From contig VGSJ01000003.1 of assembly GCA_016875015.1 (NCBI GenBank), positions 11,935 through 75,934 of the forward strand: 64,000 bases of DNA, read 5' to 3'. The first letter of the stretch is position 1. Each line of letters begins with the position of its first letter. Position numbers and translations under genes: made by a program. Source of the DNA: Deltaproteobacteria bacterium (GTDB lineage: Bacteria > Desulfobacterota > Desulfobaccia > Desulfobaccales > 0-14-0-80-60-11). Shown here one piece after another: positions 1-64,000 of this stretch. The notes beneath the pieces are model-generated. The model had not been told where the DNA came from, ran no database searches, and saw only the letters and a program-made list of their open reading frames with translations.

Positions 1-151
1 AGGTATCCCGCTCCCCCAGGAGTTCCATGACGTTCGGTTGTTCCATATTCAAACTTAGAAAGTAATAAGACCAACGGGATTTGTCAAGAGATATGAGGGA
101 TTTTTGCATTAGGGGAAATACATCCGGCCCCCCGGTCGCCTGGCGGGTCGC

Positions 152-841
152 CTACCCCTGGCACCGGTGCCGGACGCTCTGCCCTTCCACCATATAGACC
201 ACTTGCTCGGCGATGTTGGTGGCGTGGTCTCCCACCCGCTCCAGGTTGCGCACGATGTTGATCTGGCTCTGGCCGGGCAGGATGGCCTCCGGGGCCCCGG
301 TCATTTCCTGGAGCAGGTCCTGGATAATGGCCCGGTCCAGGGCGTCCACGTCGTCGTCCGCCAGGCATACCTGCCGGGCCAGGTGGGAATTGCTCCGGGA
401 AAAGGCTTCCAGACTCTGGCGCACCATCTCCTGGACGGTTTGGGCCATGGACGCCAGGCTGGGATGAATGGGCCGGGGCGGCAGGCGCCTCAGGGTGAGC
501 ACCTCTTCGGCGATGTTGGTGGCGGAGTCGCCGATCCGCTCCAGCTCGGTAATGATATGGTCAATGGCCATGAGTTGGCGCAAATCCCCGGCCACCGGCT
601 GGAACAGGGCGATCAGGCGCACGCATTCCCGGTCAATGGACTCCTCCAGGCTGTTGATTGCCGCGTCCCCGTCCATCACCCGGCGGGCCAGGTCCCCGTC
701 CCGCGTCAGCACGGCCCTGACGCTTTGCTCTATGGCGGCGGCCGAAAGGTGCGCCAACTCCATCAGGTTGTCCTTTACCGTGGCCAGATCCCGGAAAAAT
801 TTAGCCTTGACCAGGGACTTTTCTGTCAGTTCCATTGCCAT
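152..841 (-). CDS. phoU: Phosphate-uptake regulator PhoU
   Basis: 229-aa ORF with two PhoU-type repeats carrying the conserved helices ELERIGDSATNIAE and NLERVGDHATNIAE. A gaggtga SD-like sequence lies upstream of the ATG. The overlapping + strand ORFs are Arg/Gly/Pro-rich mirror frames. Confidence 0.9.
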   Translation of the reverse strand: MAMELTEKSLVKAKFFRDLATVKDNLMELAHLSAAAIEQSVRAVLTRDGDLARRVMDGDAAINSLEESIDRECVRLIALFQPVAGDLRQLMAIDHIITELERIGDSATNIAEEVLTLRRLPPRPIHPSLASMAQTVQEMVRQSLEAFSRSNSHLARQVCLADDDVDALDRAIIQDLLQEMTGAPEAILPGQSQINIVRNLERVGDHATNIAEQVVYMVEGQSVRHRCQG

Positions 842-1093
842 GATCTCACCTCACGAACCCTTCCAGGGCCAAGGATTTCCCCAACCGTCGAACCTCTAAG
901 AACCCGCCGCCAAATCACCTTTATCTCAAGATTTTGACTGTTTACGGTCGCCGGACTTACTGGCGAATAATGCATCACCGTTGAATTATTTATCTAAATC
1001 ACACAAATCTCTTTACATACTATACTATTATGCTATTGTGTGTCTGCAAAAAATCTTTGGGGGGTTGGAGCTTCTGACCAGCGGGGGTGGGGG

Positions 1094-2647
1094 ATGATGG
1101 CTTGGCGCACACTTTTTATCCTGGGATGGACGGTTTTATGGCTTGCCCTCGGAACGCCGGCGAGCCTGGCGATTACGCCTTATGACGACGTGCTGGTGAA
1201 GCAGGCCGCTAAAAACCTGGAACAGGAGAATTACGACGAGGCGTTGGCGCAATTGACCGAGGCCTGGGGCAAAGGCGCGCATACCCCGGAAAAGGCTTTT
1301 CTGTTCGGGCAGGTTTACCGGCTTATGCTCAACTACCCCAAGGCCAAAGAATATTTGCAGGAAGCCTTGCGGCTGAAGCCGGATTTTCGTCCGGCCCAAT
1401 TGATGCTGGCCGACACGTTCCTGGCCATGGACCAGCCCAAAGAAGCCAGGCCGATCTTGCAGAATCTGCTGGCCGCCGGCTACGAACCGGGGCAGACCGC
1501 CTTTTTGATGGGCGTCGCGGCCACCAAAGAGGGCCAGTACAGCGAAGCCCTGGATTATTTCCGCCAGGCCGAGGCGGAGCCCAAGGTAGCCCAGGAGGCC
1601 AAGTTCCAGGCGAGCCTGGCCCTGGCCGCCCTCAACCGGGTCAAAGAAGCCAAAAAGGCCATGGAGGAGAGCATCGTGCTTAACCCCCAGAGCCAGACCG
1701 CGGATTTCGCCCAGCGCTACCTGGGGGTCCTGGCCCAGCGGGTGGACGAACTGCGTCCCTTCCGCATCACCGTCTCGTCAGGCTTCGATTACGACTCCAA
1801 CGTAACCGTCTCCCCCAGCGGGGGAGGCGCAGTCACCGCGGTTTCCGGAAAGGGCAGCGCCGTGTTTTCCCAGACCGCCCTGCTGGAATACACGGTTTTA
1901 CCGGCCGGTCCCTTCAGCGTTTTGACGCAATATTCCTATTTTCAGAATTTTCATCCCGCGGTGCAGGGTTACGACATCATGAGCCACTTCATGGGCATAA
2001 CCCCCACCTATAGCTTTAAGAATGGCCGCTTCTGGCTCCCCATGAATTTTACTTACATGGACTTGCAGTCAGACAAATATTACACCGGCTTCCTGGTGAC
2101 CCCCACCTATCTCCACCTGCTCACCGAAAACCTCGGCCTGGAAGTGGGGGCCAAGTATAATCGCCAATATTATTGGACCCCCGTGTTTCTTACCCAGGAT
2201 GACCGCAGCGGCAACGCCTGGGGGGGCAATGTCGGGCTGTACTACTTTTTCAAAAAGCAAAAGGGGTTTGTCCAGGCCCGCCTCGGCTATTTGCACAACA
2301 ACACCACCGGCAACAACTGGGATAGCTCCAGCTACAATCTGCTCCTGTCGCTCCTCTGGCCCATTACGGAAAAATTAAAATTTAATATGTTCCTGGACCT
2401 CACGCAGCAGCCGTTTGAAAACACCTTTTACAACGGTGCGACCGTCGGCAACGTTCTTGGGGCGCCCCTGATCCCCCAACCCAAACGGCGGGACCAGATT
2501 GCCATGTTTGGGGTGGCGGCCACCTATGAACTCTTCAAAGGCCTGGAAGCCAACGTCCATTGGTACTTTATCCGTGACAACTCCAACATTAATTTGTATA
2601 ATTATAGCCGTCACATCGCCGGCGGCCAGATCGCGTACCGGTACTAA
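1094..2647 (+). CDS. Outer-membrane protein: N-terminal TPR-like repeats + C-terminal beta-barrel (Slam/DUF560-, YaiO- or PgaA-like architecture)
   Basis: The ORF track gives 1040..2647. I prefer the ATG at 1094, which follows a purine-rich gggggtggggg and yields the signal peptide MMAWRTLFILGWTVLWLALGTPASLA. Residues ~40-230 read as TPR-like helix pairs (YDEALAQL.., NYPKAKEYLQEALRLKPDF..). Residues ~240-535 are G/Y/N/T-rich with alternating hydrophobicity and end in the aromatic ...IAYRY, as in OM barrels. Confidence 0.7.
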   Translation: MMAWRTLFILGWTVLWLALGTPASLAITPYDDVLVKQAAKNLEQENYDEALAQLTEAWGKGAHTPEKAFLFGQVYRLMLNYPKAKEYLQEALRLKPDFRPAQLMLADTFLAMDQPKEARPILQNLLAAGYEPGQTAFLMGVAATKEGQYSEALDYFRQAEAEPKVAQEAKFQASLALAALNRVKEAKKAMEESIVLNPQSQTADFAQRYLGVLAQRVDELRPFRITVSSGFDYDSNVTVSPSGGGAVTAVSGKGSAVFSQTALLEYTVLPAGPFSVLTQYSYFQNFHPAVQGYDIMSHFMGITPTYSFKNGRFWLPMNFTYMDLQSDKYYTGFLVTPTYLHLLTENLGLEVGAKYNRQYYWTPVFLTQDDRSGNAWGGNVGLYYFFKKQKGFVQARLGYLHNNTTGNNWDSSSYNLLLSLLWPITEKLKFNMFLDLTQQPFENTFYNGATVGNVLGAPLIPQPKRRDQIAMFGVAATYELFKGLEANVHWYFIRDNSNINLYNYSRHIAGGQIAYRY

Positions 2648-2734
2648 CGGGGGGCGCCTTGAGGAAAAGACTCGGAATTCGTAGCATCCGGTTGATCGGC
2701 CACAATCCCCCCACCGTTCTAAGGAGCCCGAATT

Positions 2735-4594
2735 ATGAGAAAGTTTGCCTTCCTGTGGACGATATGCATGATCCTGGCATTCCAGGTGGGGCCGCTTACC
2801 AACGCCCAGGCGAACGTCGTGGGCCGTCTGACCCAGGTGGAAGGTCGGGTCGACATTCTGAGAGGCGGGCAACTCCCGGCCACCCCGGTTAAGGTCGCTG
2901 ATGGGGTGGAGACGGGCGATGTGCTTCGGACCAAGTCTCTGTCCAAAGCCCAGATCACCTTTATAGATAATTCCACCCTGACGATCTCCCCGGAGAGCCG
3001 GGTGGCCATCGAAGCCTACATGTTCGACTCCGCCCAGAATAAGCGCAATGCGGTGATCCAACTCTTCTCTGGCCTGGCCCACGTGGTGGTCAGCAAGGTC
3101 TTCAAGTCGGCCGAGCCGGATTTTGTCGTCAAGACCCAGACCGCCATCATGGGGGTGCGGGGCACCGACTTCGGGGTTCGCCTCCAGCCCAACAGTTCGG
3201 AAATTTTAAATTTTGAGGGCGTCCTCCAGGTGGGCAACATCTTTCCGGAGGTGAGCCAATTGTTCCGGAAGGCCTTCAAGGTCGCCTACTCCTTTGGCTC
3301 CGGGGGCGAGGGCGGCAGGTGGGTGTTCTTGAAGGGTATGCAGGGCACCTCGGTGGGCCGGGGTCTGCCCCCCACCCTGCCCTTTACCCTCAGCCCGGAA
3401 GACCGGAAGGCTTTCATGCGCCAGATGGTCGCCGACCTCATCAGCCGCAAGGGCGGGGGCGACACCGTGGGGGGGGCCATCACGGACTATGCAGGGTCCA
3501 CCGGGCAGCAAGGGTCGGATACGCCTGGCGGACCCCTGGGTTCATTATTTGCCTCTTTCTTCCAGACGGCCTTTAGCAATTTCACGATCTATACGCCCCC
3601 GCCCGATCGGCCGCCGATTGGGACGCCTGCCTCGAACCCCAACAACCCTGTTATTCCGCCGACCTATAATTTTACCCTAGCCACCTATGGCGGATTTCTT
3701 CAGAGTGCCGCCCCCTTGCCGGTTTCGATAACCTCCGCCGGCTTCGGCGTCCTTCAGGGGGACTGGGGAGACGCTTTGCCGCGCCTGTATGCGGCTACCG
3801 ACTCCAGTTCTTTTACCCCCAGCATCGGCACGTTCCCGAACCGAAAACTCGGCGTTTACACCACGAACATAGTTGGGACCGTCAGCGGAGACTTGGGAAG
3901 CGTCTTGGCTGGCAGTGCGACCCTTAACAGTTCCTATACCTCACTTAGATACAAACTGTCGAACAGCGCCACCATTCAGGTGACCATCAACTCTTCCGGC
4001 CAGATAACCTATAGTTTCATTGGCGGGAGCTTTGACGGGGTTGTTAATTCCTCTGCCATCTCCGGCACCTCTTCGGGAAACGGCACGGCCGCCCCCTTAA
4101 AAAACCTAATCTCTGAAGCCTCAACTGTGGGCGCCGCAGAACCTATGATGTTTGCGGCCGAAAGCGCCACCGCCGCTCCCCTGGCAAATAACAACCAATT
4201 AGCGGCCACCACCGGCATCCCTGGGGTCGCGGGAACCGCAGAGGCGCACCGCCGCTCCGGCCTCCAGAGCGACTCATTCAGGCACAAAGCCTTGGGGGCC
4301 AAATTCGCGCCAGCGGGCGGCGTCACCTTGGAAACCCGGAAAAACCTGGCCACCCTCACCGGCAATAGGCCCATGACCGGCCATCTCCAGGGCGTGGGGC
4401 CAGGACCGACTATCACTAACTTTGCCCTGACCAGCCCCATCACTAAGTTCTCGTCGCCCCTCTCCCAAAATATTCCGGGAAAGGGGTCCAGAAAGGGGTC
4501 CATGTTGGGGGGGGCGGCCGGTAACCCGGGCAGCCGCCACGCCGGGACAGCGCAGGGGGGCACCCGCCCAAAGGGTACCCCACCGCAGCCTTAA
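2735..4594 (+). CDS. Secreted FecR-domain protein, paralog A (3' end probably frameshifted)
   Basis: SD taaggag lies upstream. Signal peptide MRKFAFLWTICMILAFQVGPLTNAQA. FecR-type domain (VVGRLTQVEGRVDILRGG...GDVLRTKSLSKAQITFIDNSTLTISPESRV...MGVRGTDFGV) followed by a long S/T/G/N-rich region. The tail conserved with paralog B lies in another frame up to 4734. Confidence 0.8.
   Translation: MRKFAFLWTICMILAFQVGPLTNAQANVVGRLTQVEGRVDILRGGQLPATPVKVADGVETGDVLRTKSLSKAQITFIDNSTLTISPESRVAIEAYMFDSAQNKRNAVIQLFSGLAHVVVSKVFKSAEPDFVVKTQTAIMGVRGTDFGVRLQPNSSEILNFEGVLQVGNIFPEVSQLFRKAFKVAYSFGSGGEGGRWVFLKGMQGTSVGRGLPPTLPFTLSPEDRKAFMRQMVADLISRKGGGDTVGGAITDYAGSTGQQGSDTPGGPLGSLFASFFQTAFSNFTIYTPPPDRPPIGTPASNPNNPVIPPTYNFTLATYGGFLQSAAPLPVSITSAGFGVLQGDWGDALPRLYAATDSSSFTPSIGTFPNRKLGVYTTNIVGTVSGDLGSVLAGSATLNSSYTSLRYKLSNSATIQVTINSSGQITYSFIGGSFDGVVNSSAISGTSSGNGTAAPLKNLISEASTVGAAEPMMFAAESATAAPLANNNQLAATTGIPGVAGTAEAHRRSGLQSDSFRHKALGAKFAPAGGVTLETRKNLATLTGNRPMTGHLQGVGPGPTITNFALTSPITKFSSPLSQNIPGKGSRKGSMLGGAAGNPGSRHAGTAQGGTRPKGTPPQP
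2816..3267 (+). repeat. Copy 1 of a ~452-nt near-identical segment shared by the two FecR-domain genes
   Basis: Collinear with 5099..5550 at a constant offset of 2283 nt. I counted about two dozen mismatches by eye (roughly 95% identity). Confidence 0.9.
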
Positions 4595-5017
4595 ACCCCC
4601 AGGTCTTATCCGGTACCGTGAACCACACTCCCGGCGGCCAGGCGAACCCGTGCCCCCAAAGGGTCAATCCGGCTATCCCCGTTGTGGTTCCGGCCACCCA
4701 GACCGGGACGGTGACGGTTACTTCCAAGCCGTGAGTTTAAGTGCCGGGCAGATAACCCGGTGAGGACTTCCCCAGGGGAAATTCGCCTTTCCCGGTACGA
4801 ATCGGCCTTGCGGACACTGGATCGCAGGGCCGATGTTGTTGACTTTAAGGCCGCCTCCGTCAGGTAGCGGTCGATCAGGTGAACCAGAGCGATCGGTCAA
4901 AAATCAAGCATTTTATTAACCTGCCGATGACGGTGCAAAAGGTCTTGAGTTCGCCGTAACTTCGGCTCGCTCCTTACTCAAACCCGACCCGCAGCCGGGT
5001 CGCCTGGGGAAAAAACT

Positions 5018-7663
5018 ATGAAGCAACGTCAAGTTCTGATGTCTGCATGGGTCGCCCTCGCTCTGATGCTGATATGCTCATCCCTTGCCGGCGCCGAGGT
5101 CGTGGGCCGTCTGACCCAGGTGGAAGGTCGGGTTGACCTTCTGAAAGGCGGGCAACTCCCGGCCACCCCGGTTAAGGTCGCTGATGGGGTGCAGACGGGC
5201 GATGTGCTCCGGACCAAGTCTCTGTCCAAAGCCCAGATCACCTTTATAGATAATTCCACCCTGACGATCTCCCCGGAGAGCCGGGTGGCCATCGAAGCCT
5301 ACATGTTCGACTCCGCCCAGAATAAGCGCAATGCGGTGATCCAACTCTTCTCTGGCCTGGCCCACGTGTTGGTCAACAAGGTCTTGAAGGCCGAGGAACC
5401 GGATTTTGTCGTCAAGACCCAAACCGCCATCATGGGGGTGAGGGGCACCGACTTCGGGGTTCGCCTCCAGCCTAACGGTTCGGAAATTTTGAATTTTGAA
5501 GGCCGCCTCCAGGTGGGCAACATCTTTCCGGAGGTGAGCCAACTGTTCCGCCGGGCTGCCAAGATCGCCTTTGCCTGGGGCGGGGGCGGCGGGCAGTGGG
5601 TAATCTTGAACAATATGCAGGGCACCACCGTGACCCGGGGTTTGCCCCCCACGTTGCCCTTTACCATCACCAGCGAAGACCGGCGGATGTTCATGAACCA
5701 GATGGCCACCGGCTTGCTGGGCCGGAAACAGGGCCAGGGCGCTGGCCTGGTCGCGTCCTCCGCCAGTTCCCCCTCCGGCGCTTCATCGATCCCGGCCATA
5801 GCCCCTGCGGGGCTGACCACCGGGGCCGGAGACCCCTCCGTGACCCTCCTGAACATCGTCACCGTGCCGCCCACGGTGCTCCAGATCGCCACGGGGGGCG
5901 GAGTCACGCCGACGCCGACCCCGACGCCGTCCACCTTCAGCTTTACCCAGCAGTATTCTGGCGCCTGGATGACCCTCGCCGCCGCCCCCTATAGTCAGTC
6001 AACCCTGCTCGGCTATAGTTGGGGTCAGCGCACCGGCGTCTATGACGGCTACTTTTATGCCACTACCGACGCCACCCGCACTTCGCCCTCGGGAGTGGCC
6101 GGCTTCTTTCCATCATTAGCCACGGGCACCTCGACGGGCACCGCCACGGGCACGGTCACCGGTTTCCTGGGACAGACCCTGACCGGCACCATGAACTATA
6201 CCGGGACCAGCTCCTCCAACAGCACCATTAACCGCACCGGCACCGTAACCATTCTCCCCTCTGGCGCACTGACCTATGTGTGGACCGACACCGCGACCGG
6301 AGCCGGCGGCACGGCCACCGGCTCCGGCACCTCTACCCAGACCCCGGGGACCTATTTCAGTCAGACCGCCACCGGCACTTCGACGGGCACCGCCAACCTG
6401 GCGGGCAACCAGTTCACCGTCACCAATTCTGTCGCTTCGACCGGCGCCCGCGTCGAGGCTGGGATAACCACCAGCTTCAAGGCCGGTTTCTCGAACACCT
6501 ATACCGCTCCCAACGCTGGCACCTTTCCGTCTTCCGGATCCGGCAGCTTCACCCTCTTTTCCGAGGGGGTGTTGGGGGCACCGGATACCGCCGGGGGGCG
6601 CACCGGGGTCATGACCCTCACCTCTCCCAACAGCACTGAGAAAATCGGCGGGCCGGTGCGCGATGTCCCCGCGACCTCATTGACTCCGGCGGCGACGTTC
6701 ACCACAATGATCGGCAGTGTCCCCTCCATCCCTGCCGCCACCTCCGTGGGCGTGTGGGCCCAGACCCCGGACCCCGCGGCCCATATTATTACCCAGACCC
6801 ACGAGGGCGGTTTTACGGTCACGTCCTCGCCTCCCAACACCACCGGCACTCTGGACGGCACTGGTTGGGGATACCGCAAGGAGCACATCGGCTCCGGCTC
6901 AGGTGCCTCCTCAGTTCTCTCCCCTACCGTCAATTCGCTGGCGGCGGCGCTAAACGTCACCAGCGGCGACACCCTCGGCTCCAACCCCGAACTCCTCAAC
7001 CAAACGGTGGCCGCGGTGGTCTTGCCGAGTGGGGGCATTCACAGCGGCCCGGCCCAAGGAGTAGGCATTGTCAGTGGCGACAGCGTCGTCTCCACCACCG
7101 GGACGGTCAACATCGACGTAAATAATAACCTGACCCATAACTTTAACGGCGCCTGGGTCTCCCCTGATAACCGGGGGACCTTGACCTCGGGGGTTCAAAC
7201 CACGGCTCCCGGCGCCCAATTTACCCAGACCACCAATCCCACCCCCCCCGGCTCGGTGATCCTCTCAGCCCCGTCAACTACCGCGCCTTTTACCCAAACC
7301 AGCACGTTCTCTGCGGAGATGACCCTGACCGGGGTGACCGGCCCCCTGACGCTCTCCGGCACCGTCATCACCAGCTTTACCAGCGTGTCCGGCGCCTTGC
7401 CCCCAGCCGGCACCGTGCCTGCCTTTATCAACATGGAGGGGGTGGTGACTCCGGGACAGACGATCCAAAGCGGCAACATGACCATGACCACGCATCAAGC
7501 CCTGGGGTCGCCGGTGTCCACCTATATGGGCCCGGTGAGCATCAATACCCTCAATAACACCCTGAATGCCAACGTGGTCGGGAGAAACCGAGCCAATCCC
7601 GGAGTGAACCGGGTGCCGGCCAGACAGACGGGCACCGTCGTCGCAACGCCGCTGGCCCCCTGA
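5018..7663 (+). CDS. Secreted FecR-domain protein, paralog B, with ~640-aa Thr/Gly/Ser-rich C-terminal region
   Basis: Signal peptide MKQRQVLMSAWVALALMLICSSLAGA. The FecR domain is almost identical to paralog A. The long low-complexity region contains TPTPTPTP and repeated TGTSTGTATGTVTG-type motifs. Confidence 0.85.
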   Translation: MKQRQVLMSAWVALALMLICSSLAGAEVVGRLTQVEGRVDLLKGGQLPATPVKVADGVQTGDVLRTKSLSKAQITFIDNSTLTISPESRVAIEAYMFDSAQNKRNAVIQLFSGLAHVLVNKVLKAEEPDFVVKTQTAIMGVRGTDFGVRLQPNGSEILNFEGRLQVGNIFPEVSQLFRRAAKIAFAWGGGGGQWVILNNMQGTTVTRGLPPTLPFTITSEDRRMFMNQMATGLLGRKQGQGAGLVASSASSPSGASSIPAIAPAGLTTGAGDPSVTLLNIVTVPPTVLQIATGGGVTPTPTPTPSTFSFTQQYSGAWMTLAAAPYSQSTLLGYSWGQRTGVYDGYFYATTDATRTSPSGVAGFFPSLATGTSTGTATGTVTGFLGQTLTGTMNYTGTSSSNSTINRTGTVTILPSGALTYVWTDTATGAGGTATGSGTSTQTPGTYFSQTATGTSTGTANLAGNQFTVTNSVASTGARVEAGITTSFKAGFSNTYTAPNAGTFPSSGSGSFTLFSEGVLGAPDTAGGRTGVMTLTSPNSTEKIGGPVRDVPATSLTPAATFTTMIGSVPSIPAATSVGVWAQTPDPAAHIITQTHEGGFTVTSSPPNTTGTLDGTGWGYRKEHIGSGSGASSVLSPTVNSLAAALNVTSGDTLGSNPELLNQTVAAVVLPSGGIHSGPAQGVGIVSGDSVVSTTGTVNIDVNNNLTHNFNGAWVSPDNRGTLTSGVQTTAPGAQFTQTTNPTPPGSVILSAPSTTAPFTQTSTFSAEMTLTGVTGPLTLSGTVITSFTSVSGALPPAGTVPAFINMEGVVTPGQTIQSGNMTMTTHQALGSPVSTYMGPVSINTLNNTLNANVVGRNRANPGVNRVPARQTGTVVATPLAP
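5099..5550 (+). repeat. Copy 2 of the ~452-nt near-identical FecR-domain segment
   Basis: See 2816..3267. Confidence 0.9.
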
Positions 7664-7719
7664 ATTATCGAGTTGCTCTGAGGGGCGGCCCATGACCTCA
7701 ATGCACCCAGGTTCTATCT

Positions 7720-9966
7720 ATGATACGTCGCCTGGCCGCTTTCGTTAAGTCGCCCATCGCCCGCTGGATCGTCGGCGTCACCCTGCTGATGAGCGCCCTG
7801 CTCATCTGGCGCCCCACCTTCTGCGAGTTTTTCGAACTCAAGCTCTACGATCTCAAGTTCCGGTTCCGGGGCACCCTCCCGGCCAGCCGACAGGTAGTCA
7901 TCCTGGCCATTGACGACGACAGCCTGAAGGCCGTGGGCCGCTGGCCCTGGTCCCGGGAGGACATGGCCCGAATGCTCACCCGGCTGAAACAGGCCGGTCC
8001 CCGGGTCATCGCCCTGGACATCATCTTTGCCGAAAAGGAACAAACGGTATCTTACCATGCCCTCCGGAAGCTGAGCGAGGCCTTGGCCCGGCGGGGGGTC
8101 TCGCCGGAGATCCTCAAACTTCTGGAGGTGGAGAAAAAGCGGGCCGACGTGGACCGTCAACTGGCCGAGGTCCTCGGGCAGGGTCCCCCCGTCATCCTGG
8201 GGTTCTTTTTCCGGAACTTGGGCGGCAAGTCCGGCGGGGTTGAGGCGGAAAAGCTCATGGGGGCTTCTTTCCTCCAGGCCTCCACCTATAACGTGGTGCG
8301 GCTCCTGGACACCAAACCTTCCCAGGTCCACCTGGTCGGCGCCGCCGGAATCGAACGCAATCTTCCGGAAATCACCGAGACCGCGGCCGGCGACGGCTAT
8401 TTCAACATGATTCCCGATCCCGACGGCACCGTGCGCTGGTCTCCCATGGCCGTCATGTATGGCGGGCAGTTCTTTGCCCCCATGTCCCTGGTGACCCTGT
8501 CCCACGCCCAGGCGAAGGCCCCCATGGCCATCACCCTGTCCCAGTGGGGGGTGAAGGAGATTCGCCTCGGGCGGCAGTCGGTGCCCGTGGACCGCTATGG
8601 CCGCATGCTCATCAATTTCCTGGGCCCCGAGACCGTCATACCCACCTATTCCGCCGCCGCCCTCCTGGACGGCACCCTGCCGGCCGAGGCCCTGAAGGAC
8701 AAGGTCGTCATCGTCGGGGCCACCGCGGTGGGCATCTATGACCTCCGGGTGACGCCTTTCTCCGGGAACTTCCCCGGGGTGGAGGTGCAGGCCACCATCA
8801 TGGACAACCTGCTCCGCGGCAATTTCATCCGCACCCCACCCTTCGGCCTGATCATCATGCTGCTGGTCCTGGTGGCTCTGGCAGTCATGCTGGGCCTGAC
8901 GCTGCCCCGGTTCTCCGCCGCCTGGGCCTTAATCTTCACCCTCATCGTCATAGAAAGCTACGTGGCCCTCAACTATGTCCTGTTCACCAGTCAGGGCCTG
9001 CAACTGGAACTGTTCTATCCCCTGGGCCTCATTGTCCTGGTCTACCTGGGGGTCACCATGCAGCGATTCCTGGCGGAGGAACGGGAGCGGGAGCGCATCC
9101 GCAAGACCTTTGAATCCTACGTGGCCCCCGCCGTCGTCCAGGAGATGCTGAAGCACCCCGAGCAGCTGCGCCTGGGAGGGGAGCGCCGGGAGATCACCGT
9201 CCTGTTCACCGACATCCGGGGCTTCACCACCATGTCGGAAAACCTGGCCCCCGAGGCTTTGGTAAAACTCCTCCACGACTTCCTCAATCCCATGAGCAAC
9301 ATTATCATCAACCAGGGGGGGACCATCGACAAGTACATGGGCGACGCCATCATGGCCCTCTTCGGGGCCCCGCTCATCCAGATGGACCATCCCCGCCTGG
9401 CTTGCCGGGCCGCCCTGGAGATGGTGGCCACCCTGGAGGCCCTGAACCGGACCTGGGCCGAGCAGGGCCGCCCGCCCCTGAAGGTCGGGGTCGGGGTCAA
9501 CACCGGCCCGGTGGCCGTGGGCAACATGGGCTCCGACCGGCTGTTCGACTACACCGCCATCGGCGACAACGTGAATCTGGCCTCCCGTCTGGAGGGGCTC
9601 AACAAATACTACGGCACCAGCATCCTCATCAGTGACGCCACCGCGCAAGCCCTAAAAAACGGCTTCATCCTCCGGGATGTGGACCTGGCAAGGGTCAAGG
9701 GCAAGGCCCAGGGGGTCCGCATCCATGAGTTGCTGGGAGAAGGCGAGCCGGGCCCGGACCTGGCCCGGTTCCTCGACTTATACCACCGGGCCCTGGCCCT
9801 CTACCGGGAGAAGCGCTTCGCCGAGAGCGTGTCCGCCTTCACCGAGACCCTAAAAGTGCGCCCCGGCGACGAGACCTGCCATCGCTACCTCACCCTGGCC
9901 CAGAAGCACCACGAAATCCCCCCCACCGACGACTGGGAAGCCGTAACGATCATGGATGGGAAGTAA
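7720..9966 (+). CDS. CHASE2-domain class III adenylate/guanylate cyclase with C-terminal TPR-like tail
   Basis: N-terminal TM helix, then a periplasmic CHASE2-type region (VVILAIDDDSLKAVGRWPWSRE...). TM cluster at aa ~365-440. Cyclase catalytic core: ITVLFTDIRGFTTMSE, KYMGDAIMALFGAP, GVNTGPVAVGNMGS, YTAIGDNVNLASRLEG. Confidence 0.9.
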   Translation: MIRRLAAFVKSPIARWIVGVTLLMSALLIWRPTFCEFFELKLYDLKFRFRGTLPASRQVVILAIDDDSLKAVGRWPWSREDMARMLTRLKQAGPRVIALDIIFAEKEQTVSYHALRKLSEALARRGVSPEILKLLEVEKKRADVDRQLAEVLGQGPPVILGFFFRNLGGKSGGVEAEKLMGASFLQASTYNVVRLLDTKPSQVHLVGAAGIERNLPEITETAAGDGYFNMIPDPDGTVRWSPMAVMYGGQFFAPMSLVTLSHAQAKAPMAITLSQWGVKEIRLGRQSVPVDRYGRMLINFLGPETVIPTYSAAALLDGTLPAEALKDKVVIVGATAVGIYDLRVTPFSGNFPGVEVQATIMDNLLRGNFIRTPPFGLIIMLLVLVALAVMLGLTLPRFSAAWALIFTLIVIESYVALNYVLFTSQGLQLELFYPLGLIVLVYLGVTMQRFLAEERERERIRKTFESYVAPAVVQEMLKHPEQLRLGGERREITVLFTDIRGFTTMSENLAPEALVKLLHDFLNPMSNIIINQGGTIDKYMGDAIMALFGAPLIQMDHPRLACRAALEMVATLEALNRTWAEQGRPPLKVGVGVNTGPVAVGNMGSDRLFDYTAIGDNVNLASRLEGLNKYYGTSILISDATAQALKNGFILRDVDLARVKGKAQGVRIHELLGEGEPGPDLARFLDLYHRALALYREKRFAESVSAFTETLKVRPGDETCHRYLTLAQKHHEIPPTDDWEAVTIMDGK

Positions 9967-10097
9967 GATTGTTGGATTAGCGACCACAAGATGAAGAGGA
10001 TTAAATCAGCGGGCAAGGCTCTTTTAACTTTCTAATCTCACTTCAAATATTGTCATTATATCGCAACATGTTGGAATGTGAAGATAGTGGCAAGCTG

Positions 10098-10745
10098 GTG
10101 CGCCACGAGGGCGCTTGGAGTAATAAGCGTGCGCAACTGCACGAGAGATGGGGGCGGGCCCCCCGGAGCCGGCTTGCAGGAGCAGGCTCCAAACCACCTT
10201 AAGCTGCGCTGGTTAAGAGCCAGGGTGGTGAGCGTTAAGGACAAGTCATGGCTAAAGACCGTGGCAGGTGAGGTTCAGGGAGACGAGCAGCCGCGAACCA
10301 CTGATGAGGTGTCGAAACACTAAAGACGACGTCAAAACTGGAGGCTAGCTTGACTCCAGGACAAACCCAGAGGGAACCTGCTTACTGCCTGGGTGGCGTC
10401 CGGCATAAAGGTGGCGTGAACCTGAACCAGGCTCTCGAGCGGAACGTGGGAACCTGTCGTCCCGATGTGAAGGGAGAAGCTCAAGTGGAGGACCCATGAG
10501 AGTGAGAGTACCGAGGCGGGGCACAGGGGCGGAACAACCCGTAGTAGCGAGGAAGTCCCGTAACAGGGATGGAGCGAAGGGGTTGTATCGATCGGCTTTA
10601 TTGGATGGTCAACCAGCAATGGGAGGAGCCATTGGGTAAGGCAAGGCCGTGTTATTGCGGTTGATCGATGGGAGCCGGATGAGTCGAGAGATTCATGTCC
10701 GGTTCTGGGAGGGCGTGGGGGTGAGATTCCCCCACGCTACTCGAC
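10098..10745 (+). mobile_element. ORF-less group II intron RNA (5' end ambiguous: 10098 or 10129)
   Basis: Canonical 34-nt domain V at 10672..10705: GAGCCGGAUGAGUC-GAGA-GAUUCAUGUCCGGUUC, with AGC triad, 2-nt bulge and GNRA loop. Domain VI hairpin at 10709..10742 has a bulged A at 10739, six nt before a terminal AC at 10745. The GUGCG 5' consensus occurs at 10098 and again at 10129. Domain IV is reduced to a ~90-nt hairpin, and there is no reverse-transcriptase ORF. Confidence 0.65.
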
Positions 10746-10977
10746 TCCACCCTTATAAAATCCATTACCGCGGGTTGATATGGATATCTTAGCTCTATCT
10801 CATACCCTGGCGACATTTAAAGTTTTAGTCCAAAGTGTCAGGTCTAATCCGGTCTCGGTTTGATGATTGTCAGTGCAACTCTTGGTCATTACCGCTTAGG
10901 CCAGGGGCTTTGCCGTATTTTCCGTATGTTCCCTAAGTGCCCCGTCCTACCCTTTCTTAAGAAAAATCTTACTCACT

Positions 10978-11565
10978 TCAATGCGACAAAAACGGCAGGT
11001 GAAAAAACAGGAAAAACCCGTTCAGGCATAACAGGGCGCCGAGAACGGCGGCGGTGAGGGCCACCCCAAAAATGGCCCGGGATTGGGACAGGATGGCCAC
11101 GGTGGCCATCACGATGGCAATCTGCAGCAGGACCTCGGAGAAGTCAAAATACGGGTCTTGGCGGCGGGCGGTATCCCGTTCGTGTTCCAGCTTGCGGGCG
11201 TCATTTTCGATGTCTTTCCGCTCCTTGCCGTAACGTTCCTCCTGGGTGGCCATCTGCTTGAGCAAGGTTTCGTAGCGCTGCCTGATCTCCGGCTTCAAGG
11301 CCTCTTTTTCCAGAAGGTCTAGCTCCAGGCGCATTTTCTGGCCGCGATAGAAATGCTCCCGGCCCGCCTTGGCCTGGTAAAAGGCCCACTGGTCTGACGC
11401 CTGCTGCTGGGCCAGGATCATTTCTTTCATGGCATTACTGCCGCCCAGGGAGCTGAAGGCCAGAATGACCGCAAAAATAGCGGTGGTGAGGGCCACCCGC
11501 CGGGTAAATTTGTGACTCATGACCTCTTCCAGCTCTTCGGGCTTGGGGAGTTCAACTTCGGCCAT
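10978..11565 (-). CDS. DUF4337-like membrane protein
   Basis: 195 aa with an N-terminal TM helix (VALTTAIFAVILAFSSL), a coiled-coil middle (QQQASDQWAFYQAKAGREHF...) and a C-terminal TM pair. This pattern matches what I recall of DUF4337. Confidence 0.6.
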   Translation of the reverse strand: MAEVELPKPEELEEVMSHKFTRRVALTTAIFAVILAFSSLGGSNAMKEMILAQQQASDQWAFYQAKAGREHFYRGQKMRLELDLLEKEALKPEIRQRYETLLKQMATQEERYGKERKDIENDARKLEHERDTARRQDPYFDFSEVLLQIAIVMATVAILSQSRAIFGVALTAAVLGALLCLNGFFLFFHLPFLSH

Positions 11566-11585
11566 ATCGGTTTTCTTTCGGGATG

Positions 11586-11768
11586 TTATTTCACAAAAAT
11601 TTTCATGCCGTCGGTGAGGGCCCCGTCGAGGCCCAGCTCATGGCCCCAGGCATCATAGGCCTTAAGCCCCCCAGCGATTTTCGCCATCTGTCCGGCGCCA
11701 ATCAAGGCGTGCCTTACCTGCATCCCCGGAACCAGATCCACGGGTTTCTGATTAACATATACCCGCAT
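11586..11768 (-). CDS. Small hypothetical protein (~60 aa), possibly beta-grasp/ThiS-like without a GG tail
   Basis: I trimmed track ORF 11586..11837 to the internal ATG at 11768 (MRVYVNQKPVDLVPGMQV...DGMKIFVK), because its upstream part overlaps the 5'-nucleotidase gene. The start lies 1 nt after that gene's stop codon. Confidence 0.45.
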   Translation of the reverse strand: MRVYVNQKPVDLVPGMQVRHALIGAGQMAKIAGGLKAYDAWGHELGLDGALTDGMKIFVK

Positions 11769-11769
11769 T

Positions 11770-13308
11770 TCAGTCCTCTGCTTTGATGCGGCCCTCCACT
11801 TGGGGGGCGATGGTTTTCCGGGCCTGGATTGCGGCAATCAGAAGGTCCCGCAGCCAGGTGCCGGGATCATTGTAGGCCAGTTTGCTGCTGGTGAGCGTGC
11901 CCCCCAGGTTGGCATAATCGCCGGTGCTTTTCAGGGCCTCGCCAAAGACCGTATAACCGTCCCCCCCGGCGGCCAGAAAATCGACGGTAGCCACCACGTA
12001 CTCTTTCTGGGGGTCCAGAGGCCGGCCTCCGACGATGACGTCCTTAACCCGGGAGCCCGCCGGGGCGCTGCGGCTGTAGGTAAAGGTGAGCCCCGAGACT
12101 TGGGGGAAGCCGCCCACCGGCTCTTCCAGGCGGGAGACGCCGTGTTCCAGGGCAGCCTTGAGCTGCGCCCCGGTCAGGCTGATGGCCACTAGGTAGTTGT
12201 CAAAGGGGAGCGCGGCATAGATGTCCTTCACGGCGATCTTGCCCGGCGCGACGCCGGTTCTGATGCCGCCGCCGTTGATGATGGCGACCTCAGCCCCGGC
12301 AGCCTGGCGCATGACGTCCGCGACGAAATTCCCCAGGTTGGTTTCCCCGGTCCTGACGTGTTCCCCGTCCAGGGCCACCTGGGTCTCGCCGATGGCCCGA
12401 TGCAAGAGGGGGCCGGTCTGGCGCTCATAACGGGCCACAATATCCTGGACCTGGCAATTTGCGGCGCCGGTGGCTGGGCTGATCTCCTCAAGAGCCCCGT
12501 CGAACCCCACGACCTTCCCGTTTTTTACCTTAAGGTTCAAAACCCCCAGGGCCTTGGCATGTTCCCAGGCCTGGACGATGATGGTCCGGCCCACCCGCTC
12601 CGGTTGGAGCATCTTCGTGTGGGAGTGCCCGCCGACGATGACATCAATCCCCGGGACCCGGGCAGCCAGTTCTTTGTCCGCCTGAAAGCCGCAGTGAGAC
12701 AGGACGACAACAACATCGGCCCGGCCCTTAAGTTGGGGGAGATACTTCTTAACCGCACTCTCCGGGGTGCTGAAGGACAGGCCCGCTACATTCCGGGGAT
12801 GGGTGGTGACGGGGGTGTCCGGGGTAACTACGCCGATGATGGCGATTCTGACCCCCTGGAGATTTTTGATGACATAGGGCTTGAGGGCCGGGAGACCTTT
12901 AACGTTGGCTCCCAGCATGGGGAAGCGGGCTTGGGCCATCCTTTCTTTTAAGACCCTGGGGCCGAAATCAAACTCATGGTTGCCCACCACCATGGCGTCG
13001 AATTTCATGGCATTCATCACCTCGATGGTGGATTTGCCCCGAAAAAGATTGGCCCAGGCGTTCCCCTGGATCATATCCCCGGCGGCCAGCAATAAAGACG
13101 GTGATTTTCCCCGAGCCCGGTCCACGGCTCCCGCCAGATAGGCGATCCCCCCCAGGGGCGCGTCGCTGCCGGTGGGTTTATAGGGCTCGGCAAAGCCATG
13201 AAAATCATTGACATAGAGGATTTTCAGGGCGACCTGGTTCGCATGACCCCAGGGCGCCAGGATGACCAGCAGGAGAATACTGAGAAGCGCAATGCGGAAT
13301 TTTTTCAT
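11770..13308 (-). CDS. Periplasmic bifunctional metallophosphatase / 5'-nucleotidase (UshA/CpdB family)
   Basis: Signal peptide MKKFRIALLSILLLVILAPWGHA. Calcineurin-like motifs NDFHGF, GDMIQGN, GNHEFDFG and GGHSH, plus a C-terminal 5'-nucleotidase domain. Confidence 0.85.
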   Translation of the reverse strand: MKKFRIALLSILLLVILAPWGHANQVALKILYVNDFHGFAEPYKPTGSDAPLGGIAYLAGAVDRARGKSPSLLLAAGDMIQGNAWANLFRGKSTIEVMNAMKFDAMVVGNHEFDFGPRVLKERMAQARFPMLGANVKGLPALKPYVIKNLQGVRIAIIGVVTPDTPVTTHPRNVAGLSFSTPESAVKKYLPQLKGRADVVVVLSHCGFQADKELAARVPGIDVIVGGHSHTKMLQPERVGRTIIVQAWEHAKALGVLNLKVKNGKVVGFDGALEEISPATGAANCQVQDIVARYERQTGPLLHRAIGETQVALDGEHVRTGETNLGNFVADVMRQAAGAEVAIINGGGIRTGVAPGKIAVKDIYAALPFDNYLVAISLTGAQLKAALEHGVSRLEEPVGGFPQVSGLTFTYSRSAPAGSRVKDVIVGGRPLDPQKEYVVATVDFLAAGGDGYTVFGEALKSTGDYANLGGTLTSSKLAYNDPGTWLRDLLIAAIQARKTIAPQVEGRIKAED

Positions 13309-13821
13309 GGTGATATTTTAGAGGATAGGGAGAATGGCGCAAGGAAAACTTAAGTCGCGGGTTTCTGGGAATGCCTAAAGCGTAATGGCCAAGACTTGGC
13401 CAGACAACCTCTCCATCACGGCATAATAACATCGGACCCCAAAGGATTCTGAAAATCCCCCCACAACAGGTCAATTTCGCTATGGAATAGCAAAATACCA
13501 ATCTCGCCCGATACCTTTTCCCCTTCATCCCCGGGGAACCAGCCGGGAGACCTCGATCAGGGGGCGCCTGCTCCTGGGCCATCCGGCAGCGCCGCAGTTC
13601 GGGTTCCATCTGCACCTCTGCCCGGCGCGTTGCCCCGCTTCCGGCTTGGCGTTATCAGTTTCCCCGCCCCCAGGTTCTCCCCCCTATTTAACAAAAAATC
13701 TACAGATACCGATAAATAAAATTAACGATGGCGATAAGGAAGTTGCCACCTCCTTATCATCTATCTCCATGACCATCTGAGCGGCGCTTCAGCATTACGG
13801 TCATCTTAAAGGAGATACTTC

Positions 13822-16278
13822 GTGCCCCAGAAGAACCCACGAACCAAACCGGATGAGGTCCTGCAGTCCCGGGCCAAAAAATTTCTGACCAAAACCGGCC
13901 CGGCCCCGGGCGACATCCCCACGACCGAGATTCAGAAGCTGCTGCACGAGTTGCAGATACACCAGGTCGCGCTGGACATGCAGAACGAGGAACTGCGCCG
14001 GGCTCGGGAGGAAACCGAGGCAGCTTGCGCCAAATATGCCGACCTCTATGACTTCGCCCCCATCGGCTATTTCATCTTCGACCCGCAGGGGGCAATTCTG
14101 GAGACCAATCTTGCCGGCGCCCGGTTATTGGGGCTGGAACGGGGCTCCCTTCTGCACACCCCGTTCGGGTCTTATGTCGCCCCGGCATTCCGGCCCGAGT
14201 TCACTGCTCACCTGGGTCAGGTTTTTGCCACCCAAGCCAGACAATTCTGCACCCTGCGGTTAGCCGCCCCAGAGGGCGCGGCGCTGCACGTGGCGCTGGA
14301 GAGCATTGTGGTCGAGGGTCCGGGCATCGGTCCCGCCCAATGCCGCTCTGCCGTCAGCGACTGCACGGCCCGCCAGCGAGCCGAAGGAGACCTGCGCCGC
14401 AGTGAGGAAAAATTTCATCGGCTCTTTGATCAGGCTCCTCTGGGATACCAGTCCCTGGATGAGGCGGGGCACATCCTCGAAGTGAATCAGACCTGGCTGG
14501 ACCTTTTGGGTTATTCCCGGGAGGAAGTGCTGGGCCGCTGGTTCGGCGCCTTTCTGCGGCCGGGCGCTAGGGACCTCTTGAAGGAATGTCTTACCTGCTT
14601 CAAGGCCGGCCGGGAGGTCAGCGGCGTCGAGTGGGAGATGGTGCGCCAGGACGGCGCCACCATCGTCGCCTCTTTTACCGGCAGGGTCATCCTGGACGAA
14701 CAAGGGAAGTTCCTCAGGACTCATGGTCTTCTCGAGGACACCACCGCCCGCAAGCAGGCCGAGGAGGAAATCAACACCACCATCGCCTTTCTGGAAAATA
14801 TCATTGCCTCCTCGGTCGACCCCATCGTCATCGTGGACGAACACGGCCGTTTTACCAAATGGAACCAAGCGGCGGCCGAGGCCTATGGCTGTGGGGCTGA
14901 GGGTCTGGCCGGCCAGACGGCCTTTGATTTCTACGCGGATAAGAACGCCATGGAGAAGATGCTGGGCCAATTGCGCCGGGATGGTTTTGTCCGGGGCTAT
15001 GAAATCGACATGCAGAAAAAGGACGGAACCATCGTCCCCTTCAGCCTGTCCATCGGGTTGTTCGGGGATGAGGGCGGGAAAAGCATTGGGAGCGTGTGCG
15101 TGGCCCGGGACCTGAGCGAAACCAGAAAGTCCATGGCAGAGTTGAGTCTCGTTAATGCCAAACTCCAGGGGCTGGTGGAGGAAGCCGAGAAGCGCAACCG
15201 GGAGCTCACCCTGATCAACTCCATGGCGGAAAAACTGCAATCGTGCCTCTCCCTTGACGAAGCTTATCCTCTTATTGCCCAGCATGTCCAGGCCTTATTC
15301 CCGGCCAGGTCAGGGGCCTTGTTCATCCAGAACCCCGCCAATAATCTTTTGGAAGCGGTTTTGACCTGGGGGGATGCCCCGGTTGAGGAACTGGCCTTTC
15401 CCCCCACTGATTGCTGGGCCCTCCGGCGCGGCCGGGAAAACCTGGGGGGTGGCCTTCACCGGGAGATGCGTTGCCGGCACGTGCCCCCCCGCCGGCCGGG
15501 CAATTATTTGTGTCTACCTTTGCTGGTCCACCGCGAGACCATGGGACTGTTGCATATCCAGGACCTCAGCGACATAACCCAGGAGCGGGCTGAGCCGCTT
15601 AAAACCCTGGCGGTGACCATCAGCGACCACATCTCCCTGGCCCTGGCCAACATCCGACTCAGGGAAACGCTGCGCCACCAGGTGGTCCACGACGCCCTCA
15701 CCGGCCTGTTTAACCGGCGCTACCTGGAAGAGACCCTGGAGCGGGAGATTTACCGGGGCCGGCGCAAGAGCGCCTCCCTGGGCCTCATTATGCTGGACCT
15801 GGACTACTTCAAGCATTTCAATGATACCTATGGCCACGAAGCGGGGGACAACCTGCTGCGCACCCTGGGAAAATTCCTGTCCGAGCGAGTGCGCCGGGAA
15901 GACGTGGCCTGCCGCTATGGGGGAGAAGAATTTGTCCTGATCCTGGCGGAAGCCTCTCAGGAGATAGTCCGACAACGGGCCGAGGACATCAGGCGGGAAT
16001 TCCCGAAGCTCCCGGTAGTGTATCGGGGCCGGATACTGGAGAGCGTCACGGTGTCCCTGGGAGTGGCCATGTTCCCGGAGCACGGCGCCACCGGCCGAGA
16101 CGTGCTCCGGGCCGCCGACGACGCCATGTACCGGGCCAAGGCCCAAGGCCGCAACCGGGTGGTAGTGGCAGAAAGCGGTGCGGCACGTCTTCGTGGTGAT
16201 GTTGGCCTACCTGCTGGAGCGGGAGTTGGCCCATTATTGGCGGCATCTCGACCTCACCGTCCGCGAGGCCTTGGATGA
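13822..16278 (+). CDS. Multi-PAS / GAF / GGDEF diguanylate cyclase (C-terminal ~45 aa are a chimeric read-through tail)
   Basis: GTG start after aaaggag. Coiled-coil N-terminus, three PAS-like segments, a GAF-like segment, then GGDEF with active-site RYGGEEF and the I-site-like RRED five residues upstream. The domain ends near RAKAQGRNRVVVAE; the remaining residues derive from the transposase remnant read in another frame. Confidence 0.9.
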   Translation: MPQKNPRTKPDEVLQSRAKKFLTKTGPAPGDIPTTEIQKLLHELQIHQVALDMQNEELRRAREETEAACAKYADLYDFAPIGYFIFDPQGAILETNLAGARLLGLERGSLLHTPFGSYVAPAFRPEFTAHLGQVFATQARQFCTLRLAAPEGAALHVALESIVVEGPGIGPAQCRSAVSDCTARQRAEGDLRRSEEKFHRLFDQAPLGYQSLDEAGHILEVNQTWLDLLGYSREEVLGRWFGAFLRPGARDLLKECLTCFKAGREVSGVEWEMVRQDGATIVASFTGRVILDEQGKFLRTHGLLEDTTARKQAEEEINTTIAFLENIIASSVDPIVIVDEHGRFTKWNQAAAEAYGCGAEGLAGQTAFDFYADKNAMEKMLGQLRRDGFVRGYEIDMQKKDGTIVPFSLSIGLFGDEGGKSIGSVCVARDLSETRKSMAELSLVNAKLQGLVEEAEKRNRELTLINSMAEKLQSCLSLDEAYPLIAQHVQALFPARSGALFIQNPANNLLEAVLTWGDAPVEELAFPPTDCWALRRGRENLGGGLHREMRCRHVPPRRPGNYLCLPLLVHRETMGLLHIQDLSDITQERAEPLKTLAVTISDHISLALANIRLRETLRHQVVHDALTGLFNRRYLEETLEREIYRGRRKSASLGLIMLDLDYFKHFNDTYGHEAGDNLLRTLGKFLSERVRREDVACRYGGEEFVLILAEASQEIVRQRAEDIRREFPKLPVVYRGRILESVTVSLGVAMFPEHGATGRDVLRAADDAMYRAKAQGRNRVVVAESGAARLRGDVGLPAGAGVGPLLAASRPHRPRGLG

Positions 16279-16450
16279 ACTGGGTTCGGTGCGGGGGATA
16301 GAACCGGCCATCGCCAACGTCAAATGCCAGAAAGTCCCCCAGCCCACCGGCCTCAACCAGGAATTGTTGGCCGCCGCCCAAGTAAAATCGCCGGATACCC
16401 TGCCCCTGAGGAAAACCCATGCAGCCACCAGAAAAACTGTCGGACAATTA
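16178..16450 (+). pseudogene. 3'-terminal fragment of an IS1634/IS4-like transposase
   Basis: Frame reads (M/V)RHVFVVMLAYLLERELAHYWRHLDLTVREALDELGSVRGIE...CQKVPQPTGLNQELLAAAQVKSPDTLPLRK. This resembles the C-terminal ~90 aa of IS1634-family transposases as I recall them. There is no upstream catalytic region. GC content drops abruptly after ~16450. Confidence 0.55.
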
Positions 16451-16801
16451 ATATATATTTGTATTTCAATATGTGATAGCATGCTTAATTATCACCTTAA
16501 AATGGAATATCCGTTGCAAGCAATCTTCCAGAAATTCACCGCATAATTTACTGGAATAGCCATATTAGCGGTTATCGGCTAATTTTCCCGGACATCCCCG
16601 GGTCATTTTGCAAGAGGCTCGATGGTAAAGAAGATTTTGGCCGGGATGGCGCGGTTGAGGTCGAACCCAAGGTGAACCGGTGCAGAAATAAAAAGAAAAA
16701 GAAAAATTAGGTAATTTGGCCTATGGACAACACCGGGAAAAAATTTTAACGTATGTATCAAAAGACTATATTGTCTATATATCTGAAAGGATGAAAGTCG
16801 G

Positions 16802-17413
16802 ATGCCTCACCGAAAGCATATCCGGTTAATGACCTTAATCCTCTTCGGAGGGATGATTTTAATAATTCTCTTTCTCCTTAGCGGTTGCGGTTCGGATAGC
16901 AAGCCTGGAGGAGCCGCGGGTGGGAAAAAGGAGAAAGACGCCGCCAGCGCCAAGACGGGGAAACAAATGCCGGTCCCGCTGGTGATGGAGGAAGAAATCG
17001 CCCCGGGAGAAGCCGGAAAAAGGGGCCAGGCCAAAAAGGAGCCCAATACCCGGCGCATTGAGGTTCTCCGCGGCATGACCCAGGAGGAGCTGGAGGCCAA
17101 GGCGGAGGAATCAACGGCAGCGATGAAAAAGGCTCAGAAATCCCGTGGTCCGGTAATTGGCGGCATGACCCAGGAGGAATTGGAGGCCAAGGCGGAGGAA
17201 TCCCGGAAAAGGCTTGAATTAAAAGGAGGCGGGGAAATTTTTCCAGGAATAACCCAGCAGGAACTGGAAAGAATGGCGGCCCAAGGACAAAGGCGTGAAC
17301 CCACCGCGGTGCAGGAGATGTTCCCCGGATTAACCAAGGAGCAAGTGGATGCTTCTACCAGGTCACGGATCCCGGAGCATCGGGAAATGTTCCCGCCTTC
17401 TGGGGGCAAATAA
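16802..17413 (+). CDS. Lipoprotein with internal Q-E-E-L repeat motifs, unknown function
   Basis: Lipobox LLSGC. Four copies of a G-[MIL]-T-x-E/Q-x-[LV] motif: RGMTQEELEAKAEES, GGMTQEELEAKAEES, PGITQQELERMAAQ, PGLTKEQVDAS. Two 42-nt near-identical DNA copies lie at 17071..17112 and 17161..17202. Confidence 0.6.
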   Translation: MPHRKHIRLMTLILFGGMILIILFLLSGCGSDSKPGGAAGGKKEKDAASAKTGKQMPVPLVMEEEIAPGEAGKRGQAKKEPNTRRIEVLRGMTQEELEAKAEESTAAMKKAQKSRGPVIGGMTQEELEAKAEESRKRLELKGGGEIFPGITQQELERMAAQGQRREPTAVQEMFPGLTKEQVDASTRSRIPEHREMFPPSGGK

Positions 17414-17497
17414 TTCGTCCCCCTAAACATAAACAGCGCTCTTAATTTAGTCAGGAAGAGGATCTTCCTAAAAACCAATCAAAATATGGAGGGTGGA

Positions 17498-17827
17498 AAA
17501 ATGAAGCGGAAGGGATTAATGGTGGTTTTGTGTGTGCTGATGCTGGGCGCCTTGGCCGTCGGGAGCGCCCAGGCCGGTCAATGGTACACGTGCACCGTCA
17601 ACCAGGCCGGCACCAGCGGCGCGGTTTTCTTTGTTCAGATCACTGATACGGCGCAGACCCCGGCTTGGACCGGAGCCCGGTACTTTTTCCTGGATAACAG
17701 CGCCGGCAATGCCAAGTCCATGCTGGCCTCGTCCCTGACTGCCTGGGCCAATGCCGGAAAAATTCAGATCTGGCTGGATGCCGTCACCGAATTTTTCACC
17801 AGTCCCGCGGTCACTGTATCCAACTAG
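17498..17827 (+). CDS. Small secreted protein, unknown function
   Basis: I prefer the ATG at 17498, preceded by ggagggtgg. Signal peptide MKRKGLMVVLCVLMLGALAVGSAQA. A strong terminator follows. Confidence 0.55.
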   Translation, partial: KMKRKGLMVVLCVLMLGALAVGSAQAGQWYTCTVNQAGTSGAVFFVQITDTAQTPAWTGARYFFLDNSAGNAKSMLASSLTAWANAGKIQIWLDAVTEFFTSPAVTVSN

Positions 17828-17847
17828 AAGCACACTTTAACAAAATT

Positions 17848-17883
17848 CCCTGGCGGCGGCCGGCCAACGCCGCCAGGGTTTTG
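17848..17883 (+). terminator. Rho-independent terminator
   Basis: ccctggcggcg-gccggccaa-cgccgccaggg followed by tttt. The 11-bp GC-rich stem sits between convergent genes. Confidence 0.7.
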
Positions 17884-18118
17884 TGATTCCCCGTTCTCCG
17901 ACCCCGCTGGGTTGAAGATAGGGAGACTTGCGTTTTCCCCGCAGCTGACCCCAGCCATAACTGGTCCTGACTCCCGCCAGGCACTCGCAGCGCCGCCCTC
18001 CGACAAACTTCACCGCGGCCGTATCTTGGTCACCCCGCTTGGAGCCGTAGTCCATCGTCTTTATCCGGGATAAATGGACTGGCGAGCAGGCAGAGTTCAA
18101 TGTAACTTGCCGGCGAGG

Positions 18119-20008
18119 TTAGCGAAAGTCTGACGCCCAAATGCTGAAGTTGAGAAGAGCCCAGAGATTGCGACTGTAATCGGCGCGGCCCGCCAGGTGG
18201 TCGGCCAGCAGTCGGCGGACTGATCCGGGGTTAAAGCAACCCTGCCGCTTGATCATACCTGGGGAGAGATATTCCTCCAGCAAAGGCCGCAGCGAGGTCT
18301 TGAGCCAGCGAGACATGGGCACATTGAATCCGCCCTTGGGTTTTTTCAGGATTTCCTTCGGCAATATGCCCCGCATCGTTTCTTTCAAAAGATGTTTTAG
18401 TCGCAAGCCCGGCATTTTCATCGGCCCCGGGAGTTGAAACATGAATTCCACCAGCCGATGGTCCAGCAGCGGCACCCTGACTTCCAGCGAATGGGCCATG
18501 CTCATCCGGTCCACTTTGACCAGGATGTCATCCGGCAAATATACCTTCAAGTCGGCGTATTGAAAGCGATTCAAGTCGTCCCAATGCCGCACCGCCTCAC
18601 TGTGCCGGGAATAAACGGGAAAACTATCCAGGCTGCCGTTCAGGGACGAGATGATGTCGTCATTCAATAAGCTCCGTTTTAGATCTTCGTTAAAAAAGGC
18701 CTTCCAGGCATAATGACGGCGTTGGGGCTCCAGACAGGCAGATTCCACAAAGCGCCGGGCTTTGAAGTCGAAGCTCACCTTGCGGTCTGAAACCGGCAGA
18801 CTCTGGACTAATCGCGGAATCAAGCCCTCGCTCAAGAAGCCCGGCAACAAACCGTAGATTTGGGCGAGCTTGTCCGCCTGATAGGTGGCGTAACCGGCAA
18901 AGATCTCGTCGCCCCCGTCGCCGCCCAGGGCCACGGTAACATGCCGCCGGGTCAGTTGGGAAAGGTAAAAGGTGGGGATCGCTGAAGAATCAGCGAAAGG
19001 CTCATCGAAATAATGGACCAGTTGGTGAACCAAATCCGCAGCATCGGGCGTCACCTGCAATTCGGTGTGCTCGGTTTCGAATTGCCTGGCCACGAGCCGC
19101 GCGTAGGAACGCTCATCATACGAAGGCTCATTAAAGCCGATGGAAAAGGTTTTGATGGCGCCATGATGAACCTGGCGCATCATGGCTACCACGGTACTGG
19201 AGTCCAACCCGCCGCTGAGGAAAACCCCTAAGGGTACATCCGAGATCAAGTGACTGCGCACTGTTTCCAGGAGGAGGCTATGCAACGCCGACTTGATGTC
19301 CTCCCATTTGAGCCGATTAGCATCCCGGGGATCTATCTGAGCCAGATCCCAGTAAGAGCGGATGGCTGCCCGCCCGTCTTGCCAGACCAGGGCATGCCCG
19401 GGTTCCAGCTTGTTGATTTCCTGGTAAATGGAGTAGGGGGCGGGGATATAAAGCAGAGAAAGATAATGGCTCAGGGCCTGGAAATCCAGGGTGGGTTTGA
19501 GTCCTTCGGCCAGGATGGCCTTGATTTCCGAACCCCACAGCAGTCGGTCGGGAAGCAGGGCGTAATAGAGGGGTTTGATGCCGAGGCGATCTCGCACCAG
19601 CATCAGGCGGCGCGGTTTTTCATCCCAAAGGGCAATGGCGAACATGCCGCTCAAATGCGCCGGGAAATCGACTCCGTATTCCTCATAGAGATGAACAATG
19701 ACCTCGGTGTCCGTGGAGGTGTAAAAGGTGTGGCCCTTGGCCAGCAACTCCCGCCGCAGTTCGGGGAAATTGTAGATCTCGCCGTTGAACGCGGTCCATA
19801 CCGTGCGGTCTTCATTATGGATCGGCTGTCGGCCGGTATTCAGGTCGATAATGGAGAGCCGGCGCATGGCCAGTCCCACATTACCGTTCAGGTAGTAGCC
19901 TTCATCGTCCGGACCGCGGTGGGTCAGGGTCCGGCACATGGCCCGGAGGATTTCCGGTTCCACCGGGTATTCCTGCTGGTAATTAAGTATGCCGGTAATG
20001 CCGCACAT
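18119..20008 (-). CDS. asnB: Asparagine synthase-family glutamine amidotransferase (paralog 1)
   Basis: Starts with MCGI (Cys2 Ntn-amidotransferase). PP-loop motif SGGLDSS. 629 aa, full-length AsnB architecture. Confidence 0.9.
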   Translation of the reverse strand: MCGITGILNYQQEYPVEPEILRAMCRTLTHRGPDDEGYYLNGNVGLAMRRLSIIDLNTGRQPIHNEDRTVWTAFNGEIYNFPELRRELLAKGHTFYTSTDTEVIVHLYEEYGVDFPAHLSGMFAIALWDEKPRRLMLVRDRLGIKPLYYALLPDRLLWGSEIKAILAEGLKPTLDFQALSHYLSLLYIPAPYSIYQEINKLEPGHALVWQDGRAAIRSYWDLAQIDPRDANRLKWEDIKSALHSLLLETVRSHLISDVPLGVFLSGGLDSSTVVAMMRQVHHGAIKTFSIGFNEPSYDERSYARLVARQFETEHTELQVTPDAADLVHQLVHYFDEPFADSSAIPTFYLSQLTRRHVTVALGGDGGDEIFAGYATYQADKLAQIYGLLPGFLSEGLIPRLVQSLPVSDRKVSFDFKARRFVESACLEPQRRHYAWKAFFNEDLKRSLLNDDIISSLNGSLDSFPVYSRHSEAVRHWDDLNRFQYADLKVYLPDDILVKVDRMSMAHSLEVRVPLLDHRLVEFMFQLPGPMKMPGLRLKHLLKETMRGILPKEILKKPKGGFNVPMSRWLKTSLRPLLEEYLSPGMIKRQGCFNPGSVRRLLADHLAGRADYSRNLWALLNFSIWASDFR

Positions 20009-20115
20009 TTTTATGTTATTAGGTTTTGAGGATGGTGAAGAACAATTTCATATGTTTACAGAGGCTTCGTTAAATCACCTCTGGACAGACCAAAGATTAG
20101 TGGTTCGAGTCCAAA

Positions 20116-21036
20116 TTATTTCTTAACCGCTTGTATAAAGGCCCCACTGGTAAGCAAATCCTCTTCGGAAATGCCCGCGAACCTTGCGGAGAGATGGCCA
20201 CGGCCTATTCCAGGATTGTCAGCCTGTTCCCGGAGGTCACAGACAATTTCAAAGCCGGCTTTTTTCAGAAGATCCACATGGGTAGAGTGAGGAAATCTAT
20301 TTATTAAGTATGGCTTTCTACCTCTTATTAATCTCCACACCAAATCCGAATAGCCCCAATGACCATTCCACTTTTGCGAAGTTTCATGTGATGTATAGTC
20401 AATTTTATTTGAAGTAAAGCCACCATTCTTCAGCCAGAAATACATGGCCTCATAAGTTTGCTCAAGATCATCAATATGTTCCAGAGCCGCTTGGGAAATT
20501 ATCAGATCAACTGATTCACTCTTAAGGTCCCTAATGTTGTATGGAGCATTATAAGAGATTAGATTATCATCTTGGCCGACATTTAATATGACCTCTCTGA
20601 TAATAGCTATTCTATTTCTATCCAGAGCTAATTTCAGGTGATCCTCAGTCAAAATATGATGAGGAAAGGCATAATATTCCAGGTGGGGCCTCAGGTTAGG
20701 AAGTTCATTTTTATCAGAAATTGTAGTGCGATTAACAAATAATTCGTATAACTGTTGTAACATTACCAGATTATCTTTGACATTAAACAAATTTACTGCA
20801 TCCAGCCCCTGATATCTCTCCACTCCTGACAACAACGCTGCCAGACCCACACCCAAAGATCCACCGGGACCAATTTCCACAATAACACGGGGAATTGACT
20901 GGAAACCATATTTATGCGCCATAATAAGATGTCTTAACCACACTGAATAATAATACCGACTGCCCCAATTTCTCTCTTGATGTTGTCTTGGGAATAGTTC
21001 TGGAACAAAGCCTATAATTATACGCAATAGAGTCAT
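20116..21036 (-). CDS. Class I SAM-dependent methyltransferase
   Basis: Motif I-like VVEIGPGGSLGVG. LIISQAALEHIDD. C-terminal LLKKAGFEIV. The gene is visibly AT-rich. Confidence 0.7.
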   Translation of the reverse strand: MTLLRIIIGFVPELFPRQHQERNWGSRYYYSVWLRHLIMAHKYGFQSIPRVIVEIGPGGSLGVGLAALLSGVERYQGLDAVNLFNVKDNLVMLQQLYELFVNRTTISDKNELPNLRPHLEYYAFPHHILTEDHLKLALDRNRIAIIREVILNVGQDDNLISYNAPYNIRDLKSESVDLIISQAALEHIDDLEQTYEAMYFWLKNGGFTSNKIDYTSHETSQKWNGHWGYSDLVWRLIRGRKPYLINRFPHSTHVDLLKKAGFEIVCDLREQADNPGIGRGHLSARFAGISEEDLLTSGAFIQAVKK

Positions 21037-21176
21037 TATCTCTTAAGGAAGATATTCTTTAATCTTTTGGGATAACATAGCTTGCCATCTTCATTGCTTA
21101 GGTCTTATTAACATACGTCGACACTGTTGTCTGGCACGTAATTGAATAGCAAAGATTGTCGGTTATCAAGAGCGTC

Positions 21177-22142
21177 TTAAAAACTTTTCTTTGACTGACT
21201 TACGGCGCTTTTTGACATTGTAAGTATATAATATCTTAATTTTTGCAATTTGGTTCGTATTAATGACAATATAAGATTCCCCTCAATGCAAATTTTAAAC
21301 AATAATGTTATTGCCCATGAATAATTTTTTCGTAAATGCTTGCAATAAATAATCCAAAAACTTTCGTGCATTGATCTAATTTTATAATAAGGTTTAAAAT
21401 GAGCGCCTCCCTGACCTTTTAGATGAATAATTTCACTTTCGGGATAATACCACACCTCCCAACCCTTTTCTTGAGCCCGCATACACCAATCCAAATCTTC
21501 CCCAAAGGCAAAAATACTTTCGTCCAGGGGTCCGATGTCTGACCAAACTTCGCGCCTTGCCATTAGGCAGCATCCTGATACCGAACCAACTTTCGCGGCT
21601 TTATCATCGGGCAGATACGTAAGTAAATATTGCCCGAGATACGGATTATTCGGAAAAAGGCGGTCAAGTTTCAATCCATAGGAAATATAGGCTACCGGGG
21701 TGGGGATACCGCGTTTGCACTGGGGCTGAAAAGTCCCATCCGCATTCAAAACTTTTGGACCGACAATTCCTGCCTTGGGCGTTATTTCTAAAAAACCGAT
21801 CAACTTTGATAAGCTATCTTTCCTTACTATAGTATCAGGATTAAGCCACAATATATATTTGCCTTTGCTCATTTCAATAGCTTGGTTGGTTGCTTTGGTG
21901 AATCCGACATTCACGCTATTGCTTATTACACATACATCCGAAAAGTAATTATTAATAAGTGCTGGAGTATTGTCATTAGAATTATTATCCACCACGATGG
22001 TTTCGAAATCAACATACGGTTTGCTCAATTGCAAGGAATCGAGACAATCTTTTAGGACATTCCAACAGTTAAGTGTAACAATACAAATAGAAATATCCGT
22101 CATAAAATTTTCTCTCGGCACCCACGTGGTAGCAATAGCCAT
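21177..22142 (-). CDS. Family 2 glycosyltransferase
   Basis: ISICIVTLN...VVDNNSNDNT...NVGFTKATN...FGEDLDWCMR, typical of a GT2/WbbL-like fold. The true start may be the internal ATG at 22103 (MTDISICIV). AT-rich. Confidence 0.85.
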   Translation of the reverse strand: MAIATTWVPRENFMTDISICIVTLNCWNVLKDCLDSLQLSKPYVDFETIVVDNNSNDNTPALINNYFSDVCVISNSVNVGFTKATNQAIEMSKGKYILWLNPDTIVRKDSLSKLIGFLEITPKAGIVGPKVLNADGTFQPQCKRGIPTPVAYISYGLKLDRLFPNNPYLGQYLLTYLPDDKAAKVGSVSGCCLMARREVWSDIGPLDESIFAFGEDLDWCMRAQEKGWEVWYYPESEIIHLKGQGGAHFKPYYKIRSMHESFWIIYCKHLRKNYSWAITLLFKICIEGNLILSLIRTKLQKLRYYILTMSKSAVSQSKKSF

Positions 22143-22192
22143 AGTTCCCAGGTTAAGTCTTGCCCTCTCTCTGCCATCCCTTTCACCGAAAA

Positions 22193-23425
22193 TTACCTTT
22201 TCTTCATTTCAGCTTGATGCCTTTCTATGCCCTCCAGGTAGACCCCCAGGAGCTGATCGGTGATGTGATCCCAGGAATAATTATCCCTGACGACTTCAAA
22301 GCCCCTTTGCCCCATAATCTTCAACCTTTCCGGCTGGCTCAACAAATCTAGCAGGGCCTCTGCCAGGGCCGCGGGCGTCGTTGGCACCACCCGTCCGGCC
22401 CCAGCCTTTTCCGCCTCAGGGAAATGACAGCCTGGAGAAAGCAATACCGGCGTGGCGCTGGCCAACGCCTCTAACACCGCCATGGAAAACCCCTCGGCAT
22501 CGGAAGGCAAGCAGAAGAGGTTGGCCCGGGCCAATAGATCGAGTTTGGCTTCGCCGGATACCATCCCCGGAAAAATCACCCGTTCGCCCACGCCGGCCTG
22601 GCGCACCTTGCGAGTAAATTCTTTGGTGTAGCCCCAGTCATCCGGACCAGCCATTACCAGAAACGCTTTGGGAAGTCTAGCGCAAATCTGCAAAAAGGCT
22701 TCCAGTAAGCGTTCAACCCCTTTAACGGGATGCAACCTTCCCAAAAAGAGAATGACCTGCGCATGGGGAGGAATCTTCCAGAGGTCCATCGGGGTCGGGC
22801 CCGGCTGTTGCCGGAAAGTGCCCACCTCAATGCCATTGGGGACAATGCGACACGGCGTCTCCACCCCCAAGGCCCGAAAACTCTCCAGTTCAGCTTGGGT
22901 CAAAGCAATGAGGGTAGTAGCTTTTCGCATGATGGGGCGCGCCACCAGATCAATGAAGAGCTTTTTCTTGAAGGAGCGAAATTCTAAGCGGGCCGGATCA
23001 AAAACGCCCCGTTGATGAACAAAAAGCGGTTTGTGCCATCGTTGCGCGGCCCAGGCAGCGGCGCAGCTTGGATACCCGAAGGGATTATGGGTGTTGACTA
23101 GATCGATCTCCGGCATCAGGCGGTCAAATTGTCGGGAAATTAGGGGATTATACATGAACCCGACCGATTTAGACAGATAAGGAATGAAAGGGAGCCAGCG
23201 TTTGAAAAAATTCTTATTACTGAAATACCAAACCTCAACCCCTTCCACTATTATCGGTTGATTGACCGGTACGTCCAGGTCTTCAGCAATATCTGAATTG
23301 CTGGTGAAAGCTATTACTTCATGACCTCTACTCACCAGCCTCTCAGCCACTTCCGAAACAGAAATAACTGGACCGCCCATACGATAGGCGGGTTTGTAGC
23401 CGGTCACCGTATAGAGAATTCGCAC
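22193..23425 (-). CDS. Family 4 (GT-B) glycosyltransferase
   Basis: MRILYTVTGYKP...GGPV N-terminus and the E-x7-E region SDAEGFSMAVLEALASATPVL. Confidence 0.85.
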   Translation of the reverse strand: MRILYTVTGYKPAYRMGGPVISVSEVAERLVSRGHEVIAFTSNSDIAEDLDVPVNQPIIVEGVEVWYFSNKNFFKRWLPFIPYLSKSVGFMYNPLISRQFDRLMPEIDLVNTHNPFGYPSCAAAWAAQRWHKPLFVHQRGVFDPARLEFRSFKKKLFIDLVARPIMRKATTLIALTQAELESFRALGVETPCRIVPNGIEVGTFRQQPGPTPMDLWKIPPHAQVILFLGRLHPVKGVERLLEAFLQICARLPKAFLVMAGPDDWGYTKEFTRKVRQAGVGERVIFPGMVSGEAKLDLLARANLFCLPSDAEGFSMAVLEALASATPVLLSPGCHFPEAEKAGAGRVVPTTPAALAEALLDLLSQPERLKIMGQRGFEVVRDNYSWDHITDQLLGVYLEGIERHQAEMKKR

Positions 23426-23523
23426 CGCGGCCTCCTAACTTATTAATTGCTCTTGAACTAACCCAACAGGAGGCGCAGTGGAATTATCAGGCTCTCCAGG
23501 AGGCGCAGTTTGTCGAAAAATTC

Positions 23524-24510
23524 TCATTGGCCTTTTACCCCACGGCCAATCAAAACCCCATGGCGAAATATCTCCACATTGCTTAATCCAGCTTCCATAA
23601 ACCAGGACAATAAAGTGGCTGCCGACTGGGGCTGATCGTAAACCGGGGCCAACATGTCATAGGTATCGAGAATAGCCCACTCCCTTATTTGCTGAGGTGT
23701 CAGAGGCCAATCCGGTTCATGGTTCGCTACAGGGACCAGATACCTCAGCTTGTGACCAAGACGAGGAATTCTCCCGATTACCAGGCTGATAGGCAAAAAG
23801 TATTTCACCATGAGCTGCACCAGGGCAAACAGGCGGTCTTGCGCCAGGCACTTGGTTAGGGGCCGCAGCCAATATTTCGGCCAAAAGTAATGCCAGAGGG
23901 CCTGGCGATAGATATCGACGACCAATCTCCCCCCGGGTTTAAGTTGGGCCGGCAAGGCCATAAAAGCCATTTTCACGTCGGTAGTGTGCTGCAGCACCCC
24001 CAGACAATAAGTGACCTCAAAACTTCCGGGTTTAAAAGGCAACTGATAAATATCCCCTTGCACCACATTCAATCCGGGATGCGGTCCCAGATTCAGCCAG
24101 CAGGCGTCAACCGCGGAAGAGTAATCCAAGGCCACCAGTTTGGCGCCGCATTGCAACGCCACCTCGGCAAAACGACCGGCGCCGCAGCCGACGTCCAGCA
24201 CGGTTTTGCCGGTGAGGTCTTCCGGCGTCAACGCGGAAGAGACGAAAAAACGCTCCCTCGACAAGGGCAACTTCGAATGGCTATCGAGTTGAGTTTGACG
24301 GAACTTATTCCATTGGAAGCCAAAATTGTCCGCGTAATTTTCTGCCGGTACAAAGCGCGGCACATATCTAATAATGGGATATTGTTGATGACAGCCGGTA
24401 CAGTCCAGGCAGCCGCTTTCAACCTCTCCCGCGTTTTCTATCTCTGACGTTAATTGCAGAGGGCCTTTACATGCAGGGCAGGCTAGAATTTCAAGCAATA
24501 TTCTCTGCAA
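23524..24510 (-). CDS. Trm112-like zinc-ribbon + SAM methyltransferase
   Basis: N-terminus LLEILACPACKG...CTGC...YPIIRYVPRF (Trm112p-like), then VLDVGCGAGRF motif I, then a hydrophobic C-terminal region. Lies 11 nt downstream of AsnB paralog 2. Confidence 0.8.
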   Translation of the reverse strand: MQRILLEILACPACKGPLQLTSEIENAGEVESGCLDCTGCHQQYPIIRYVPRFVPAENYADNFGFQWNKFRQTQLDSHSKLPLSRERFFVSSALTPEDLTGKTVLDVGCGAGRFAEVALQCGAKLVALDYSSAVDACWLNLGPHPGLNVVQGDIYQLPFKPGSFEVTYCLGVLQHTTDVKMAFMALPAQLKPGGRLVVDIYRQALWHYFWPKYWLRPLTKCLAQDRLFALVQLMVKYFLPISLVIGRIPRLGHKLRYLVPVANHEPDWPLTPQQIREWAILDTYDMLAPVYDQPQSAATLLSWFMEAGLSNVEIFRHGVLIGRGVKGQ

Positions 24511-24521
24511 ATTTTCTTCCC

Positions 24522-26420
24522 TTATCTCAGCTCAGGCCCTTGCGCGGGCACGGTGATCCGATATTCTCGGCGCCACAATTCAAACATGGTCAACAGAAAC
24601 AGACGGTTGGCGTTGGCGTAACCCTGACGCTGGCCAGTCATCAGGCCTTGCACTACCCGTCGATCAAAGATCTGGGGGTTGGCTTCTTGCAACACCGTTT
24701 CCACATAATTGCCCCACTCCCCTTTCAGCCAATGGGCCAGGGGTATCTCAAATCCTTGTTTGCGGACCAGATCCAACTCCTTCGGCAGCAGGCGCTGGGC
24801 CAGGGTGCTCAACAGGATTTTCCTCTGGTCGCCCGCCACCCGCAGCCTGTCCGGCAAACGCCCGAAGGCAAACTCCACCAGGCGATGGTCCAGAAAAGGG
24901 GAGCGCATCTCCAGGGAGCAGAGCATGCTGGCCCGATCCACCTTCACCAGGTAATCCTCCGGCAGGGTGGTCTGAAAATCCGCGGCGGCCGCCTGATATA
25001 GAGGAGAAGCCCCGGCCTGACAAAGGCCGGCGCGGTAAGCCTCGGGGGCCGCATCCGCCCGCCCGCCATTCTGTATGAGGGGCGAAAGCAGGCGTTTCCT
25101 GGAGTAAGCGTCAAAATATAGATTTATATGGGCAATGCTCCAGGGCAGCTCTCGGTTGAAGCCGATGAGATGATTCCGGCCCGGTAGGCCGAGGGGCAGA
25201 AAATGCGCCGCGGCCGCGCCGGCCCAGGCCCTGATTCGGGCGGGGATCAAATGGCGGTACTGCTCCTGTTTCAGGAGGAAATTATAATGCGGATAACCGC
25301 CGAAGAGTTCATCGCCACCATCTCCGCCCAGGGCCACCGTAACCTCCTGCCGAAGCAGTTGGGAAACCAGATAGGTGGGCACCATGGAGTGGTCCGCCAG
25401 GGGCTCATCGAATTGCCGGGCCAGCCTGGGCAGCAATTCCACCGTGGCCGGATCCGCCACTAACTCGGTATGTTCGGTCCCGAAGTGCCGAGCCACCAGG
25501 CGGGCATGCGGCCCTTCGTCATAGCGCCCATGCCCGGGAAATGAGATGTTGAAGGTCTTAACCGGTCTGGCTGATATACGGGCCGCCATGGCCGTCACTA
25601 GGCTGGAATCGAGGCCGCCACTCAGGGAAATGCCCACCGGCACGTCGGCAATCAGCCGCAGGCGGACGGAGTCCAAAAGGTGCGCTTCCAGTTCCTCCAC
25701 CAACTCCTCCACCGAAGCCTGATCCCGGGGATGGGCCTCCGGCAAGCTCCAGTACCGCCAAACCTGCGCCCCGCCATGGCGAACATCGTAAATCATGGCA
25801 TGGGCCGGCGGTAACTTGTGCACCCCTTGCAGAATGCACTTTTCTCCCGGCACATAACCGTAAGCCAGATAAAAATTTAAAGCCTCCAAGTCCAGGATGC
25901 GGGGAAACTCCTTATGCGCCATCAGGGCCTTAAGCTCGGAGGCAAACAGAAACTGGCCGGCCGTTTGATAATAGAATAACGGCTTCTTGCCGGCCCGATC
26001 CCGGGCCAGAAATAATTGCTGTTCTTTGGAGTCGAAAAGTCCAAAGGCGAACATCCCGTTAAACCGCGGCAGGCAATCGGTCCCCCAAGCGCGGTAAGCC
26101 TCCAGAATCACTTCGGTATCACTGGCGCTTTGAAAGGAATGGCCCTTTGCTTCCAGCTCCCGGCGCAACTCTTGATAGTTGTAAATTTCCCCATTGAAGG
26201 TAATACAAAGCTGTCCGGAGGCATCCACCATGGGTTGGTGGCCGCCGGGAGAAAGGTCGATGACGGCCAGGCGCCGGTGAGCCAGGCCAATCCGGCCATT
26301 CGCTGACCGCCACAGCCCGGCGTCATCCGGCCCCCGGTGGCGCATGCTGTCCCGCATGACTTCAAGGGTGACCTGGTCAACTACCTTCCCCTGGCTGACT
26401 ATTCCGACTATTCCGCACAT
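24522..26420 (-). CDS. asnB: Asparagine synthase-family glutamine amidotransferase (paralog 2)
   Basis: MCGIVGIV N-terminus, SGGLDSS PP-loop, 632 aa. Confidence 0.9.
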   Translation of the reverse strand: MCGIVGIVSQGKVVDQVTLEVMRDSMRHRGPDDAGLWRSANGRIGLAHRRLAVIDLSPGGHQPMVDASGQLCITFNGEIYNYQELRRELEAKGHSFQSASDTEVILEAYRAWGTDCLPRFNGMFAFGLFDSKEQQLFLARDRAGKKPLFYYQTAGQFLFASELKALMAHKEFPRILDLEALNFYLAYGYVPGEKCILQGVHKLPPAHAMIYDVRHGGAQVWRYWSLPEAHPRDQASVEELVEELEAHLLDSVRLRLIADVPVGISLSGGLDSSLVTAMAARISARPVKTFNISFPGHGRYDEGPHARLVARHFGTEHTELVADPATVELLPRLARQFDEPLADHSMVPTYLVSQLLRQEVTVALGGDGGDELFGGYPHYNFLLKQEQYRHLIPARIRAWAGAAAAHFLPLGLPGRNHLIGFNRELPWSIAHINLYFDAYSRKRLLSPLIQNGGRADAAPEAYRAGLCQAGASPLYQAAAADFQTTLPEDYLVKVDRASMLCSLEMRSPFLDHRLVEFAFGRLPDRLRVAGDQRKILLSTLAQRLLPKELDLVRKQGFEIPLAHWLKGEWGNYVETVLQEANPQIFDRRVVQGLMTGQRQGYANANRLFLLTMFELWRREYRITVPAQGPELR

Positions 26421-26436
26421 AACTATTTCATTCGAG

Positions 26437-27567
26437 TTATATTTGCGACTTTCGCGCTAAAATTTCCTGGTAAACCCTTTCATATTGTTCCGCCATGGCC
26501 GTGATTGTCCATTGTTGCGCCAGTCGTCTGGCTCTTTGCGACCGTCGCTGCGCTTCTTCAGGATACGCCAGGGTCCGCTTTATGGCCCGGGCGATCTCTG
26601 CCGGTTGAAAGCGATTCACCAGCAAGGCGCGGTTCTCATCCAGGAACTGGCGATGCTCGGGAATGTCGGAGACCACCAAAGGGCAGCCGCAGGCCATGGC
26701 TTCCAGCACCGTGTTGGGGAAGCCTTCAAAGTGACTGACGGAAACAAATACCTCCGCCAGCTTCATTAGGGGCCAGACGTGATCGACGAATCCCGGCAGC
26801 AGCACCCGATCGGCGATCCCCAGTTCCCTGGCCATTTTCTGAATTGCCGGCAGGCGGGGGCCGTCACCGCAAAAAACGCCGACAATGTCCGGATCGTCCC
26901 TCAAATAACTCAGCGCCATTAACAAATTATCCAGGTTCTTCACATGGGTTACGCCATTCTTATATTTCTCCAGGTCAAAGCGGCCGACAAAGAGCACGAT
27001 CTTTTGGGATGGGGCCAGGCCAAGTTCGTCTTTCGAACTTGCGGAAACTGTTTCGATCTCTTTAAGAGGCAGTCCATTGGGAATAATATATCGCGGTTTA
27101 TTTTTATAATATTTCTGCCAGTAAAGATCACCCATGGGTGAGTTGGAAACAATGGCATCGGTATTGGCAATCAGCCAGCGGCGCAATAAAAATTTCCAGT
27201 TATTGGGATAGGCCAGTTCGTTGGAGGGCTCCCTGATTACCCAGGGCGTGCGGGTAAGGGTTGCGACAATTCCCCCCAGAATGTCCATTTGCATCGACCA
27301 GCTATGGACGATATCCGGCTTGACTTCCCTGATTAACCGCACCAATTGCCGCAGGATATTAAGATCGTAATTATTTCGGCTGCGCAGCAGGTGAAGAATC
27401 ACCTGATTATTTGCCAAACGAGAAAGATAGGGGCCTCCTGCCAATAAGGCGGCATGCACCTGAAGACCCATCTTGGCCATCTCCGGGGCCAGATAAGAGA
27501 GTTGTCTCTCGGCGCCGCCGTAAGACAAGTGGTTAATCAAATGCAGGATACGCAAGGCTCTAACCAC
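26437..27567 (-). CDS. Family 4 (GT-B) glycosyltransferase
   Basis: LRILHLINHLSYGGAERQ N-terminus and SHFEGFPNTVLEAMACGCPLVVSD (E-x7-E). Confidence 0.85.
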   Translation of the reverse strand: MVRALRILHLINHLSYGGAERQLSYLAPEMAKMGLQVHAALLAGGPYLSRLANNQVILHLLRSRNNYDLNILRQLVRLIREVKPDIVHSWSMQMDILGGIVATLTRTPWVIREPSNELAYPNNWKFLLRRWLIANTDAIVSNSPMGDLYWQKYYKNKPRYIIPNGLPLKEIETVSASSKDELGLAPSQKIVLFVGRFDLEKYKNGVTHVKNLDNLLMALSYLRDDPDIVGVFCGDGPRLPAIQKMARELGIADRVLLPGFVDHVWPLMKLAEVFVSVSHFEGFPNTVLEAMACGCPLVVSDIPEHRQFLDENRALLVNRFQPAEIARAIKRTLAYPEEAQRRSQRARRLAQQWTITAMAEQYERVYQEILARKSQI

Positions 27568-29026
27568 TCTCCGTCATTAAAGCTTTACGCCCCGGGGAGA
27601 GGAGGATCTGGCCCAGTTTTACCAAAAGCACACCAGGGATCAACTGATAAACAATGATGGTTAAAAAATAGAAAGTTGAGGCCCGATAAGTGTAGTAGCT
27701 GAACAGGCATAGCCACAGATAAAAGAAAGTCACCCAATAACTTTCGGCGCGCCGGACATACCAGCGATGCACCGCCGCAAAAAGATAACCCAAGACGGCG
27801 CCTCGCAGGATCAACTCCAGCCAGCCCCAGCCGATGACCCCCTGGGACATCACTCCGAACATAAATCCCACCCCCGATTCCTTTTGCCCGATCTTTTCCA
27901 AATACCACTGGGCCGGATCCACCTTGGCAAAGGGGAGCAGTTGTTGCGGGATAAGAGCCAAAAAGTCGGCAAAGTAGGCGGCCTTGGGAATCTCCCCCAT
28001 GAGGCCTTTCACTTTCATATCCTGCAAATCTGCGGCGGTTCCCAGCAGAATTTGAAATTCATTGACCATGGCGAACATGCTCTGATCCCAAGTCAGAGTC
28101 ATGGGAAGCCCGCCTTTGGCGAGAACGAAAACCCGCAGTCCCCCATAAACCAGGGCTCCCGAGAGCATAACCACCCCCAACAGAATCAGCGTAGAAATCC
28201 TTAAGGGTTTGATCAACCTGTGGTAGGTCAGGACCGCAGCCAGGAGCAAGAGGAAGAATTCGGTGCGGCCCCCCATCCGGGTCAGGGTTATGCCGATTTC
28301 CACCCCCAGCCACAACAAAAGCACGTAACGCCACCGCTTCTGTCGCCAGCGCTGTATCAGAAGTATTACCAGCGCCAGTTTAAGCAAGATGTAGATGCCG
28401 AAGAGGTGCGACGATACCTGGTTCACTATAAGGGGCAAATTTTTGAAGGCGGCGTAGGTTGCCGCCAAATCTTCATACGTATGCCAGAAGTTAGCCCCGG
28501 TGACTACATACAACAAGATTAAATAGATGAGGATACCCAGGGTCAAGACCACCAGGCTCACGGAGGTCGGGGGATCCGTCTTATCCATGGAGACTCCCTG
28601 AGCCGAAAACCGGCCGCGTTGGTGGAGATAAACCACGGCAAAGCTCAACAGATAACCAACATTCCACCAGGCGAAACGGCCCACTTGCGCCGGTGACAAA
28701 TTCAGGGTTAACAACCGGTTGTCACTCAAAACGGTCCAGGTCAGGCCCGACAACAAATAACCGAGTGGCGGGATCAGGGCATAAGCTGTCGTGACCAAAA
28801 TGGTCATGGTCCCCAGTTCGAATAATGGAAAGACCCCTTCTCTCCGCCGCAGGACGGTCAGGGCGCCGAAAGCAATAGCGGCTATTATTATCGACGGTAA
28901 AGCAACGCTTCTCTGCTCTGGGGTCATTATCCAGAGGATAACAAAGATAGTGTAGACCGCGGTCAAAAATGGAATTGCTTTTCGACTAAGAATTAGGGAA
29001 ATTTTTGATGTATCATTTGTCTTCAC
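27560..29026 (-). CDS. wzy: Polytopic membrane protein, Wzy-like oligosaccharide repeat-unit polymerase
   Basis: 488 aa with ~10-12 hydrophobic helices and one large loop. No soluble-enzyme motifs. Sits among GT and Wzx genes. The call rests on architecture and context only. Confidence 0.55.
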   Translation of the reverse strand: MKTNDTSKISLILSRKAIPFLTAVYTIFVILWIMTPEQRSVALPSIIIAAIAFGALTVLRRREGVFPLFELGTMTILVTTAYALIPPLGYLLSGLTWTVLSDNRLLTLNLSPAQVGRFAWWNVGYLLSFAVVYLHQRGRFSAQGVSMDKTDPPTSVSLVVLTLGILIYLILLYVVTGANFWHTYEDLAATYAAFKNLPLIVNQVSSHLFGIYILLKLALVILLIQRWRQKRWRYVLLLWLGVEIGITLTRMGGRTEFFLLLLAAVLTYHRLIKPLRISTLILLGVVMLSGALVYGGLRVFVLAKGGLPMTLTWDQSMFAMVNEFQILLGTAADLQDMKVKGLMGEIPKAAYFADFLALIPQQLLPFAKVDPAQWYLEKIGQKESGVGFMFGVMSQGVIGWGWLELILRGAVLGYLFAAVHRWYVRRAESYWVTFFYLWLCLFSYYTYRASTFYFLTIIVYQLIPGVLLVKLGQILLSPGRKALMTESG

Positions 29027-29067
29027 TCAAATATTCTCCATTACTATTACGATAGGCTTTTAATGCC

Positions 29068-29903
29068 TCAGCCATTCTTAACTATTTCAAATACGAACTG
29101 ATTATTGCCATGACCACCCCCACAGGTCTTTAAATTGATTAAATTAAATCCTCTATCTCGGTAGAAAACAAAAATTTCTTCAGGCTTCGCAACTTCGAAA
29201 GGCAATCCTCCGAGCCAATCCAACCAGTCGGTCACCAGTGACATGCCGCGCTCATAGCTATCAAGATATCTTCTTAGGGGATTTTTCATTCTCACTAAAT
29301 CGGCGGCGACTCCTCTAATAATATAATAAGGGAAGAACATCAGAATAATAAAGGTCTTTCCCAATGGCCCTGAACAAAATATTTCTTTAATCCTTTTCCA
29401 GAGAATGGATTTGATCCCTTGGTCATTATAAATGGCAATGAACAATTTCCCCTGAGGGGCGACGGCCATTTGGGCCTTCGCCAAGGCCTGCCACATCTGG
29501 CCGGTGTGGTGCAAAACTCCCCAGGCATAAACCAGGTCATGCGACCCCAACGATTTCATGTAATCGACATCAAGAACCGAACCCTGGCCGATGATCCAAT
29601 CAGGGTCATCAGGGAAATAACGCCGTTTTAACTCTAAAGTACAAGCCACTGAATGAGGATCATAATCAAAGGAACGAACCATGGCGCAAGCCGCCTGGCT
29701 GCCAGACTAAATAATCCGCTCCCGGAACCGATGTCTAGAAAACGCTTGCCGGAGAAGTCATGGATTCCCAACATTTCTTGAAGGGAATTCTCTGCAATCC
29801 GAATAGATTCTTCATTGATTCGAGAGAGAAACTTTTGCCAATTTTTGCCAAATTCAAACCGCTTTCCCTGCTTGACATCCAGATCATAACCGATCATTGG
29901 CAA
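29068..29903 (-). pseudogene. SAM methyltransferase split by a frameshift
   Basis: Upstream ORF 29634..29903 carries motif I (FLDIGSGSGLFSLAARRL). Downstream ORF 29068..29682 continues with (M)VRSFDYDPHSV...VYAWGVLHH. The two frames join if one base is added near 29685..29695, turning cggcttgcgccatgg into cggcttgGcgccatgg and giving RLGAMVRSFDYD. Confidence 0.7.
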
Positions 29904-29927
29904 TCTCCCTTGACGCTGCCCTGGCCT

Positions 29928-30728
29928 TCAGGAATTGCGGGGGTTTGTCCACTCCTCGACGCGTCCCATCTCCAGAACCAGCATGGGAGCCAATGCGCCG
30001 ATGTCGAACGGTTGCAGCAAGCCCAGCAGATTTACCAGATGATTGATAATTCTGGCCGCCGGGAGGGGCCAGCGCTTATGCAGGCTGAGGACCCAGGGAG
30101 AAATCCGACCGGCGGGGTAAGCTGCCGTCTGGCATGCCAGATCGGACGGGGCCAGTCGCGCCAAGGGCCCGGGCCGCATGATATTCAGGTTGTGGATATC
30201 GAGATTCTCAGGATCAAAGAACCGTTGCAGCGTGCCATAGATCCCGCCATAATTGGGAATAGTTATTAGAGCACGTCCCCCGGGTTTAAGAAGAAGGACA
30301 TGCCGACGCACCATTTCAGTGGGATCAATAAAATGCTCAATAAACCCCTGACTGTAAACCAGGTCGAAGGACCCCGGGGGAAAGGTCGTGACGCGGATAT
30401 CCTCGCAGCGCAAATCCCCCGGAATCTGCAAAACTTCGAAGAGCTTCCAGGCAGACCTCACCCCGGTTTCGGAAAAATCGACCCCGGCCACCTGGGCCCC
30501 CAGCGCCTTGGCCACCCAGGCCAGCATGTTGCCCGGTGCAAAGCCGATCTCCAAAACTCGCATACCCGGTTTGATCCTGGCCTTTAGCAGACGCTGGATA
30601 TCACGGTTGGACACAAAAAGCCCGCGAGGCAGGCGAAGATCGGTTCCAGTTTGCCAAACCTTATCCCAGTAGGCCGAATTGGTTTTGCTGCCGTCACGCT
30701 CCATTTTCAAGATTGCCTGAGGGCTCAA
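29928..30728 (-). CDS. Class I SAM-dependent methyltransferase
   Basis: MRVLEIGFAPGNM motif I, VAGVDFS, FDLVYSQGFIEH, LKPGGRALI. Confidence 0.75.
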   Translation of the reverse strand: MSPQAILKMERDGSKTNSAYWDKVWQTGTDLRLPRGLFVSNRDIQRLLKARIKPGMRVLEIGFAPGNMLAWVAKALGAQVAGVDFSETGVRSAWKLFEVLQIPGDLRCEDIRVTTFPPGSFDLVYSQGFIEHFIDPTEMVRRHVLLLKPGGRALITIPNYGGIYGTLQRFFDPENLDIHNLNIMRPGPLARLAPSDLACQTAAYPAGRISPWVLSLHKRWPLPAARIINHLVNLLGLLQPFDIGALAPMLVLEMGRVEEWTNPRNS

Positions 30729-30758
30729 TAAGCTATCTCCATCTGGGAGCCATCAACC

Positions 30759-31826
30759 CTATTTCCTCCAGTCGATCCGCGCCATGCCCTGTTGGATCAA
30801 CCGACCGGCCTGGACCAGTATCTTGCCGATGCGGTAATCCCGCAGCACTCGCTGGTATCCCCGCAGAGCGATGGCCTGCCGTTCTTCATCGTGATCCAGG
30901 TAATACCTGATCTTGTCGATGAGATCATCAGAGTTTTTATAGCCGACGATCTCCTCCCCTTCCCGGAAAAATTGATTGAGATACTCCCCGCCATCCGAGA
31001 TTTGCATGACCCCGTTGGCCGGCAATTCGAACAGGCGATATGACCCCACCGTGCAGTCACCCCGATTGTGAACATTGAAACCGATCTTCGTCCGTTGATA
31101 AAGGGGCACAAATTGTTCATAGGGAATAGGTCTTACCCAGCCGGGGAAGCCGTATTTCAGGTTGAAATAAAGGTTTTTTTTGAGGCTGTACGGGCCATGC
31201 AATCGTAATCGGCGTCCAAACGCCTTTTTAACTTTTGCCAAAAGGGACATTTTACTACGATGGAAGTTGCCCACAAAAATGATGTCGATATCTCTTTGGC
31301 CGGCCAGGATGGTTTCCACCGTCTTGGTATGGTCAGAGTAAATATCAAAAAACCCCAAAGGCCACCAGTCGGCGTTGTGCATGCCGCAGTACCGCAATTT
31401 GTCGGCCATGCCCAGATCCAGGCTGTAAGCGGGACTGTGGTAAAGCACCTGTTGATAAGCATGCAAATAGGCGAAATCCCGATCATAGGCCGATATGGGA
31501 CCATCTGCGATCCGCAGGACTTTGTAAACCGGCAGCCTTCGCAGATATTCGGGATGATACGGCGGACAATTATCGACGATGATGGCATCGGCCTGCTGGT
31601 CTTTGATGAAAGCCGAGAAATCCTCATATAAGTGCATTAGCCCGGGATGCCTGTCAAAATAAAGATTGTCTAAAAGCTGGGCCCGGAGATACAACCTATA
31701 ATCCGGAAGATAGGGATCGTGGTTGAAGGGAATGAAGCGAAATTCCTCATTGGAGGCTGCGGCTATCTCTCTTTGCCAGAAATCAGCTTCGTAGCCCTTT
31801 TTGTTAAATGAGTATACTATATTCAT
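30759..31826 (-). CDS. CgeB/DUF3880-like glycosyltransferase
   Basis: The C-terminal half (IFVGNF...YQRTKIGFNVH...SYRLFELPANGVMQISD...YKNSDDLIDKIRYYLDHDEERQAIA) resembles the Glyco_trans_1_2/CgeB family. Confidence 0.6.
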   Translation of the reverse strand: MNIVYSFNKKGYEADFWQREIAAASNEEFRFIPFNHDPYLPDYRLYLRAQLLDNLYFDRHPGLMHLYEDFSAFIKDQQADAIIVDNCPPYHPEYLRRLPVYKVLRIADGPISAYDRDFAYLHAYQQVLYHSPAYSLDLGMADKLRYCGMHNADWWPLGFFDIYSDHTKTVETILAGQRDIDIIFVGNFHRSKMSLLAKVKKAFGRRLRLHGPYSLKKNLYFNLKYGFPGWVRPIPYEQFVPLYQRTKIGFNVHNRGDCTVGSYRLFELPANGVMQISDGGEYLNQFFREGEEIVGYKNSDDLIDKIRYYLDHDEERQAIALRGYQRVLRDYRIGKILVQAGRLIQQGMARIDWRK

Positions 31827-31962
31827 TGTAACGAAAATCCCCTCTAAACACTGGCCATGGTAAATCTGTCAGCGACTGGGCTGATTTTTGATGAAACCTG
31901 TTAAGCTGTCGCATATTATGTTGGATACGTATTCACAACCTCTTTCATTATAATGCACTAAA

Positions 31963-32811
31963 TCATATATATTCCTTTTCCTGTGGGACTTCCTTAGCCA
32001 AATCGATTAATTTTATACCTTTGTTAGAAGCAACTTCTCGCATTACTTGATTGAACATATCATATATTTGTTTAAACTCATAATACTCTACGCCACGAGT
32101 TCCAACATGGATGTCCACTTCGTATCTAACAATTTCATCAGGGGATTCTTTTAATCTATTTGCCTGAGTCATGAAAACCAGGGTAATATTTCTGGTCTCA
32201 CATAACTTAACAAAAGTTTCTAAATTCATTTTATATTGAGAAACTAACTCAGATTTATTGATATTAATTTTCTTTTTCCTTACATGCCTCCACTCATCCG
32301 GGGGAAAAAAATCTAAATATATTTGCAGACATAAACGGCCTAAATTCGGCAATCCTAACTTGACGGCATCTCTTACCAGGCCTTTGATAGAGGGCTGGGC
32401 TTCAACAATAAGGGAACGGGTCGGGCTATTGTTCCAGTACGATTGATCATATAGTAAAGAAATTAAGTCATTGAAATTCTCCATCAAAATTACAACATCT
32501 GGATTAATCGGGATTATTTTATTTAACAGAATGTCAATTAAGTGCAGCGTATTATTGCCAGCCACACCAGAATTATATGAATTAATTTTTACATTGGTTT
32601 TTGATTCTATTAGTCGTCCGGCCAGATAAGGAAATCTCTTGTCTTCATTAACAAATAAACATTCGGTTGTTGAGCCACCAAGAAAAACTATTGTTACATC
32701 CGGTTTAGAATGAATTTTAGATGGGATAATAAATCCATCTCCATCAGTTCTGAATCTATATCTCTTTTTTGCCAAGAATTCGGCAAATTGCATATTTACT
32801 TTTGAAGGCAC
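31963..32811 (-). CDS. SGNH/GDSL-like hydrolase (possible glycan esterase/acyltransferase), N-terminus uncertain
   Basis: Block I-like IVFLGGSTTE and a later block VVILMENFNDL. Very AT-rich. The track start is a GTG. The frame stays open upstream to an in-frame TGA at 32965..32967, which follows an ATG at 32991. Confidence 0.55.
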   Translation of the reverse strand: MPSKVNMQFAEFLAKKRYRFRTDGDGFIIPSKIHSKPDVTIVFLGGSTTECLFVNEDKRFPYLAGRLIESKTNVKINSYNSGVAGNNTLHLIDILLNKIIPINPDVVILMENFNDLISLLYDQSYWNNSPTRSLIVEAQPSIKGLVRDAVKLGLPNLGRLCLQIYLDFFPPDEWRHVRKKKININKSELVSQYKMNLETFVKLCETRNITLVFMTQANRLKESPDEIVRYEVDIHVGTRGVEYYEFKQIYDMFNQVMREVASNKGIKLIDLAKEVPQEKEYI

Positions 32812-33116
32812 AACATAACTATCTTGAAGTATATGATGCTCTCTTAATCGTATATGCCTTTCGCTATTTGAGTATTTATTTTTAGTAATAGCTGGTAAGA
32901 GCCTGTCTGTTGCAACAGCAATTATAATAAAAAATGTTAAGATGAATAACCCGACAATAGCATATCATTTTTTGCCGAAGTTTTTGGGCATATTAATACC
33001 TCAACCGAGATTATGTGGCAGCCTTGGTTTTCTCTGTACAAGAATAGCACTTTGGGGATGAGAGCATGCGGCAATTTTTTTCGCTACGGTCCAAAAGAGG
33101 TTTTGAGAATCCAGGT

Positions 33117-33788
33117 TTAAAGACATTTTTTTGACTTCACTATAAAATTCCAACTGTAGTACCAGTCGCGGTTCCGATAATTATGAATAACTTCAAACCA
33201 TTGAGAAAAGCGGTCAATTAAGTCGCGGACCCGGAAGCCGCGCCTACCCACTTCCCAAAAGTGTTGCCCCTGAGCATATCTCGAGGTGATGCCATCAGGT
33301 TTATGGAAATAATTAAAAATATCGATAGTAAGGGGAATATCGATTCCTTTGGCATCCCCTTTAATTCGCGCCTGAAAATGTCGCCCGGCGATGGGCAGGT
33401 AAATCAGGGCATAACGTCCGATGCGGGCAATTTCCTTTAATGAAGTGTTCAAATACGGTTCGGCCAAATGCTCCAAGACATGCGAGCATACAACCGCATC
33501 AAATTGACCGTCTTCAAACATAGACATATCATGCACGCTGCCTATATGATCCGGCTTGAAGGTCTCATCAATATCCAAGGTTATTACATCATAGTCACGC
33601 CATCTTAATAATACCGTCGAAAGCCCTTGACCTGGACCGATAATCAGCACCCTCTTGATATTTTTACATAATAACAAGTCACGATATTGATAATAGGTAT
33701 TAACAAAGTTAGATAAATGTAACTGCTTAGCCCATTCCTGCCTATCAAATTTCATTACATCCGGCAAAGGAATTTCAGCTTGTTTCAT
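33117..33788 (-). CDS. Class I SAM-dependent methyltransferase
   Basis: VLIIGPGQGLS motif I, VITLDID, FDAVVCSHVLEHL. Confidence 0.7.
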   Translation of the reverse strand: MKQAEIPLPDVMKFDRQEWAKQLHLSNFVNTYYQYRDLLLCKNIKRVLIIGPGQGLSTVLLRWRDYDVITLDIDETFKPDHIGSVHDMSMFEDGQFDAVVCSHVLEHLAEPYLNTSLKEIARIGRYALIYLPIAGRHFQARIKGDAKGIDIPLTIDIFNYFHKPDGITSRYAQGQHFWEVGRRGFRVRDLIDRFSQWFEVIHNYRNRDWYYSWNFIVKSKKCL

Positions 33789-33834
33789 TATTATATCCTA
33801 ATCGCATTAGTTTTTTTAGAAAAGTACCAGTTAA

Positions 33835-34656
33835 TTATCTTATATCTTCTAGTACAAGCAACATGTCACCTCCACATCTATAATGGAAACTCCTGGCATT
33901 AAATTCACTCGGATATAATGACACCAATCTATATCCCATTTGGGTAACGAACTCGTATAATTCAGCTAATTGAGATTGATTTTTATAAGCCGGGACAAAA
34001 ATAACTTCTATCAATAGAAATGTTACTCTTTTATTTTTGAGCAGATTTTTAGCGCCGATCAAGGCATTCAGTTCATAGCCCTGTAAATCCAATTTTATCA
34101 GGTCGATAGATGATATGTTATGAGTTTCCGCCCAATCATCGAGTGTGGTCATTTCTACATCGATATTTTCCAATAATTGCATCTGTTCAGCTTTTTCCGC
34201 ATATTTAGTGCAACTATCCGCCCCAGCTAATAAAGAGCCGGTTTGGGAATCGTAATTCTTATAAAAGGTCACAAACTGGTTGGCCTCCCCCAGGGCCAGA
34301 TTCAGCGGTCTTATACCGGCATAACTTTCTGTATTTTGACATAATACCTTAAAATTTTCCGGCTCCGGTTCAAAGCTGTAAATAATGGCCTGGGGAAAGG
34401 CGTCAACTAGGGCTAACGAGGTTTCGCCCCGATGGGCGCCGCCATCAATGCAACATTTGAGGTCATTCCTGCCGGTACATTTTTTTAAAATAAATCTAAT
34501 GTCTGTCAGGTAATCACCTCCAATATATTGCCTCTTCTTGATAACGATTTTACCGTCAGCTTTGATAAACTCATAACCTAATAATGCCGCCGCCTTTTGT
34601 ATATGTCGCTTCAGTTTTCTATTGTATTTATAGATTGTTGCACTAAATTTATTCAA
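33835..34656 (-). CDS. FkbM-family methyltransferase
   Basis: CIDGGAHRGETSL...YSFEPEPENF...LIKLDLQGYEL, typical FkbM motifs. Confidence 0.8.
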   Translation of the reverse strand: MNKFSATIYKYNRKLKRHIQKAAALLGYEFIKADGKIVIKKRQYIGGDYLTDIRFILKKCTGRNDLKCCIDGGAHRGETSLALVDAFPQAIIYSFEPEPENFKVLCQNTESYAGIRPLNLALGEANQFVTFYKNYDSQTGSLLAGADSCTKYAEKAEQMQLLENIDVEMTTLDDWAETHNISSIDLIKLDLQGYELNALIGAKNLLKNKRVTFLLIEVIFVPAYKNQSQLAELYEFVTQMGYRLVSLYPSEFNARSFHYRCGGDMLLVLEDIR

Positions 34657-34686
34657 CGATTGCTCCTCTGATAGTTATCCTGCTCT

Positions 34687-35532
34687 TCATAGCCCCGGTA
34701 AATCCACGGCCGCGATGACATTGAATCCTTGCGTCATCTCCATATCATTGGCAGGAAGCAGAATTTTCATGGCCTCGAGGCTAACATATTCCTCTCCCGA
34801 TCTGGTGTCCCAAAAACTGTAACCAAGGTCCTTTAGTATTTTAAAAGGATTCCGATCTTCATTATCAAAGTGCGGCCATACTACTTCCATGAGAAGCACC
34901 GGCTTACACTTTTCTATTATTTTAATACCGCCTTGCAGAATTGAAAACTCATTACCATCCACATCTATCTTAATAAAGTTAATATTTATAATATGGTTTC
35001 CTATACTCCAGTCATCCAGGCGTTCGAAATCGACCACGCTCAAGCCGTCAGCCCGCCCTCCATTAGTAAGCCAGCTAGCTCTAAAATGGACCTGCTGATT
35101 TTTAAGGTTAATATCAGAGAGGGCAATTTTAAATGGGAAAATATTATTAAAATCGTTGAGAGAGATGTTTCTGGTCAGCTTGGCGAAGGCAAAATCGGTG
35201 GGCTCAAAAGCGAAAACCCTGCCCTCAGGCCCCACTTTTTTAGCTAACCTAAACGTATGCGCCCCAATATTGGCGCCGATATCCAAGACCTTCCAGCCCG
35301 GACAGCAGTATTTTTCTATGGCGCTGGCCACATCACGCTCAAAATTCTGCAAATATATGGACACATCTATGATCTCACCCAAGTCCAATTCATAAGCTAT
35401 TCCTTCAATACTGGTGCAGATTATTTTGCCTCTGACCAGACGGTAAAATACTTTCGTATAGAACCGCTTGAGCCACGACACCGGAGTGGCATAATAAATA
35501 TATGATCCTAATTTTACTAATATGTTAATCAT
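34687..35532 (-). CDS. FkbM-family methyltransferase
   Basis: VLDIGANIGAHTF...FAFEPTDFAFAKL...FIKIDVDGNEF. Confidence 0.8.
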   Translation of the reverse strand: MINILVKLGSYIYYATPVSWLKRFYTKVFYRLVRGKIICTSIEGIAYELDLGEIIDVSIYLQNFERDVASAIEKYCCPGWKVLDIGANIGAHTFRLAKKVGPEGRVFAFEPTDFAFAKLTRNISLNDFNNIFPFKIALSDINLKNQQVHFRASWLTNGGRADGLSVVDFERLDDWSIGNHIININFIKIDVDGNEFSILQGGIKIIEKCKPVLLMEVVWPHFDNEDRNPFKILKDLGYSFWDTRSGEEYVSLEAMKILLPANDMEMTQGFNVIAAVDLPGL

Positions 35533-35581
35533 GCAGCAATTTCCCTTTTCACTGCCCGAGTTAAATCTACGCCTATAGCCA

Positions 35582-36895
35582 TTACAATGTCACCCCGGTC
35601 CTTCTTACCACCACACTTATGCTTAATAGGGCGATTGCCCAACCGGCCGTGTAGGCCCATGCCAGGCCCATGGCCCCTAAATGTGGGGCAATCAAATAGG
35701 CCAAAATAACCAGAGTAACATGGTTTGGAATCGCCACCCCAAACAGGGTTAACCACATCATTTTCTTGGTTTGCATCACTTGATAAAGCGAAATCGCCAC
35801 AATTTCGATAAAACCTGATAAAAGCAGAATCAGCAGCACTGGAGATGCCTCTTCAAAACTTTTACCGAATAATCCTAATATTCTTTGACCTGCAAAATAA
35901 ACGACTATCCCACCAGCTAAAACTAATACGCTGGTTATAATTAAATTAATCCAATAAGTTCGACGGTATTCATTTTCATTGACTAACCCTTTCTGATAAT
36001 TTAGGATAGAACAAGACACATTGTTGATATTTCTAGGTAATAATAAAATAAGTGTTCTTATATTCATCGCCGCGCTATACATTGCCATTTCATTATATCC
36101 GTTAGGGGAACGCACCAAAAAAACATTCGCCAGCCATAACGCCGGCATTGATATAAGGCCGCTTAATGCCGCCGGCAGGACAAAATTCGTTAAGGCCCGG
36201 CGTTCTCTCCCCAACTCATGGTAACTCGGGAAAATCCCTTGGGCGCGACTCGCCTCTTTTAAAAAGTGTTGATGAATAAGCCAGTTGACCATGCCACTGA
36301 TTGCTAACCCGGTGAGCGCCCCGTTGATCCCCCAGTTCCAAGCCCCAAGACTACAAAGGGGCACCATTAAACAACTATTACATAATCCTGCCTTTGCCAG
36401 GTTCTTGAAATTTTCCAGGCCGGATAAGGCCCCAATTTGATAACCGTTAATTACCGCAAAGAAGAGAAAACCTCCGCCAATCTGCAAGCTTAATGATAGG
36501 TGTGGGGCTTTAAGAATATGGTCGGACAACCAGGGAGCCAAACTGCATAATATGATAACCGCCAGCGCCCCCGTTGCTGCGGAGACGATGGTGCACAAGC
36601 CCAAAATGCGCCCTGCTCTGTCCGGATCGCGCACTCTGAACTCCGCTAGATAGCGGGTTGCCGTTATGCCGGTGGAAACCTGGGCTATGAGAGAAATTGT
36701 CATCAGCGTACTCAGAATGATGGAATATTCGCCAAACAGGGTTCTTCCCAGCAAGCGGGCAATTATTATGTTAATGGCAAAGGCGCTTCCCTGGTTAAAT
36801 AATGCGCCGATTAAATTCCAGGTTACCCCCACAGACAAGCGACTTATTAGGGAAGAACTGCTATTTGAAATCCTTTCTGTCTGATTGACCGTCAA
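35582..36895 (-). CDS. wzx: Wzx-type (MOP superfamily) polysaccharide flippase
   Basis: 437 aa, ~12 TM helices, polysaccharide-biosynthesis-protein-like N-terminus. Its ATG overlaps the stop of AsnB paralog 3 (ATGA). Confidence 0.8.
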   Translation of the reverse strand: MTVNQTERISNSSSSLISRLSVGVTWNLIGALFNQGSAFAINIIIARLLGRTLFGEYSIILSTLMTISLIAQVSTGITATRYLAEFRVRDPDRAGRILGLCTIVSAATGALAVIILCSLAPWLSDHILKAPHLSLSLQIGGGFLFFAVINGYQIGALSGLENFKNLAKAGLCNSCLMVPLCSLGAWNWGINGALTGLAISGMVNWLIHQHFLKEASRAQGIFPSYHELGRERRALTNFVLPAALSGLISMPALWLANVFLVRSPNGYNEMAMYSAAMNIRTLILLLPRNINNVSCSILNYQKGLVNENEYRRTYWINLIITSVLVLAGGIVVYFAGQRILGLFGKSFEEASPVLLILLLSGFIEIVAISLYQVMQTKKMMWLTLFGVAIPNHVTLVILAYLIAPHLGAMGLAWAYTAGWAIALLSISVVVRRTGVTL

Positions 36896-38775
36896 TCAAT
36901 AAACTCCCTAAACCACATCTCCAGAAACAATAAAGCCCACAACCGGCTGGTCCAATCCCGGCGGCCCAGGGTGTGGTCTTCTATCATTTTAGCAATAAAA
37001 GCGGACTCGAACAATCCCCGCCGGGCGGCGGTGCGGTCCAGGAGCATGCCGCGCAGCAGGTCATTCAGTTCGCCCCGGAACCAGTGTCCCACCGGAACGC
37101 CGAAGCCGGTCTTCTTTTTGTGAATAATCTCCTCCGGCAGCAAGGGCTTCACGGCCTCTTTCAGGATCAGTTTGCCCTCCCGGCCGTGGCGTTTCAGATG
37201 GCTGGGAATGCCGGCGGCAAATTCCACGAATTCATGATCCTGGAAAGGGCACCTGACCTCCAGGCTGTTGGCCATGGAAGCGATATCCATCTTGACATTG
37301 AGGCAGTCGGGCAGATAAAAATGCTGGTCATGCCGCATCATCCAGTCCAGCGTATCCATGGACTCATCCCAGGGCTGGGCGGCGGGGGGATCAGGGGCCG
37401 GCTCTGCTGCGGCCAGCAGGGACAGAAAGCGCTGGCTGTAAGCCATCCGCCTTTCCTGGGGCTTTAATATGGTCATTTCCAGCAGGAAGCGCTCGGGCAA
37501 CCCGCCCCCCAGCATGTGCAATCCCCGGGCGAGGCGCGCCCCACGGTTGGAGTACGGCAGCACCTCCATAAATGACTCAGCCCAGCGGCAGGCCCGCCGC
37601 CGGATTGGCCCCGGAAGGAAATCAGCCTGCTGCCAACGCAGGATTTTGGCATAGCTCTCGTAGCCCGAGAAGCTCTCATCCCCGCCGTCGCCGGATAAGG
37701 CCACCGTGACATACTCCCGGGTCATTTTGGCCACATAATAGGAAGGAATGGCGGAGGAATCCGCAAAGGGCTCGTTGTAATGCCGCACCAGGAGGGGTAA
37801 CACGGCCGCGGCTTCCGGTTTGACCACCAATTCATGATGCTCTGCGCCGTAGCGCTGGGCCAGCAGGCGGGCCTGCGGCAGTTCATTGTACGCCTCTTCC
37901 TCAAATCCGATGGAAAAGGTCTTCACCGGCCGGCCGCTTTCCTGGGCCATGAGGGCCACCACGGTGGACGAATCGATGCCGCCGCTCAGAAAGGCTCCCA
38001 GGGGCACATCGGCGATGAGCCGCAATCTGACGGCTTCCCGGAGGCGTCGCAGGATCTCGGCCTGAATCTCCGCGGCCGAGGCCTGAAGCGGCTCCACCTG
38101 CGGGGGTTGCCAGTATCGTGGGGTGATCACCTCACCTTGATCATTACAAAGGAGAAAATGGCCCGGCGGCAGCTTATAGATATTCTTGAAAGCGGTTAGG
38201 GGGCTGGGCACATACTGGTAAGTGAGATAGCGGTCTATGGCTTGATAGTTGGGCGCCGCGCTCACTTCCGGATTGGCCGTAATGGCCTTGATCTCGGAGC
38301 CGAAAACCAAGGCCGAGCCGGTGGCGGTATAATAGAAGGGTTTCTTGCCCAGACGGTCCCGGGCCGCAAACAAGATTTTCCGGCGGGCGTCCCACAAAGC
38401 GAAGGCAAACATTCCCCGCAAATGACGCAGACAGTCCGTGCCGTATTCTTCGTACAGATGTAGAATGACTTCGGTATCCGTGCCGGTCCTAAACCGGTGT
38501 CCCTGAGCCTGCAAGTTCGCCCTGAGGTCTTGAAAGTTATAGATCTCCCCGTTGAACACAATCCAGACGGTTTCATCTTCATTGGTTAGGGGAGCGCAGG
38601 CTTCGGGGGTCAGATCAATGATGGCCAGCCGCCTCTGGCCCAAACCGATGTACGGGGCCGTATAAACCCCTTCGTCATCCGGACCTCGATGCGCCAGGGT
38701 GCGGGACATCCTAGTAATCAAAGCAGGGTCCGGAATGGCGCCGTTAAAAATAAACTTGCCGCTTATACCGCACAT
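36892..38775 (-). CDS. asnB: Asparagine synthase-family glutamine amidotransferase (paralog 3)
   Basis: MCGISGKF N-terminus, SGGIDSS PP-loop, 627 aa. Confidence 0.9.
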   Translation of the reverse strand: MCGISGKFIFNGAIPDPALITRMSRTLAHRGPDDEGVYTAPYIGLGQRRLAIIDLTPEACAPLTNEDETVWIVFNGEIYNFQDLRANLQAQGHRFRTGTDTEVILHLYEEYGTDCLRHLRGMFAFALWDARRKILFAARDRLGKKPFYYTATGSALVFGSEIKAITANPEVSAAPNYQAIDRYLTYQYVPSPLTAFKNIYKLPPGHFLLCNDQGEVITPRYWQPPQVEPLQASAAEIQAEILRRLREAVRLRLIADVPLGAFLSGGIDSSTVVALMAQESGRPVKTFSIGFEEEAYNELPQARLLAQRYGAEHHELVVKPEAAAVLPLLVRHYNEPFADSSAIPSYYVAKMTREYVTVALSGDGGDESFSGYESYAKILRWQQADFLPGPIRRRACRWAESFMEVLPYSNRGARLARGLHMLGGGLPERFLLEMTILKPQERRMAYSQRFLSLLAAAEPAPDPPAAQPWDESMDTLDWMMRHDQHFYLPDCLNVKMDIASMANSLEVRCPFQDHEFVEFAAGIPSHLKRHGREGKLILKEAVKPLLPEEIIHKKKTGFGVPVGHWFRGELNDLLRGMLLDRTAARRGLFESAFIAKMIEDHTLGRRDWTSRLWALLFLEMWFREFID

Positions 38776-38946
38776 AGATGAATTGTTTGGGGCGAGGCCT
38801 TAAGGAATAAGGGGCCACCACCTATTACCCCAATTAAAAGGCCCTGTAACCGGGATCATGAAAGGGTCTTAGAAGGGGAATGTTTGCGACTAGGCCATAA
38901 GGCAATAACTGCAAAAAGTAATCTTACTGCCTGGTCAGGTTTGTTA

Positions 38947-40017
38947 TTATTTTCTAGCTTTTGCTATCCAGCCATTTTTCCCAGCATTGCTTATAGAGAT
39001 TTGCTTTAGACCAGAGAGATATTGCATAATTTGATCCTTAGCAAGGTAATGAGTATATTGTGGCTGTAACCTATCAAAAAAGGTATAAATGATATCCTCA
39101 TAACTCAATGAAGTCCATTCATAGTAAGGAAAACAGCTAATAAACTTTGCTGAAGCCAGCTTCTTGATCCAAAACAAAGGATATAAATATAAAACATATA
39201 AAACCATGGCCATTATTTTACAAAGGTGGAACTTGTCTTCAAGTGTCCATTCTTTAGTGCGTCGACGAAGCCAGACAAGATGAGACAGTTGATAAACCAG
39301 AGACATTCCTTCTAACCCATAAACCCATATCCATAATTGGCCGTGCTTTGATAACAACAGTTTTAAAGAACAAAACCCATTTTCCGGAAATTGCAAATGA
39401 TGCAGGACCCCGATGCTGTATATTATATCAAAAATCCCTTCACGGAATGGGGGACAGGTAATATCGCCTTGGACCAAATGACAATTATCGGCATTTCTTA
39501 ACAATGACTTGGCGGTCAAGAGAACACCCGAACTCAAGTCTAGACCAATGATTTCAGCTGCCCCGTATTCATGCGCCATAGCCATGTAACGCCCCGGACC
39601 GCAGCCGGCGTCAAGGACTATTCTAGTTTTCAATTCTTCTAACTGCAAATTGCTTAGGTTCAGATATTTGCGAAAATATCGACGGGTTAGAGCCAAATCG
39701 GCATCATGATTATCTGGAGCCAATTCCCTCTGAGATTGATAACGGCCTTGACGTTGATGATGAAAATCGTAGCCACGCATGGTTTGCAAGACGCCTGCGC
39801 CAGGAAATTCATCTTTTTGCGGCGCCAAAGAAGTTAAACTTTTGGGCAACATTCGGGGAATTCCAGAAATAATAGAAAATATTCGATTACAACTACAGCA
39901 GGTAATAGACCCTTGCTCGATTTCCATTCCGGTATCGTCGTTTTTCTCAACCAGCAAATCTAATTTTTCCGATCTACAATCCGGGCAAGCCAAAAAATCC
40001 AAAAGACGCAAATGCAT
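38947..40017 (-). CDS. Trm112-like zinc-ribbon + SAM methyltransferase with hydrophobic C-terminus
   Basis: LLDFLACPDCRS...CCSCNRIFSIISGIPRMLP, then VLDAGCGPGRY motif I. Same architecture as 23524..24510 but AT-rich. Confidence 0.75.
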   Translation of the reverse strand: MHLRLLDFLACPDCRSEKLDLLVEKNDDTGMEIEQGSITCCSCNRIFSIISGIPRMLPKSLTSLAPQKDEFPGAGVLQTMRGYDFHHQRQGRYQSQRELAPDNHDADLALTRRYFRKYLNLSNLQLEELKTRIVLDAGCGPGRYMAMAHEYGAAEIIGLDLSSGVLLTAKSLLRNADNCHLVQGDITCPPFREGIFDIIYSIGVLHHLQFPENGFCSLKLLLSKHGQLWIWVYGLEGMSLVYQLSHLVWLRRRTKEWTLEDKFHLCKIMAMVLYVLYLYPLFWIKKLASAKFISCFPYYEWTSLSYEDIIYTFFDRLQPQYTHYLAKDQIMQYLSGLKQISISNAGKNGWIAKARK

Positions 40018-40327
40018 CTTCCAACCTCTCTAAAGCATTTTTAATTTAAATCGGTCAGCATTATCACCCCTATTATGCCATCGGGTGATAAAACAAATAT
40101 CGCCAAATTTTTTGATTAAGTCTGACAGATATTTATGGGTGAAGGTCCTCGGAAAACCTTGCGGGCAGCCACAATAAAATTTGGTCTTAAAGGCTACCAA
40201 ATGATGGTCATAGGAATAGCTCGGATGAAAGCCAATAAATCCGGCACTTCAGGTTCCCAGGAAGGATTAATCTATTATCTTGGAATCTCAATCCACCATT
40301 AATAATTCTCCATTTTATAATGGCCGG

Positions 40328-41602
40328 TTAATTATGCCCGTGCTTCTTCCAAAATAAGAAGGGCCGATGCCAGGGTTTCAGGTATTCATGCATCATTTTC
40401 AAGCGGTTGGCGGTCTCTCCCCGCAGTCGGGAAGCCTGCCAATATTCCAAAACAAATACCAGGAAGATCATGAAGAGAAAAGTGCCCAGCCCGGCGGTGG
40501 TTGCCGGTATCAGCCGCTGATTGCTCCTTTTCTCCGGCGGCGGGGCCCGATCCACCACATGGACCACGGTCGCACCCTTCACTTCATCCAGGCGGGCCAA
40601 CTCCACCAGTTTGATGTAAAGCTGGTATAGTTGCTCTTGAAACTTGGTCTCCCGATACAACCGCAGGTACTCCAATCCCAAGGCCGGCATCTTAGAAGTG
40701 GCGATCATCGCATCGCCAGTCTTGAGATGTTGCGATTCCTGGACTTCCGCGTCGCGAAGCTTCTCTTTAAAACCCTTGAGTTCGGTCTCCAGTTTAATCA
40801 GGTCGTAGTTAAACGGCGTCGCCTGCTCTCGCAACACCTTGATCTGCACCTCTTTGGAATCAATGGTGGCTCTAAGGGTAGCGATGTATTCCAGCATGCC
40901 CCTGGTCTGAGCATCAACTTGCAAGACGCTGCTGACTTCGCTGAAATTCCGCAGGCTCTCTTCCGCCTTGGAAAGGTTCTGCACGGTTTCAGTTCTTTTC
41001 TTTTCCAGGTAAACTAACCGGTCGGTGGCTTCCCGGACCGCCATACTGCGCAGGAGACTGTCAAGCTCGTCAATATAGGCGTTCGCCATCTCTTGGGCTC
41101 GCTGGGGGCTTTCATCCGTAACCGTAATGGTGATCAGGCCATCTCTGCCGGCGCTTATTTGCGCCCTTTTATTCAGATTCTTCCGCACGTCCTCGAGGTA
41201 TTTTTTGTCATAATGCTCTCGCAACTTGAAGCGTTCGCTGATCCGGTCGGAAATGGTATTGCCGGTCAGCATGCCGACGTACAGGTCGGCAGGAGATTTC
41301 AGCCCGAGCAGGCTGCCAGCCACTCCCCCCAGGCCGGCAGCGCCCCCGGGCTTGGTGGTGCCCATGCCGCCTCCCAGACTATCCAGCACCTGAGCGACCA
41401 TGCTCAGATTTTGCTGGGGGGGCAGCATGCGCGCCGTGGCCGTGTATTGGTTCGGCAGGAGAAACAAGATCAGATAGGTCAATACCATGACCGCCAGCGA
41501 GGTAAAGATTATCAGGCGGCTGTGCTTGGCCAGGATGATCACATAGTCCAACAGATAAATTTCATCACTTGCGGAAGCAGATTTTTTTTCCGGTTCGGTC
41601 AT
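40328..41602 (-). CDS. wzz: Polysaccharide co-polymerase / chain-length determinant (Wzz/GumC-like, no kinase domain)
   Basis: Wzz-type N-terminus (IYLLDYVIILAKHSRLIIFTSLAVMVLTYLILFLLPNQYTATARMLPP), a long coiled-coil periplasmic region and a C-terminal TM helix (GLGTFLFMIFLVFVLEYW). Confidence 0.8.
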   Translation of the reverse strand: MTEPEKKSASASDEIYLLDYVIILAKHSRLIIFTSLAVMVLTYLILFLLPNQYTATARMLPPQQNLSMVAQVLDSLGGGMGTTKPGGAAGLGGVAGSLLGLKSPADLYVGMLTGNTISDRISERFKLREHYDKKYLEDVRKNLNKRAQISAGRDGLITITVTDESPQRAQEMANAYIDELDSLLRSMAVREATDRLVYLEKKRTETVQNLSKAEESLRNFSEVSSVLQVDAQTRGMLEYIATLRATIDSKEVQIKVLREQATPFNYDLIKLETELKGFKEKLRDAEVQESQHLKTGDAMIATSKMPALGLEYLRLYRETKFQEQLYQLYIKLVELARLDEVKGATVVHVVDRAPPPEKRSNQRLIPATTAGLGTFLFMIFLVFVLEYWQASRLRGETANRLKMMHEYLKPWHRPFLFWKKHGHN

Positions 41603-41833
41603 GAAGGTGCTCCGAGGTTATGGGAAAACCAAAAAAAATCAGGGGGAACGCCAGGTTAGAGAAATTATATCATAAAGGATCAGCGTTGTCCGGCACAAAA
41701 TTTGAGTGGCGCTTGGGTGCTATCGATCCGGTGGTCAGCCTGATCACAAGATCCCGGTGTCGCCTGAGCATGGTTGAGCTTAACGCGGGTATAAAGAAAT
41801 GCCGAGGGTTTGGGGAGAATCGCCAAGTATTTT

Positions 41834-42976
41834 TTATCTTTCTAAAAGCCAGGGCGGCGGGCAACCGTTCCAATCCTTTTGCCAACGCAACCAGAAAACG
41901 ATGAGGCAGGCGCAGAGTAAAATCTTCAAATCAAACCACAGGCTCATATGGCTAACATAGATTCTATCGTACCGCAACTTTTGCAAAGGGGTGACATAAT
42001 AGTTTCCCGCCACCTGGGCCAGACCGGCCAAGCCCGGACGTACCCTATGCCTCAAGGCGTATTTGGGGATGTCTTTAATATATTCGTTAACCAAGATGGT
42101 GCGTTGCGGCCGTGGGCCGACAAAACTCATCTCGCCCCGCAGGATGTTGATGACCTGGGGTAATTCATCCAACGCCGTTTTACGCAAGAACCTCCCAATA
42201 AACAGCAGACGTTTGTCATCTTTGGCGGCCAAGACCGGTCCGGTTTCCTTTTCCGCGTTCCAGACCATGGTACGGAACTTCAGCTGCAGAAAGTTGGCAC
42301 CGCGCCGACCCACAGAATTTTTGACGAAGAAGATGGGACCCGGGTCCTCCCACCAGATGAGGAAAGCGATAACCAGCCAGATAGGCGCGGAGGCGATTAA
42401 CACCAGGAAGGCCAGGAAAACGTCGAAGGAATATTTGATGACCCGGGGATCAGGAAGAGCCCCCCCGATCAACTCCTGATGCTGCTCTCTGACCTTTTCT
42501 TTGACTTCCCGGGAAGGCGGCAGATTTACTTCCGCCAATCCCAGGTCCACGGCGGTAACCATCCATGCACCGGCCAAGGCTCCACCAATGGTTGATGCCA
42601 GGATAGTTGGATGGTTCCACGTTGCGGCGCTCATTTGCGGAAAAAACCACAGGCAAATACCCAACCCGGCGCCGGCCAAAAACGCCAGGCGATACCTCCA
42701 GGCGCGCCTCACTCCCCAGCCGCAATATAATAGGAGCCTCTGAATCAGGAAGGTCAACGCGAAAAACGCCGCGAAAAGGATCAGGTTTTGCCAAAACAGG
42801 CTTTTTATCAAACCCAGGGAGAAAACGGCGCAAACCCTCTGGAGAGTCACCAGCAGAAAGGAAAAACCGATTAGATAGATCAGCAGGCTCAGGTATCTCT
42901 GATGAGAGAGGCATTGGCTCTCGCCAAGACCCTCAGTCTCATAAGCGAGAATTTTGCTCTTCTCTTCCATATTCAT
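41834..42976 (-). CDS. Initiating polyprenyl-phosphate sugar-phosphate transferase (bacterial sugar transferase family)
   Basis: Four or more N-terminal TM helices and a C-terminal catalytic domain with LDELPQVINILRGEMSFVGPRPQ. Confidence 0.85.
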   Translation of the reverse strand: MNMEEKSKILAYETEGLGESQCLSHQRYLSLLIYLIGFSFLLVTLQRVCAVFSLGLIKSLFWQNLILFAAFFALTFLIQRLLLYCGWGVRRAWRYRLAFLAGAGLGICLWFFPQMSAATWNHPTILASTIGGALAGAWMVTAVDLGLAEVNLPPSREVKEKVREQHQELIGGALPDPRVIKYSFDVFLAFLVLIASAPIWLVIAFLIWWEDPGPIFFVKNSVGRRGANFLQLKFRTMVWNAEKETGPVLAAKDDKRLLFIGRFLRKTALDELPQVINILRGEMSFVGPRPQRTILVNEYIKDIPKYALRHRVRPGLAGLAQVAGNYYVTPLQKLRYDRIYVSHMSLWFDLKILLCACLIVFWLRWQKDWNGCPPPWLLER

Positions 42977-43307
42977 TATCCTATCATTTATCTATAAGTA
43001 ACCACTTGCGGCACGACCAAAACGCTCGAGAAAAGGTTTGGGACCCTCTCGGCTGGGGCATAACCCCGAACAGCAGATTTACCTGTGGCCAATATTTCTT
43101 ATAGACAATATTATGGCATAATTTTATGGAAATGCAAATTATTGCCCCTAATGATCCCGGGCCCTCAGCAATTTGGCCTCCAAAGCCTCCCGGGTTTACG
43201 CGCCGTGCGGATGCCCACTAAACTCTAGACCACCCTGGACCAGGAAACTTCCGACGACAAATCCGATCCCGAAGCCGGTTATCGTCAAGGCCGGATAGGG
43301 TCCATGG

Positions 43308-43640
43308 TTAACATGATACCATGGAAGATAAGTTCATGTATAGGCATAAGTGCCTATTTTTGAACCGCCCCCTTAATCTTGGGCAAGGCAAAGCTAATAG
43401 GGCGATCCTTCCGAAGGGTAAGGGACGGTCCAGGCAGAGGCGCAGCGCCACGGGGTTGTCATTTCCGGCAAAATTTACTACTTTTCGGGTCACGGCCTCA
43501 GCCTCTTCGTCCAGCAAAACCTAAGAGGCCGGAACCGTCTTATTCAAGGCCCCCTTGGGCGTGTACCAGGGAGCATCTCCAGCGGTCCAGCACTCCCGGC
43601 ATATTATGTAAACCAGTTCTTGGGAGATCAACCTCAACCA
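43308..43640 (-). pseudogene. Decayed phage/plasmid-type gene (DUF5681-like), internal stop
   Basis: The minus frame reads ...WTAGDAPWYTPKGALNKTVPAS*VLLDEEAEAVTRKVVNFAGNDNPVALRLCLDRPLPFGR... The PKGaxNK and ALRLCLDR-LP segments resemble DUF5681-type proteins as I recall them. There is an in-frame TAG and no credible start. Confidence 0.35.
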
Positions 43641-43790
43641 TGACAACCTGATATTTGCCTTGACGGGACCGATCTTATTTGCTAATCATAACTATATAAA
43701 ATACTTCTAACTTCGCTGCAAGGCATGATTAATTCGGCAAGGCTCCGGTTTAGTAGGACCTATTCCCACCCCGATAGGCAGTTGGGCTTG

Positions 43791-44414
43791 ATGCGGGCAT
43801 TGATCCTCCTGCCGTTCCTCTGGCTGGGCTTCATTCTGCCAGCCCAGGCGGAACCCTTCGTGCGGGTCTGCAAAGACGGGGTAATTCACTATTATTTTGC
43901 CAATCGCCCGAGCAACCAACCATCAGTTACTCGGCTTTCCCGCCGCAACCACCAGATAGGCTCGCTACCCCGCCCTAGACCCTCGCCAGGCCAATTGGAA
44001 CCCCTGATTCACGAAGTGGCCCGGCAACAAAATCTCCCGCCGTCATTGGTCAAAGCGGTCATTCGGGTGGAATCCAACTTCAATCCCGAAGCCACTTCTC
44101 CCAAGGGCGCTCAGGGACTGATGCAATTAATGCCGGGAACGGCTGGAGATTTGCAGGTTGTTAACCCCTATGATGCGCAAGAAAATGTTTGGGGAGGCAC
44201 GCGCTATCTGAAGATGCTATTGGAAAAATTCAATTATCGTTTGCCCCTGGCCCTGGCCGCGTATAACGCCGGCCCCAAGCGGGTGGACCAGCATCAAGAT
44301 GTCCCCCCCATTAGAGAAACCCAGAATTTCGTCCGGAATGTGTGCGAGAATTTTTTAAAGTATAGCGGTGAACAATATCCTGAAAAATCCGGCAGTCCGC
44401 CGCTCCTGAAGTAG
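43791..44414 (+). CDS. Soluble lytic transglycosylase (SLT domain) with one DUF4124-like N-terminal motif
   Basis: I prefer the internal ATG giving signal peptide MRALILLPFLWLGFILPAQA. KDGVIHYYFANRP motif. SLT core VESNFNPEATSPKGAQGLMQLMPGTA ... AAYNAGPKRV. Confidence 0.85.
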   Translation: MRALILLPFLWLGFILPAQAEPFVRVCKDGVIHYYFANRPSNQPSVTRLSRRNHQIGSLPRPRPSPGQLEPLIHEVARQQNLPPSLVKAVIRVESNFNPEATSPKGAQGLMQLMPGTAGDLQVVNPYDAQENVWGGTRYLKMLLEKFNYRLPLALAAYNAGPKRVDQHQDVPPIRETQNFVRNVCENFLKYSGEQYPEKSGSPPLLK

Positions 44415-44483
44415 CCTGGCGTCCCGGACGCACAGGGGAATGCCCCAATCCTCCCGCGGTAGTTTTCGGCAGCAACGCCGCCC

Positions 44484-45395
44484 TTAATTCCCATAAAGAT
44501 TTTTGAAATGATAGGAAACCCCGAGAACAAAACGGTGATGCGGGACATCGAAGGTCATTGTCCCGCCAAAGCCATATTTAGCAGCTAAAACATCCTCATA
44601 TTGCACCGCAAACTGATAACTGAACTTGTATTCACAAAAGACCGCGACCTTTGGGGTGAACATGTAACGGACACCAGCCATAGTTTCGATGGCAAAGTTT
44701 TTAGCAGAGTCGGTTCTGCCATAGATTATTTCAAAACCTGGGCCAATCCCCACATATGGTTGCAACCGCCCAAAAGTGACTTCCTTATCTTTAAGCAAGC
44801 CGTAGCGAGCTAACAGATTGGTTTGCAAACCCCAGATCATAAACCAATCGGACCCGGTTATCAGATTAGTTGGCCCTGCTGGCAGGGGAGGCGATATGCG
44901 CCCCTGGTCCATACGGATCCTATTGCGGGAGAAATGGGTCTCCGTTTCCCAACCCAACCAGGGGTAAGAATCCAAAAACCGTCCGAATTTGATGCCACCC
45001 AGAATGCCTGGTTGATATTCGATATTTTTTGCCGTCCTTCCCGCATACTGAGCCGCACCTCCTAAGGGGAGTCCGGTATCCGTTGATAAAGGGGCAGGGA
45101 AATTGCTGGCAAACTTCCAGTCCGCCGAAGGTAGATAGGAGAGGCCGGTGTAGGCGGCGAGGTACCACTCGCCCGGCCCCAATTCCTCCGGATAACCTTT
45201 GGCCCTTTGCGCCGGGCTATTTTTATACATGTAGTAAGCAATGATCGCGGCGCTAACAGGTATATAGGTAAACGCAGCAATCCTAAAGATTTGTTCACTG
45301 CTAGTATTTCCGAACACGCCAGCCAAAGCCGGCTCTCCCGCCCCCCAAACGCCAAGGAAAGTTATACTTGTCAAAAATATCGCCATCAGGCGCAT
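44484..45395 (-). CDS. Outer-membrane beta-barrel protein, unknown function
   Basis: I prefer the internal ATG (MRLMAIFLTSITFLGVWG...ALA signal peptide). The body has alternating-pattern strands rich in G/Y/F and an aromatic-rich C-terminus (SYHFKNLYGN). It sits between the SLT and wza genes. Confidence 0.55.
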   Translation of the reverse strand: MRLMAIFLTSITFLGVWGAGEPALAGVFGNTSSEQIFRIAAFTYIPVSAAIIAYYMYKNSPAQRAKGYPEELGPGEWYLAAYTGLSYLPSADWKFASNFPAPLSTDTGLPLGGAAQYAGRTAKNIEYQPGILGGIKFGRFLDSYPWLGWETETHFSRNRIRMDQGRISPPLPAGPTNLITGSDWFMIWGLQTNLLARYGLLKDKEVTFGRLQPYVGIGPGFEIIYGRTDSAKNFAIETMAGVRYMFTPKVAVFCEYKFSYQFAVQYEDVLAAKYGFGGTMTFDVPHHRFVLGVSYHFKNLYGN

Positions 45396-45495
45396 TTTGC
45401 TGCCTTCGCAGTTCATTTGAGGACGCCGTAAACCACACCGGTCATCTTTCATGATCGCATAATTACGGGGATATTTAACTGCGCCCTCTACCGTC

Positions 45496-47955
45496 TTACC
45501 TTCTTAGGCCCACCAAAACCACCCCGGCCGTTAGGGCAATTTGACCGATGATGGTGGCGATATCTTTGATCTGTTTAAGCCAGGCGATCCTTTCCAACTG
45601 TTCCGGGACGACAATGGTATCTCCCGGGTCTAAGGTTAAGGAGCTTAACCCGCCAGGATGATAAGCATATTTCGTGCCATCCCAGCTTTCCCCCAGCAAC
45701 TTGAACCCTTTTCGGCTAACGGCGGCGCCGTTGGCTTTTATGACGTAAATTTCCTTGTCATCAGCATTTTTCGTGGACCCGCCGGCCATGGTAACGTATT
45801 CCGCCACCGTCCGGTAAGGAGTGTACACAATCGCCGTGGGATTGAAGACTGCTCCCACGATATTCACCGTCTGGAGGGTTTCGGGCACCAACAGGGAATC
45901 TCCTTCCTCGAGTCCAATATCTTCTGGAGTTCCCCGCAGCCGTTCCGGATCATCCAGGCGGATGACCACCCTTCCCAACGGCTCAACCTTCCTGAGGCTG
46001 GCCAGCAGGGCCATCTGTTGCCTGGCATAAACCTCGGCGCGCTTCGCTTCTTCTGGATCTATTCCCCCGGCGGCTTTGGAACCGGCCAGAGCCATTGACT
46101 CCGCTTCCAAGCGATTAAGGGCCGCGTCCAGTTGCTGTTTTTGAATCCGCTGGGTGGACCGTCTGGTAAGGACCCCTCCCAAGAGATACGCCTTGCTCGT
46201 GAACCCTCCCGCTCGGGTTAAAAGGGAACTTAACGTCTCTCCCTTCTTAATAGTATAAGTGCCGGGAAAATTGACTTCTCCGGCGACTTGAATGGTTTTA
46301 TAGGTGCCCCAATCCGGTACCGCGCGGATGAATAGATAATCATTAGGTTGCAGGACCACGTTTTGGCCCGGCGCGCCACTGAGGGCTTGGTATAATCTGA
46401 CATAAATGCGAGAAGTCTCGGGGCCTTGCTGGGTGATCCGGACCCGGGTGATCTCCGCTTCTTCCTTGTTGGCCTGCATCAAGAGCCCGCCGGCGTAATT
46501 GATCAGGTCGCTTACCCGCATACTGTCGCGGAAACCAAACTCCCCCGGGTTCTTCACGGCGCCGGCAATGGTAACCTTTTTTTCCACCAGGGAAGAGACT
46601 GGAAAAATCATGACAAAATCCCCGTCTATCAATGACAGGCCATGGTATTTAACTAAGATTTTTCCCAGGTCTTCATCAAACATCACCATTTCATGGTGGC
46701 CTTTGACCCGGAGAACCTGCACCCGGCCTTTAAACGCGGTGTCCCCCAGTCCCCCGGCCAGGCGCAGCAGATCATCCAGGGTCTTCTCGTTCTTTAGTTC
46801 GTAAATCGCTGGAACCTTCACCGCACCGCCAAAATCCATTCCCTTGCTCATGGCCAGTTTTTGCCCGGCCTCTTGCAGGCTCATGCCGAAAATTCGTCCT
46901 ATATCCGCCTCCGGGAGAACCGACGCTTTTTCCTTTATGGTTAGAACCGGCTCTTTTTGCGACATTATTTTCAGGTCTTCCCCTCTCCGCCAGCTCATTT
47001 CCGGAGCCGGCTGAGAGGGATCTCCTTCCAGTTGCAGCCGAGCCAGGGTCCTCAAGGCCTCTTCCAGTTCTTTCAAGGTCTTCGGGCTGCCGATGGCGAC
47101 CATTGGGCCGATGGGCGGGATAAAAATGACATCTTCAGGCTGCAGCCGAATATCTTTGCTCTTATCCCCCCGCAAGAGGAAGTCATACATGTCAAAGTTC
47201 CCCACCACCTTGTTTCCCCGCCTGACCTGAATGTTGCGCAGGGAGCCGGACTTACTGGGACCGCCCGCGGCAAATAAAGCGCTCACCAAGGTGGACAGGG
47301 AGGACACCGCGTAGCTTCCTGGAAATCTTGCCTGACCCACGACGTAAATCTGGATGGTCCGCAGGTTATCCAGGGTAACGTTCATTTGAAAATTGGTGTA
47401 CTGCCGCGAGAATTCCCGGTCCAAGACCTCCCGAAGTTGCCGGTAAGTAAGACTACTGACGTGCACGGCACCCACTTTGGGGATGTTGATTTGGCCGTTG
47501 CGGTCTACCGTGAGGTTATATTCTCCCTGCACACTTCCCCAAATGATAACCTTGATTCGGTCACCGGGGCCGATGACATAATCCGGGCCCACCGGGACGC
47601 CCTCCATCGGCAAGAAAGAGGCTGGCGGTTGGTAAAAGAAACTATAGCCGAATTGCTTAATGTACATCCTCTGAGCCCAGGCGCGCCGTTCAATGGTTGA
47701 AATATCTTCAGGCTGCCGGGGAGCAGTGGTCAATACCTGGGTGGTTTTAGGAGATGGGGCGATCTGCTTCGGCAATTCCGGGCTGATTGGCGGTTGAGCG
47801 GTTAGGGGAGTTCCCGGTCTTGCAGGAGTCTGGGCCGGGCCGATTTGCTGAAGGTAGAATTGCGCTTGATCTTCCAGCGGCTGACTCCATCCCTGGGTTG
47901 GGGGCAGAAAGATCAGGAATGCTAAAAAGGCGCTGATTATTTTTCTGGCTAACAT
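45496..47955 (-). CDS. wza: Wza/OPX-family polysaccharide export protein with multiple SLBB-like repeats
   Basis: Signal peptide. Poly_export motif YVIGPGDRIKVIIWGSVQGEYNLTVDRNGQINIPKVG. Several repeated D-x-I-x-V/I-P soluble-ligand-binding beta-grasp-like segments. C-terminal TM helix IATIIGQIALTAGVVLVGL. Confidence 0.85.
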   Translation of the reverse strand: MLARKIISAFLAFLIFLPPTQGWSQPLEDQAQFYLQQIGPAQTPARPGTPLTAQPPISPELPKQIAPSPKTTQVLTTAPRQPEDISTIERRAWAQRMYIKQFGYSFFYQPPASFLPMEGVPVGPDYVIGPGDRIKVIIWGSVQGEYNLTVDRNGQINIPKVGAVHVSSLTYRQLREVLDREFSRQYTNFQMNVTLDNLRTIQIYVVGQARFPGSYAVSSLSTLVSALFAAGGPSKSGSLRNIQVRRGNKVVGNFDMYDFLLRGDKSKDIRLQPEDVIFIPPIGPMVAIGSPKTLKELEEALRTLARLQLEGDPSQPAPEMSWRRGEDLKIMSQKEPVLTIKEKASVLPEADIGRIFGMSLQEAGQKLAMSKGMDFGGAVKVPAIYELKNEKTLDDLLRLAGGLGDTAFKGRVQVLRVKGHHEMVMFDEDLGKILVKYHGLSLIDGDFVMIFPVSSLVEKKVTIAGAVKNPGEFGFRDSMRVSDLINYAGGLLMQANKEEAEITRVRITQQGPETSRIYVRLYQALSGAPGQNVVLQPNDYLFIRAVPDWGTYKTIQVAGEVNFPGTYTIKKGETLSSLLTRAGGFTSKAYLLGGVLTRRSTQRIQKQQLDAALNRLEAESMALAGSKAAGGIDPEEAKRAEVYARQQMALLASLRKVEPLGRVVIRLDDPERLRGTPEDIGLEEGDSLLVPETLQTVNIVGAVFNPTAIVYTPYRTVAEYVTMAGGSTKNADDKEIYVIKANGAAVSRKGFKLLGESWDGTKYAYHPGGLSSLTLDPGDTIVVPEQLERIAWLKQIKDIATIIGQIALTAGVVLVGLRR

Positions 47956-48083
47956 AATACCAGCCCGTCGCTATCTGTCATGGTGACACCCTCTATTGTT
48001 AAGGTGATCTTGGAACAATGATAAAATAAAGTGCGGCAGGTGACAAGGACTTTATCATGTGGCTGGGGGCTGCGGAAAACATC

Positions 48084-48923
48084 TTAAAAGGCATCAGGAA
48101 TCAGGTGCTGCAACCGGCAAGTCAGATTAATGCACATCAGCCGTTGAATGATGCCCGCATCGGCCGGATAATTCTGGTCCGTTAAGGCAGGAGGACATTG
48201 GGCCAACTTGACCGGCATGCGGCCGCCAATCTGGGAGTCGGCTACATCCCAAAGCGGCCGCCAATCCAGGGCCTTAAACATGGTCAGCGAGACATAGATG
48301 AAGGCATGACTGATGGAGTTGGGAGGAGCCTGGGAAGCCCTGGGGCCCGCCCAAGTAACATAATTACCGCCAGGGTTGAGTATCTCGATAATCTCTTGCA
48401 AGCCATAAGACCGCTTTTGGTGATCTTTCGGAGTAGTTTTCGCATCAGCACAAAAAACGGTGGGGGAATAAAAACAGAACAAAAACGCATCGACCCCGCG
48501 ATTTACCGCCTCACACATTGCCATTATCTCTTGAACCGGCATGGGTCCGGGCTGGAGAGGCAAGACCCCCGCCAAGAACGGTTGATACCCTTTTTCGGTG
48601 AGGACCTGGATGAGAAGAGATGCGGCCACGTCATCATTGATGTCCTGGATATCCACCGCCCTGGAGTTAATTAACCCGGTTGGCTGCCACGGGCCGGTAA
48701 AAAGCGTCGACTTCTTAATGAAATCAGCTCCGGGGTCATTTTGGTTGGGCAATTGCAGATAAGCCGGCCAGCGTTGCACAAAGACGGCTACGCGTCTAAT
48801 GCCTCGATACTCGGGATACTGCCGGACATAACTTTGATTGCTGAGAAGAGTGCAGGATGACAGGAGGAGAACCCCCACCAGCACTAAAGATATATTCAAT
48901 CTTAACGAGCCCTGCCAGCGCAT
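48084..48923 (-). CDS. Lipoprotein, unknown function
   Basis: Lipobox LLLSSC. 279 aa. I recognise no motif. Confidence 0.55.
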   Translation of the reverse strand: MRWQGSLRLNISLVLVGVLLLSSCTLLSNQSYVRQYPEYRGIRRVAVFVQRWPAYLQLPNQNDPGADFIKKSTLFTGPWQPTGLINSRAVDIQDINDDVAASLLIQVLTEKGYQPFLAGVLPLQPGPMPVQEIMAMCEAVNRGVDAFLFCFYSPTVFCADAKTTPKDHQKRSYGLQEIIEILNPGGNYVTWAGPRASQAPPNSISHAFIYVSLTMFKALDWRPLWDVADSQIGGRMPVKLAQCPPALTDQNYPADAGIIQRLMCINLTCRLQHLIPDAF

Positions 48924-49348
48924 TGATAGCTAATATGGCATATCTTCAGAGCTGTTGTCAAGGAAACCGATAGTCGCAGTTAAGTAGCTGGGGTTTTGGG
49001 GCTATCGGTGAGTGCAGGAAGTTGTTGCCTGCCAGCGCGGCAAAAGACGTTATGGTGGAAAAGTTTATACTGCTACCTTTGATTTTGAAATATCAAGCTA
49101 AGGGAGTATAATGTCTCAGGGGGTGAGTATGGAACGCCGGATGGCTGCCGGAATGCTCCGCAGGGGCGGTGCAGGCGGCAAGGGCCGGAATTGTCGCCTC
49201 CGGTGAAATGACGGGGCCGCCGGAGAAAAAATTCCTTTGGGAGAAGACATTTTGTGATATGTAAGAAAAGGTGGGCATTGCAACATTATTCCCCAGTCAG
49301 TCTCAGGAATCTTTGAAGGTTCCAAACCATGCCGGAGATGATAGGAAG

Positions 49349-49783
49349 ATGAAAGCTTACCGCATTCTTGATGGGATCAGAGCCCTGGCAGTGCTGGCCG
49401 TTTTTGCCGGCGGTCTCCTGGCCGTGTCCGCCTGCAATCCCCAAGCGTTGAAACCGCCGCCCCCGGCGGTCTCCCCCAGCATGATAGTCACCAAGGATGG
49501 CATGGCCTTTTTTGTGAAAAGGCTCCGGATACCCGGCACCAGGCAGGAACTGCGTCTCAAAGAAGGCGGCACGCTGACGTGGGTACCCCTGGAACAGGTT
49601 TTGGCAGTGCGGTTCTCCGGCCCGCTCCAGGACACCTATCGCCAGGCGGTTATCACTCTGACCGGCGGCGATAGACTCCAGGGGGAGGTGTATGTGAATT
49701 TTCTCATAGAAGGCGCCACTGACCTGGGATACTGGAACATGCCCATGAGCAAGGTGGAGAGCCTGAACCTGGCCTTCGATTGA
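49349..49783 (+). CDS. Small lipoprotein, unknown function
   Basis: Internal ATG at 49349 after ggagatgataggaag. Lipobox LAVSAC. Confidence 0.55.
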   Translation: MKAYRILDGIRALAVLAVFAGGLLAVSACNPQALKPPPPAVSPSMIVTKDGMAFFVKRLRIPGTRQELRLKEGGTLTWVPLEQVLAVRFSGPLQDTYRQAVITLTGGDRLQGEVYVNFLIEGATDLGYWNMPMSKVESLNLAFD

Positions 49784-49816
49784 GGTCCCCCGCGTGACCG
49801 CCGGGGCGCACCTGGG

Positions 49817-50596
49817 GTGACGGTGAACGCCCTTCTGGCCGGTCTGGTGGGTCTGGCGCTGGGGAGTTTTTTAAATGTGGTCATCACCCGGCTGCCCCAG
49901 GGGGAATCGGTGTGGGCCGGCCGCTCCCGGTGTCCCCGGTGCCGGCAGCCCCTATCCTGGTACGATAATATCCCCCTGTTCAGTTACGTCCGGCTCCGGG
50001 GGCGCTGCCGGTCCTGCGGCGCCGCCATCCCCTGGCGTTATCCCCTGGTGGAACTGGCCGGGGGGCTTATGGCCCTGGCCCTCTGGCACACCTTTCCCGA
50101 CCAACTCCTCCTGCTGGCCTATGGCCCGTTTTGCCTGGCTTTGGTGGCCTTGACCGCCATTGACCTGGAACACCGCCTGCTGCCGGACGCCATCACCATT
50201 CCCGGCGCCATCCTGGGGCTTCTGCTGTCCCTGGTGTTGCCCCACCTCTCTTTTCAGGAAGCCGCGGCCGGAGCCCTGGTGGGCGCGGCGTTATTCTACG
50301 GGATTGGCAGGCTCTATGAGAAATGGGCGGGACGGCGCGGTCTGGGTGGGGGCGACGTGAAAATGATGGCCATGATCGGGGCCTTCCTGGGGGTAGGGGC
50401 GCTGCCGCTGGTCATTCTGATCAGCGCCGGCCTGGGCACCCTGACCGGACTGATCCTGGTTCTGGGTCAAGGCCCCGGGGCTCGGGGCCAGTGGCGCACC
50501 ATCTCCCTGCCTTACGGCCCTTTTCTGGCCGCAGGGGCCTGGTGTTATCTCTTCTGGGGAGAGAGACTGCTCAATCTTCTGAGCGGCGGGGCATAA
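49817..50596 (+). CDS. gspO: Prepilin peptidase / N-methyltransferase (A24 family)
   Basis: LGSFLNVVITRLP, Cys motif CPRCRQPLSWYDNIPLFSYVRLRGRCRSCGAAI, and catalytic-Asp region GGGDVKMMAMIGAFLG. Confidence 0.9.
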   Translation: MTVNALLAGLVGLALGSFLNVVITRLPQGESVWAGRSRCPRCRQPLSWYDNIPLFSYVRLRGRCRSCGAAIPWRYPLVELAGGLMALALWHTFPDQLLLLAYGPFCLALVALTAIDLEHRLLPDAITIPGAILGLLLSLVLPHLSFQEAAAGALVGAALFYGIGRLYEKWAGRRGLGGGDVKMMAMIGAFLGVGALPLVILISAGLGTLTGLILVLGQGPGARGQWRTISLPYGPFLAAGAWCYLFWGERLLNLLSGGA

Positions 50597-50601
50597 AAAA
50601 A

Positions 50602-50632
50602 TCCCTCCTGCGGCCCTGAGGCCCGGGAGGGA
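50602..50632. terminator. Hairpin between convergent genes (bidirectional terminator candidate)
   Basis: tccctcc-tgcggccctgaggcccg-ggaggga, preceded by an A-run on the + strand. Lies between the stop of gspO (50596) and the stop of the minus-strand gene (50650). Confidence 0.55.
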
Positions 50633-50649
50633 CTCGAATCGCTCAATGG

Positions 50650-51042
50650 TCAAGGTTCCGGCGCCGGCGCCGGTGCAGGCTTGAAGACTCCACTTTCTTC
50701 ATAGACGGGTGCGCCCCGTCCCAGGGGACGAACGAAGGTCCACCCGCAGGGGCGGCCCACCAACCCCCAAGCCGCTTCCGAGGTGGTATCGGATTTGAGG
50801 GTCAGGGGGATCGAGGGGATGAAGACCGCAGCACCGACAATAGTGGTGGCCAATCCCAGGGGCCGGCCAATAATGGCATCGAAGGCCATCACCGCGGAAC
50901 TGGGAGGATTGGGGTTGGGTTTAAAGCCGAATCCCGCCTCCGCCCCCCGCATACTGTAGCCGATCTGCCCGGCGGCGCCCACGCTCCCCCAGGCGCATAC
51001 CAGACTAATAACCAGAATTCCCAGCAGAACCTTGTTCTTCAT
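50650..51042 (-). CDS. Small secreted/membrane protein, unknown function
   Basis: Signal peptide MKNKVLLGILVISLVCAWGSVGAAG, an internal hydrophobic segment and a Pro/Ala-rich C-terminus (PAPAPAPEP). Confidence 0.5.
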   Translation of the reverse strand: MKNKVLLGILVISLVCAWGSVGAAGQIGYSMRGAEAGFGFKPNPNPPSSAVMAFDAIIGRPLGLATTIVGAAVFIPSIPLTLKSDTTSEAAWGLVGRPCGWTFVRPLGRGAPVYEESGVFKPAPAPAPEP

Positions 51043-51153
51043 GGCGGCTGCTCCTTTTCAGGCGGCGGCGATCCGCATCTCCTTGAAACCATTGATTCTG
51101 TAGCCAGCCAAAGATTTTTCAGTTAAATATCATATTTTTGCCGAATCTTCAAC

Positions 51154-53637
51154 TTAATAAGGCCTCGGGGCCGTCTCCCGTGAACCCGAAGTGGGCGCCG
51201 CCGGGGTCCCAGGCGTCCGTTTGGGCAACGTCTCCTCGAGACCGACTTTCTCTTTCATCTCATGGGTTATGTGCGCCCCTTCCTCCAAGTTAGAAATTAT
51301 GTGAGGGGTTATCAAGACCAGGAGCTCGGTTTTTTGCTTGCTCACCCCTTCGGACCCAAACAGGGGCCCCAGCAGGGGCATTTTGCGCAAGCCGGGAATG
51401 CCCGCCTGGGTGTGGGTGTTGTCTTCCCGGATGAGCCCTCCCAAAACTACGGTTTGATTATCCGCGGTGATGAGGGAAGTCTTGGCCTGCCGCACCGTGA
51501 AGGTGGGAGTGCCGCCCACCCCGGTGGAGGTGGTCTTGGCGTCGCTCACCTCCTGGGCGATATCCAGGGTCACCATGCCTTTGGCATTGATCTGGGGCTT
51601 CACCGTCAAAATGATGCCGGTACTGCGGTATTGCACGGTGGAGGTCTGGAACGAGGTGGTCTGGCTGATGAGGGGCGTTGACTGCGAGGTGAGGATGGGC
51701 ACTTCCTCGCCGATCATGATGCGGGCTTCCTGGTTGTTGGACGCCATGATGTGGGGCGAGGCCAGGATGTTGACCTTGCCCTCGGCGGCTAACAGATTGA
51801 TGAGCCCCTTCAGTTTATTGACGGTATCCAGGGCCACAAAGGTGAGACCTCCTGCCGCGGTAAAGGCGGCGGAAGCACCGCTCTGCATTGTCACCCCGGG
51901 GATGTTGGCGGGAGCGGTGGAGACAGTGCCACTAGAACCAGAAGGGCCGGTAACAGTCGTAGTCGTTGGTTGTTGACCCCCGGCCACCAAAACCCCGCTG
52001 GGCACCCCGGAACTCGTCTGGGTGCCGGTGGCGGGTTGGGCCGCGGCGGGGACGCCGCCTATCAAAAACTCGATGCCGTACTTGAGATCATCGGTGAGGC
52101 GCACCTCGGCGATCAGCACCTCGTTTAACACCTGGCGCGGCATGATGTCCAGTTGCGTGAGAAGCCGGGAAATAATATTCCATTCATGGGGCGGGGCCAC
52201 CACTACCAGGAGATTATTCTCTTCATCGGGAATGATCCGCACCCCTTCTTTGGGGCTGGTCCCCTGGGCCCCGCCGCCCATACCCGTGGCCCGCTCTTTC
52301 AAGGAAGCTATGGCGCCGCCGGCGTCACCTCCCGGAGACCCCATGGCTCCCTGGGTACTGCCGGCGCCGGACATCCCCGACGCCCCCCCGGCGGCGCCGC
52401 CCATCAGGCCCCGTGATTGGCCCCCCCCTCCCAAGCCGCCCCCCACACCTCCCGGGCCTCCGATGGTGGAGGTTGAGAAGGAGGCGCCGCCTTCGAGTTT
52501 GGATTCTTTGATCTTCGGGGCCGGCGGGGCCCCGCCATAGACCTGGGTTAAAAGATCGGCCAGATTTTTCGCTTTGTAATTTAATACATGGTAAATATGG
52601 ACATTGGCCAACAGATCGGTTTTGGCATCCAGTTGCTTCACCCAGTACAGGGCGCGCTCGGCTAACGGCTGGGAATTGGCCAGGATCATCACGGAGTTGA
52701 GGCGAGCCACGGGCAGAAAGCTGACCCCGAAGCTTTCCTTACCTTTTTGGGCCAGGTTGCCGTAGGCCGAAAAGATGGTCTCCATCTCCGTGATGATCTC
52801 GGTGGGGTCGGTATTGTGCACCTTCACAATGCGCACCAGGGTATCGGCCAGGGCCCGGGTGTCCACCAGGTAAATCAATCTTAACAATTTGTCCAAATTT
52901 TCGGGATTGTCTATCAGGACTAAGGAATTATGCGCCGCCTGGCCAATATTGCCGGCCGGGGACATCAGGGGCTTGAGCATCGCCAACACTTCCTTGGCTG
53001 GGGTCTGCTCCAAAAAGACCACCTGGGCCCGCATGCCTGGGGGGATTGCCCCCTGGCTGTATACCGGCAGGCCCCGGGTGGCCGCTTTATCGGCGGGCAC
53101 AATGTTATATAACTCGTTGTTTTTGATCATGGTGGCGCCGTTGATGGTGAGGATCGTCTCCATGATCGAGAGCAGTTCGCTCTTGCTCAACTTGCCGGAG
53201 GCGCGCACATTGACCGTGCCTTTGACCTTGGGGTCGATATTATAATTGAGCCCCATGGTGTCGGCCAGAACCCGGATGGCTTCCACCAGGTCGGCATTCT
53301 TGAGATTGAGGTCGATAGGATAGACCGTCTCGCCTTTGGGAGGGGTGCGCCGGGTCACCGGCATTTTTTTGATGCGGGCGGTCAGGCTTTCCAGGTTCCG
53401 TTCCTCCAAACGGTCCTCCGCATCCGCCTTCTTCCCTGCCTTGGCATACGCCGGCGGCGGCTTCGGCGAAGGCGCGATGACCCGGACCGGGGTCCGGATC
53501 GGGGCGGGGGGTTGGGGCGGGGCCACCGCCTGGGTGGAGGCGCACCCCGTGACGCCGAGAATGATGGACAACGGCACGAGACTTGAGAGCCATCCTCCTT
53601 TGAGGCGTTTCCCCACGAAGTTTAGGCAATTTCGCAT
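51154..53637 (-). CDS. gspD: Type II secretion secretin GspD with N-terminal lipobox and Gly-rich insertion
   Basis: Lipobox ILGVTGC after a basic n-region. N-domain repeats. C-terminal secretin core (VVLGGLIREDNTHTQAGIPGLRKMPLLGPLFGS). Gly-rich low-complexity segment at aa ~368-465. Confidence 0.9.
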   Translation of the reverse strand: MRNCLNFVGKRLKGGWLSSLVPLSIILGVTGCASTQAVAPPQPPAPIRTPVRVIAPSPKPPPAYAKAGKKADAEDRLEERNLESLTARIKKMPVTRRTPPKGETVYPIDLNLKNADLVEAIRVLADTMGLNYNIDPKVKGTVNVRASGKLSKSELLSIMETILTINGATMIKNNELYNIVPADKAATRGLPVYSQGAIPPGMRAQVVFLEQTPAKEVLAMLKPLMSPAGNIGQAAHNSLVLIDNPENLDKLLRLIYLVDTRALADTLVRIVKVHNTDPTEIITEMETIFSAYGNLAQKGKESFGVSFLPVARLNSVMILANSQPLAERALYWVKQLDAKTDLLANVHIYHVLNYKAKNLADLLTQVYGGAPPAPKIKESKLEGGASFSTSTIGGPGGVGGGLGGGGQSRGLMGGAAGGASGMSGAGSTQGAMGSPGGDAGGAIASLKERATGMGGGAQGTSPKEGVRIIPDEENNLLVVVAPPHEWNIISRLLTQLDIMPRQVLNEVLIAEVRLTDDLKYGIEFLIGGVPAAAQPATGTQTSSGVPSGVLVAGGQQPTTTTVTGPSGSSGTVSTAPANIPGVTMQSGASAAFTAAGGLTFVALDTVNKLKGLINLLAAEGKVNILASPHIMASNNQEARIMIGEEVPILTSQSTPLISQTTSFQTSTVQYRSTGIILTVKPQINAKGMVTLDIAQEVSDAKTTSTGVGGTPTFTVRQAKTSLITADNQTVVLGGLIREDNTHTQAGIPGLRKMPLLGPLFGSEGVSKQKTELLVLITPHIISNLEEGAHITHEMKEKVGLEETLPKRTPGTPAAPTSGSRETAPRPY

Positions 53638-53656
53638 TATTTTTCCCCTGGAATTT

Positions 53657-54136
53657 CTATTCCGGAAACTTTAAGGTCCTTTGGCCATCCTTACCAAGAA
53701 ATGTCACTGAATCATTTAATATTTCAAGCACCTTAAACCCATTCCATTCCTCTCCCAGGTAGATTGCCTCTACTTCCGGCGCGCCCTTGCCGGGCCCCGG
53801 GGATTTGCCTCCGATAATGGCCGCCTTGGTGTCGCCGATGAGCATGGTTCCCAAGAGCTGGCGGCCTTCCAGGCTGTCCTGGATTTTAGCAATTTCCGCG
53901 GGCGAATCCCTCCGGTCCTGGCTGAACAGGTTCTTGGCAGCCACCGGCTTGAAAGCCGACAGGGGCTGCTGGTCCCTGAGGATAGGCGCCGTGGGCACCT
54001 CAGGCCCTTTGGCGGATGGGCCCTGGGACGGCATGCCCCCCCCACCCCACCATACATGGATGATCGCCGCCAGCAAGAAAGCAATGCCTCCCAGAAGCAA
54101 GAGATTCACTGGCTTGAGCCCACGCCGCCAACTCAA
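53657..54136 (-). CDS. T2SS-associated bitopic protein (GspC/PilP-like, no PDZ domain seen)
   Basis: N-terminal TM helix (LLLLGGIAFLLAAII) and a small C-terminal beta-rich domain (FKVLEILNDSVTFLGKDGQRTLKF). ATGA overlap with the upstream gene. The call rests mostly on position and architecture. Confidence 0.5.
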   Translation of the reverse strand: MSWRRGLKPVNLLLLGGIAFLLAAIIHVWWGGGGMPSQGPSAKGPEVPTAPILRDQQPLSAFKPVAAKNLFSQDRRDSPAEIAKIQDSLEGRQLLGTMLIGDTKAAIIGGKSPGPGKGAPEVEAIYLGEEWNGFKVLEILNDSVTFLGKDGQRTLKFPE

Positions 54137-54768
54137 CTGGGTACCCCTTTCTTGATGACTCCGGAGATCACCATGCTAATCTGCAAAATGGGAGCCTTGT
54201 TATCCCCCTTGACCCAGCGCGGCGCATTGATATCCAGATCGGGAATAAACAGGAGTTTCTTATGGTGCTCCAGGTGATAAAGCAGGGTGACGAGCTGGCT
54301 TATGGTGGCGGTCAATTGCACCTGGACCGGCACCTCCAGATAAGTTCCCGCCTCCCGGGTTGGGAGGACCTTGGTGCTGGTCATCTGGACCCCCTGCTCC
54401 TTGGCCAGATTTTTCAGGATCTCCTGAAGGTCAGCGGAAGCCACCGCCGGGTTGGACCCGGAAAGGAACTGGCCTTCCGTCCGGGTCAGGGCGGCCTTCA
54501 TGACCTTGTTGGCCTCGATCACCCGGCTCTTGCTCTCCAGGAGATTTTGGTATTTGCTCAAAAGCTTGCTCCGGCTGGCCAGTTCCTGGCTCCAGGCCTC
54601 CTCCAGGTTCAGCAGCGGATTCACCACTGCCAGGTAAAAAAGCAGCAACAGCAAGCCTCCGACCAGAAGCAACACCAGACGCCGGTGCGGCGGCGAGAGC
54701 CGTTCAAGCGACCGGTTCCAGGCCTTAAAATTCTGCTTTAATTTTGAAATGCTCGAGTTTGTTGGCAT
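54133..54768 (-). CDS. gspM: GspM/PilO-like T2SS inner-membrane protein
   Basis: Single TM helix (LVLLLVGGLLLLLFYLAVV), coiled coil, then a ferredoxin-like C-terminal region. Lies downstream of the gspL-like gene. Confidence 0.6.
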   Translation of the reverse strand: MPTNSSISKLKQNFKAWNRSLERLSPPHRRLVLLLVGGLLLLLFYLAVVNPLLNLEEAWSQELASRSKLLSKYQNLLESKSRVIEANKVMKAALTRTEGQFLSGSNPAVASADLQEILKNLAKEQGVQMTSTKVLPTREAGTYLEVPVQVQLTATISQLVTLLYHLEHHKKLLFIPDLDINAPRWVKGDNKAPILQISMVISGVIKKGVPS

Positions 54769-56152
54769 CGGTAACTATGGGTGACGCGAATTCGGTTTTT
54801 TTAAGCAACCCTGATTTATCCAACAGGGGAATCAGATCCGAGGCGGCTCTCGACATCCCGCTGAGCTCCACGTGCTGCATGCCGAGGTGCAAATTGAACA
54901 GCCAGGTGTTGTCCGGGATCAGCTGGGTCAGGTCCTTGAGAACCGTGAGCTTATCCGGCGATTGCCCGACCTTGCGCAAACTCTCCATCTGCTTGGCCAG
55001 GGACCGACTCTCCTGAAGGAGGCTTTCCACTTCCTTGGCTTCCTGGCTCAACCCGGCGATCTGCCGATTGACCCGGTAGAGTTCGACGCGGGTGTGGATA
55101 AAAGCGCTGGCCCCCCAGAGGCAGCTAAGGCCCAGAAAGATGAGGAGCAGCATGGTAGTGAAAGAAAATCGTCCCAGCCGGATGGCCGCCCTCTCCGCCG
55201 GGGGCAGAAGATTGACCCCCAGTGGCGTTTGCCCCAAGCAGGAAAGGCCTGCGCCCGCCGCGGGCAGGACCTCGCTCAGGTTCATATCCGGCTGGAGACC
55301 TGAGATGGGGAGGTGACTGGGATAGATCACCTCCAGTTCATGCTTCTTGAGGGTCCCGACCTTGAAACCAGCCCCGCCGCGGCCATAGATACCCAGCGCC
55401 TGGGGTTCCGGCCGCGCCGCCGCCATTGCCTCGACCTGGGCCAGGATAGCCCTGGATAAGTCCTGGCCCCGGAGGTTACGGCCCTGGGCGAAAGCCTTCA
55501 CCCTGGCGCCCTGAATGTGGGTCAGTTCAAAGGAGCCGTCCGCAAGGTGCAGCAGCAGCCAGGCAGGCGGCAGGGGCCTGCCTGACAGGGCAAAGACCTT
55601 GCCAGCCGCCGCCGGCGCCAACTCCACCGCAACCGGTCTCAGCGTGGCCTCCGTGAGCAGGCGCAGACTCACTTCCACCTGGTCCCGGGGCACGGCCATC
55701 AACATGAGGCGGATTTCGGTTTCCGTTTCCGCCAGCACTTGAAAACCATATAACAGGTTGTCGGCAGGCAAGGGCAGAAACCGGTCCAGTTCATAAGCCA
55801 CCACCTGGGCCAGATTTTCCGACGCGGCCCGGGGCAGGGAGACCTGGCGGAAAAAGCCCAGGTGAGGGGAAACCGCCAGGCTTACCGGGCATGACTCCAG
55901 AGCCCAGGCCGATACGGTTTCTTGCAGGACTGGGGCCAACTCTTCCACCTTCCCGGATTCAAAAGGATAGGTGGCCCACCGTTCCACCTGGATTCCCGAC
56001 AGGCTTTTGCGGACCTGGGCCAGCGTCAGCCGTCCTTCCCCCAGATAGGCGCCCAGACCGTCCATGCCGGTCAGCGCGGAGGCGGCCAGCGCCTTCCACC
56101 ACTGGCTTATGTTGCCCCGCAGATCCCATTTCCCTGCCGGGTTAAGGTTCAT
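54725..56152 (-). CDS. gspL: GspL-like T2SS protein (PilM-like cytoplasmic domain + TM + PilN-like periplasmic domain)
   Basis: I prefer the ATG at 56152 (MNLNPAGK...), which forms an ATGA overlap with the gspK stop. TM helix FSFTTMLLLIFLGLSCLWGA at aa ~330. Confidence 0.65.
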   Translation of the reverse strand: MNLNPAGKWDLRGNISQWWKALAASALTGMDGLGAYLGEGRLTLAQVRKSLSGIQVERWATYPFESGKVEELAPVLQETVSAWALESCPVSLAVSPHLGFFRQVSLPRAASENLAQVVAYELDRFLPLPADNLLYGFQVLAETETEIRLMLMAVPRDQVEVSLRLLTEATLRPVAVELAPAAAGKVFALSGRPLPPAWLLLHLADGSFELTHIQGARVKAFAQGRNLRGQDLSRAILAQVEAMAAARPEPQALGIYGRGGAGFKVGTLKKHELEVIYPSHLPISGLQPDMNLSEVLPAAGAGLSCLGQTPLGVNLLPPAERAAIRLGRFSFTTMLLLIFLGLSCLWGASAFIHTRVELYRVNRQIAGLSQEAKEVESLLQESRSLAKQMESLRKVGQSPDKLTVLKDLTQLIPDNTWLFNLHLGMQHVELSGMSRAASDLIPLLDKSGLLKKTEFASPIVTDANKLEHFKIKAEF

Positions 56153-57150
56153 CCGGGAAACCCGCCATACCAGGATAAAATCACCCAAGGAACCCTCGGG
56201 TTTGCGTCTAAGCGCACTATCGCCTTGATTGTTTGACGTCCTCTGTTTTTCTTTACCATACCTGAGGAGGTAATCGTAAAAAAAGAGGAGGACCGGAAAG
56301 AGATTTGCATGCCCTGGCCCAACAACGGAGTCACATTGGCCTGGGGAATCTCTTGAAGATTCCGGAAAGGCATCGCCTGCCGGGCCGCCATGATATTCTG
56401 GGCCAGGTCCCGAGCAAATCCCATGGCCAGCAACACCTCCAAGGGGGCTGTATTGAGGTTAATTCCTAGTCCGGTGGTTTGAACCGTCAGCCACTGGCTC
56501 AGGCGGGGAATTAAGGGGCTGGCTTCAAACCCGCGCACCCAGGCGAGTTCTTCCACCGTCTCGAACTTGCCGTTCTTGGCGACATAAGGAGGATCCAGGC
56601 TCAGGTAGTAAGCGCTTTTGGCCCCGTAAGGACGAGGGGAGCTATCCTTGGTGCGCCAGTCCTGAAGGGAATCCACCATGGTGCGGACTTGGGGTTCCGG
56701 AAGCCCCAACCCGGTAAATAAGTTGTGCAGCAGCGCCTCAGGGGCCTGGTTGAGGTTGATCTTGCCGCCTTCGTCGCCTACCCTGATTTCCACCACGCCA
56801 TCCGTCAGTTCCAGCACATGGGGCCGCTGGTCTCCCTGCCAGTGGTTTTCGTAGGACCCCTGGGTCTGGGGGGCAATGGCTTGCCGCCCTTTCAACTCCG
56901 CGGTCTTGGCGTTTACCAGTTTCCCCAGGGCATAGTAAATCCCCGCCTCGGCCAGCCGCTGGCACTTATGGGCTTCCCCAAAATTGCTGGCCAGCTTGAG
57001 CTCGGTACGCCATTCCTGGGCCCAGCTCAAGACCAGAACGCTGATCAGAGTCAGGATCAGGATGACCAGGAGGAGCACGGCGCCTTCCTCCCTGGCAATC
57101 AAGGCCTTTGCCTTAGGGAACTTGTGCGCCATTCCTGGAATCCGATACAT
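56149..57150 (-). CDS. gspK: Minor pseudopilin GspK
   Basis: N-terminus EEGAVLLLVILILTLISVL. ~330 aa. Helix-hairpin-helix-like INLNTAPLEVLLAM. Size and position match GspK. Confidence 0.8.
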   Translation of the reverse strand: MYRIPGMAHKFPKAKALIAREEGAVLLLVILILTLISVLVLSWAQEWRTELKLASNFGEAHKCQRLAEAGIYYALGKLVNAKTAELKGRQAIAPQTQGSYENHWQGDQRPHVLELTDGVVEIRVGDEGGKINLNQAPEALLHNLFTGLGLPEPQVRTMVDSLQDWRTKDSSPRPYGAKSAYYLSLDPPYVAKNGKFETVEELAWVRGFEASPLIPRLSQWLTVQTTGLGINLNTAPLEVLLAMGFARDLAQNIMAARQAMPFRNLQEIPQANVTPLLGQGMQISFRSSSFFTITSSGMVKKNRGRQTIKAIVRLDANPRVPWVILSWYGGFPG

Positions 57151-57736
57151 TCAGATGGATAAACCAGACCAGGGGCTCTTGCCCTTTCTGGGTAAGATAG
57201 ACCCTTATCCAGTCGGGTAAGCCCCTGACCCTGGTGGCCTCCCAGGTCGAAAATTCCTCGCCGCCCCGGCCATAAGCAAAACGGAGGGAGGCCAGGTTAC
57301 CCATGAGTATGTGCCTGACTTCCACTCCCTCGGGGTCCTGGAACCAGTTCACATTCTTGGTTTGTTCAACGGCCAGAACCAGTTGGTCAGACTCGCTTTG
57401 CCCCGCCAGCACCCGCCAGTGATAAATACCTCCCATGTTGTAAGCTTCCAGGGGCACCGGCGTGAAAAACCGCATTTCGTTGGCATTGCCGGTAAAGTAG
57501 CGAGGCTTGTCAAGAGAACCGCTGACGGCGGAACTCAAGGAGCGCGCCAGGATGGTCTGGCCTACCCGGAGTTCCTGAGCCTGGTCGGCGGCCGCCTGCC
57601 CGTGCCGCATAGCCTTGAGGCTGAGACTGAGGGCGGTGTAGGCTACGAGTGACAGCAGACCGGTGAGCGTCAGAGCGATCATCAGCTCCAGCAAGGTAAA
57701 ACCGGCACTCGCCGCAGATTTCCCCGTCTGCGCCAT
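57113..57736 (-). CDS. gspJ: Minor pseudopilin GspJ
   Basis: Prepilin motif AGFTLLELMIALTLTGLL. 207 aa, at the operon position of gspJ. Confidence 0.7.
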   Translation of the reverse strand: MAQTGKSAASAGFTLLELMIALTLTGLLSLVAYTALSLSLKAMRHGQAAADQAQELRVGQTILARSLSSAVSGSLDKPRYFTGNANEMRFFTPVPLEAYNMGGIYHWRVLAGQSESDQLVLAVEQTKNVNWFQDPEGVEVRHILMGNLASLRFAYGRGGEEFSTWEATRVRGLPDWIRVYLTQKGQEPLVWFIHLNVSDSRNGAQVP

Positions 57737-57739
57737 GTA

Positions 57740-58180
57740 TCACAATACCTTCTGAGCTGCGGTCCTGATGGTCTGGAGTTCCAGGGTCTTGAGTCGGCCC
57801 CATTCCTGCCACGTCAAGGTCACCCGGATCAAGGAGCACAGGACCCGCATGTCCGCGAAAGGTTCGGCTAACTGGTACTGGGGGGTGACCCGCACCACAT
57901 AATCATACCGGCCGTCCCGGCCCTGGTAGGTCCCCTCCGCCAGGGTGTTGATCTCGCAGTTTTCCTGCAAGACCTTTTCGGCCATTAGCACCGCCTGGGT
58001 GTAACCCCAGGAAGTTTTCTGGGCCCGCAAGGCCGAAGTTAACACCTGGAGGAGAACCACCAGCACCAGCCCCATTATGGTGGTGGCCACCAGAACTTCC
58101 AGGAGGCTGAAGCCCTCAGATCCCGGCGACCGGGGCGCCGGAGCCTGGCGAGGGTTCCGCGTGAATGCCGTTCGTATCAT
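57740..58180 (-). CDS. gspI: Minor pseudopilin GspI
   Basis: Prepilin motif EGFSLLEVLVATTIMGLV. 146 aa, at the operon position of gspI. Confidence 0.7.
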   Translation of the reverse strand: MIRTAFTRNPRQAPAPRSPGSEGFSLLEVLVATTIMGLVLVVLLQVLTSALRAQKTSWGYTQAVLMAEKVLQENCEINTLAEGTYQGRDGRYDYVVRVTPQYQLAEPFADMRVLCSLIRVTLTWQEWGRLKTLELQTIRTAAQKVL

Positions 58181-58184
58181 GGCT

Positions 58185-58697
58185 TTATTTGACTGCGCTC
58201 CCCAAGGAGACCTTGCCGGTTATGGGTTCCACCTCCAGGAGGTATCGGCGTCCGGTGGGCTCCACCAGCGCCAGCTTGCCGCCGCTGGAGCTGCCGTCCC
58301 CGAAAAAAACCATGTATCCCTGGCTCTTCTCCGGATTCTGCCACACCAGACGGGCGTCGGTCAGGCTCACTCCCGTTAAGGTTCCTTCCAGGGTTGATCC
58401 TTCCAGCCGATAGCGGCCGGTCTTGAGGTTCAGAAACAGTCGCACCTTACGCCCCCGGGTGACCGCCTCGCTTCTGGCGGTTCGCAGGGCCGCGGTAAAC
58501 TCCCGTAAGGCGGCGCGGTTTTTTTCCCGTTCCCAACTGCGGAGCAGGCCGGGCAGCACCAGACCCAGCAGGAGAGCCATCAGGGCCAGCACCGCCATAA
58601 GCTCCAGGAGGGTAAACCCGGCCTGGGCTTGGCCAGCGTCCCGGTCCGCCCGCACCCCCGGTCTCAGGGATCTTAAAAAAAACTTCGGCAGTTTCAT
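58185..58697 (-). CDS. gspH: Minor pseudopilin GspH
   Basis: Prepilin motif AGFTLLELMAVLALMALLLG. 170 aa, at the operon position of gspH. Confidence 0.7.
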   Translation of the reverse strand: MKLPKFFLRSLRPGVRADRDAGQAQAGFTLLELMAVLALMALLLGLVLPGLLRSWEREKNRAALREFTAALRTARSEAVTRGRKVRLFLNLKTGRYRLEGSTLEGTLTGVSLTDARLVWQNPEKSQGYMVFFGDGSSSGGKLALVEPTGRRYLLEVEPITGKVSLGSAVK

Positions 58698-58781
58698 CTA
58701 AGGTTCACCACTGCCACCCGCACCACAGCCCCTGAAATCGGCGAAACCGGCGGATTAATGCCAGATTGCAGTCAAAGGGTG

Positions 58782-58824
58782 GCACAGGCTTTCCAGCCTG
58801 TGCAGGCGCAGGCTGAAGCCTGCG
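58782..58824. repeat. Two adjacent GC-rich hairpins (REP-like) in the gspG-gspH spacer
   Basis: gcacaggct-ttcc-agcctgtgc (58782..58803) and cgcaggc-tgaa-gcctgcg (58807..58824). Confidence 0.5.
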
Positions 58825-58867
58825 GCTACAGAAAATAGCCTTTTGAGCGCAACTTGGTATAAAACCT

Positions 58868-59317
58868 TTAGGGCGAGGATTGCCAGTTCGTGATGTCCTG
58901 GCTTTCTCCGCTGCCCCCTTCCGCGCCGTCGGCCCCCAGGGAATAGAGATCATAGGGGCCATGTTGGCCGGGAGATTTATAAATGTACGGTCGGCCCCAG
59001 GGGTCATTGGGGACCGACTTATCCAGGTAGGGCCCGCCCCAGGAAGGCAGGTTGTCCAGTTTTTCCCGGAGAGCCTTCAGCCCCTCTTCCTCAGTGGGAT
59101 AACGCCCCACATCCAGATAGAAAAGGTCCAGGGTCGTAGCCAAGAGCTGTATCTGGGCCTGGGCCGTCTTCTGCTTGGCTTTCCCCACCCGGCCCATGAG
59201 TCTGGGAGCGACCAGGGCCGCCAGGAGGCCGAGAATGAACAGGACAATCATTAATTCGATGAGGGTGAACCCCCCGTCGCGGCGCTCTTTCCTGGTCAAT
59301 GCCACAATGCCTCCCAT
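58868..59317 (-). CDS. gspG: Major pseudopilin GspG
   Basis: GGFTLIELMIVLFILGLLAALVAP prepilin motif and a GspG-type C-terminus: PNDPWGRPYIYKSPGQHGPYDLYSLGADG. Confidence 0.9.
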   Translation of the reverse strand: MGGIVALTRKERRDGGFTLIELMIVLFILGLLAALVAPRLMGRVGKAKQKTAQAQIQLLATTLDLFYLDVGRYPTEEEGLKALREKLDNLPSWGGPYLDKSVPNDPWGRPYIYKSPGQHGPYDLYSLGADGAEGGSGESQDITNWQSSP

Positions 59318-60529
59318 TTAGAATTGGATCTCATAAAGATTGAGTATCGGCAGCAGGAGCGATACGATGATGAACGCCACCACCAGCGACGTCACCAGGA
59401 TCAGTACCGGTTCCAGCAAGGCCAAAAGCCGCCGGACGGCCGACCTGGCGTCATTTTCCAGAGAGCCGGCGGCGGAGAGCAACATGTCGGCCAAATTTCC
59501 GGTCTCTTCGCCGATGGCCGTCATTTGCAAGAAGAGTTCCGGGAACATACCCACTTTCTTGAGCAGGCCCGAAAGCTGCTGGCCTTTTTCCACATTGGCC
59601 AGGACTCCTTTCAAGGACTTGGCCAGAAAGCGGTTGTTCACCGAGGCGATCACCACCCGCAGAGACGATACCATGGGGACGCCGTTGGCCAGCAAGGTCC
59701 CGAGAGTTTTGGCGAAAAAGACCGCCGCGACCCGGCGGCTCATTTCCCCCAGGAAGGGGGCCTTCATCTTGAAACGATCTATCTGGAGCTGGCCTTCCGA
59801 GCTCTTGATCAAGCTCCTCACCCCGATGACCGCCCCCAGCGCCAGCAGCGCCCCCAACCACCAGTAAGATCGCAACGCCTGGCTGAGGCCGATTAACAGG
59901 CGGGTGCTCCAATAGAGATTCTGGCCCATCTCCTGAAAGAAAGACTCGAAGCGCGGCACCACATAAAGAAGCATGAGGATCAGGGACAGGCTGCCCACTC
60001 CGGCCAGGATCATGGGGTAGATCAAGGCGGTGAGGAGATAGCTGCGAAACTCGCTCACCGTATTTAAATAGTCCCCCAGGCGTTCCAGGGCCTCTTCCAG
60101 GAAGCCCCCGGTTTCCCCAGCCTGGACCAGGCTGACGTAGAGGGGGGAAAAGATGCGGGCCCGGCTCAGGCCCTCCCCCAGGGTCTTTCCTTCCCGCAAA
60201 TCCCGGAGCACCTGGGAGAGGATGGCCTTCATGGCCGACCGGGAGGTCACCTGCTCCAGGGCCTGGAGGCTGCGGTCCAGGGGCAGCCCGGCTTTCAGGA
60301 GGGCCGCCAGTTCCTGCGTGAAATTCACTATTTCCCTGGAAGGCACCCGGCCCCGCCGCAGCGGCAGTCTCTCCTGCCAACGGGTGGCCGCCTCGGCCAG
60401 GCTGATGTGCAAGGGAATCAACCCGCCCTGCTGCAGGTGCGCTACCACCTGGCGCTCCTCCCGGGCCTCCAGGGTGCCCTGAATGACATTCCCGGCGGCG
60501 TCGGCGGCACGGTAGGAAAACATGGCCAT
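59318..60529 (-). CDS. gspF: T2SS inner-membrane platform protein GspF
   Basis: 403 aa with two T2SSF-type repeats and three TM helices. Adjacent to gspE and gspG. Confidence 0.9.
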   Translation of the reverse strand: MAMFSYRAADAAGNVIQGTLEAREERQVVAHLQQGGLIPLHISLAEAATRWQERLPLRRGRVPSREIVNFTQELAALLKAGLPLDRSLQALEQVTSRSAMKAILSQVLRDLREGKTLGEGLSRARIFSPLYVSLVQAGETGGFLEEALERLGDYLNTVSEFRSYLLTALIYPMILAGVGSLSLILMLLYVVPRFESFFQEMGQNLYWSTRLLIGLSQALRSYWWLGALLALGAVIGVRSLIKSSEGQLQIDRFKMKAPFLGEMSRRVAAVFFAKTLGTLLANGVPMVSSLRVVIASVNNRFLAKSLKGVLANVEKGQQLSGLLKKVGMFPELFLQMTAIGEETGNLADMLLSAAGSLENDARSAVRRLLALLEPVLILVTSLVVAFIIVSLLLPILNLYEIQF

Positions 60530-60532
60530 GCC

Positions 60533-62053
60533 TTACTCCTGGGTCACCCGCAGGACTTCCTCTACGGTGGTGAGGCCTTGGGCTACCTTGTCCCAGCCGT
60601 CTGCCGCCATGGTCTTCATGCCTTGACCGATGGCTTGCTGGCGCACGGTGCTGGCGTCAGCTCGCTGGAGGATAAGCGGCCGAATCGCATCATCCACGAT
60701 AAGGAGCTCATAAATACCCGTGCGGCCTTGATAGCCGGTGTGGGCGCAGGCGGGACACCCCTGGCCGGTGAATAATTGCTCCGGTTCCTGCCCCGAGCCC
60801 ATTCCGTTACGGATCAAACGCCATTCTTCCATCTTGTAACCGGGAGGCAAGGGCGTCCGGCATTCCGGGCAGATGCGGCGCACCAGCCGCTGGGCCACAA
60901 TCCCGAGGATCGCCGAGGCCAGCAGGAAATCCTCAATGCCCATTTCCAGCAGCCGGGTGACCGCGCCAGATGCGTCATTAGTGTGGAGGGTGCTAAACAC
61001 CAGATGGCCGGTGAGGGCGGCGTGGATCGCGATATCGGCGGTCTCCCGGTCCCGGATTTCCCCCACCAGCACCACGTCCGGGTCCTGACGCACGATGTGA
61101 CGCAACCCCCGGGCAAAGGTCAGCTCAATGGAAGGTTTTACCTGCATCTGGGTTACCCCCGACAGCCGGTATTCCACCGGGTCTTCAATGGTGATGATTT
61201 TTTTCTCCGAGGAATTGATGCTTTCCAGAGCCGCATACAGGGTGGTGGTCTTGCCGCTGCCGGTGGGACCGGTGACCAGGATCATGCCGTAGGGTTTGTG
61301 GATCATCCGGTCAAATTGCTCTAACTCCCGGGGCGGAAAGCCCAGGCCGTGGAGATTGAGGATCACCTTCTCCCGGTCCAGGATACGGATGACCATGCTC
61401 TCACCCATGAGCGTGGGCAAGGTGGACACCCGGAAATCGATATCGTGTCCCTGCACCTTCAGGCGGAAGCGGCCGTCCTGCGGCAACCGGCGTTCGGCAA
61501 TATCCAGGCGCGCCATGATCTTCAAGCGCGAGAGGACCGCAGCCTGTAACCCCTTGGGGGGCGACTCCGTCTCATAGAGGATGCCGTCCTTGCGATAACG
61601 CACCCGGAACGTATCCTCAAACGGTTCCAGGTGGATATCACTGGCCCCCATCTGGATCGCCCGAACCACCAGGAGGTTGACCAGTTGGATGATGGGGGCT
61701 TCCCGGGCCATATCCCGGAGATGGCCGATTTCTGTGGTCTCTTCCGATTCCACATCCAGTTCTTCGGCTTCCAAATCACCCACCAACCGGGACATGGGGC
61801 TGCCCGGTTCATACGCGGTCTGAATAAACTCCAGAATCTCCGCCTCGGCCGCCTTGACGGGAACCACCGGGGCCTTGAGCGCGACCGCCATCGCGGCCTG
61901 CAGGTCCTGGTCTTCAGGTTGGGCCATGGCCAGGAGAATGTGGCCATCTTCCTTTTTCAGAGGAAAAACCAGGTTCTCCCGTAAGTAGCGCACCGACAGT
62001 CCTGGAAAGGACTCGAAAACCGATAGGTCTTTCAGACTGGTGGGTATGTCCAT
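60533..62053 (-). CDS. gspE: T2SS ATPase GspE
   Basis: Walker A VTGPTGSGKTTTLYAAL, Asp/His boxes, and the tetracysteine motif CPECRTP...CPACAHTGYQGR. Confidence 0.92.
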   Translation of the reverse strand: MDIPTSLKDLSVFESFPGLSVRYLRENLVFPLKKEDGHILLAMAQPEDQDLQAAMAVALKAPVVPVKAAEAEILEFIQTAYEPGSPMSRLVGDLEAEELDVESEETTEIGHLRDMAREAPIIQLVNLLVVRAIQMGASDIHLEPFEDTFRVRYRKDGILYETESPPKGLQAAVLSRLKIMARLDIAERRLPQDGRFRLKVQGHDIDFRVSTLPTLMGESMVIRILDREKVILNLHGLGFPPRELEQFDRMIHKPYGMILVTGPTGSGKTTTLYAALESINSSEKKIITIEDPVEYRLSGVTQMQVKPSIELTFARGLRHIVRQDPDVVLVGEIRDRETADIAIHAALTGHLVFSTLHTNDASGAVTRLLEMGIEDFLLASAILGIVAQRLVRRICPECRTPLPPGYKMEEWRLIRNGMGSGQEPEQLFTGQGCPACAHTGYQGRTGIYELLIVDDAIRPLILQRADASTVRQQAIGQGMKTMAADGWDKVAQGLTTVEEVLRVTQE

Positions 62054-62113
62054 CCCGACGCCCTGCCTTTACGGCTCCAAGGTCAGCAAGTAACAAGCCG
62101 ATGCATGGTTATC

Positions 62114-62142
62114 ATTATACTCATTTTTCTGGCCCTTGCCGA
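62114..62142 (-). promoter_or_regulatory. Candidate sigma70 promoter upstream of gspE
   Basis: On the minus strand: TCGGCA (4/6 match to TTGACA), a 17-nt spacer, then a perfect TATAAT, ~60 nt upstream of the gspE ATG. Confidence 0.35.
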
Positions 62143-62261
62143 GTTTTCGGGGCGCTCTCCCCGGAAGGGGTTCTTAGGATGGATACTGAGCGGGGCCAAT
62201 TTCCGTCTGGCGGCCCCGAATTCATCGATCTTTCAGCAATCCTTGGGGTAGACCAGCGGGA

Positions 62262-63791
62262 CTAAAGGCTAGCAGCATGTTTTTCCAGGAGGTAATAGAG
62301 CCCCATGACCTGGGTGACGAATTCCTGCGTCTCTTTGATGGCTGGGACCTGAAAGCCCGCCGAGATTACCCGGTGATGTCCGGCATTATATCCGGCCAGG
62401 GCCAGGGGCACGTTCCCCTGAAAGTAATCCAGCAGGAACCGAAAATAGCGGCACCCCGCCAGGATATTTTCCCGGGGGTCGAAGGGGTCGCGCACCCCCA
62501 GAGAAGCCGCCGTGCCCGGCATGAGCTGCATCAACCCCATGGCTCCCTTGGGAGACACGGCCTGATGGACAAAATTGGATTCCTTCCGGATGAGAGCCAG
62601 AATCAGGGAAATCGGCAGTCTATAAAGTTGAGCCGCCTCGATGATGCAAGCTTGCAGGGCCGGGGAAACTCTCCCCAAAAAATACATGGGACTATCCCGA
62701 TCCAGCATGAACTCCGCCGAGGCGCGGGTGAAAACGTGCAAGACGCCTCGATGGTCTCGCCGGGCGACCACCCTCTGGTCCGGGGGGCCGGGCGGCGGCC
62801 TGACCAACCCCGGCCCCCACGCCATGGCCGGAGGCGTTGGGGTCGCCGGGGAGCCACGGGCCGACGCCGGCGCCGGTATCTTCCCGGCCGCTGCCGCTAA
62901 CGGAGCCTCGGATAACTGCAAGTCCGGGGAGGGCTCGTTGCTGATGTGCCAGACGCCCCGGTGGTCCTTATACCGTTGAATGGTATTGCCGGTCAAGGCC
63001 GGGGAGTGAGCCCGGAGCTTGGCCTCAAGGTAGCCCGCCACCTCCGGTCCCAACTCCGGACACGACACCGGCTGCACGGCCGGGAGAGCCGCATCGGAGG
63101 GGGACGCCTGCCTCTGAACCACCGCCGGCGCCGCTACCGGATAAGACACCATCTGCACGACCGGTAGGGCCCCGGCGAGGGGCGGCCCCCGCTTCTGAAC
63201 CGCCGGAGTTGGGCTCCCCGGCGCGGCCGGGCCCTCATCCTCCAAAGGCACATTCGTGATATGAATAACCCCATGACGGTCTCGGTGAACGGTAATTTTG
63301 CCGTTGGGGACCGCCCTTTCCGGCTGAGGTGGAGACCAGGAAACCCGCTTGAGAGGGGGGACGTGAGTCTCTGCCGCCGCTCCCGGCCCCTCCTTTTTCC
63401 CGGTCCGGTCGGCCACCGGCATCACCCCTCCTGAACCTTCTGGATGGGTGACCCGGGAACCGGTTTGGGGGTCAACCGGAACCGGTCCATCCGGAGCCGT
63501 CTCGGGTATGGGATCGGGGGCTTGGGCCTCGGGCTCAGGGGCTGGGGGTTGAGCCTCGGGAACAAGTTCCCTGGCGGGCAAGGCGATGGGAGCTTTCCCG
63601 GGCAAACTGCCACTATGAAGAGGTGCTGCAGAGCTGGAAGGATTTGTCGGACTCCCCGGCTGCTTGGGGCCGATGTTGGTAATGTGCAGGGTGCCCTGGC
63701 TATCGGTAAAGCTTTCGATGTAACGGGCGTGGGCAACGTGGGTAAGCAGCATCAATCCCAAAGAGATTATGAGGCACTTCCCCCAGGCCAT
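62262..63791 (-). CDS. Lytic transglycosylase (SLT domain) with four DUF4124-like repeats and Pro-rich linkers
   Basis: I prefer the internal ATG (MAWGKCLIISLGLMLLTHVAHA signal peptide). Repeats: FTDSQGTLHITNIGP, HRDRHGVIHITNVP, YKDHRGVWHISNEP, RRDHRGVLHVFT. C-terminal SLT core KESNFVHQAVSPKGAMGLMQLMPGTA...AGYNAGHHRV. Confidence 0.8.
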   Translation of the reverse strand: MAWGKCLIISLGLMLLTHVAHARYIESFTDSQGTLHITNIGPKQPGSPTNPSSSAAPLHSGSLPGKAPIALPARELVPEAQPPAPEPEAQAPDPIPETAPDGPVPVDPQTGSRVTHPEGSGGVMPVADRTGKKEGPGAAAETHVPPLKRVSWSPPQPERAVPNGKITVHRDRHGVIHITNVPLEDEGPAAPGSPTPAVQKRGPPLAGALPVVQMVSYPVAAPAVVQRQASPSDAALPAVQPVSCPELGPEVAGYLEAKLRAHSPALTGNTIQRYKDHRGVWHISNEPSPDLQLSEAPLAAAAGKIPAPASARGSPATPTPPAMAWGPGLVRPPPGPPDQRVVARRDHRGVLHVFTRASAEFMLDRDSPMYFLGRVSPALQACIIEAAQLYRLPISLILALIRKESNFVHQAVSPKGAMGLMQLMPGTAASLGVRDPFDPRENILAGCRYFRFLLDYFQGNVPLALAGYNAGHHRVISAGFQVPAIKETQEFVTQVMGLYYLLEKHAASL

Positions 63792-64000
63792 ATAGCCACC
63801 CAAACTTCTTAGAAACTCAAGTTTCGCACTCCCCGGCAGGGGTGCAAGACGTGAGTTTCTTAAGATAACCTGCAAAAAAAACTCAACATCACATATTCAG
63901 GGCCCTATTGGTTTAGTGTGCACCCCGAGCATTGACACAAATTATTGAATTCACCTCATCCATTAACACACCTGTGGCGAAATTACTATAACTCATACCG

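Follow-up and report, generated by a model that had tools for sequence, protein, structure and literature searches.

Background

Ectopic gene conversion and concerted evolution are known for duplicated bacterial genes, among them tufA/tufB of Salmonella and the rRNA operons. The two tandem FecR genes described here, A and B, belong to an uncultured lake bacterium and adjoin a CHASE2 cyclase gene. They resemble such interlocus conversion, as a tract shared by paralogues of one genome is non-reciprocal and patchy, its silent sites are homogenised, its edges are abrupt and its donor is unchanged. Unlike classic concerted evolution, the exchange was limited to one domain of two otherwise unrelated multi-domain genes and points to a single recent event, and the recipient, gene B, appears to have been a chimera of two other paralogues already. 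In Neisseria pilE/pilS and Borrelia vlsE, the variable part of a gene is converted repeatedly from silent cassettes. Homologous recombination of repeated gene segments gives rise to mosaic genes in those systems as well as here; in contrast, at this locus it is the conserved part that seems to have been converted, once, and between two genes that both look expressed.

Gene clusters combining TPR, FecR-domain and CHASE2 adenylate cyclase genes have been noted in Campylobacterota (PMC9239204). A FecR-domain protein (smc02177) and the CHASE2 cyclase CyaD1 have been described in S. meliloti (PMC5498481), and a LysM-FecR protein is encoded in one operon with a CHASE2 histidine kinase in Burkholderia (PMC5192318). 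The TPR-barrel / FecR / FecR / CHASE2-cyclase locus is of this known cluster type, with a CHASE2 sensor beside secreted FecR-domain and TPR proteins. It differs by its two FecR paralogues, by the 14-strand barrel predicted for its TPR protein and by the long Thr/Gly/Ser-rich all-beta tails of its FecR proteins.

The locus and its predicted proteins

The sequence is a contig of a short-read metaSPAdes MAG from Lake Tanganyika (2x150 nt reads, inserts of about 240 bp), and the whole 64-kb stretch analysed is called the window. All four genes of the locus lie on the + strand. The features are the following:

1097 to 2647, +: gene 1 of the locus, TPR protein with a predicted C-terminal 14-strand beta-barrel (516 aa; Pfam TPR families)
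2735 to 4594, +: FecR gene A (619 aa; signal peptide, FecR-fold domain, linker, A-type C-terminal region), donor of the conversion
2816 to 3267, +: cassette copy in A (452 nt), ungapped 95.1% match to 5099-5550
2927 to 3085, +: 159-nt run repeated exactly at 5210-5368, core of the conversion tract; hybrid contigs change from A to B here
4724 to 5098, +: 5' end of gene B, of the resident "short-B" type, from the upstream region through the signal peptide to the first mature residues
5018 to 7663, +: FecR gene B (881 aa, identical to GenBank MBM4300081.1), conversion recipient and three-parent mosaic
5099 to 5550, +: cassette copy in B, with A-type tracts at 5153-5368 (99.1% to A) and 5399-5551 (about 93% to A)
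5369 to 5398, +: unconverted short-B island, residues 118-127 (LVNKVLKAEE), a low-confidence loop of the FecR fold
5603 to 7663, +: body of gene B, derived from the "long-type" family of FecR proteins of ~880 aa, with a small subdomain followed by a disordered Pro/Thr linker and an all-beta domain of about 580 aa
7686 to 7719, +: resident spacer directly 5' of the cyclase gene, 90-93% identical to the B-CHASE2 spacer in L057, L041 and L014
7720 to 9966, +: gene 4, the last of the locus, for a 748-aa fusion of a CHASE2 sensor and a class III adenylate/guanylate cyclase

The cyclase was recognised by Pfam with 211.6 bits (CHASE2) and 87.7 bits (Guanylate_cyc). The annotated flanks encode GrpE, HrcA, PhoU, DUF4337, 5'-nucleotidase and PAS-GGDEF proteins. 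No ECF sigma factor or TonB-dependent transducer was found among these flanking neighbours, unlike in FecIRA signalling. In what may be a further difference from the described TPR/FecR/CHASE2 clusters, no phosphodiesterase gene was present inside the operon or among its immediate neighbours; a gene for a Metallophos plus 5'-nucleotidase_C protein lies 1.8 kb downstream of the locus on the opposite strand. A promoter and terminator scan of the 423-nt gap between A and B gave nothing decisive.

Both FecR proteins open with a cleavable signal peptide of 26 residues (SPase-I), directly followed by the FecR domain (PF04773, residues 62-163 in each; 58.7 bits for A and 56.0 bits for B, cut-off 24). 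They are therefore secreted FecR-fold proteins. Residues ~30-168 of B were matched by Foldseek, which was run on gene B only, to PupR (PDB 6ovk_R; E 2e-5, rmsd 3.1, 156 columns, target-normalised TM 0.52) and to 4m0n (E 1.5e-4). A and B share with the FecR/PupR anti-sigma factors the Pfam FecR domain, and B shares the fold of the PupR C-terminal cell-surface signalling domain (PDB 6ovk), but in both a cleavable signal peptide takes the place of the cytoplasmic anti-sigma domain and transmembrane anchor. The Leptospira proteins LipL45 and Lsa33 are likewise secreted FecR-domain proteins and not anti-sigma factors. Unlike these lipoproteins, A and B have no lipobox and their C-terminal regions are unrelated; the NCBIfam matches to LipL45 and Lsa33 were weak (E 1e-12 and 2e-9, far under the cut-offs).

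Residues 300-881 of B were modelled by AF2 with a pLDDT of about 90 as a Thr/Gly/Ser-rich all-beta domain of some 580 aa. Neither Pfam at E values up to 10 nor a PDB sequence search gave a match for the C-terminal region of A or B, and a Foldseek search of the B domain against the PDB returned solely low-probability matches to large outer-membrane barrels. A check of strand-face hydrophobicity and composition gave low contents of aromatic (6.7%) and charged (5.8%) residues, which argues against a classical barrel.

The TPR-barrel protein was predicted with a pLDDT of 85.5 (AF2) to consist of TPR helices at residues 28-218 and 14 strands at 222-515. Foldseek matched it to BcsC (9b8a, E 1.3e-12), OmpG and PelBC, and on this model it is probably located in the outer membrane. 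The combination of a periplasmic TPR superhelix and a C-terminal barrel would be that of the BcsC, PelB and Slam-type proteins; unlike in these, 14 strands are predicted, the Pfam matches are of TPR-type families only and no polysaccharide genes lie nearby. The N-terminal TPR part and 14-strand barrel of Slam/DUF560 proteins (type XI secretion) were matched, but the DUF560 barrel HMM was not: the barrel part found no family in the Pfam scan at E values up to 10, DUF560 included, and the TPR_Slam match was weak (E 2.7e-4, below the cut-off). The conserved gene order suggests that this protein, A and B probably act in the periplasm or outer membrane and relay a signal to the cyclase through its CHASE2 domain. 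Contact of the FecR domain with the sensor and surface exposure of the C-terminal regions, both assumed in an earlier note made on this DNA, are putative.

Identity profile of the cassette

Positions 2816-3267 and 5099-5550, which lie 2283 nt apart, were aligned without gaps over their 452 nt and differ at 22 sites (95.1% identity). The left edge of the cassette is razor sharp at 2815/2816 and coincides with the signal-peptidase site AxA↓xVVGR. The signal-peptide codons of A and B are only 41% identical, with a dS of 1.9. Mismatches bunch 3' of position 3267, and the following ~60 codons show about 70% identity in DNA and 60% in protein; beyond residue ~240 the similarity is at background (<40%). 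In all these respects the description in the earlier note held: two collinear segments with some two dozen mismatches and about 95% identity, nearly the same FecR domain in both copies, unrelated signal peptides and roughly 60% protein similarity past the cassette. Its step-like identity profile is real, and recent gene conversion explains it best. The 60% similarity, however, is no decay of the tract and corresponds to the level of the ancient paralogues.

The cassette itself is uneven. Positions 2863-3085 contain 2 mismatches, and the 159-nt exact run lies inside this segment. An unconverted island follows at 3086-3115 (8 mismatches in 30 nt), after which 3116-3267 is about 93% identical. 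When the mismatch positions were shuffled 100,000 times, the longest identical run obtained was 101 nt, so that the identity of the cassette is not due to chance. Third codon positions are identical in 71 of 72 cases at residues 46-117 and in 43 of 62 at residues 179-240. The dS between A and B is 0.03 at residues 27-116, rises to 0.26 at residues 117-178 and reaches 0.50 downstream. The dN/dS comparison of the two halves that the earlier note had proposed was carried out; inside the tract the ratio says little, since most of the differences in it are bases that escaped conversion.

The edges of the tract coincide with the predicted structure: in the AF2 model the FecR fold spans residues 30-168, and residues 172-192 form a loop of low confidence. 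The pLDDT also falls below 50 at residues 123-126, within the island of B. No third copy of the cassette was found within the 64-kb window; the two copies both lie in complete genes.

Comparison with related loci

Loci of the same four genes, tandem FecR pair included, were found again in L001-L004, L007, L011, L012, L014, L022, L026, L031 and other related contigs, and the gene order is conserved in L001-L007 and others. Identities of 77-89% were obtained for the CHASE2 cyclase across the syntenic loci and of 60-91% for the TPR-barrel protein, which is encoded on many Desulfobaccales-type contigs. The domains of A and B in about 15 related tandem pairs are 70-77% identical, the best 150-nt window reaches at most 83% and the longest exact run at most 30 nt. 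The corresponding values for the pair in the window are 88.9%, 100% and 159 nt. The domain tract was thus present in 1 of ~16 tandem pairs, the window pair only, and the homogenisation proposed earlier is not a property of the family but one lineage-specific event. L012 shows a separate exchange at the 5' end, which is a distinct event; its copy 1 had been considered as an orthologous chimera, and this candidate was dropped after the long-type orthologues had come to light.

The full-length orthologue of gene A is L009_1 (85-96% nt identity), to which A is 92-96% identical in nt within the tract and 54% in aa at the C-terminus. B, on the other hand, is 75% identical to L013_1 in the tract vs 86-89% just beyond it. 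The unconverted pair L009_1/L013_1, which comes from one metagenome though not provably from one genome, is 72-80% identical in the tract. The nearest relatives outside the same population are ~85-92% identical and closer ones are lacking, so the unconverted ancestor of B is deduced and not seen.

Direction and course of the exchange

Gene A was found in the A-type state at 57 of 57 diagnostic sites, and the foreign sequence sits in B, which identifies A as the donor and B as the recipient. The transfer is recent, as the core tract of B differs from A by 0.9%, compared with ~8% between A and L009_1. At 15 of the 22 mismatches B holds a base present in the B or long-type lineages, although this rule is lenient (any of three comparators) and some of the 15 may match by chance; 4 mismatches are changes in A and 3 are new in B. 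At both mismatches of the tract at residues 46-117, B has the A-lineage base, and these are therefore later changes in A. Taken as a whole, the cassette is very probably the product of a recent, non-reciprocal, patchy and lineage-specific gene conversion from gene A to gene B.

The downstream paralogue would have been repaired, or would have recombined, with gene A as the template. The tract would then have replaced most of the FecR-fold domain of B (residues ~46-117 and 128-178), leaving the 30-nt island and scattered single original B bases, as mismatch repair of a heteroduplex predicts. Both of its ends presumably lie where homology runs out, the left one at the unrelated signal-peptide sequence and the right one at a Gly loop rich in indels (residues 172-192), for which the model shows no structure. 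Residues 128-178 match A at only 93% and other A-type genes almost equally well, so this segment may have been acquired earlier or independently, or from another allele of A.

Such a process is commonplace, yet its documentation here is unusually good. The sequence itself reveals donor, recipient, direction, relative age and tract edges, the last of which fit the protein structure, and this makes the locus a clean natural case of domain-limited gene conversion.

Origin of gene B

Gene B was resolved into a three-parent mosaic of a short-B 5' end and island, A-type tracts and a long-type body; short-B is the type of second gene that occupies this place of the locus in relatives. Positions 4724-5098 are 84-86% identical in nt to the upstream region and signal peptide of the short-B genes L052, L010, L051, L041 and L048, and the signal peptide is 85-90% identical to the short-B orthologues vs 41% to A. 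The cassette of B reaches merely 67-75% identity to its own orthologues. Within it, the nearest neighbour of residues 46-117 was gene A of the window in 1000 of 1000 bootstraps, and that of residues 128-178 was the same gene in 846 of 1000. The island between them is closest to short-B in about 95% of bootstraps (93% to L041_1 and L014_2, 73% to A). For residues 196-240 the nearest neighbour was the long-type L013_1 (995 of 1000 bootstraps).

From there on, the body of B is 62% identical in aa to L013_1 over 640 aa and 55-61% to P0122-P0137, and its 3' end (7406-7648) matches the gene end in L013. An A-type state of B out to residue 227 had been derived from diagnostic sites comparing A-type with short-B only; this limit was dropped once the long-type orthologues were found, because a few downstream sites are merely common to the A state and the long-type family.

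In L098 and L099 the long-type genes of ~880 aa have MJ1433-like and isochorismatase/DsrE genes as neighbours; that of L013 is not beside CHASE2. This long-type locus of the relatives is outside the 64-kb window, and such stand-alone genes at the other locus were seen in three contigs (three relatives) only. More distant relatives carry medium-length FecR genes adjoining CHASE2. It is likely that B was chimeric before the conversion, with a resident short-B 5' part and a long-type body from residue ~196 to the stop. "Short-B" could, however, be a truncated derivative, so the history could differ in detail.

A young partial duplication was considered as an alternative, in which the FecR domain of B is a recent copy of that of A, joined to foreign flanks by unequal crossing-over, with no prior domain in B. 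Hybrid contigs (see below) show that products of A/B crossing-over arise or at least get assembled, and gene B is a mosaic in any case. Nevertheless, the sequence on either side of the tract belongs by orthology to the second gene resident here or to the spacer of that gene, the two-copy arrangement is ancestral at this position of the locus, and the island (93% short-B) together with the scattered B-lineage bases needs a B-type template that was overwritten. This explanation is accordingly regarded as improbable.

The A-type tract might instead have been imported from another strain or species by allelic or horizontal recombination. Such a source has some appeal for residues 128-178 of B, where L001_1 (90.8%) and L009_1 (89.5%) come near to the neighbouring A (93.5%). 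It fails for residues 46-117, where the bootstraps consistently selected the neighbour A, the identity is 99.1% vs at most 92.6% to any other A-type gene, and both mismatches are later changes in A. Import is thus very improbable, and conversion from the adjacent gene A is preferred.

C-terminal regions and homogenisation

The C-terminal regions of the FecR family vary in length from 300 to 1500 aa. The earlier note had regarded those of A and B as free to vary, but both tails belong to old, separately conserved orthologue groups: the A tail has its counterpart in L009_1 (54%), and the 590-aa tail of B is 55-62% identical in aa to ~25 proteins of ~880 aa. The difference between the two C-termini is one of old paralogy and not of hypervariation.

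These results bear on a selected or programmed homogenisation, by which identical FecR domains would be maintained on differing exposed C-termini as in cassette systems of variable surface proteins. The converted part is indeed the folded FecR domain, the family tails differ greatly in length, and the L012 5' end, the gene B mosaic and the hybrid contigs are repeated instances of exchange among paralogues. Against this, the domain tract occurs in a single one of the ~16 tandem pairs, the 64-kb window has no silent donor cassettes and each gene is intact and has a signal peptide of its own, the variable parts form stable orthologue groups, and no recombinase, reverse transcriptase or invertible element was found in the annotated flanking genes. 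A programme of this kind is therefore highly unlikely. Of the comparison with variable surface proteins, the recent conversion stands, but it was a single event, with neither silent donors nor conversion of the variable part.

Under the preferred reading of a single conversion from A to B, the conserved FecR domain would provide the shared homology through which paralogues swap 5' ends, domains and C-terminal bodies by RecA-type recombination. Paralogues of a widespread TPR-barrel/FecR/CHASE2-cyclase module thus swap parts via a conserved domain, and trees and orthologue tables for the FecR family or for CHASE2 partners must allow for such part exchange.

Independent assemblies and hybrid contigs

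Two contigs from independent assemblies of the same population reproduce the window base for base, L094 over positions 1-4028 and L088 over 4046-8235. Since A and B are recovered identically and each with its own flanks, the two copies are not an artefact. An assembly error, with A reads threaded into B or strain variants collapsed so that the cassette identity exists in no real genome, has next to no probability: the source is a short-read metaSPAdes MAG and assemblies of this locus demonstrably differ in structure, but the cassette of B is 22 sites off A, many of them B-lineage and thus built from its own reads, L088, from another sample, joins the signal peptide, cassette and body of B at 100% to the window as L094 does for A, and an assembler is unable to make a 159-nt identity that is missing from the reads.

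The earlier note had suggested looking for chimeric recombinants or copy-number change in relatives, and A::B hybrid contigs were found. In two independent Lake Tanganyika assemblies of the same population, an in-frame A::B hybrid lacks 2283 nt, which is a new observation. The hybrids are either real deletion alleles or artefacts of repeat collapse. Besides the two-gene form, gene catalogues derived from MAGs already list a hybrid protein of 881 aa (P0157), which may be absent from every cell. That independent assemblies of one population disagree on this locus is a warning for such catalogues.

It is conceivable, if rather doubtful, that recombination at the 452-nt repeat is ongoing in the living population of Lake Tanganyika, whose cells would carry either A and B or a single in-frame A::B hybrid shorter by 2283 nt, with at least two different junctions. 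Homologous recombination within a single clonal population would in that event alter the set of accessory proteins of the CHASE2 cyclase, and the FecR domain would act as a hinge that shuffles signal peptides and large C-terminal domains among paralogues.

Locus organization

The locus lies on a MAG contig from Lake Tanganyika, and its proteins are deposited as MBM4300079-83. Four genes are of interest:

1097-2647, + strand: TPR protein gene
2735-4594, + strand: FecR gene A, 619 aa
5018-7663, + strand: FecR gene B, 881 aa
7720-9966, + strand: CHASE2 adenylate/guanylate cyclase gene

For comparison, 86 Desulfobaccales-like loci were taken from scans of species-representative genomes and metagenomes. 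The order TPR / FecR / FecR / CHASE2 was found again across such loci, so the tandem FecR duplication is old. Three FecR orthologue groups were distinguished: A-type, short-B (~300 aa, in the second position of relatives' loci) and long-type (~880 aa). Where the TPR protein is most similar (92% aa; contigs L048, 1-2544, and L081, 1071-3383), the TPR gene is followed directly by a pure short-B gene, and the A copy is absent; in L048 no CHASE2 gene was found within 1.5 kb downstream.

Evidence for gene conversion from A to B

An ungapped alignment of segments 2816-3267 of gene A and 5099-5550 of gene B (the cassette), which lie 2283 nt apart, has 22 mismatches (95.1% identity). The near identity and the coordinates described in the earlier note were thus confirmed, as was its view that the signal peptides are unrelated: the cassette starts abruptly at the signal-peptidase site, and the signal-peptide codons are 41% identical. 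Only 2 mismatches occur in 2863-3085, including a perfect 159-nt run that was not reached in any of 100,000 shuffles of mismatch positions (maximum 101). It is followed by a 30-nt island holding 8 mismatches (3086-3115) and by ~93% identity in 3116-3267. Beyond 3267 identity drops to ~70%, and past residue ~240 to background level. At residues 46-117, 71 of 72 third codon positions are identical, and dS is 0.03 versus 0.5 downstream. The silent sites of the cassette have been homogenised.

In the related genomes, the N-terminal FecR domains lack this near identity. Within ~15 tandem pairs they are 70-77% identical at the DNA level, with a best 150-nt window of ≤83% and a longest exact run of ≤30 nt; the corresponding values for A and B are 88.9%, 100% and 159 nt. 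The near identity of A and B is thus lineage-specific and does not reflect sequence constraint.

Gene A and L009_1, an A-type gene of a related locus, are full-length orthologues (85-96% nt identity). The C-terminal body of B (590 aa) shares 62% identity with L013_1, a long-type protein of 892 aa; for ~25 proteins of 870-950 aa the figure is 55-61%. B matches L013_1 at 75% inside the cassette and at 86-89% just after it, and its neighbour A at 99.1% inside the cassette. L009_1 and L013_1, drawn from one metagenome, are 72-80% identical in the cassette region and represent the unconverted state.

Nearest relatives of gene B by segment (bootstrap support)
Residues 46-117: gene A (1000/1000)
Residues 118-127 (island): short-B genes (about 95%)
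Residues 128-178: gene A, remainder other A-type genes (846/1000)
Residues 196-240: L013_1 (995/1000)

Gene A is in the A-type state at 57/57 diagnostic sites, so A was the donor and B the recipient. Of the 22 cassette mismatches, 15 are sites where B keeps a base seen in the B or long-type lineages; 4 are changes in A and 3 are new in B. The tract is patchy, like the product of heteroduplex repair. Later divergence within it is ~1%, and A differs from its orthologue by ~8%. The recent gene conversion proposed earlier is strongly supported by homogenised silent sites, bootstrap neighbours, an A-type donor and unconverted relatives.

Gene B as a mosaic

Immediately 5' of the cassette, a stretch of 375 nt (4724-5098) that comprises the untranslated region, the signal peptide and the first residues has 84-86% identity to the corresponding region of short-B genes, and the island in B is 93% identical to short-B. 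Directly ahead of the cyclase gene, 34 nt match the B-CHASE2 spacer found in relatives. From ~residue 196 to the stop codon the body is long-type. Given these matches and the A-type tracts, B is a three-parent mosaic: its 5' end comes from the resident short-B gene, its converted segments are A-type and its body belongs to the long-type family. Long-type genes stand alone elsewhere:

L098, 8001-10649, and L099, 1764-4529: between MJ1433-like and isochorismatase/DsrE genes
L013, 24-2621: likewise without an adjoining CHASE2 gene

In these relatives the long-type gene sits downstream of the ftsQAZ cluster and next to MJ1433-like and isochorismatase/DsrE/TusA genes, with no CHASE2 gene alongside.

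Hybrid genes in population assemblies

Other per-sample assemblies of the same lake population were 100% identical outside the repeat. The two-gene form is backed by L094 (window 1-4028) and L088 (4046-8235). The search for chimeric recombinants returned a single in-frame hybrid with the 5' part of A and the 3' part of B, 2283 nt being missing:

A::B hybrid FecR gene: L087/L090 (29-kb contig; IMG 3300020074, Ga0194113_10001830), 709-3354
A::B hybrid FecR gene: L095 (IMG 3300020220), 4244-5160

The hybrid protein (P0157) has 881 aa. The deletion covers 3087/3093-5369/5375, its junction differing between the two contigs. In L095 the switch falls within the 159-nt exact run and no k-mers absent from the window were found, even at k = 127, so mis-traversal of the repeat can fully explain it. 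In L087 the switch lies between A-positions 3086 and 3093 and 14 novel 21-mers were detected, so the sample does contain a real variant, which would be a true hybrid or else a copy of B carrying G at 5369. At this position the window has T, a new mutation; with G in its place the exact run would lengthen to 166 nt and permit collapse. The reads (2x150 nt, ~240-bp inserts) are too short for reliable phasing of the repeat. Logan contigs reach 30 nt into the cassette before ending, which fits the presence of two copies.

Independent assemblies shared contig breaks at ~4028-4046 (L094 end, L088 start) and ~5934-5956 (L095 end, L092 start); the latter adjoins an (ACGCCG)4 Thr-Pro repeat (5906-5929).

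Predicted structures

B was modelled with AlphaFold2 from a 20-sequence alignment (pLDDT 78.7). The FecR fold was placed at 30-168, followed by a loop at 172-192 (pLDDT <50), a small subdomain (195-231) and a disordered Pro/Thr linker (233-298). On this model, the conversion tract coincides with the folded FecR domain and stops in the indel-rich loop where homology ends; the island falls within a loop of low confidence (residues 123-126). A match to the PupR cell-surface signalling domain 6ovk was obtained for the N-domain (E 2e-5). Residues 300-881 form a confident all-beta domain of ~33 long strands (pLDDT about 90), for which neither a convincing PDB fold match, a Pfam family nor a PDB sequence match was found. 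This ~580-aa domain (window 5918-7663) is Thr/Gly/Ser-rich (43%) and low in charge.

The TPR protein model shows TPR helices and a C-terminal 14-strand barrel ending in ...IAYRY, which matched no Pfam barrel family. Its architecture is closest to BcsC, PelB and OmpG, and is also Slam-like.

Relation to variable surface proteins and known systems

The earlier reading of A and B as variable surface proteins finds only partial support. Paralogues do recombine repeatedly via the FecR domain, as in L012, where an independent 5'-end exchange took place in another lineage. Against it, the ~15 relatives' pairs have diverged and give no sign of programmed or family-wide homogenisation. Nor are the C-termini free to vary, as had been proposed; they represent old, conserved lineages.

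In L012 (1290-1560 versus 3122-3360) the first copy bears the second copy's signal peptide and ~50-125 nt of upstream sequence; the exchanged end, about -50 to +75, is ~95% identical between the copies and is joined to an A-type body of 489 aa. Some A-type homologues (among them P0004, P0006, P0011, P0013 and P0025) have odd or Arg/Trp-rich tails that begin after a Gly-rich stretch, e.g. ...RQRVSRLKSAGDRSDHSP. Such tails look like the result of frameshifts in the assemblies they come from, and therefore many listed lengths of 300-365 aa probably reflect truncated gene calls.

A role of A and B as FecR anti-sigma factors was ruled out, because both start with a cleavable signal peptide, a cytoplasmic domain is absent, and neither an ECF sigma factor nor a TonB-dependent transducer is among the annotated nearby genes. 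Gene conversion is a phenomenon of known kind and this locus type is already noted in the literature. Campylobacterota have a cluster of CHASE2 adenylate cyclase, FecR-domain protein, TPR protein and phosphodiesterase (PMC9239204). S. meliloti has a CHASE2 cyclase, CyaD1, and its cAMP regulator Clr has the FecR-domain protein smc02177 as one of its targets (PMC5498481). In Burkholderia a LysM-FecR protein adjoins a CHASE2 histidine kinase (PMC5192318). None of these three papers names the signal for CHASE2/FecR systems.

A Metallophos and 5'-nucleotidase_C protein is encoded 1.8 kb downstream of the cyclase (11770-13308, - strand) and might correspond to the phosphodiesterase of the Campylobacterota clusters. 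A 48-nt direct repeat (197-244 / 497-544, 81% identical) inside the PhoU gene (MBM4300078.1; 152-841, - strand) is presumably PhoU's internal two-fold sequence repeat, unrelated to the FecR cassette.

Follow-up and report, generated by a model that had tools for sequence, protein, structure and literature searches.

An ORF-Less Group II Intron Lies between Convergent Genes

The window, by which we mean the whole 64-kb stretch of DNA analysed here, contains a 648-nt group II intron in the spacer between two convergent genes, a CHASE2/guanylate-cyclase-domain gene (7720-9966, + strand) and a DUF4337 gene (10978-11565, − strand). The intron begins 131 nt downstream of the CHASE2 adenylate/guanylate-cyclase gene and is carried on the same strand. 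Its GC content is 59%, compared with 39% and 44% in the flanks, in keeping with the initial annotation, which had placed the element in AT-rich DNA between the cyclase and DUF4337 genes. The names of the neighboring proteins place the host among Desulfobaccales-like deltaproteobacteria. The identical intron arrangement recurs on metagenome contigs L006-L009, L011, and L214, six in all and independent of one another, and the intron is therefore not an assembly artefact.

The initial annotation had described an ORF-less group II intron whose catalytic core is apparently intact, and had proposed a search with covariance models. Two Rfam models indeed match above their gathering cut-offs: RF01999 (group-II-D1D4-2) at 10150-10269, with 110.8 bits against a cut-off of 36 (E 5e-22), and RF00029 (D5-D6) at 10670-10745, with 58.0 bits against a cut-off of 40. 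In addition, nhmmer aligned the intron over its full length to model positions 2-650. A permissive Rfam scan of 9800-11100 added just weaker D5 models and no further RNA family. The window harbors this one copy of the intron, with no second copy found, and no reverse transcriptase (RT) gene of any kind was detected within the 64 kb (best tblastn E-value, 0.84). The intron and its domains, all six of which are present, are as follows.

10098..10745, + strand: complete ORF-less group II intron, 648 nt, 5' GUGCG ... GAC 3' (RF01999 and RF00029 above gathering cut-off; nhmmer; alignment with relatives; EBS/IBS pairing)
10098..10442, + strand: domain I (RNAalifold consensus on 41 relatives, with covariation control)
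10108-10136, + strand: variable 5' hairpin of domain I, holding a second GTGCG (RNAalifold consensus)
10137-10147 paired with 10432-10442, + strand: main stem of domain I (RNAalifold consensus)
10453..10527, + strand: domain II (consensus helices 18-22)
10534..10586, + strand: domain III (consensus helices 23-25; compensatory change at 6 of the 8 pairs of the basal helix)
10587..10669, + strand: domain IV remnant (comparison with the ORF-containing sisters L195 and L175, 1862-1864 nt)
10587-10592 / 10664-10669, + strand: basal stem of domain IV (6/6 pairs co-vary)
10672..10705, + strand: domain V, 34 nt, with AGC triad at 10673-10675, GAGA loop at 10686-10689, and a 2-nt bulge on the 3' strand (RF00029 alignment; helix 31)
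10709..10742, + strand: domain VI (helix 32; 8 of 13 pairs with compensatory change)

The Complete Ribozyme Fold Is Conserved

The consensus fold was obtained by running RNAalifold on an alignment of 41 ORF-less copies that share less than 95% pairwise identity. The resulting structure comprises 167 pairs in 32 helices, and 120 of these pairs show compensatory change. Paired cells make up 97.0% of the total, compared with 81.9% when partners were shuffled and 38-47% when partners were slid by 1-3 columns, while the covariation score is 0.50 against 0.08-0.10 in the slid controls. Because covariation rises above the controls in this way, the whole ribozyme fold has been under selection in the ORF-less family. 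One predicted long-range helix (10099-10104 / 10528-10533) was set aside, as its variation is almost only one-sided, with C or U opposite G.

Of the 167 consensus base pairs, the window copy forms all but one (166). It deviates at just 2 of the 231 columns with a conservation of 95% or more in the 41-copy alignment, and it ranks among the best preserved of the 41 ORF-less copies. Domain V is present exactly as first annotated, with its AGC triad, 2-nt bulge, and GAGA tetraloop, as is the bulged A of domain VI at 10739, and the intron ends in ...GAC at 10745. The branch-point A is invariant in the 41 ORF-less relatives. A difference from the family is seen in a domain I hairpin loop around 10289-10292, which reads AGCC in the window copy and GCAA, a tetraloop, in most relatives; this replacement might weaken one tertiary contact. 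The alternative that had been raised at the outset, an inert fragment retaining only domains V and VI, is ruled out, since both Rfam models match, domains I to III are supported by covariation in the relatives, and the full fold is present. Thus, the element at 10098-10745 is confirmed as a real, structurally intact group II intron and no decayed fragment.

Exon Pairing and the 5' Boundary

The sequence GTGCG occurs at both 10098 and 10129, and the initial annotation, which had noticed both motifs, had suggested that exon pairing be used to choose between them. In an alignment with three ORF-less plasmid relatives and an ltrA-carrying Mesorhizobium intron (L003), conservation begins at GTGCGCCACGA, that is, at 10098. 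The second GTGCG is located in the 3' strand of the variable domain I hairpin. As the alignment with ORF-less and ORF-containing relatives and the EBS1-IBS1 pairing agree, with EBS1 complementary to the six nucleotides 10092-10097, the intron 5' end is 10098, and a boundary at 10129 was rejected. The pairing elements are the following.

10346..10351, + strand: EBS1 (UAGCUU), in the loop capping helix 10338-10343 / 10354-10359 (co-variation with the 5' flank)
10318..10322, + strand: EBS2 (CACUA), pairs with IBS2 (region variable in the family and complementary to its own flank)
10408, + strand: EBS3 (A), pairs with the first 3'-exon base, T10746 (alignment column complementary to the +1 base)
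10085..10089, + strand: IBS2 (UAGUG), upstream of IBS1 in the 5' exon (pairs with EBS2 over five positions)
10092..10097, + strand: IBS1 (AAGCUG), the six 5'-exon nucleotides abutting the intron (pairs with EBS1 at all six positions, once as G-U)
10746, + strand: IBS3 (U), the first 3'-exon base (pairs with A10408)

These assignments are supported by covariation across 54 nonredundant complete ORF-less copies from public genomes. EBS1 forms on average 5.51 of 6 possible pairs with the last 6 nt of its own 5' flank, compared with 4.35 ± 0.11 for shuffled flanks, a value that none of 2,000 shuffles reached. EBS2 forms 4.82 of 5 pairs with its own flank, against 4.27 ± 0.07 for shuffled flanks. 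In 30 of 35 copies the base in the EBS3 column can form a Watson-Crick pair with the +1 exon base, and all four bases are used; IIB-type recognition of the 3' exon through EBS3-IBS3 is thus borne out in this intron. With EBS1, EBS2, and EBS3 all pairing with its own flanks, the intron sits at a recognizable site, which is the signature of insertion by reverse splicing. The intact pairings also mean that the exons needed for splicing are in place.

Insertion Site and Flanking Elements

The initial annotation had stated that the intron does not interrupt a recognizable host gene. This holds, but the site is not a random one: it matches the EBS sequences and belongs to a repeated AT-rich family, which is seen when the flanks of clade members are compared. 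Two flanking elements were delineated.

10040..10097, + strand: 5' flank, a repeated AT-rich sequence family with the homing site (...GCAAC..GATAGTGGCAAGCTG, ending at the insertion point; flanks of clade members compared)
10749..10895, + strand: conserved ~145-nt noncoding element directly 3' of the intron (86% identical to L207 1006-1153 and L147 1653-1802)

A flank architecture of ~65 nt is common to clade members on unrelated contigs, where it lies upstream of unrelated genes; the genes downstream of clade members are likewise mutually unrelated, and no consistent downstream host gene was found among them. The element 3' of the intron may be separate from the intron itself. Its counterpart in L207 adjoins the 3' end of a different intron copy, and the one in L147 has no adjacent intron. 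Neither an Rfam match nor a significant fold was found in the 145-nt element. We also considered whether the intron interrupts a known noncoding RNA gene, and this was rejected, as no Rfam family was found in the flanks or in L147, where the 3' flank element is uninterrupted. An unoccupied orthologous site was not found: three close DUF4337 orthologues (87-89% identical) were recovered, and in these synteny breaks right after that gene. Insertion is therefore inferred from the EBS/IBS pairing. The + strand between the cyclase gene and the intron was searched for terminator-like sites, and none was found.

ORF-Containing Sisters and Class Assignment

The follow-up proposed at the outset included a search for full-length relatives and a matching intron-encoded protein (IEP). 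Both exist, in other metagenomes, while the 64-kb window contains neither. A metagenome scan with a clade-specific 28-mer recovered close ORF-containing sisters, whose domains I to III are 95.9% (L195/L177), 93.9% (L175/L183), and 90.6% (L144) identical to those of the window copy. In the EBS1/EBS2 region the sisters are identical to the window copy or differ by a few bases, and their target sites are similar, reading ..TGGCAAGnTR or ..GGGCAGTTA up to the insertion point.

The IEP of L195 is 416 aa long and consists of RVT_1 and GIIM domains only, with no endonuclease domain. Its C-terminal tail ends in ..KPSLFSHWQLASHLLAGR (..PSLFSHW). A class D motif, LX3AX3PXLF[V/A]HW, has been reported for RmInt1, RmInt2, and Sr.md.I1 (PMC4615759), and the L195 tail, L-RRI-R-SQK-P-S-LF-S-HW, agrees with it at the L, P, LF, and HW positions and differs at the A and V/A positions. 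Domains I to III of the window copy are also 74-76% identical to those of multicopy ltrA-carrying introns of Sinorhizobium, Rhizobium, and Mesorhizobium. The multicopy introns of S. meliloti are the IIB3/class D elements RmInt1 and RmInt2 (PMC5894124), from which we infer that these rhizobial introns are of the RmInt1/RmInt2 type. Collectively, the relatedness of the ribozyme and the sister IEP point to an RmInt1-like (IIB3/class D-like) intron, a class that is assigned through relatives because the window copy encodes no IEP.

Within the sample series of the window itself, L162, L170, and L208 were the only relatives with an ORF to be found, with a ribozyme identity of 74%. The IEP of this subfamily is 67% identical to that of L195, and its domain IVa (D4a) is nearly identical. 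These three introns could not be assigned to the host, given the 74% ribozyme identity and the different composition of their contigs (64-67% GC). Elsewhere, ORF-containing relatives occur within the same 8-kb stretch as ORF-less copies (L020, L021, L046, L120, and L127), and in a neighbor-joining tree of domains I to III the ORF-containing copies of other hosts are interspersed among the ORF-less clades. One of them, L127, is 88% identical to the ORF-less copies of its own genome.

Domain IV Retains the Ends of a Deleted ORF

As first annotated, domain IV of the window copy is a short hairpin stub without an RT/maturase ORF. Comparison with the ORF-containing sisters reveals what remains of the coding region.

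10621-10628, + strand: Shine-Dalgarno-like GGGAGGAG in the D4a-like part (comparison with ORF-containing sisters)
10632-10634, + strand: TTG start (domain IV remnant)
10632-10664, + strand: 10-codon ORF remnant (LGKARPCYCG*), ending in a stop (domain IV remnant)
10645-10662, + strand: stub hairpin of domain IV (compensatory changes among ORF-less clade members)

L195 is 1862 nt long, and ~1214 nt of it are absent from the window copy; the missing stretch takes in the IEP coding sequence from around codon 11 as far as the last three codons. All 15 of the listed ORF-less clade members have the same 62-63-nt spacing from domain III to domain V and the same stub hairpin, and the listed members keep the start codon and about 10 codons. 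A different, independent deletion is seen in L193, which has a 165-nt domain IV. The junction common to the clade, together with the distinct deletion in L193, indicates that one deletion derivative proliferated and that loss of the ORF also recurs.

Proposed Origin and Alternative Readings

We think it likely that the window intron is a non-autonomous, ORF-less element that reached its site by reverse splicing and relies on an IEP provided in trans. In this scheme, an ancestor with an RT/maturase ORF of ~1.25 kb in domain IV would have lost ~1.2 kb in a single deletion, leaving the basal stem of domain IV, D4a including the Shine-Dalgarno sequence and the start codon, and a short closing hairpin. 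The compact ribozyme would then have spread, and the window copy would have entered, through reverse splicing in the form of retrohoming or retrotransposition, a DNA site with which EBS2, EBS1, and EBS3 can pair. Transcription would probably occur by read-through from the cyclase gene, which is plausible because no terminator-like site was found between that gene and the intron. Efficient splicing in vivo and any new movement would presumably need an RT/maturase provided in trans by a related ORF-containing intron. Splicing or mobilization in trans had been one option in the initial annotation, and it is favored by the near-identical ORF-carrying sisters, by the common deletion junction, and by the several genomes in which copies with and without the ORF lie within 8 kb of sequence. 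By analogy with characterized introns, the helper is most likely the protein of a related intron. Indeed, ORF-less introns of Thermosynechococcus elongatus that share one deletion owe their mobilization to driver IEPs working in trans (PMC2882425), RmInt1 has an IEP that is active in trans (PMC4615759), and according to a review an ORF-less intron in bacteria is in almost every case accompanied by a related IEP in the same genome (PMC4424553). For the window intron, transcription, current activity, and trans-complementation are expectations.

Three other readings were weighed against this one. The intron could be an inert relic that lost its ORF, resides in a genome without a helper, and is decaying, with no efficient splicing or movement left. 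The lack of an RT gene in the 64 kb and the single copy in the window would fit such a history, as would the altered GNRA loop, and at an intergenic spot between convergent genes a failure to splice would cost nothing. However, no decay is seen in the base pairs, in the conserved columns, where 166 of 167 and all but 2 of 231 are retained, or in the EBS/IBS pairings. Moreover, members of the clade that are 89-95% identical occupy many different EBS-matched sites, so the lineage has recently been mobile. We therefore regard a relic as unlikely. A co-opted cis-element, in which the intron or the flanking repeat has been domesticated to regulate a neighboring transcript, is a far more doubtful proposition still. 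The intron does lie in an AT-rich repeat that is conserved, the conserved 145-nt noncoding element follows it directly, the arrangement is fixed in 6 of the 6 contigs that span the intron, and a precedent has been suggested for FRE652, a fragment derived from RmInt1 (PMC5894124). Yet no gene follows the intron on its own strand, the 145-nt element lacks an Rfam match and a significant fold, and other clade members are followed by mutually unrelated genes, while mobility alone explains the conservation of the full ribozyme. Beyond the conserved flanks we found no support for domestication.

The remaining reading dispenses with the IEP altogether. The ribozyme would act independently of protein, in the manner of the hydrolytic, sequence-guided DNA/RNA endonucleases known as HYERs, or by protein-free reverse splicing. 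The family to which the window copy belongs is likewise ORF-less, about 0.65 kb long, and multicopy in many genomes (at least 119 stretches), and some group II ribozymes are reported to hydrolyze DNA and to integrate without the help of protein (PMC11754743; PMC12990946). HYERs, however, are class IIC (PMC11754743; PMC12990946), whereas the window intron has EBS2 and EBS3 and a 34-nt domain V, and no terminator hairpin lies upstream of it. The ORF-less copies have also kept D4a, where the IEP usually binds, in conserved form together with its Shine-Dalgarno sequence and start codon, and the branch-point A is invariant. ORF-carrying sisters are also found at similar target sites, and ORF-carrying relatives co-occur with ORF-less copies in some genomes. 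Consequently, we hold a protein-independent mode of action for the window intron to be highly improbable. Class IIC membership with terminator targeting was rejected for the same element on the basis of EBS2 and EBS3, the 34-nt domain V, and the lack of an upstream terminator-like site on the + strand. The broader idea, that ORF-less RmInt1-like introns are more than parasites of autonomous ones and can both persist and act in hosts that lack a cognate IEP, by targeting DNA or reverse splicing without protein, is also very unlikely in our estimation. If it were true, protein-free HYER-like biology would extend from class IIC to an IIB3-type ribozyme whose guide is longer and made up of three parts (EBS1, EBS2, and EBS3).

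Comparison with Known Compact Introns

On the favored reading, a non-autonomous intron dependent on an IEP in trans, a close parallel is TeI3 of T. elongatus (Mohr et al. 2010, PMC2882425). As in the window intron and its clade, the ORF-less TeI3 copies arose from an ORF-containing intron by one deletion with common break-points, remnants of the N- and C-terminal ends of the ORF are visible, the ribozymes are compact, and good EBS/IBS matches are seen at diverse sites that are mostly intergenic or in mobile elements. There are differences between the systems. Mobilization in trans by the related TeI4 IEPs was demonstrated in T. elongatus, whereas for the window intron it would follow by analogy. 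TeI3 and TeI4 are CL/IIB1 introns with endonuclease-containing IEPs, in contrast to the RmInt1-like window intron and the sister IEPs, which lack an endonuclease domain. The hosts differ as well, a cyanobacterium in one case and a Desulfobaccales-like deltaproteobacterium in the other, and the window contains one copy in 64 kb.

With the IIB3, class D introns RmInt1, RmInt2, and Sr.md.I1 of Sinorhizobium, the window intron has in common target recognition through EBS1, EBS2, and EBS3, and its sister IEPs are similar in size and layout, being about 416-419 aa long with RT and X domains, no D/En domain, and a PxLF[A/S]HW tail. Unlike these introns, the window copy has no ORF, and the sister IEP motif is a partial one, with R in place of A and S in place of V/A. 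The target also differs, as the window intron occupies an AT-rich intergenic repeat and not an IS630-family transposase gene. HYERs (Liu et al. 2024) are comparable as ORF-less ribozymes of ~0.6 kb with multiple copies per genome, but they are class IIC and have a single 6-nt target recognition site, whereas the window intron, as known from its sequence, is IIB-like with EBS1 to EBS3, D4a, and a branch-point A. FRE652 of S. meliloti and S. medicae (PMC5894124) resembles the window intron in being RmInt1-like, ~650 nt long, devoid of an IEP, and persistent in genomes. It is, however, a 5' fragment made up of domains I to III and part of domain IV, with no domain V or VI, while the window element is a complete ribozyme.

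A Widespread Family of ORF-Less RmInt1-Like Introns

The family was surveyed in a one-genome-per-species collection with a domain III-IV-V pattern that only copies with a short domain IV can match. At least 119 stretches were found, and some metagenome-assembled genomes contain multiple copies. Among the matches listed are Alpha- and Deltaproteobacteria/Thermodesulfobacteriota, Acidobacteriota, Bacteroidota, Rhodothermales, Bacillota, NC10, Binatia, and Actinomycetota. Bacterial ORF-less group II introns were described as rare in a 2015 review (PMC4424553), and the initial annotation had likewise treated them as unusual; for the RmInt1-like lineage, in which ORF-less copies are common, the rarity view seems outdated. 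Expansions of ORF-less introns in some genomes had already been recorded in a 2022 survey (PMC8919778). ORF-less and presumably trans-mobilized bacterial group II introns are thus already known. What seems undescribed is their occurrence in this lineage and host group, for which no earlier description of ORF-less copies was found in the literature searched.

At the level of the locus, the result is mainly one of annotation: an intact, non-autonomous mobile intron occupies a spacer devoid of genes and has no evident effect on the genes next to it. The family-level picture is more notable. Compact IIB-type ribozymes with ~12 nt of programmable recognition and natural helper IEPs are candidate starting points for gene-targeting tools.

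Two further features were observed among the relatives. In an alphaproteobacterial clade that accounts for 28 of the 54 ORF-less copies, the intron starts with U or C and not with the canonical G; the ORF-containing relatives of this clade, which are found at the same kind of target, start with G. Finally, tandem intron copies with zero spacer occur.

Distribution of ORF-less relatives and recurrent ORF loss

Among the matches listed, ORF-less relatives of the window intron (10098-10745, + strand) occur in MAGs and genomes from many phyla (loci L012-L130; L numbers denote genome or metagenome stretches with related introns or flank sequences). The hosts in these matches are Alpha- and Deltaproteobacteria/Thermodesulfobacteriota, Acidobacteriota, Bacteroidota, Rhodothermales and Bacillota, together with NC10, Binatia, Nitrospiraceae, Planctomycetes and Actinomycetota, and some MAGs, such as MFD03975.bin.2.110, carry at least six copies. 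Within the clade of the window intron, one relative was truncated in another way:

L193 3214-2461, - strand: intron with a different ORF deletion

Its domains D1-D3 are 95.5% identical to those of the window copy, and its D4 domain, 165 nt long, retains a 3'-terminal stretch of the IEP gene (~110 nt). This deletion is different from that of the window copy and smaller in scale, and it shows that ORF loss recurs in the clade.

Noncanonical 5' ends

Of the 54 nonredundant complete ORF-less copies, 28 start with U or C rather than the canonical G of GUGYG, with UUGUG, UUGCG, CUGUG and UUAUG as the observed 5' ends; their hosts are mostly Alphaproteobacteria.

U/C 5' ends: L005, L030, L042, L066, L045, L077, L111, L034, L015, L089, L027, L063, L056, L129, L020, L122, L039, L067, L021, L115, L060, L087, L120, L061

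The boundary of these copies was confirmed by EBS1-IBS1 pairing, and many of them end in GGC in place of GAC. ORF-containing relatives at the same type of target in the same MAG start with GUGUG (L020 4568, L021 5494).

Tandem and nested insertions

Several introns are arranged head to tail with no spacer, the 3' end of one directly adjoining the 5' end of the next.

Zero-spacer tandems:
L066 3744-2452
L078 4793-3527
L052 817-2156
L071 6466-5503
L014 3656-2489
L139 1698-2373

The combinations include ORF-less/ORF-less and ORF-containing/ORF-less pairs, consistent with a second insertion upstream of the resident copy at the same IBS1/IBS2 site. In addition, a related and mostly ORF-containing subfamily, which shares ~74% identity with the window intron across D1-D3, always occupies the RT genes of other group II introns, inserted directly after their YADD-coding motif (TAyGCnGAyGAy|).

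YADD-site subfamily: L135, L137, L140, L149, L151-L153, L161, L162, L169-L171, L181, L186, L199, L203-L205, L208, L216, L217, L221, L224
ORF-less copies: L052 817; L098 2009

These are nested introns that break up the RT active site of a rival intron, and the window's own sample series contains three examples.

Sequences flanking the window intron

Comparison of 5' flanks revealed that, in the clade of the window intron, insertion sites on unrelated contigs have ~65 nt of upstream architecture in common, TATCCAGATCATATCTGCAAyTTTT-N13-GATAA-N10-TGGCAAGyTA|TCaAC.

Shared 5' flank: window 10040-10097; L178, L212, L182, L185, L193, L177, L211, L102, L112, L197, L136, L144

The homing site seems to be part of a repeated AT-rich element, possibly promoter-like or MITE-like; the genes downstream differ among the contigs.

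On the 3' side, the intron is separated by 3 nt from a ~145-nt noncoding element that includes ACCCTTATAAAATCC...GGGTTGATATGGATATCTTAGC...GATGATTGTCAG... and recurs elsewhere.

Window 10749-10895: the only copy in the window
L207 1006-1153: 86% identity, also 3' of an intron
L147 1653-1802: no adjoining intron

The L207 intron is a different copy, with an EBS1 and a 5' flank that both differ from those of the window copy, and L147 may represent an empty site. The element matched no Rfam family, and no significant fold was found for it.

As a separate observation, the 5' flank harbors a minus-strand σ70-like site directed at the 3' end of the upstream cyclase gene (window 10055-10082; TTCACA-16 nt-TATAAT, 11/12 matches), ~0.5 such sites being expected by chance in the scanned region.
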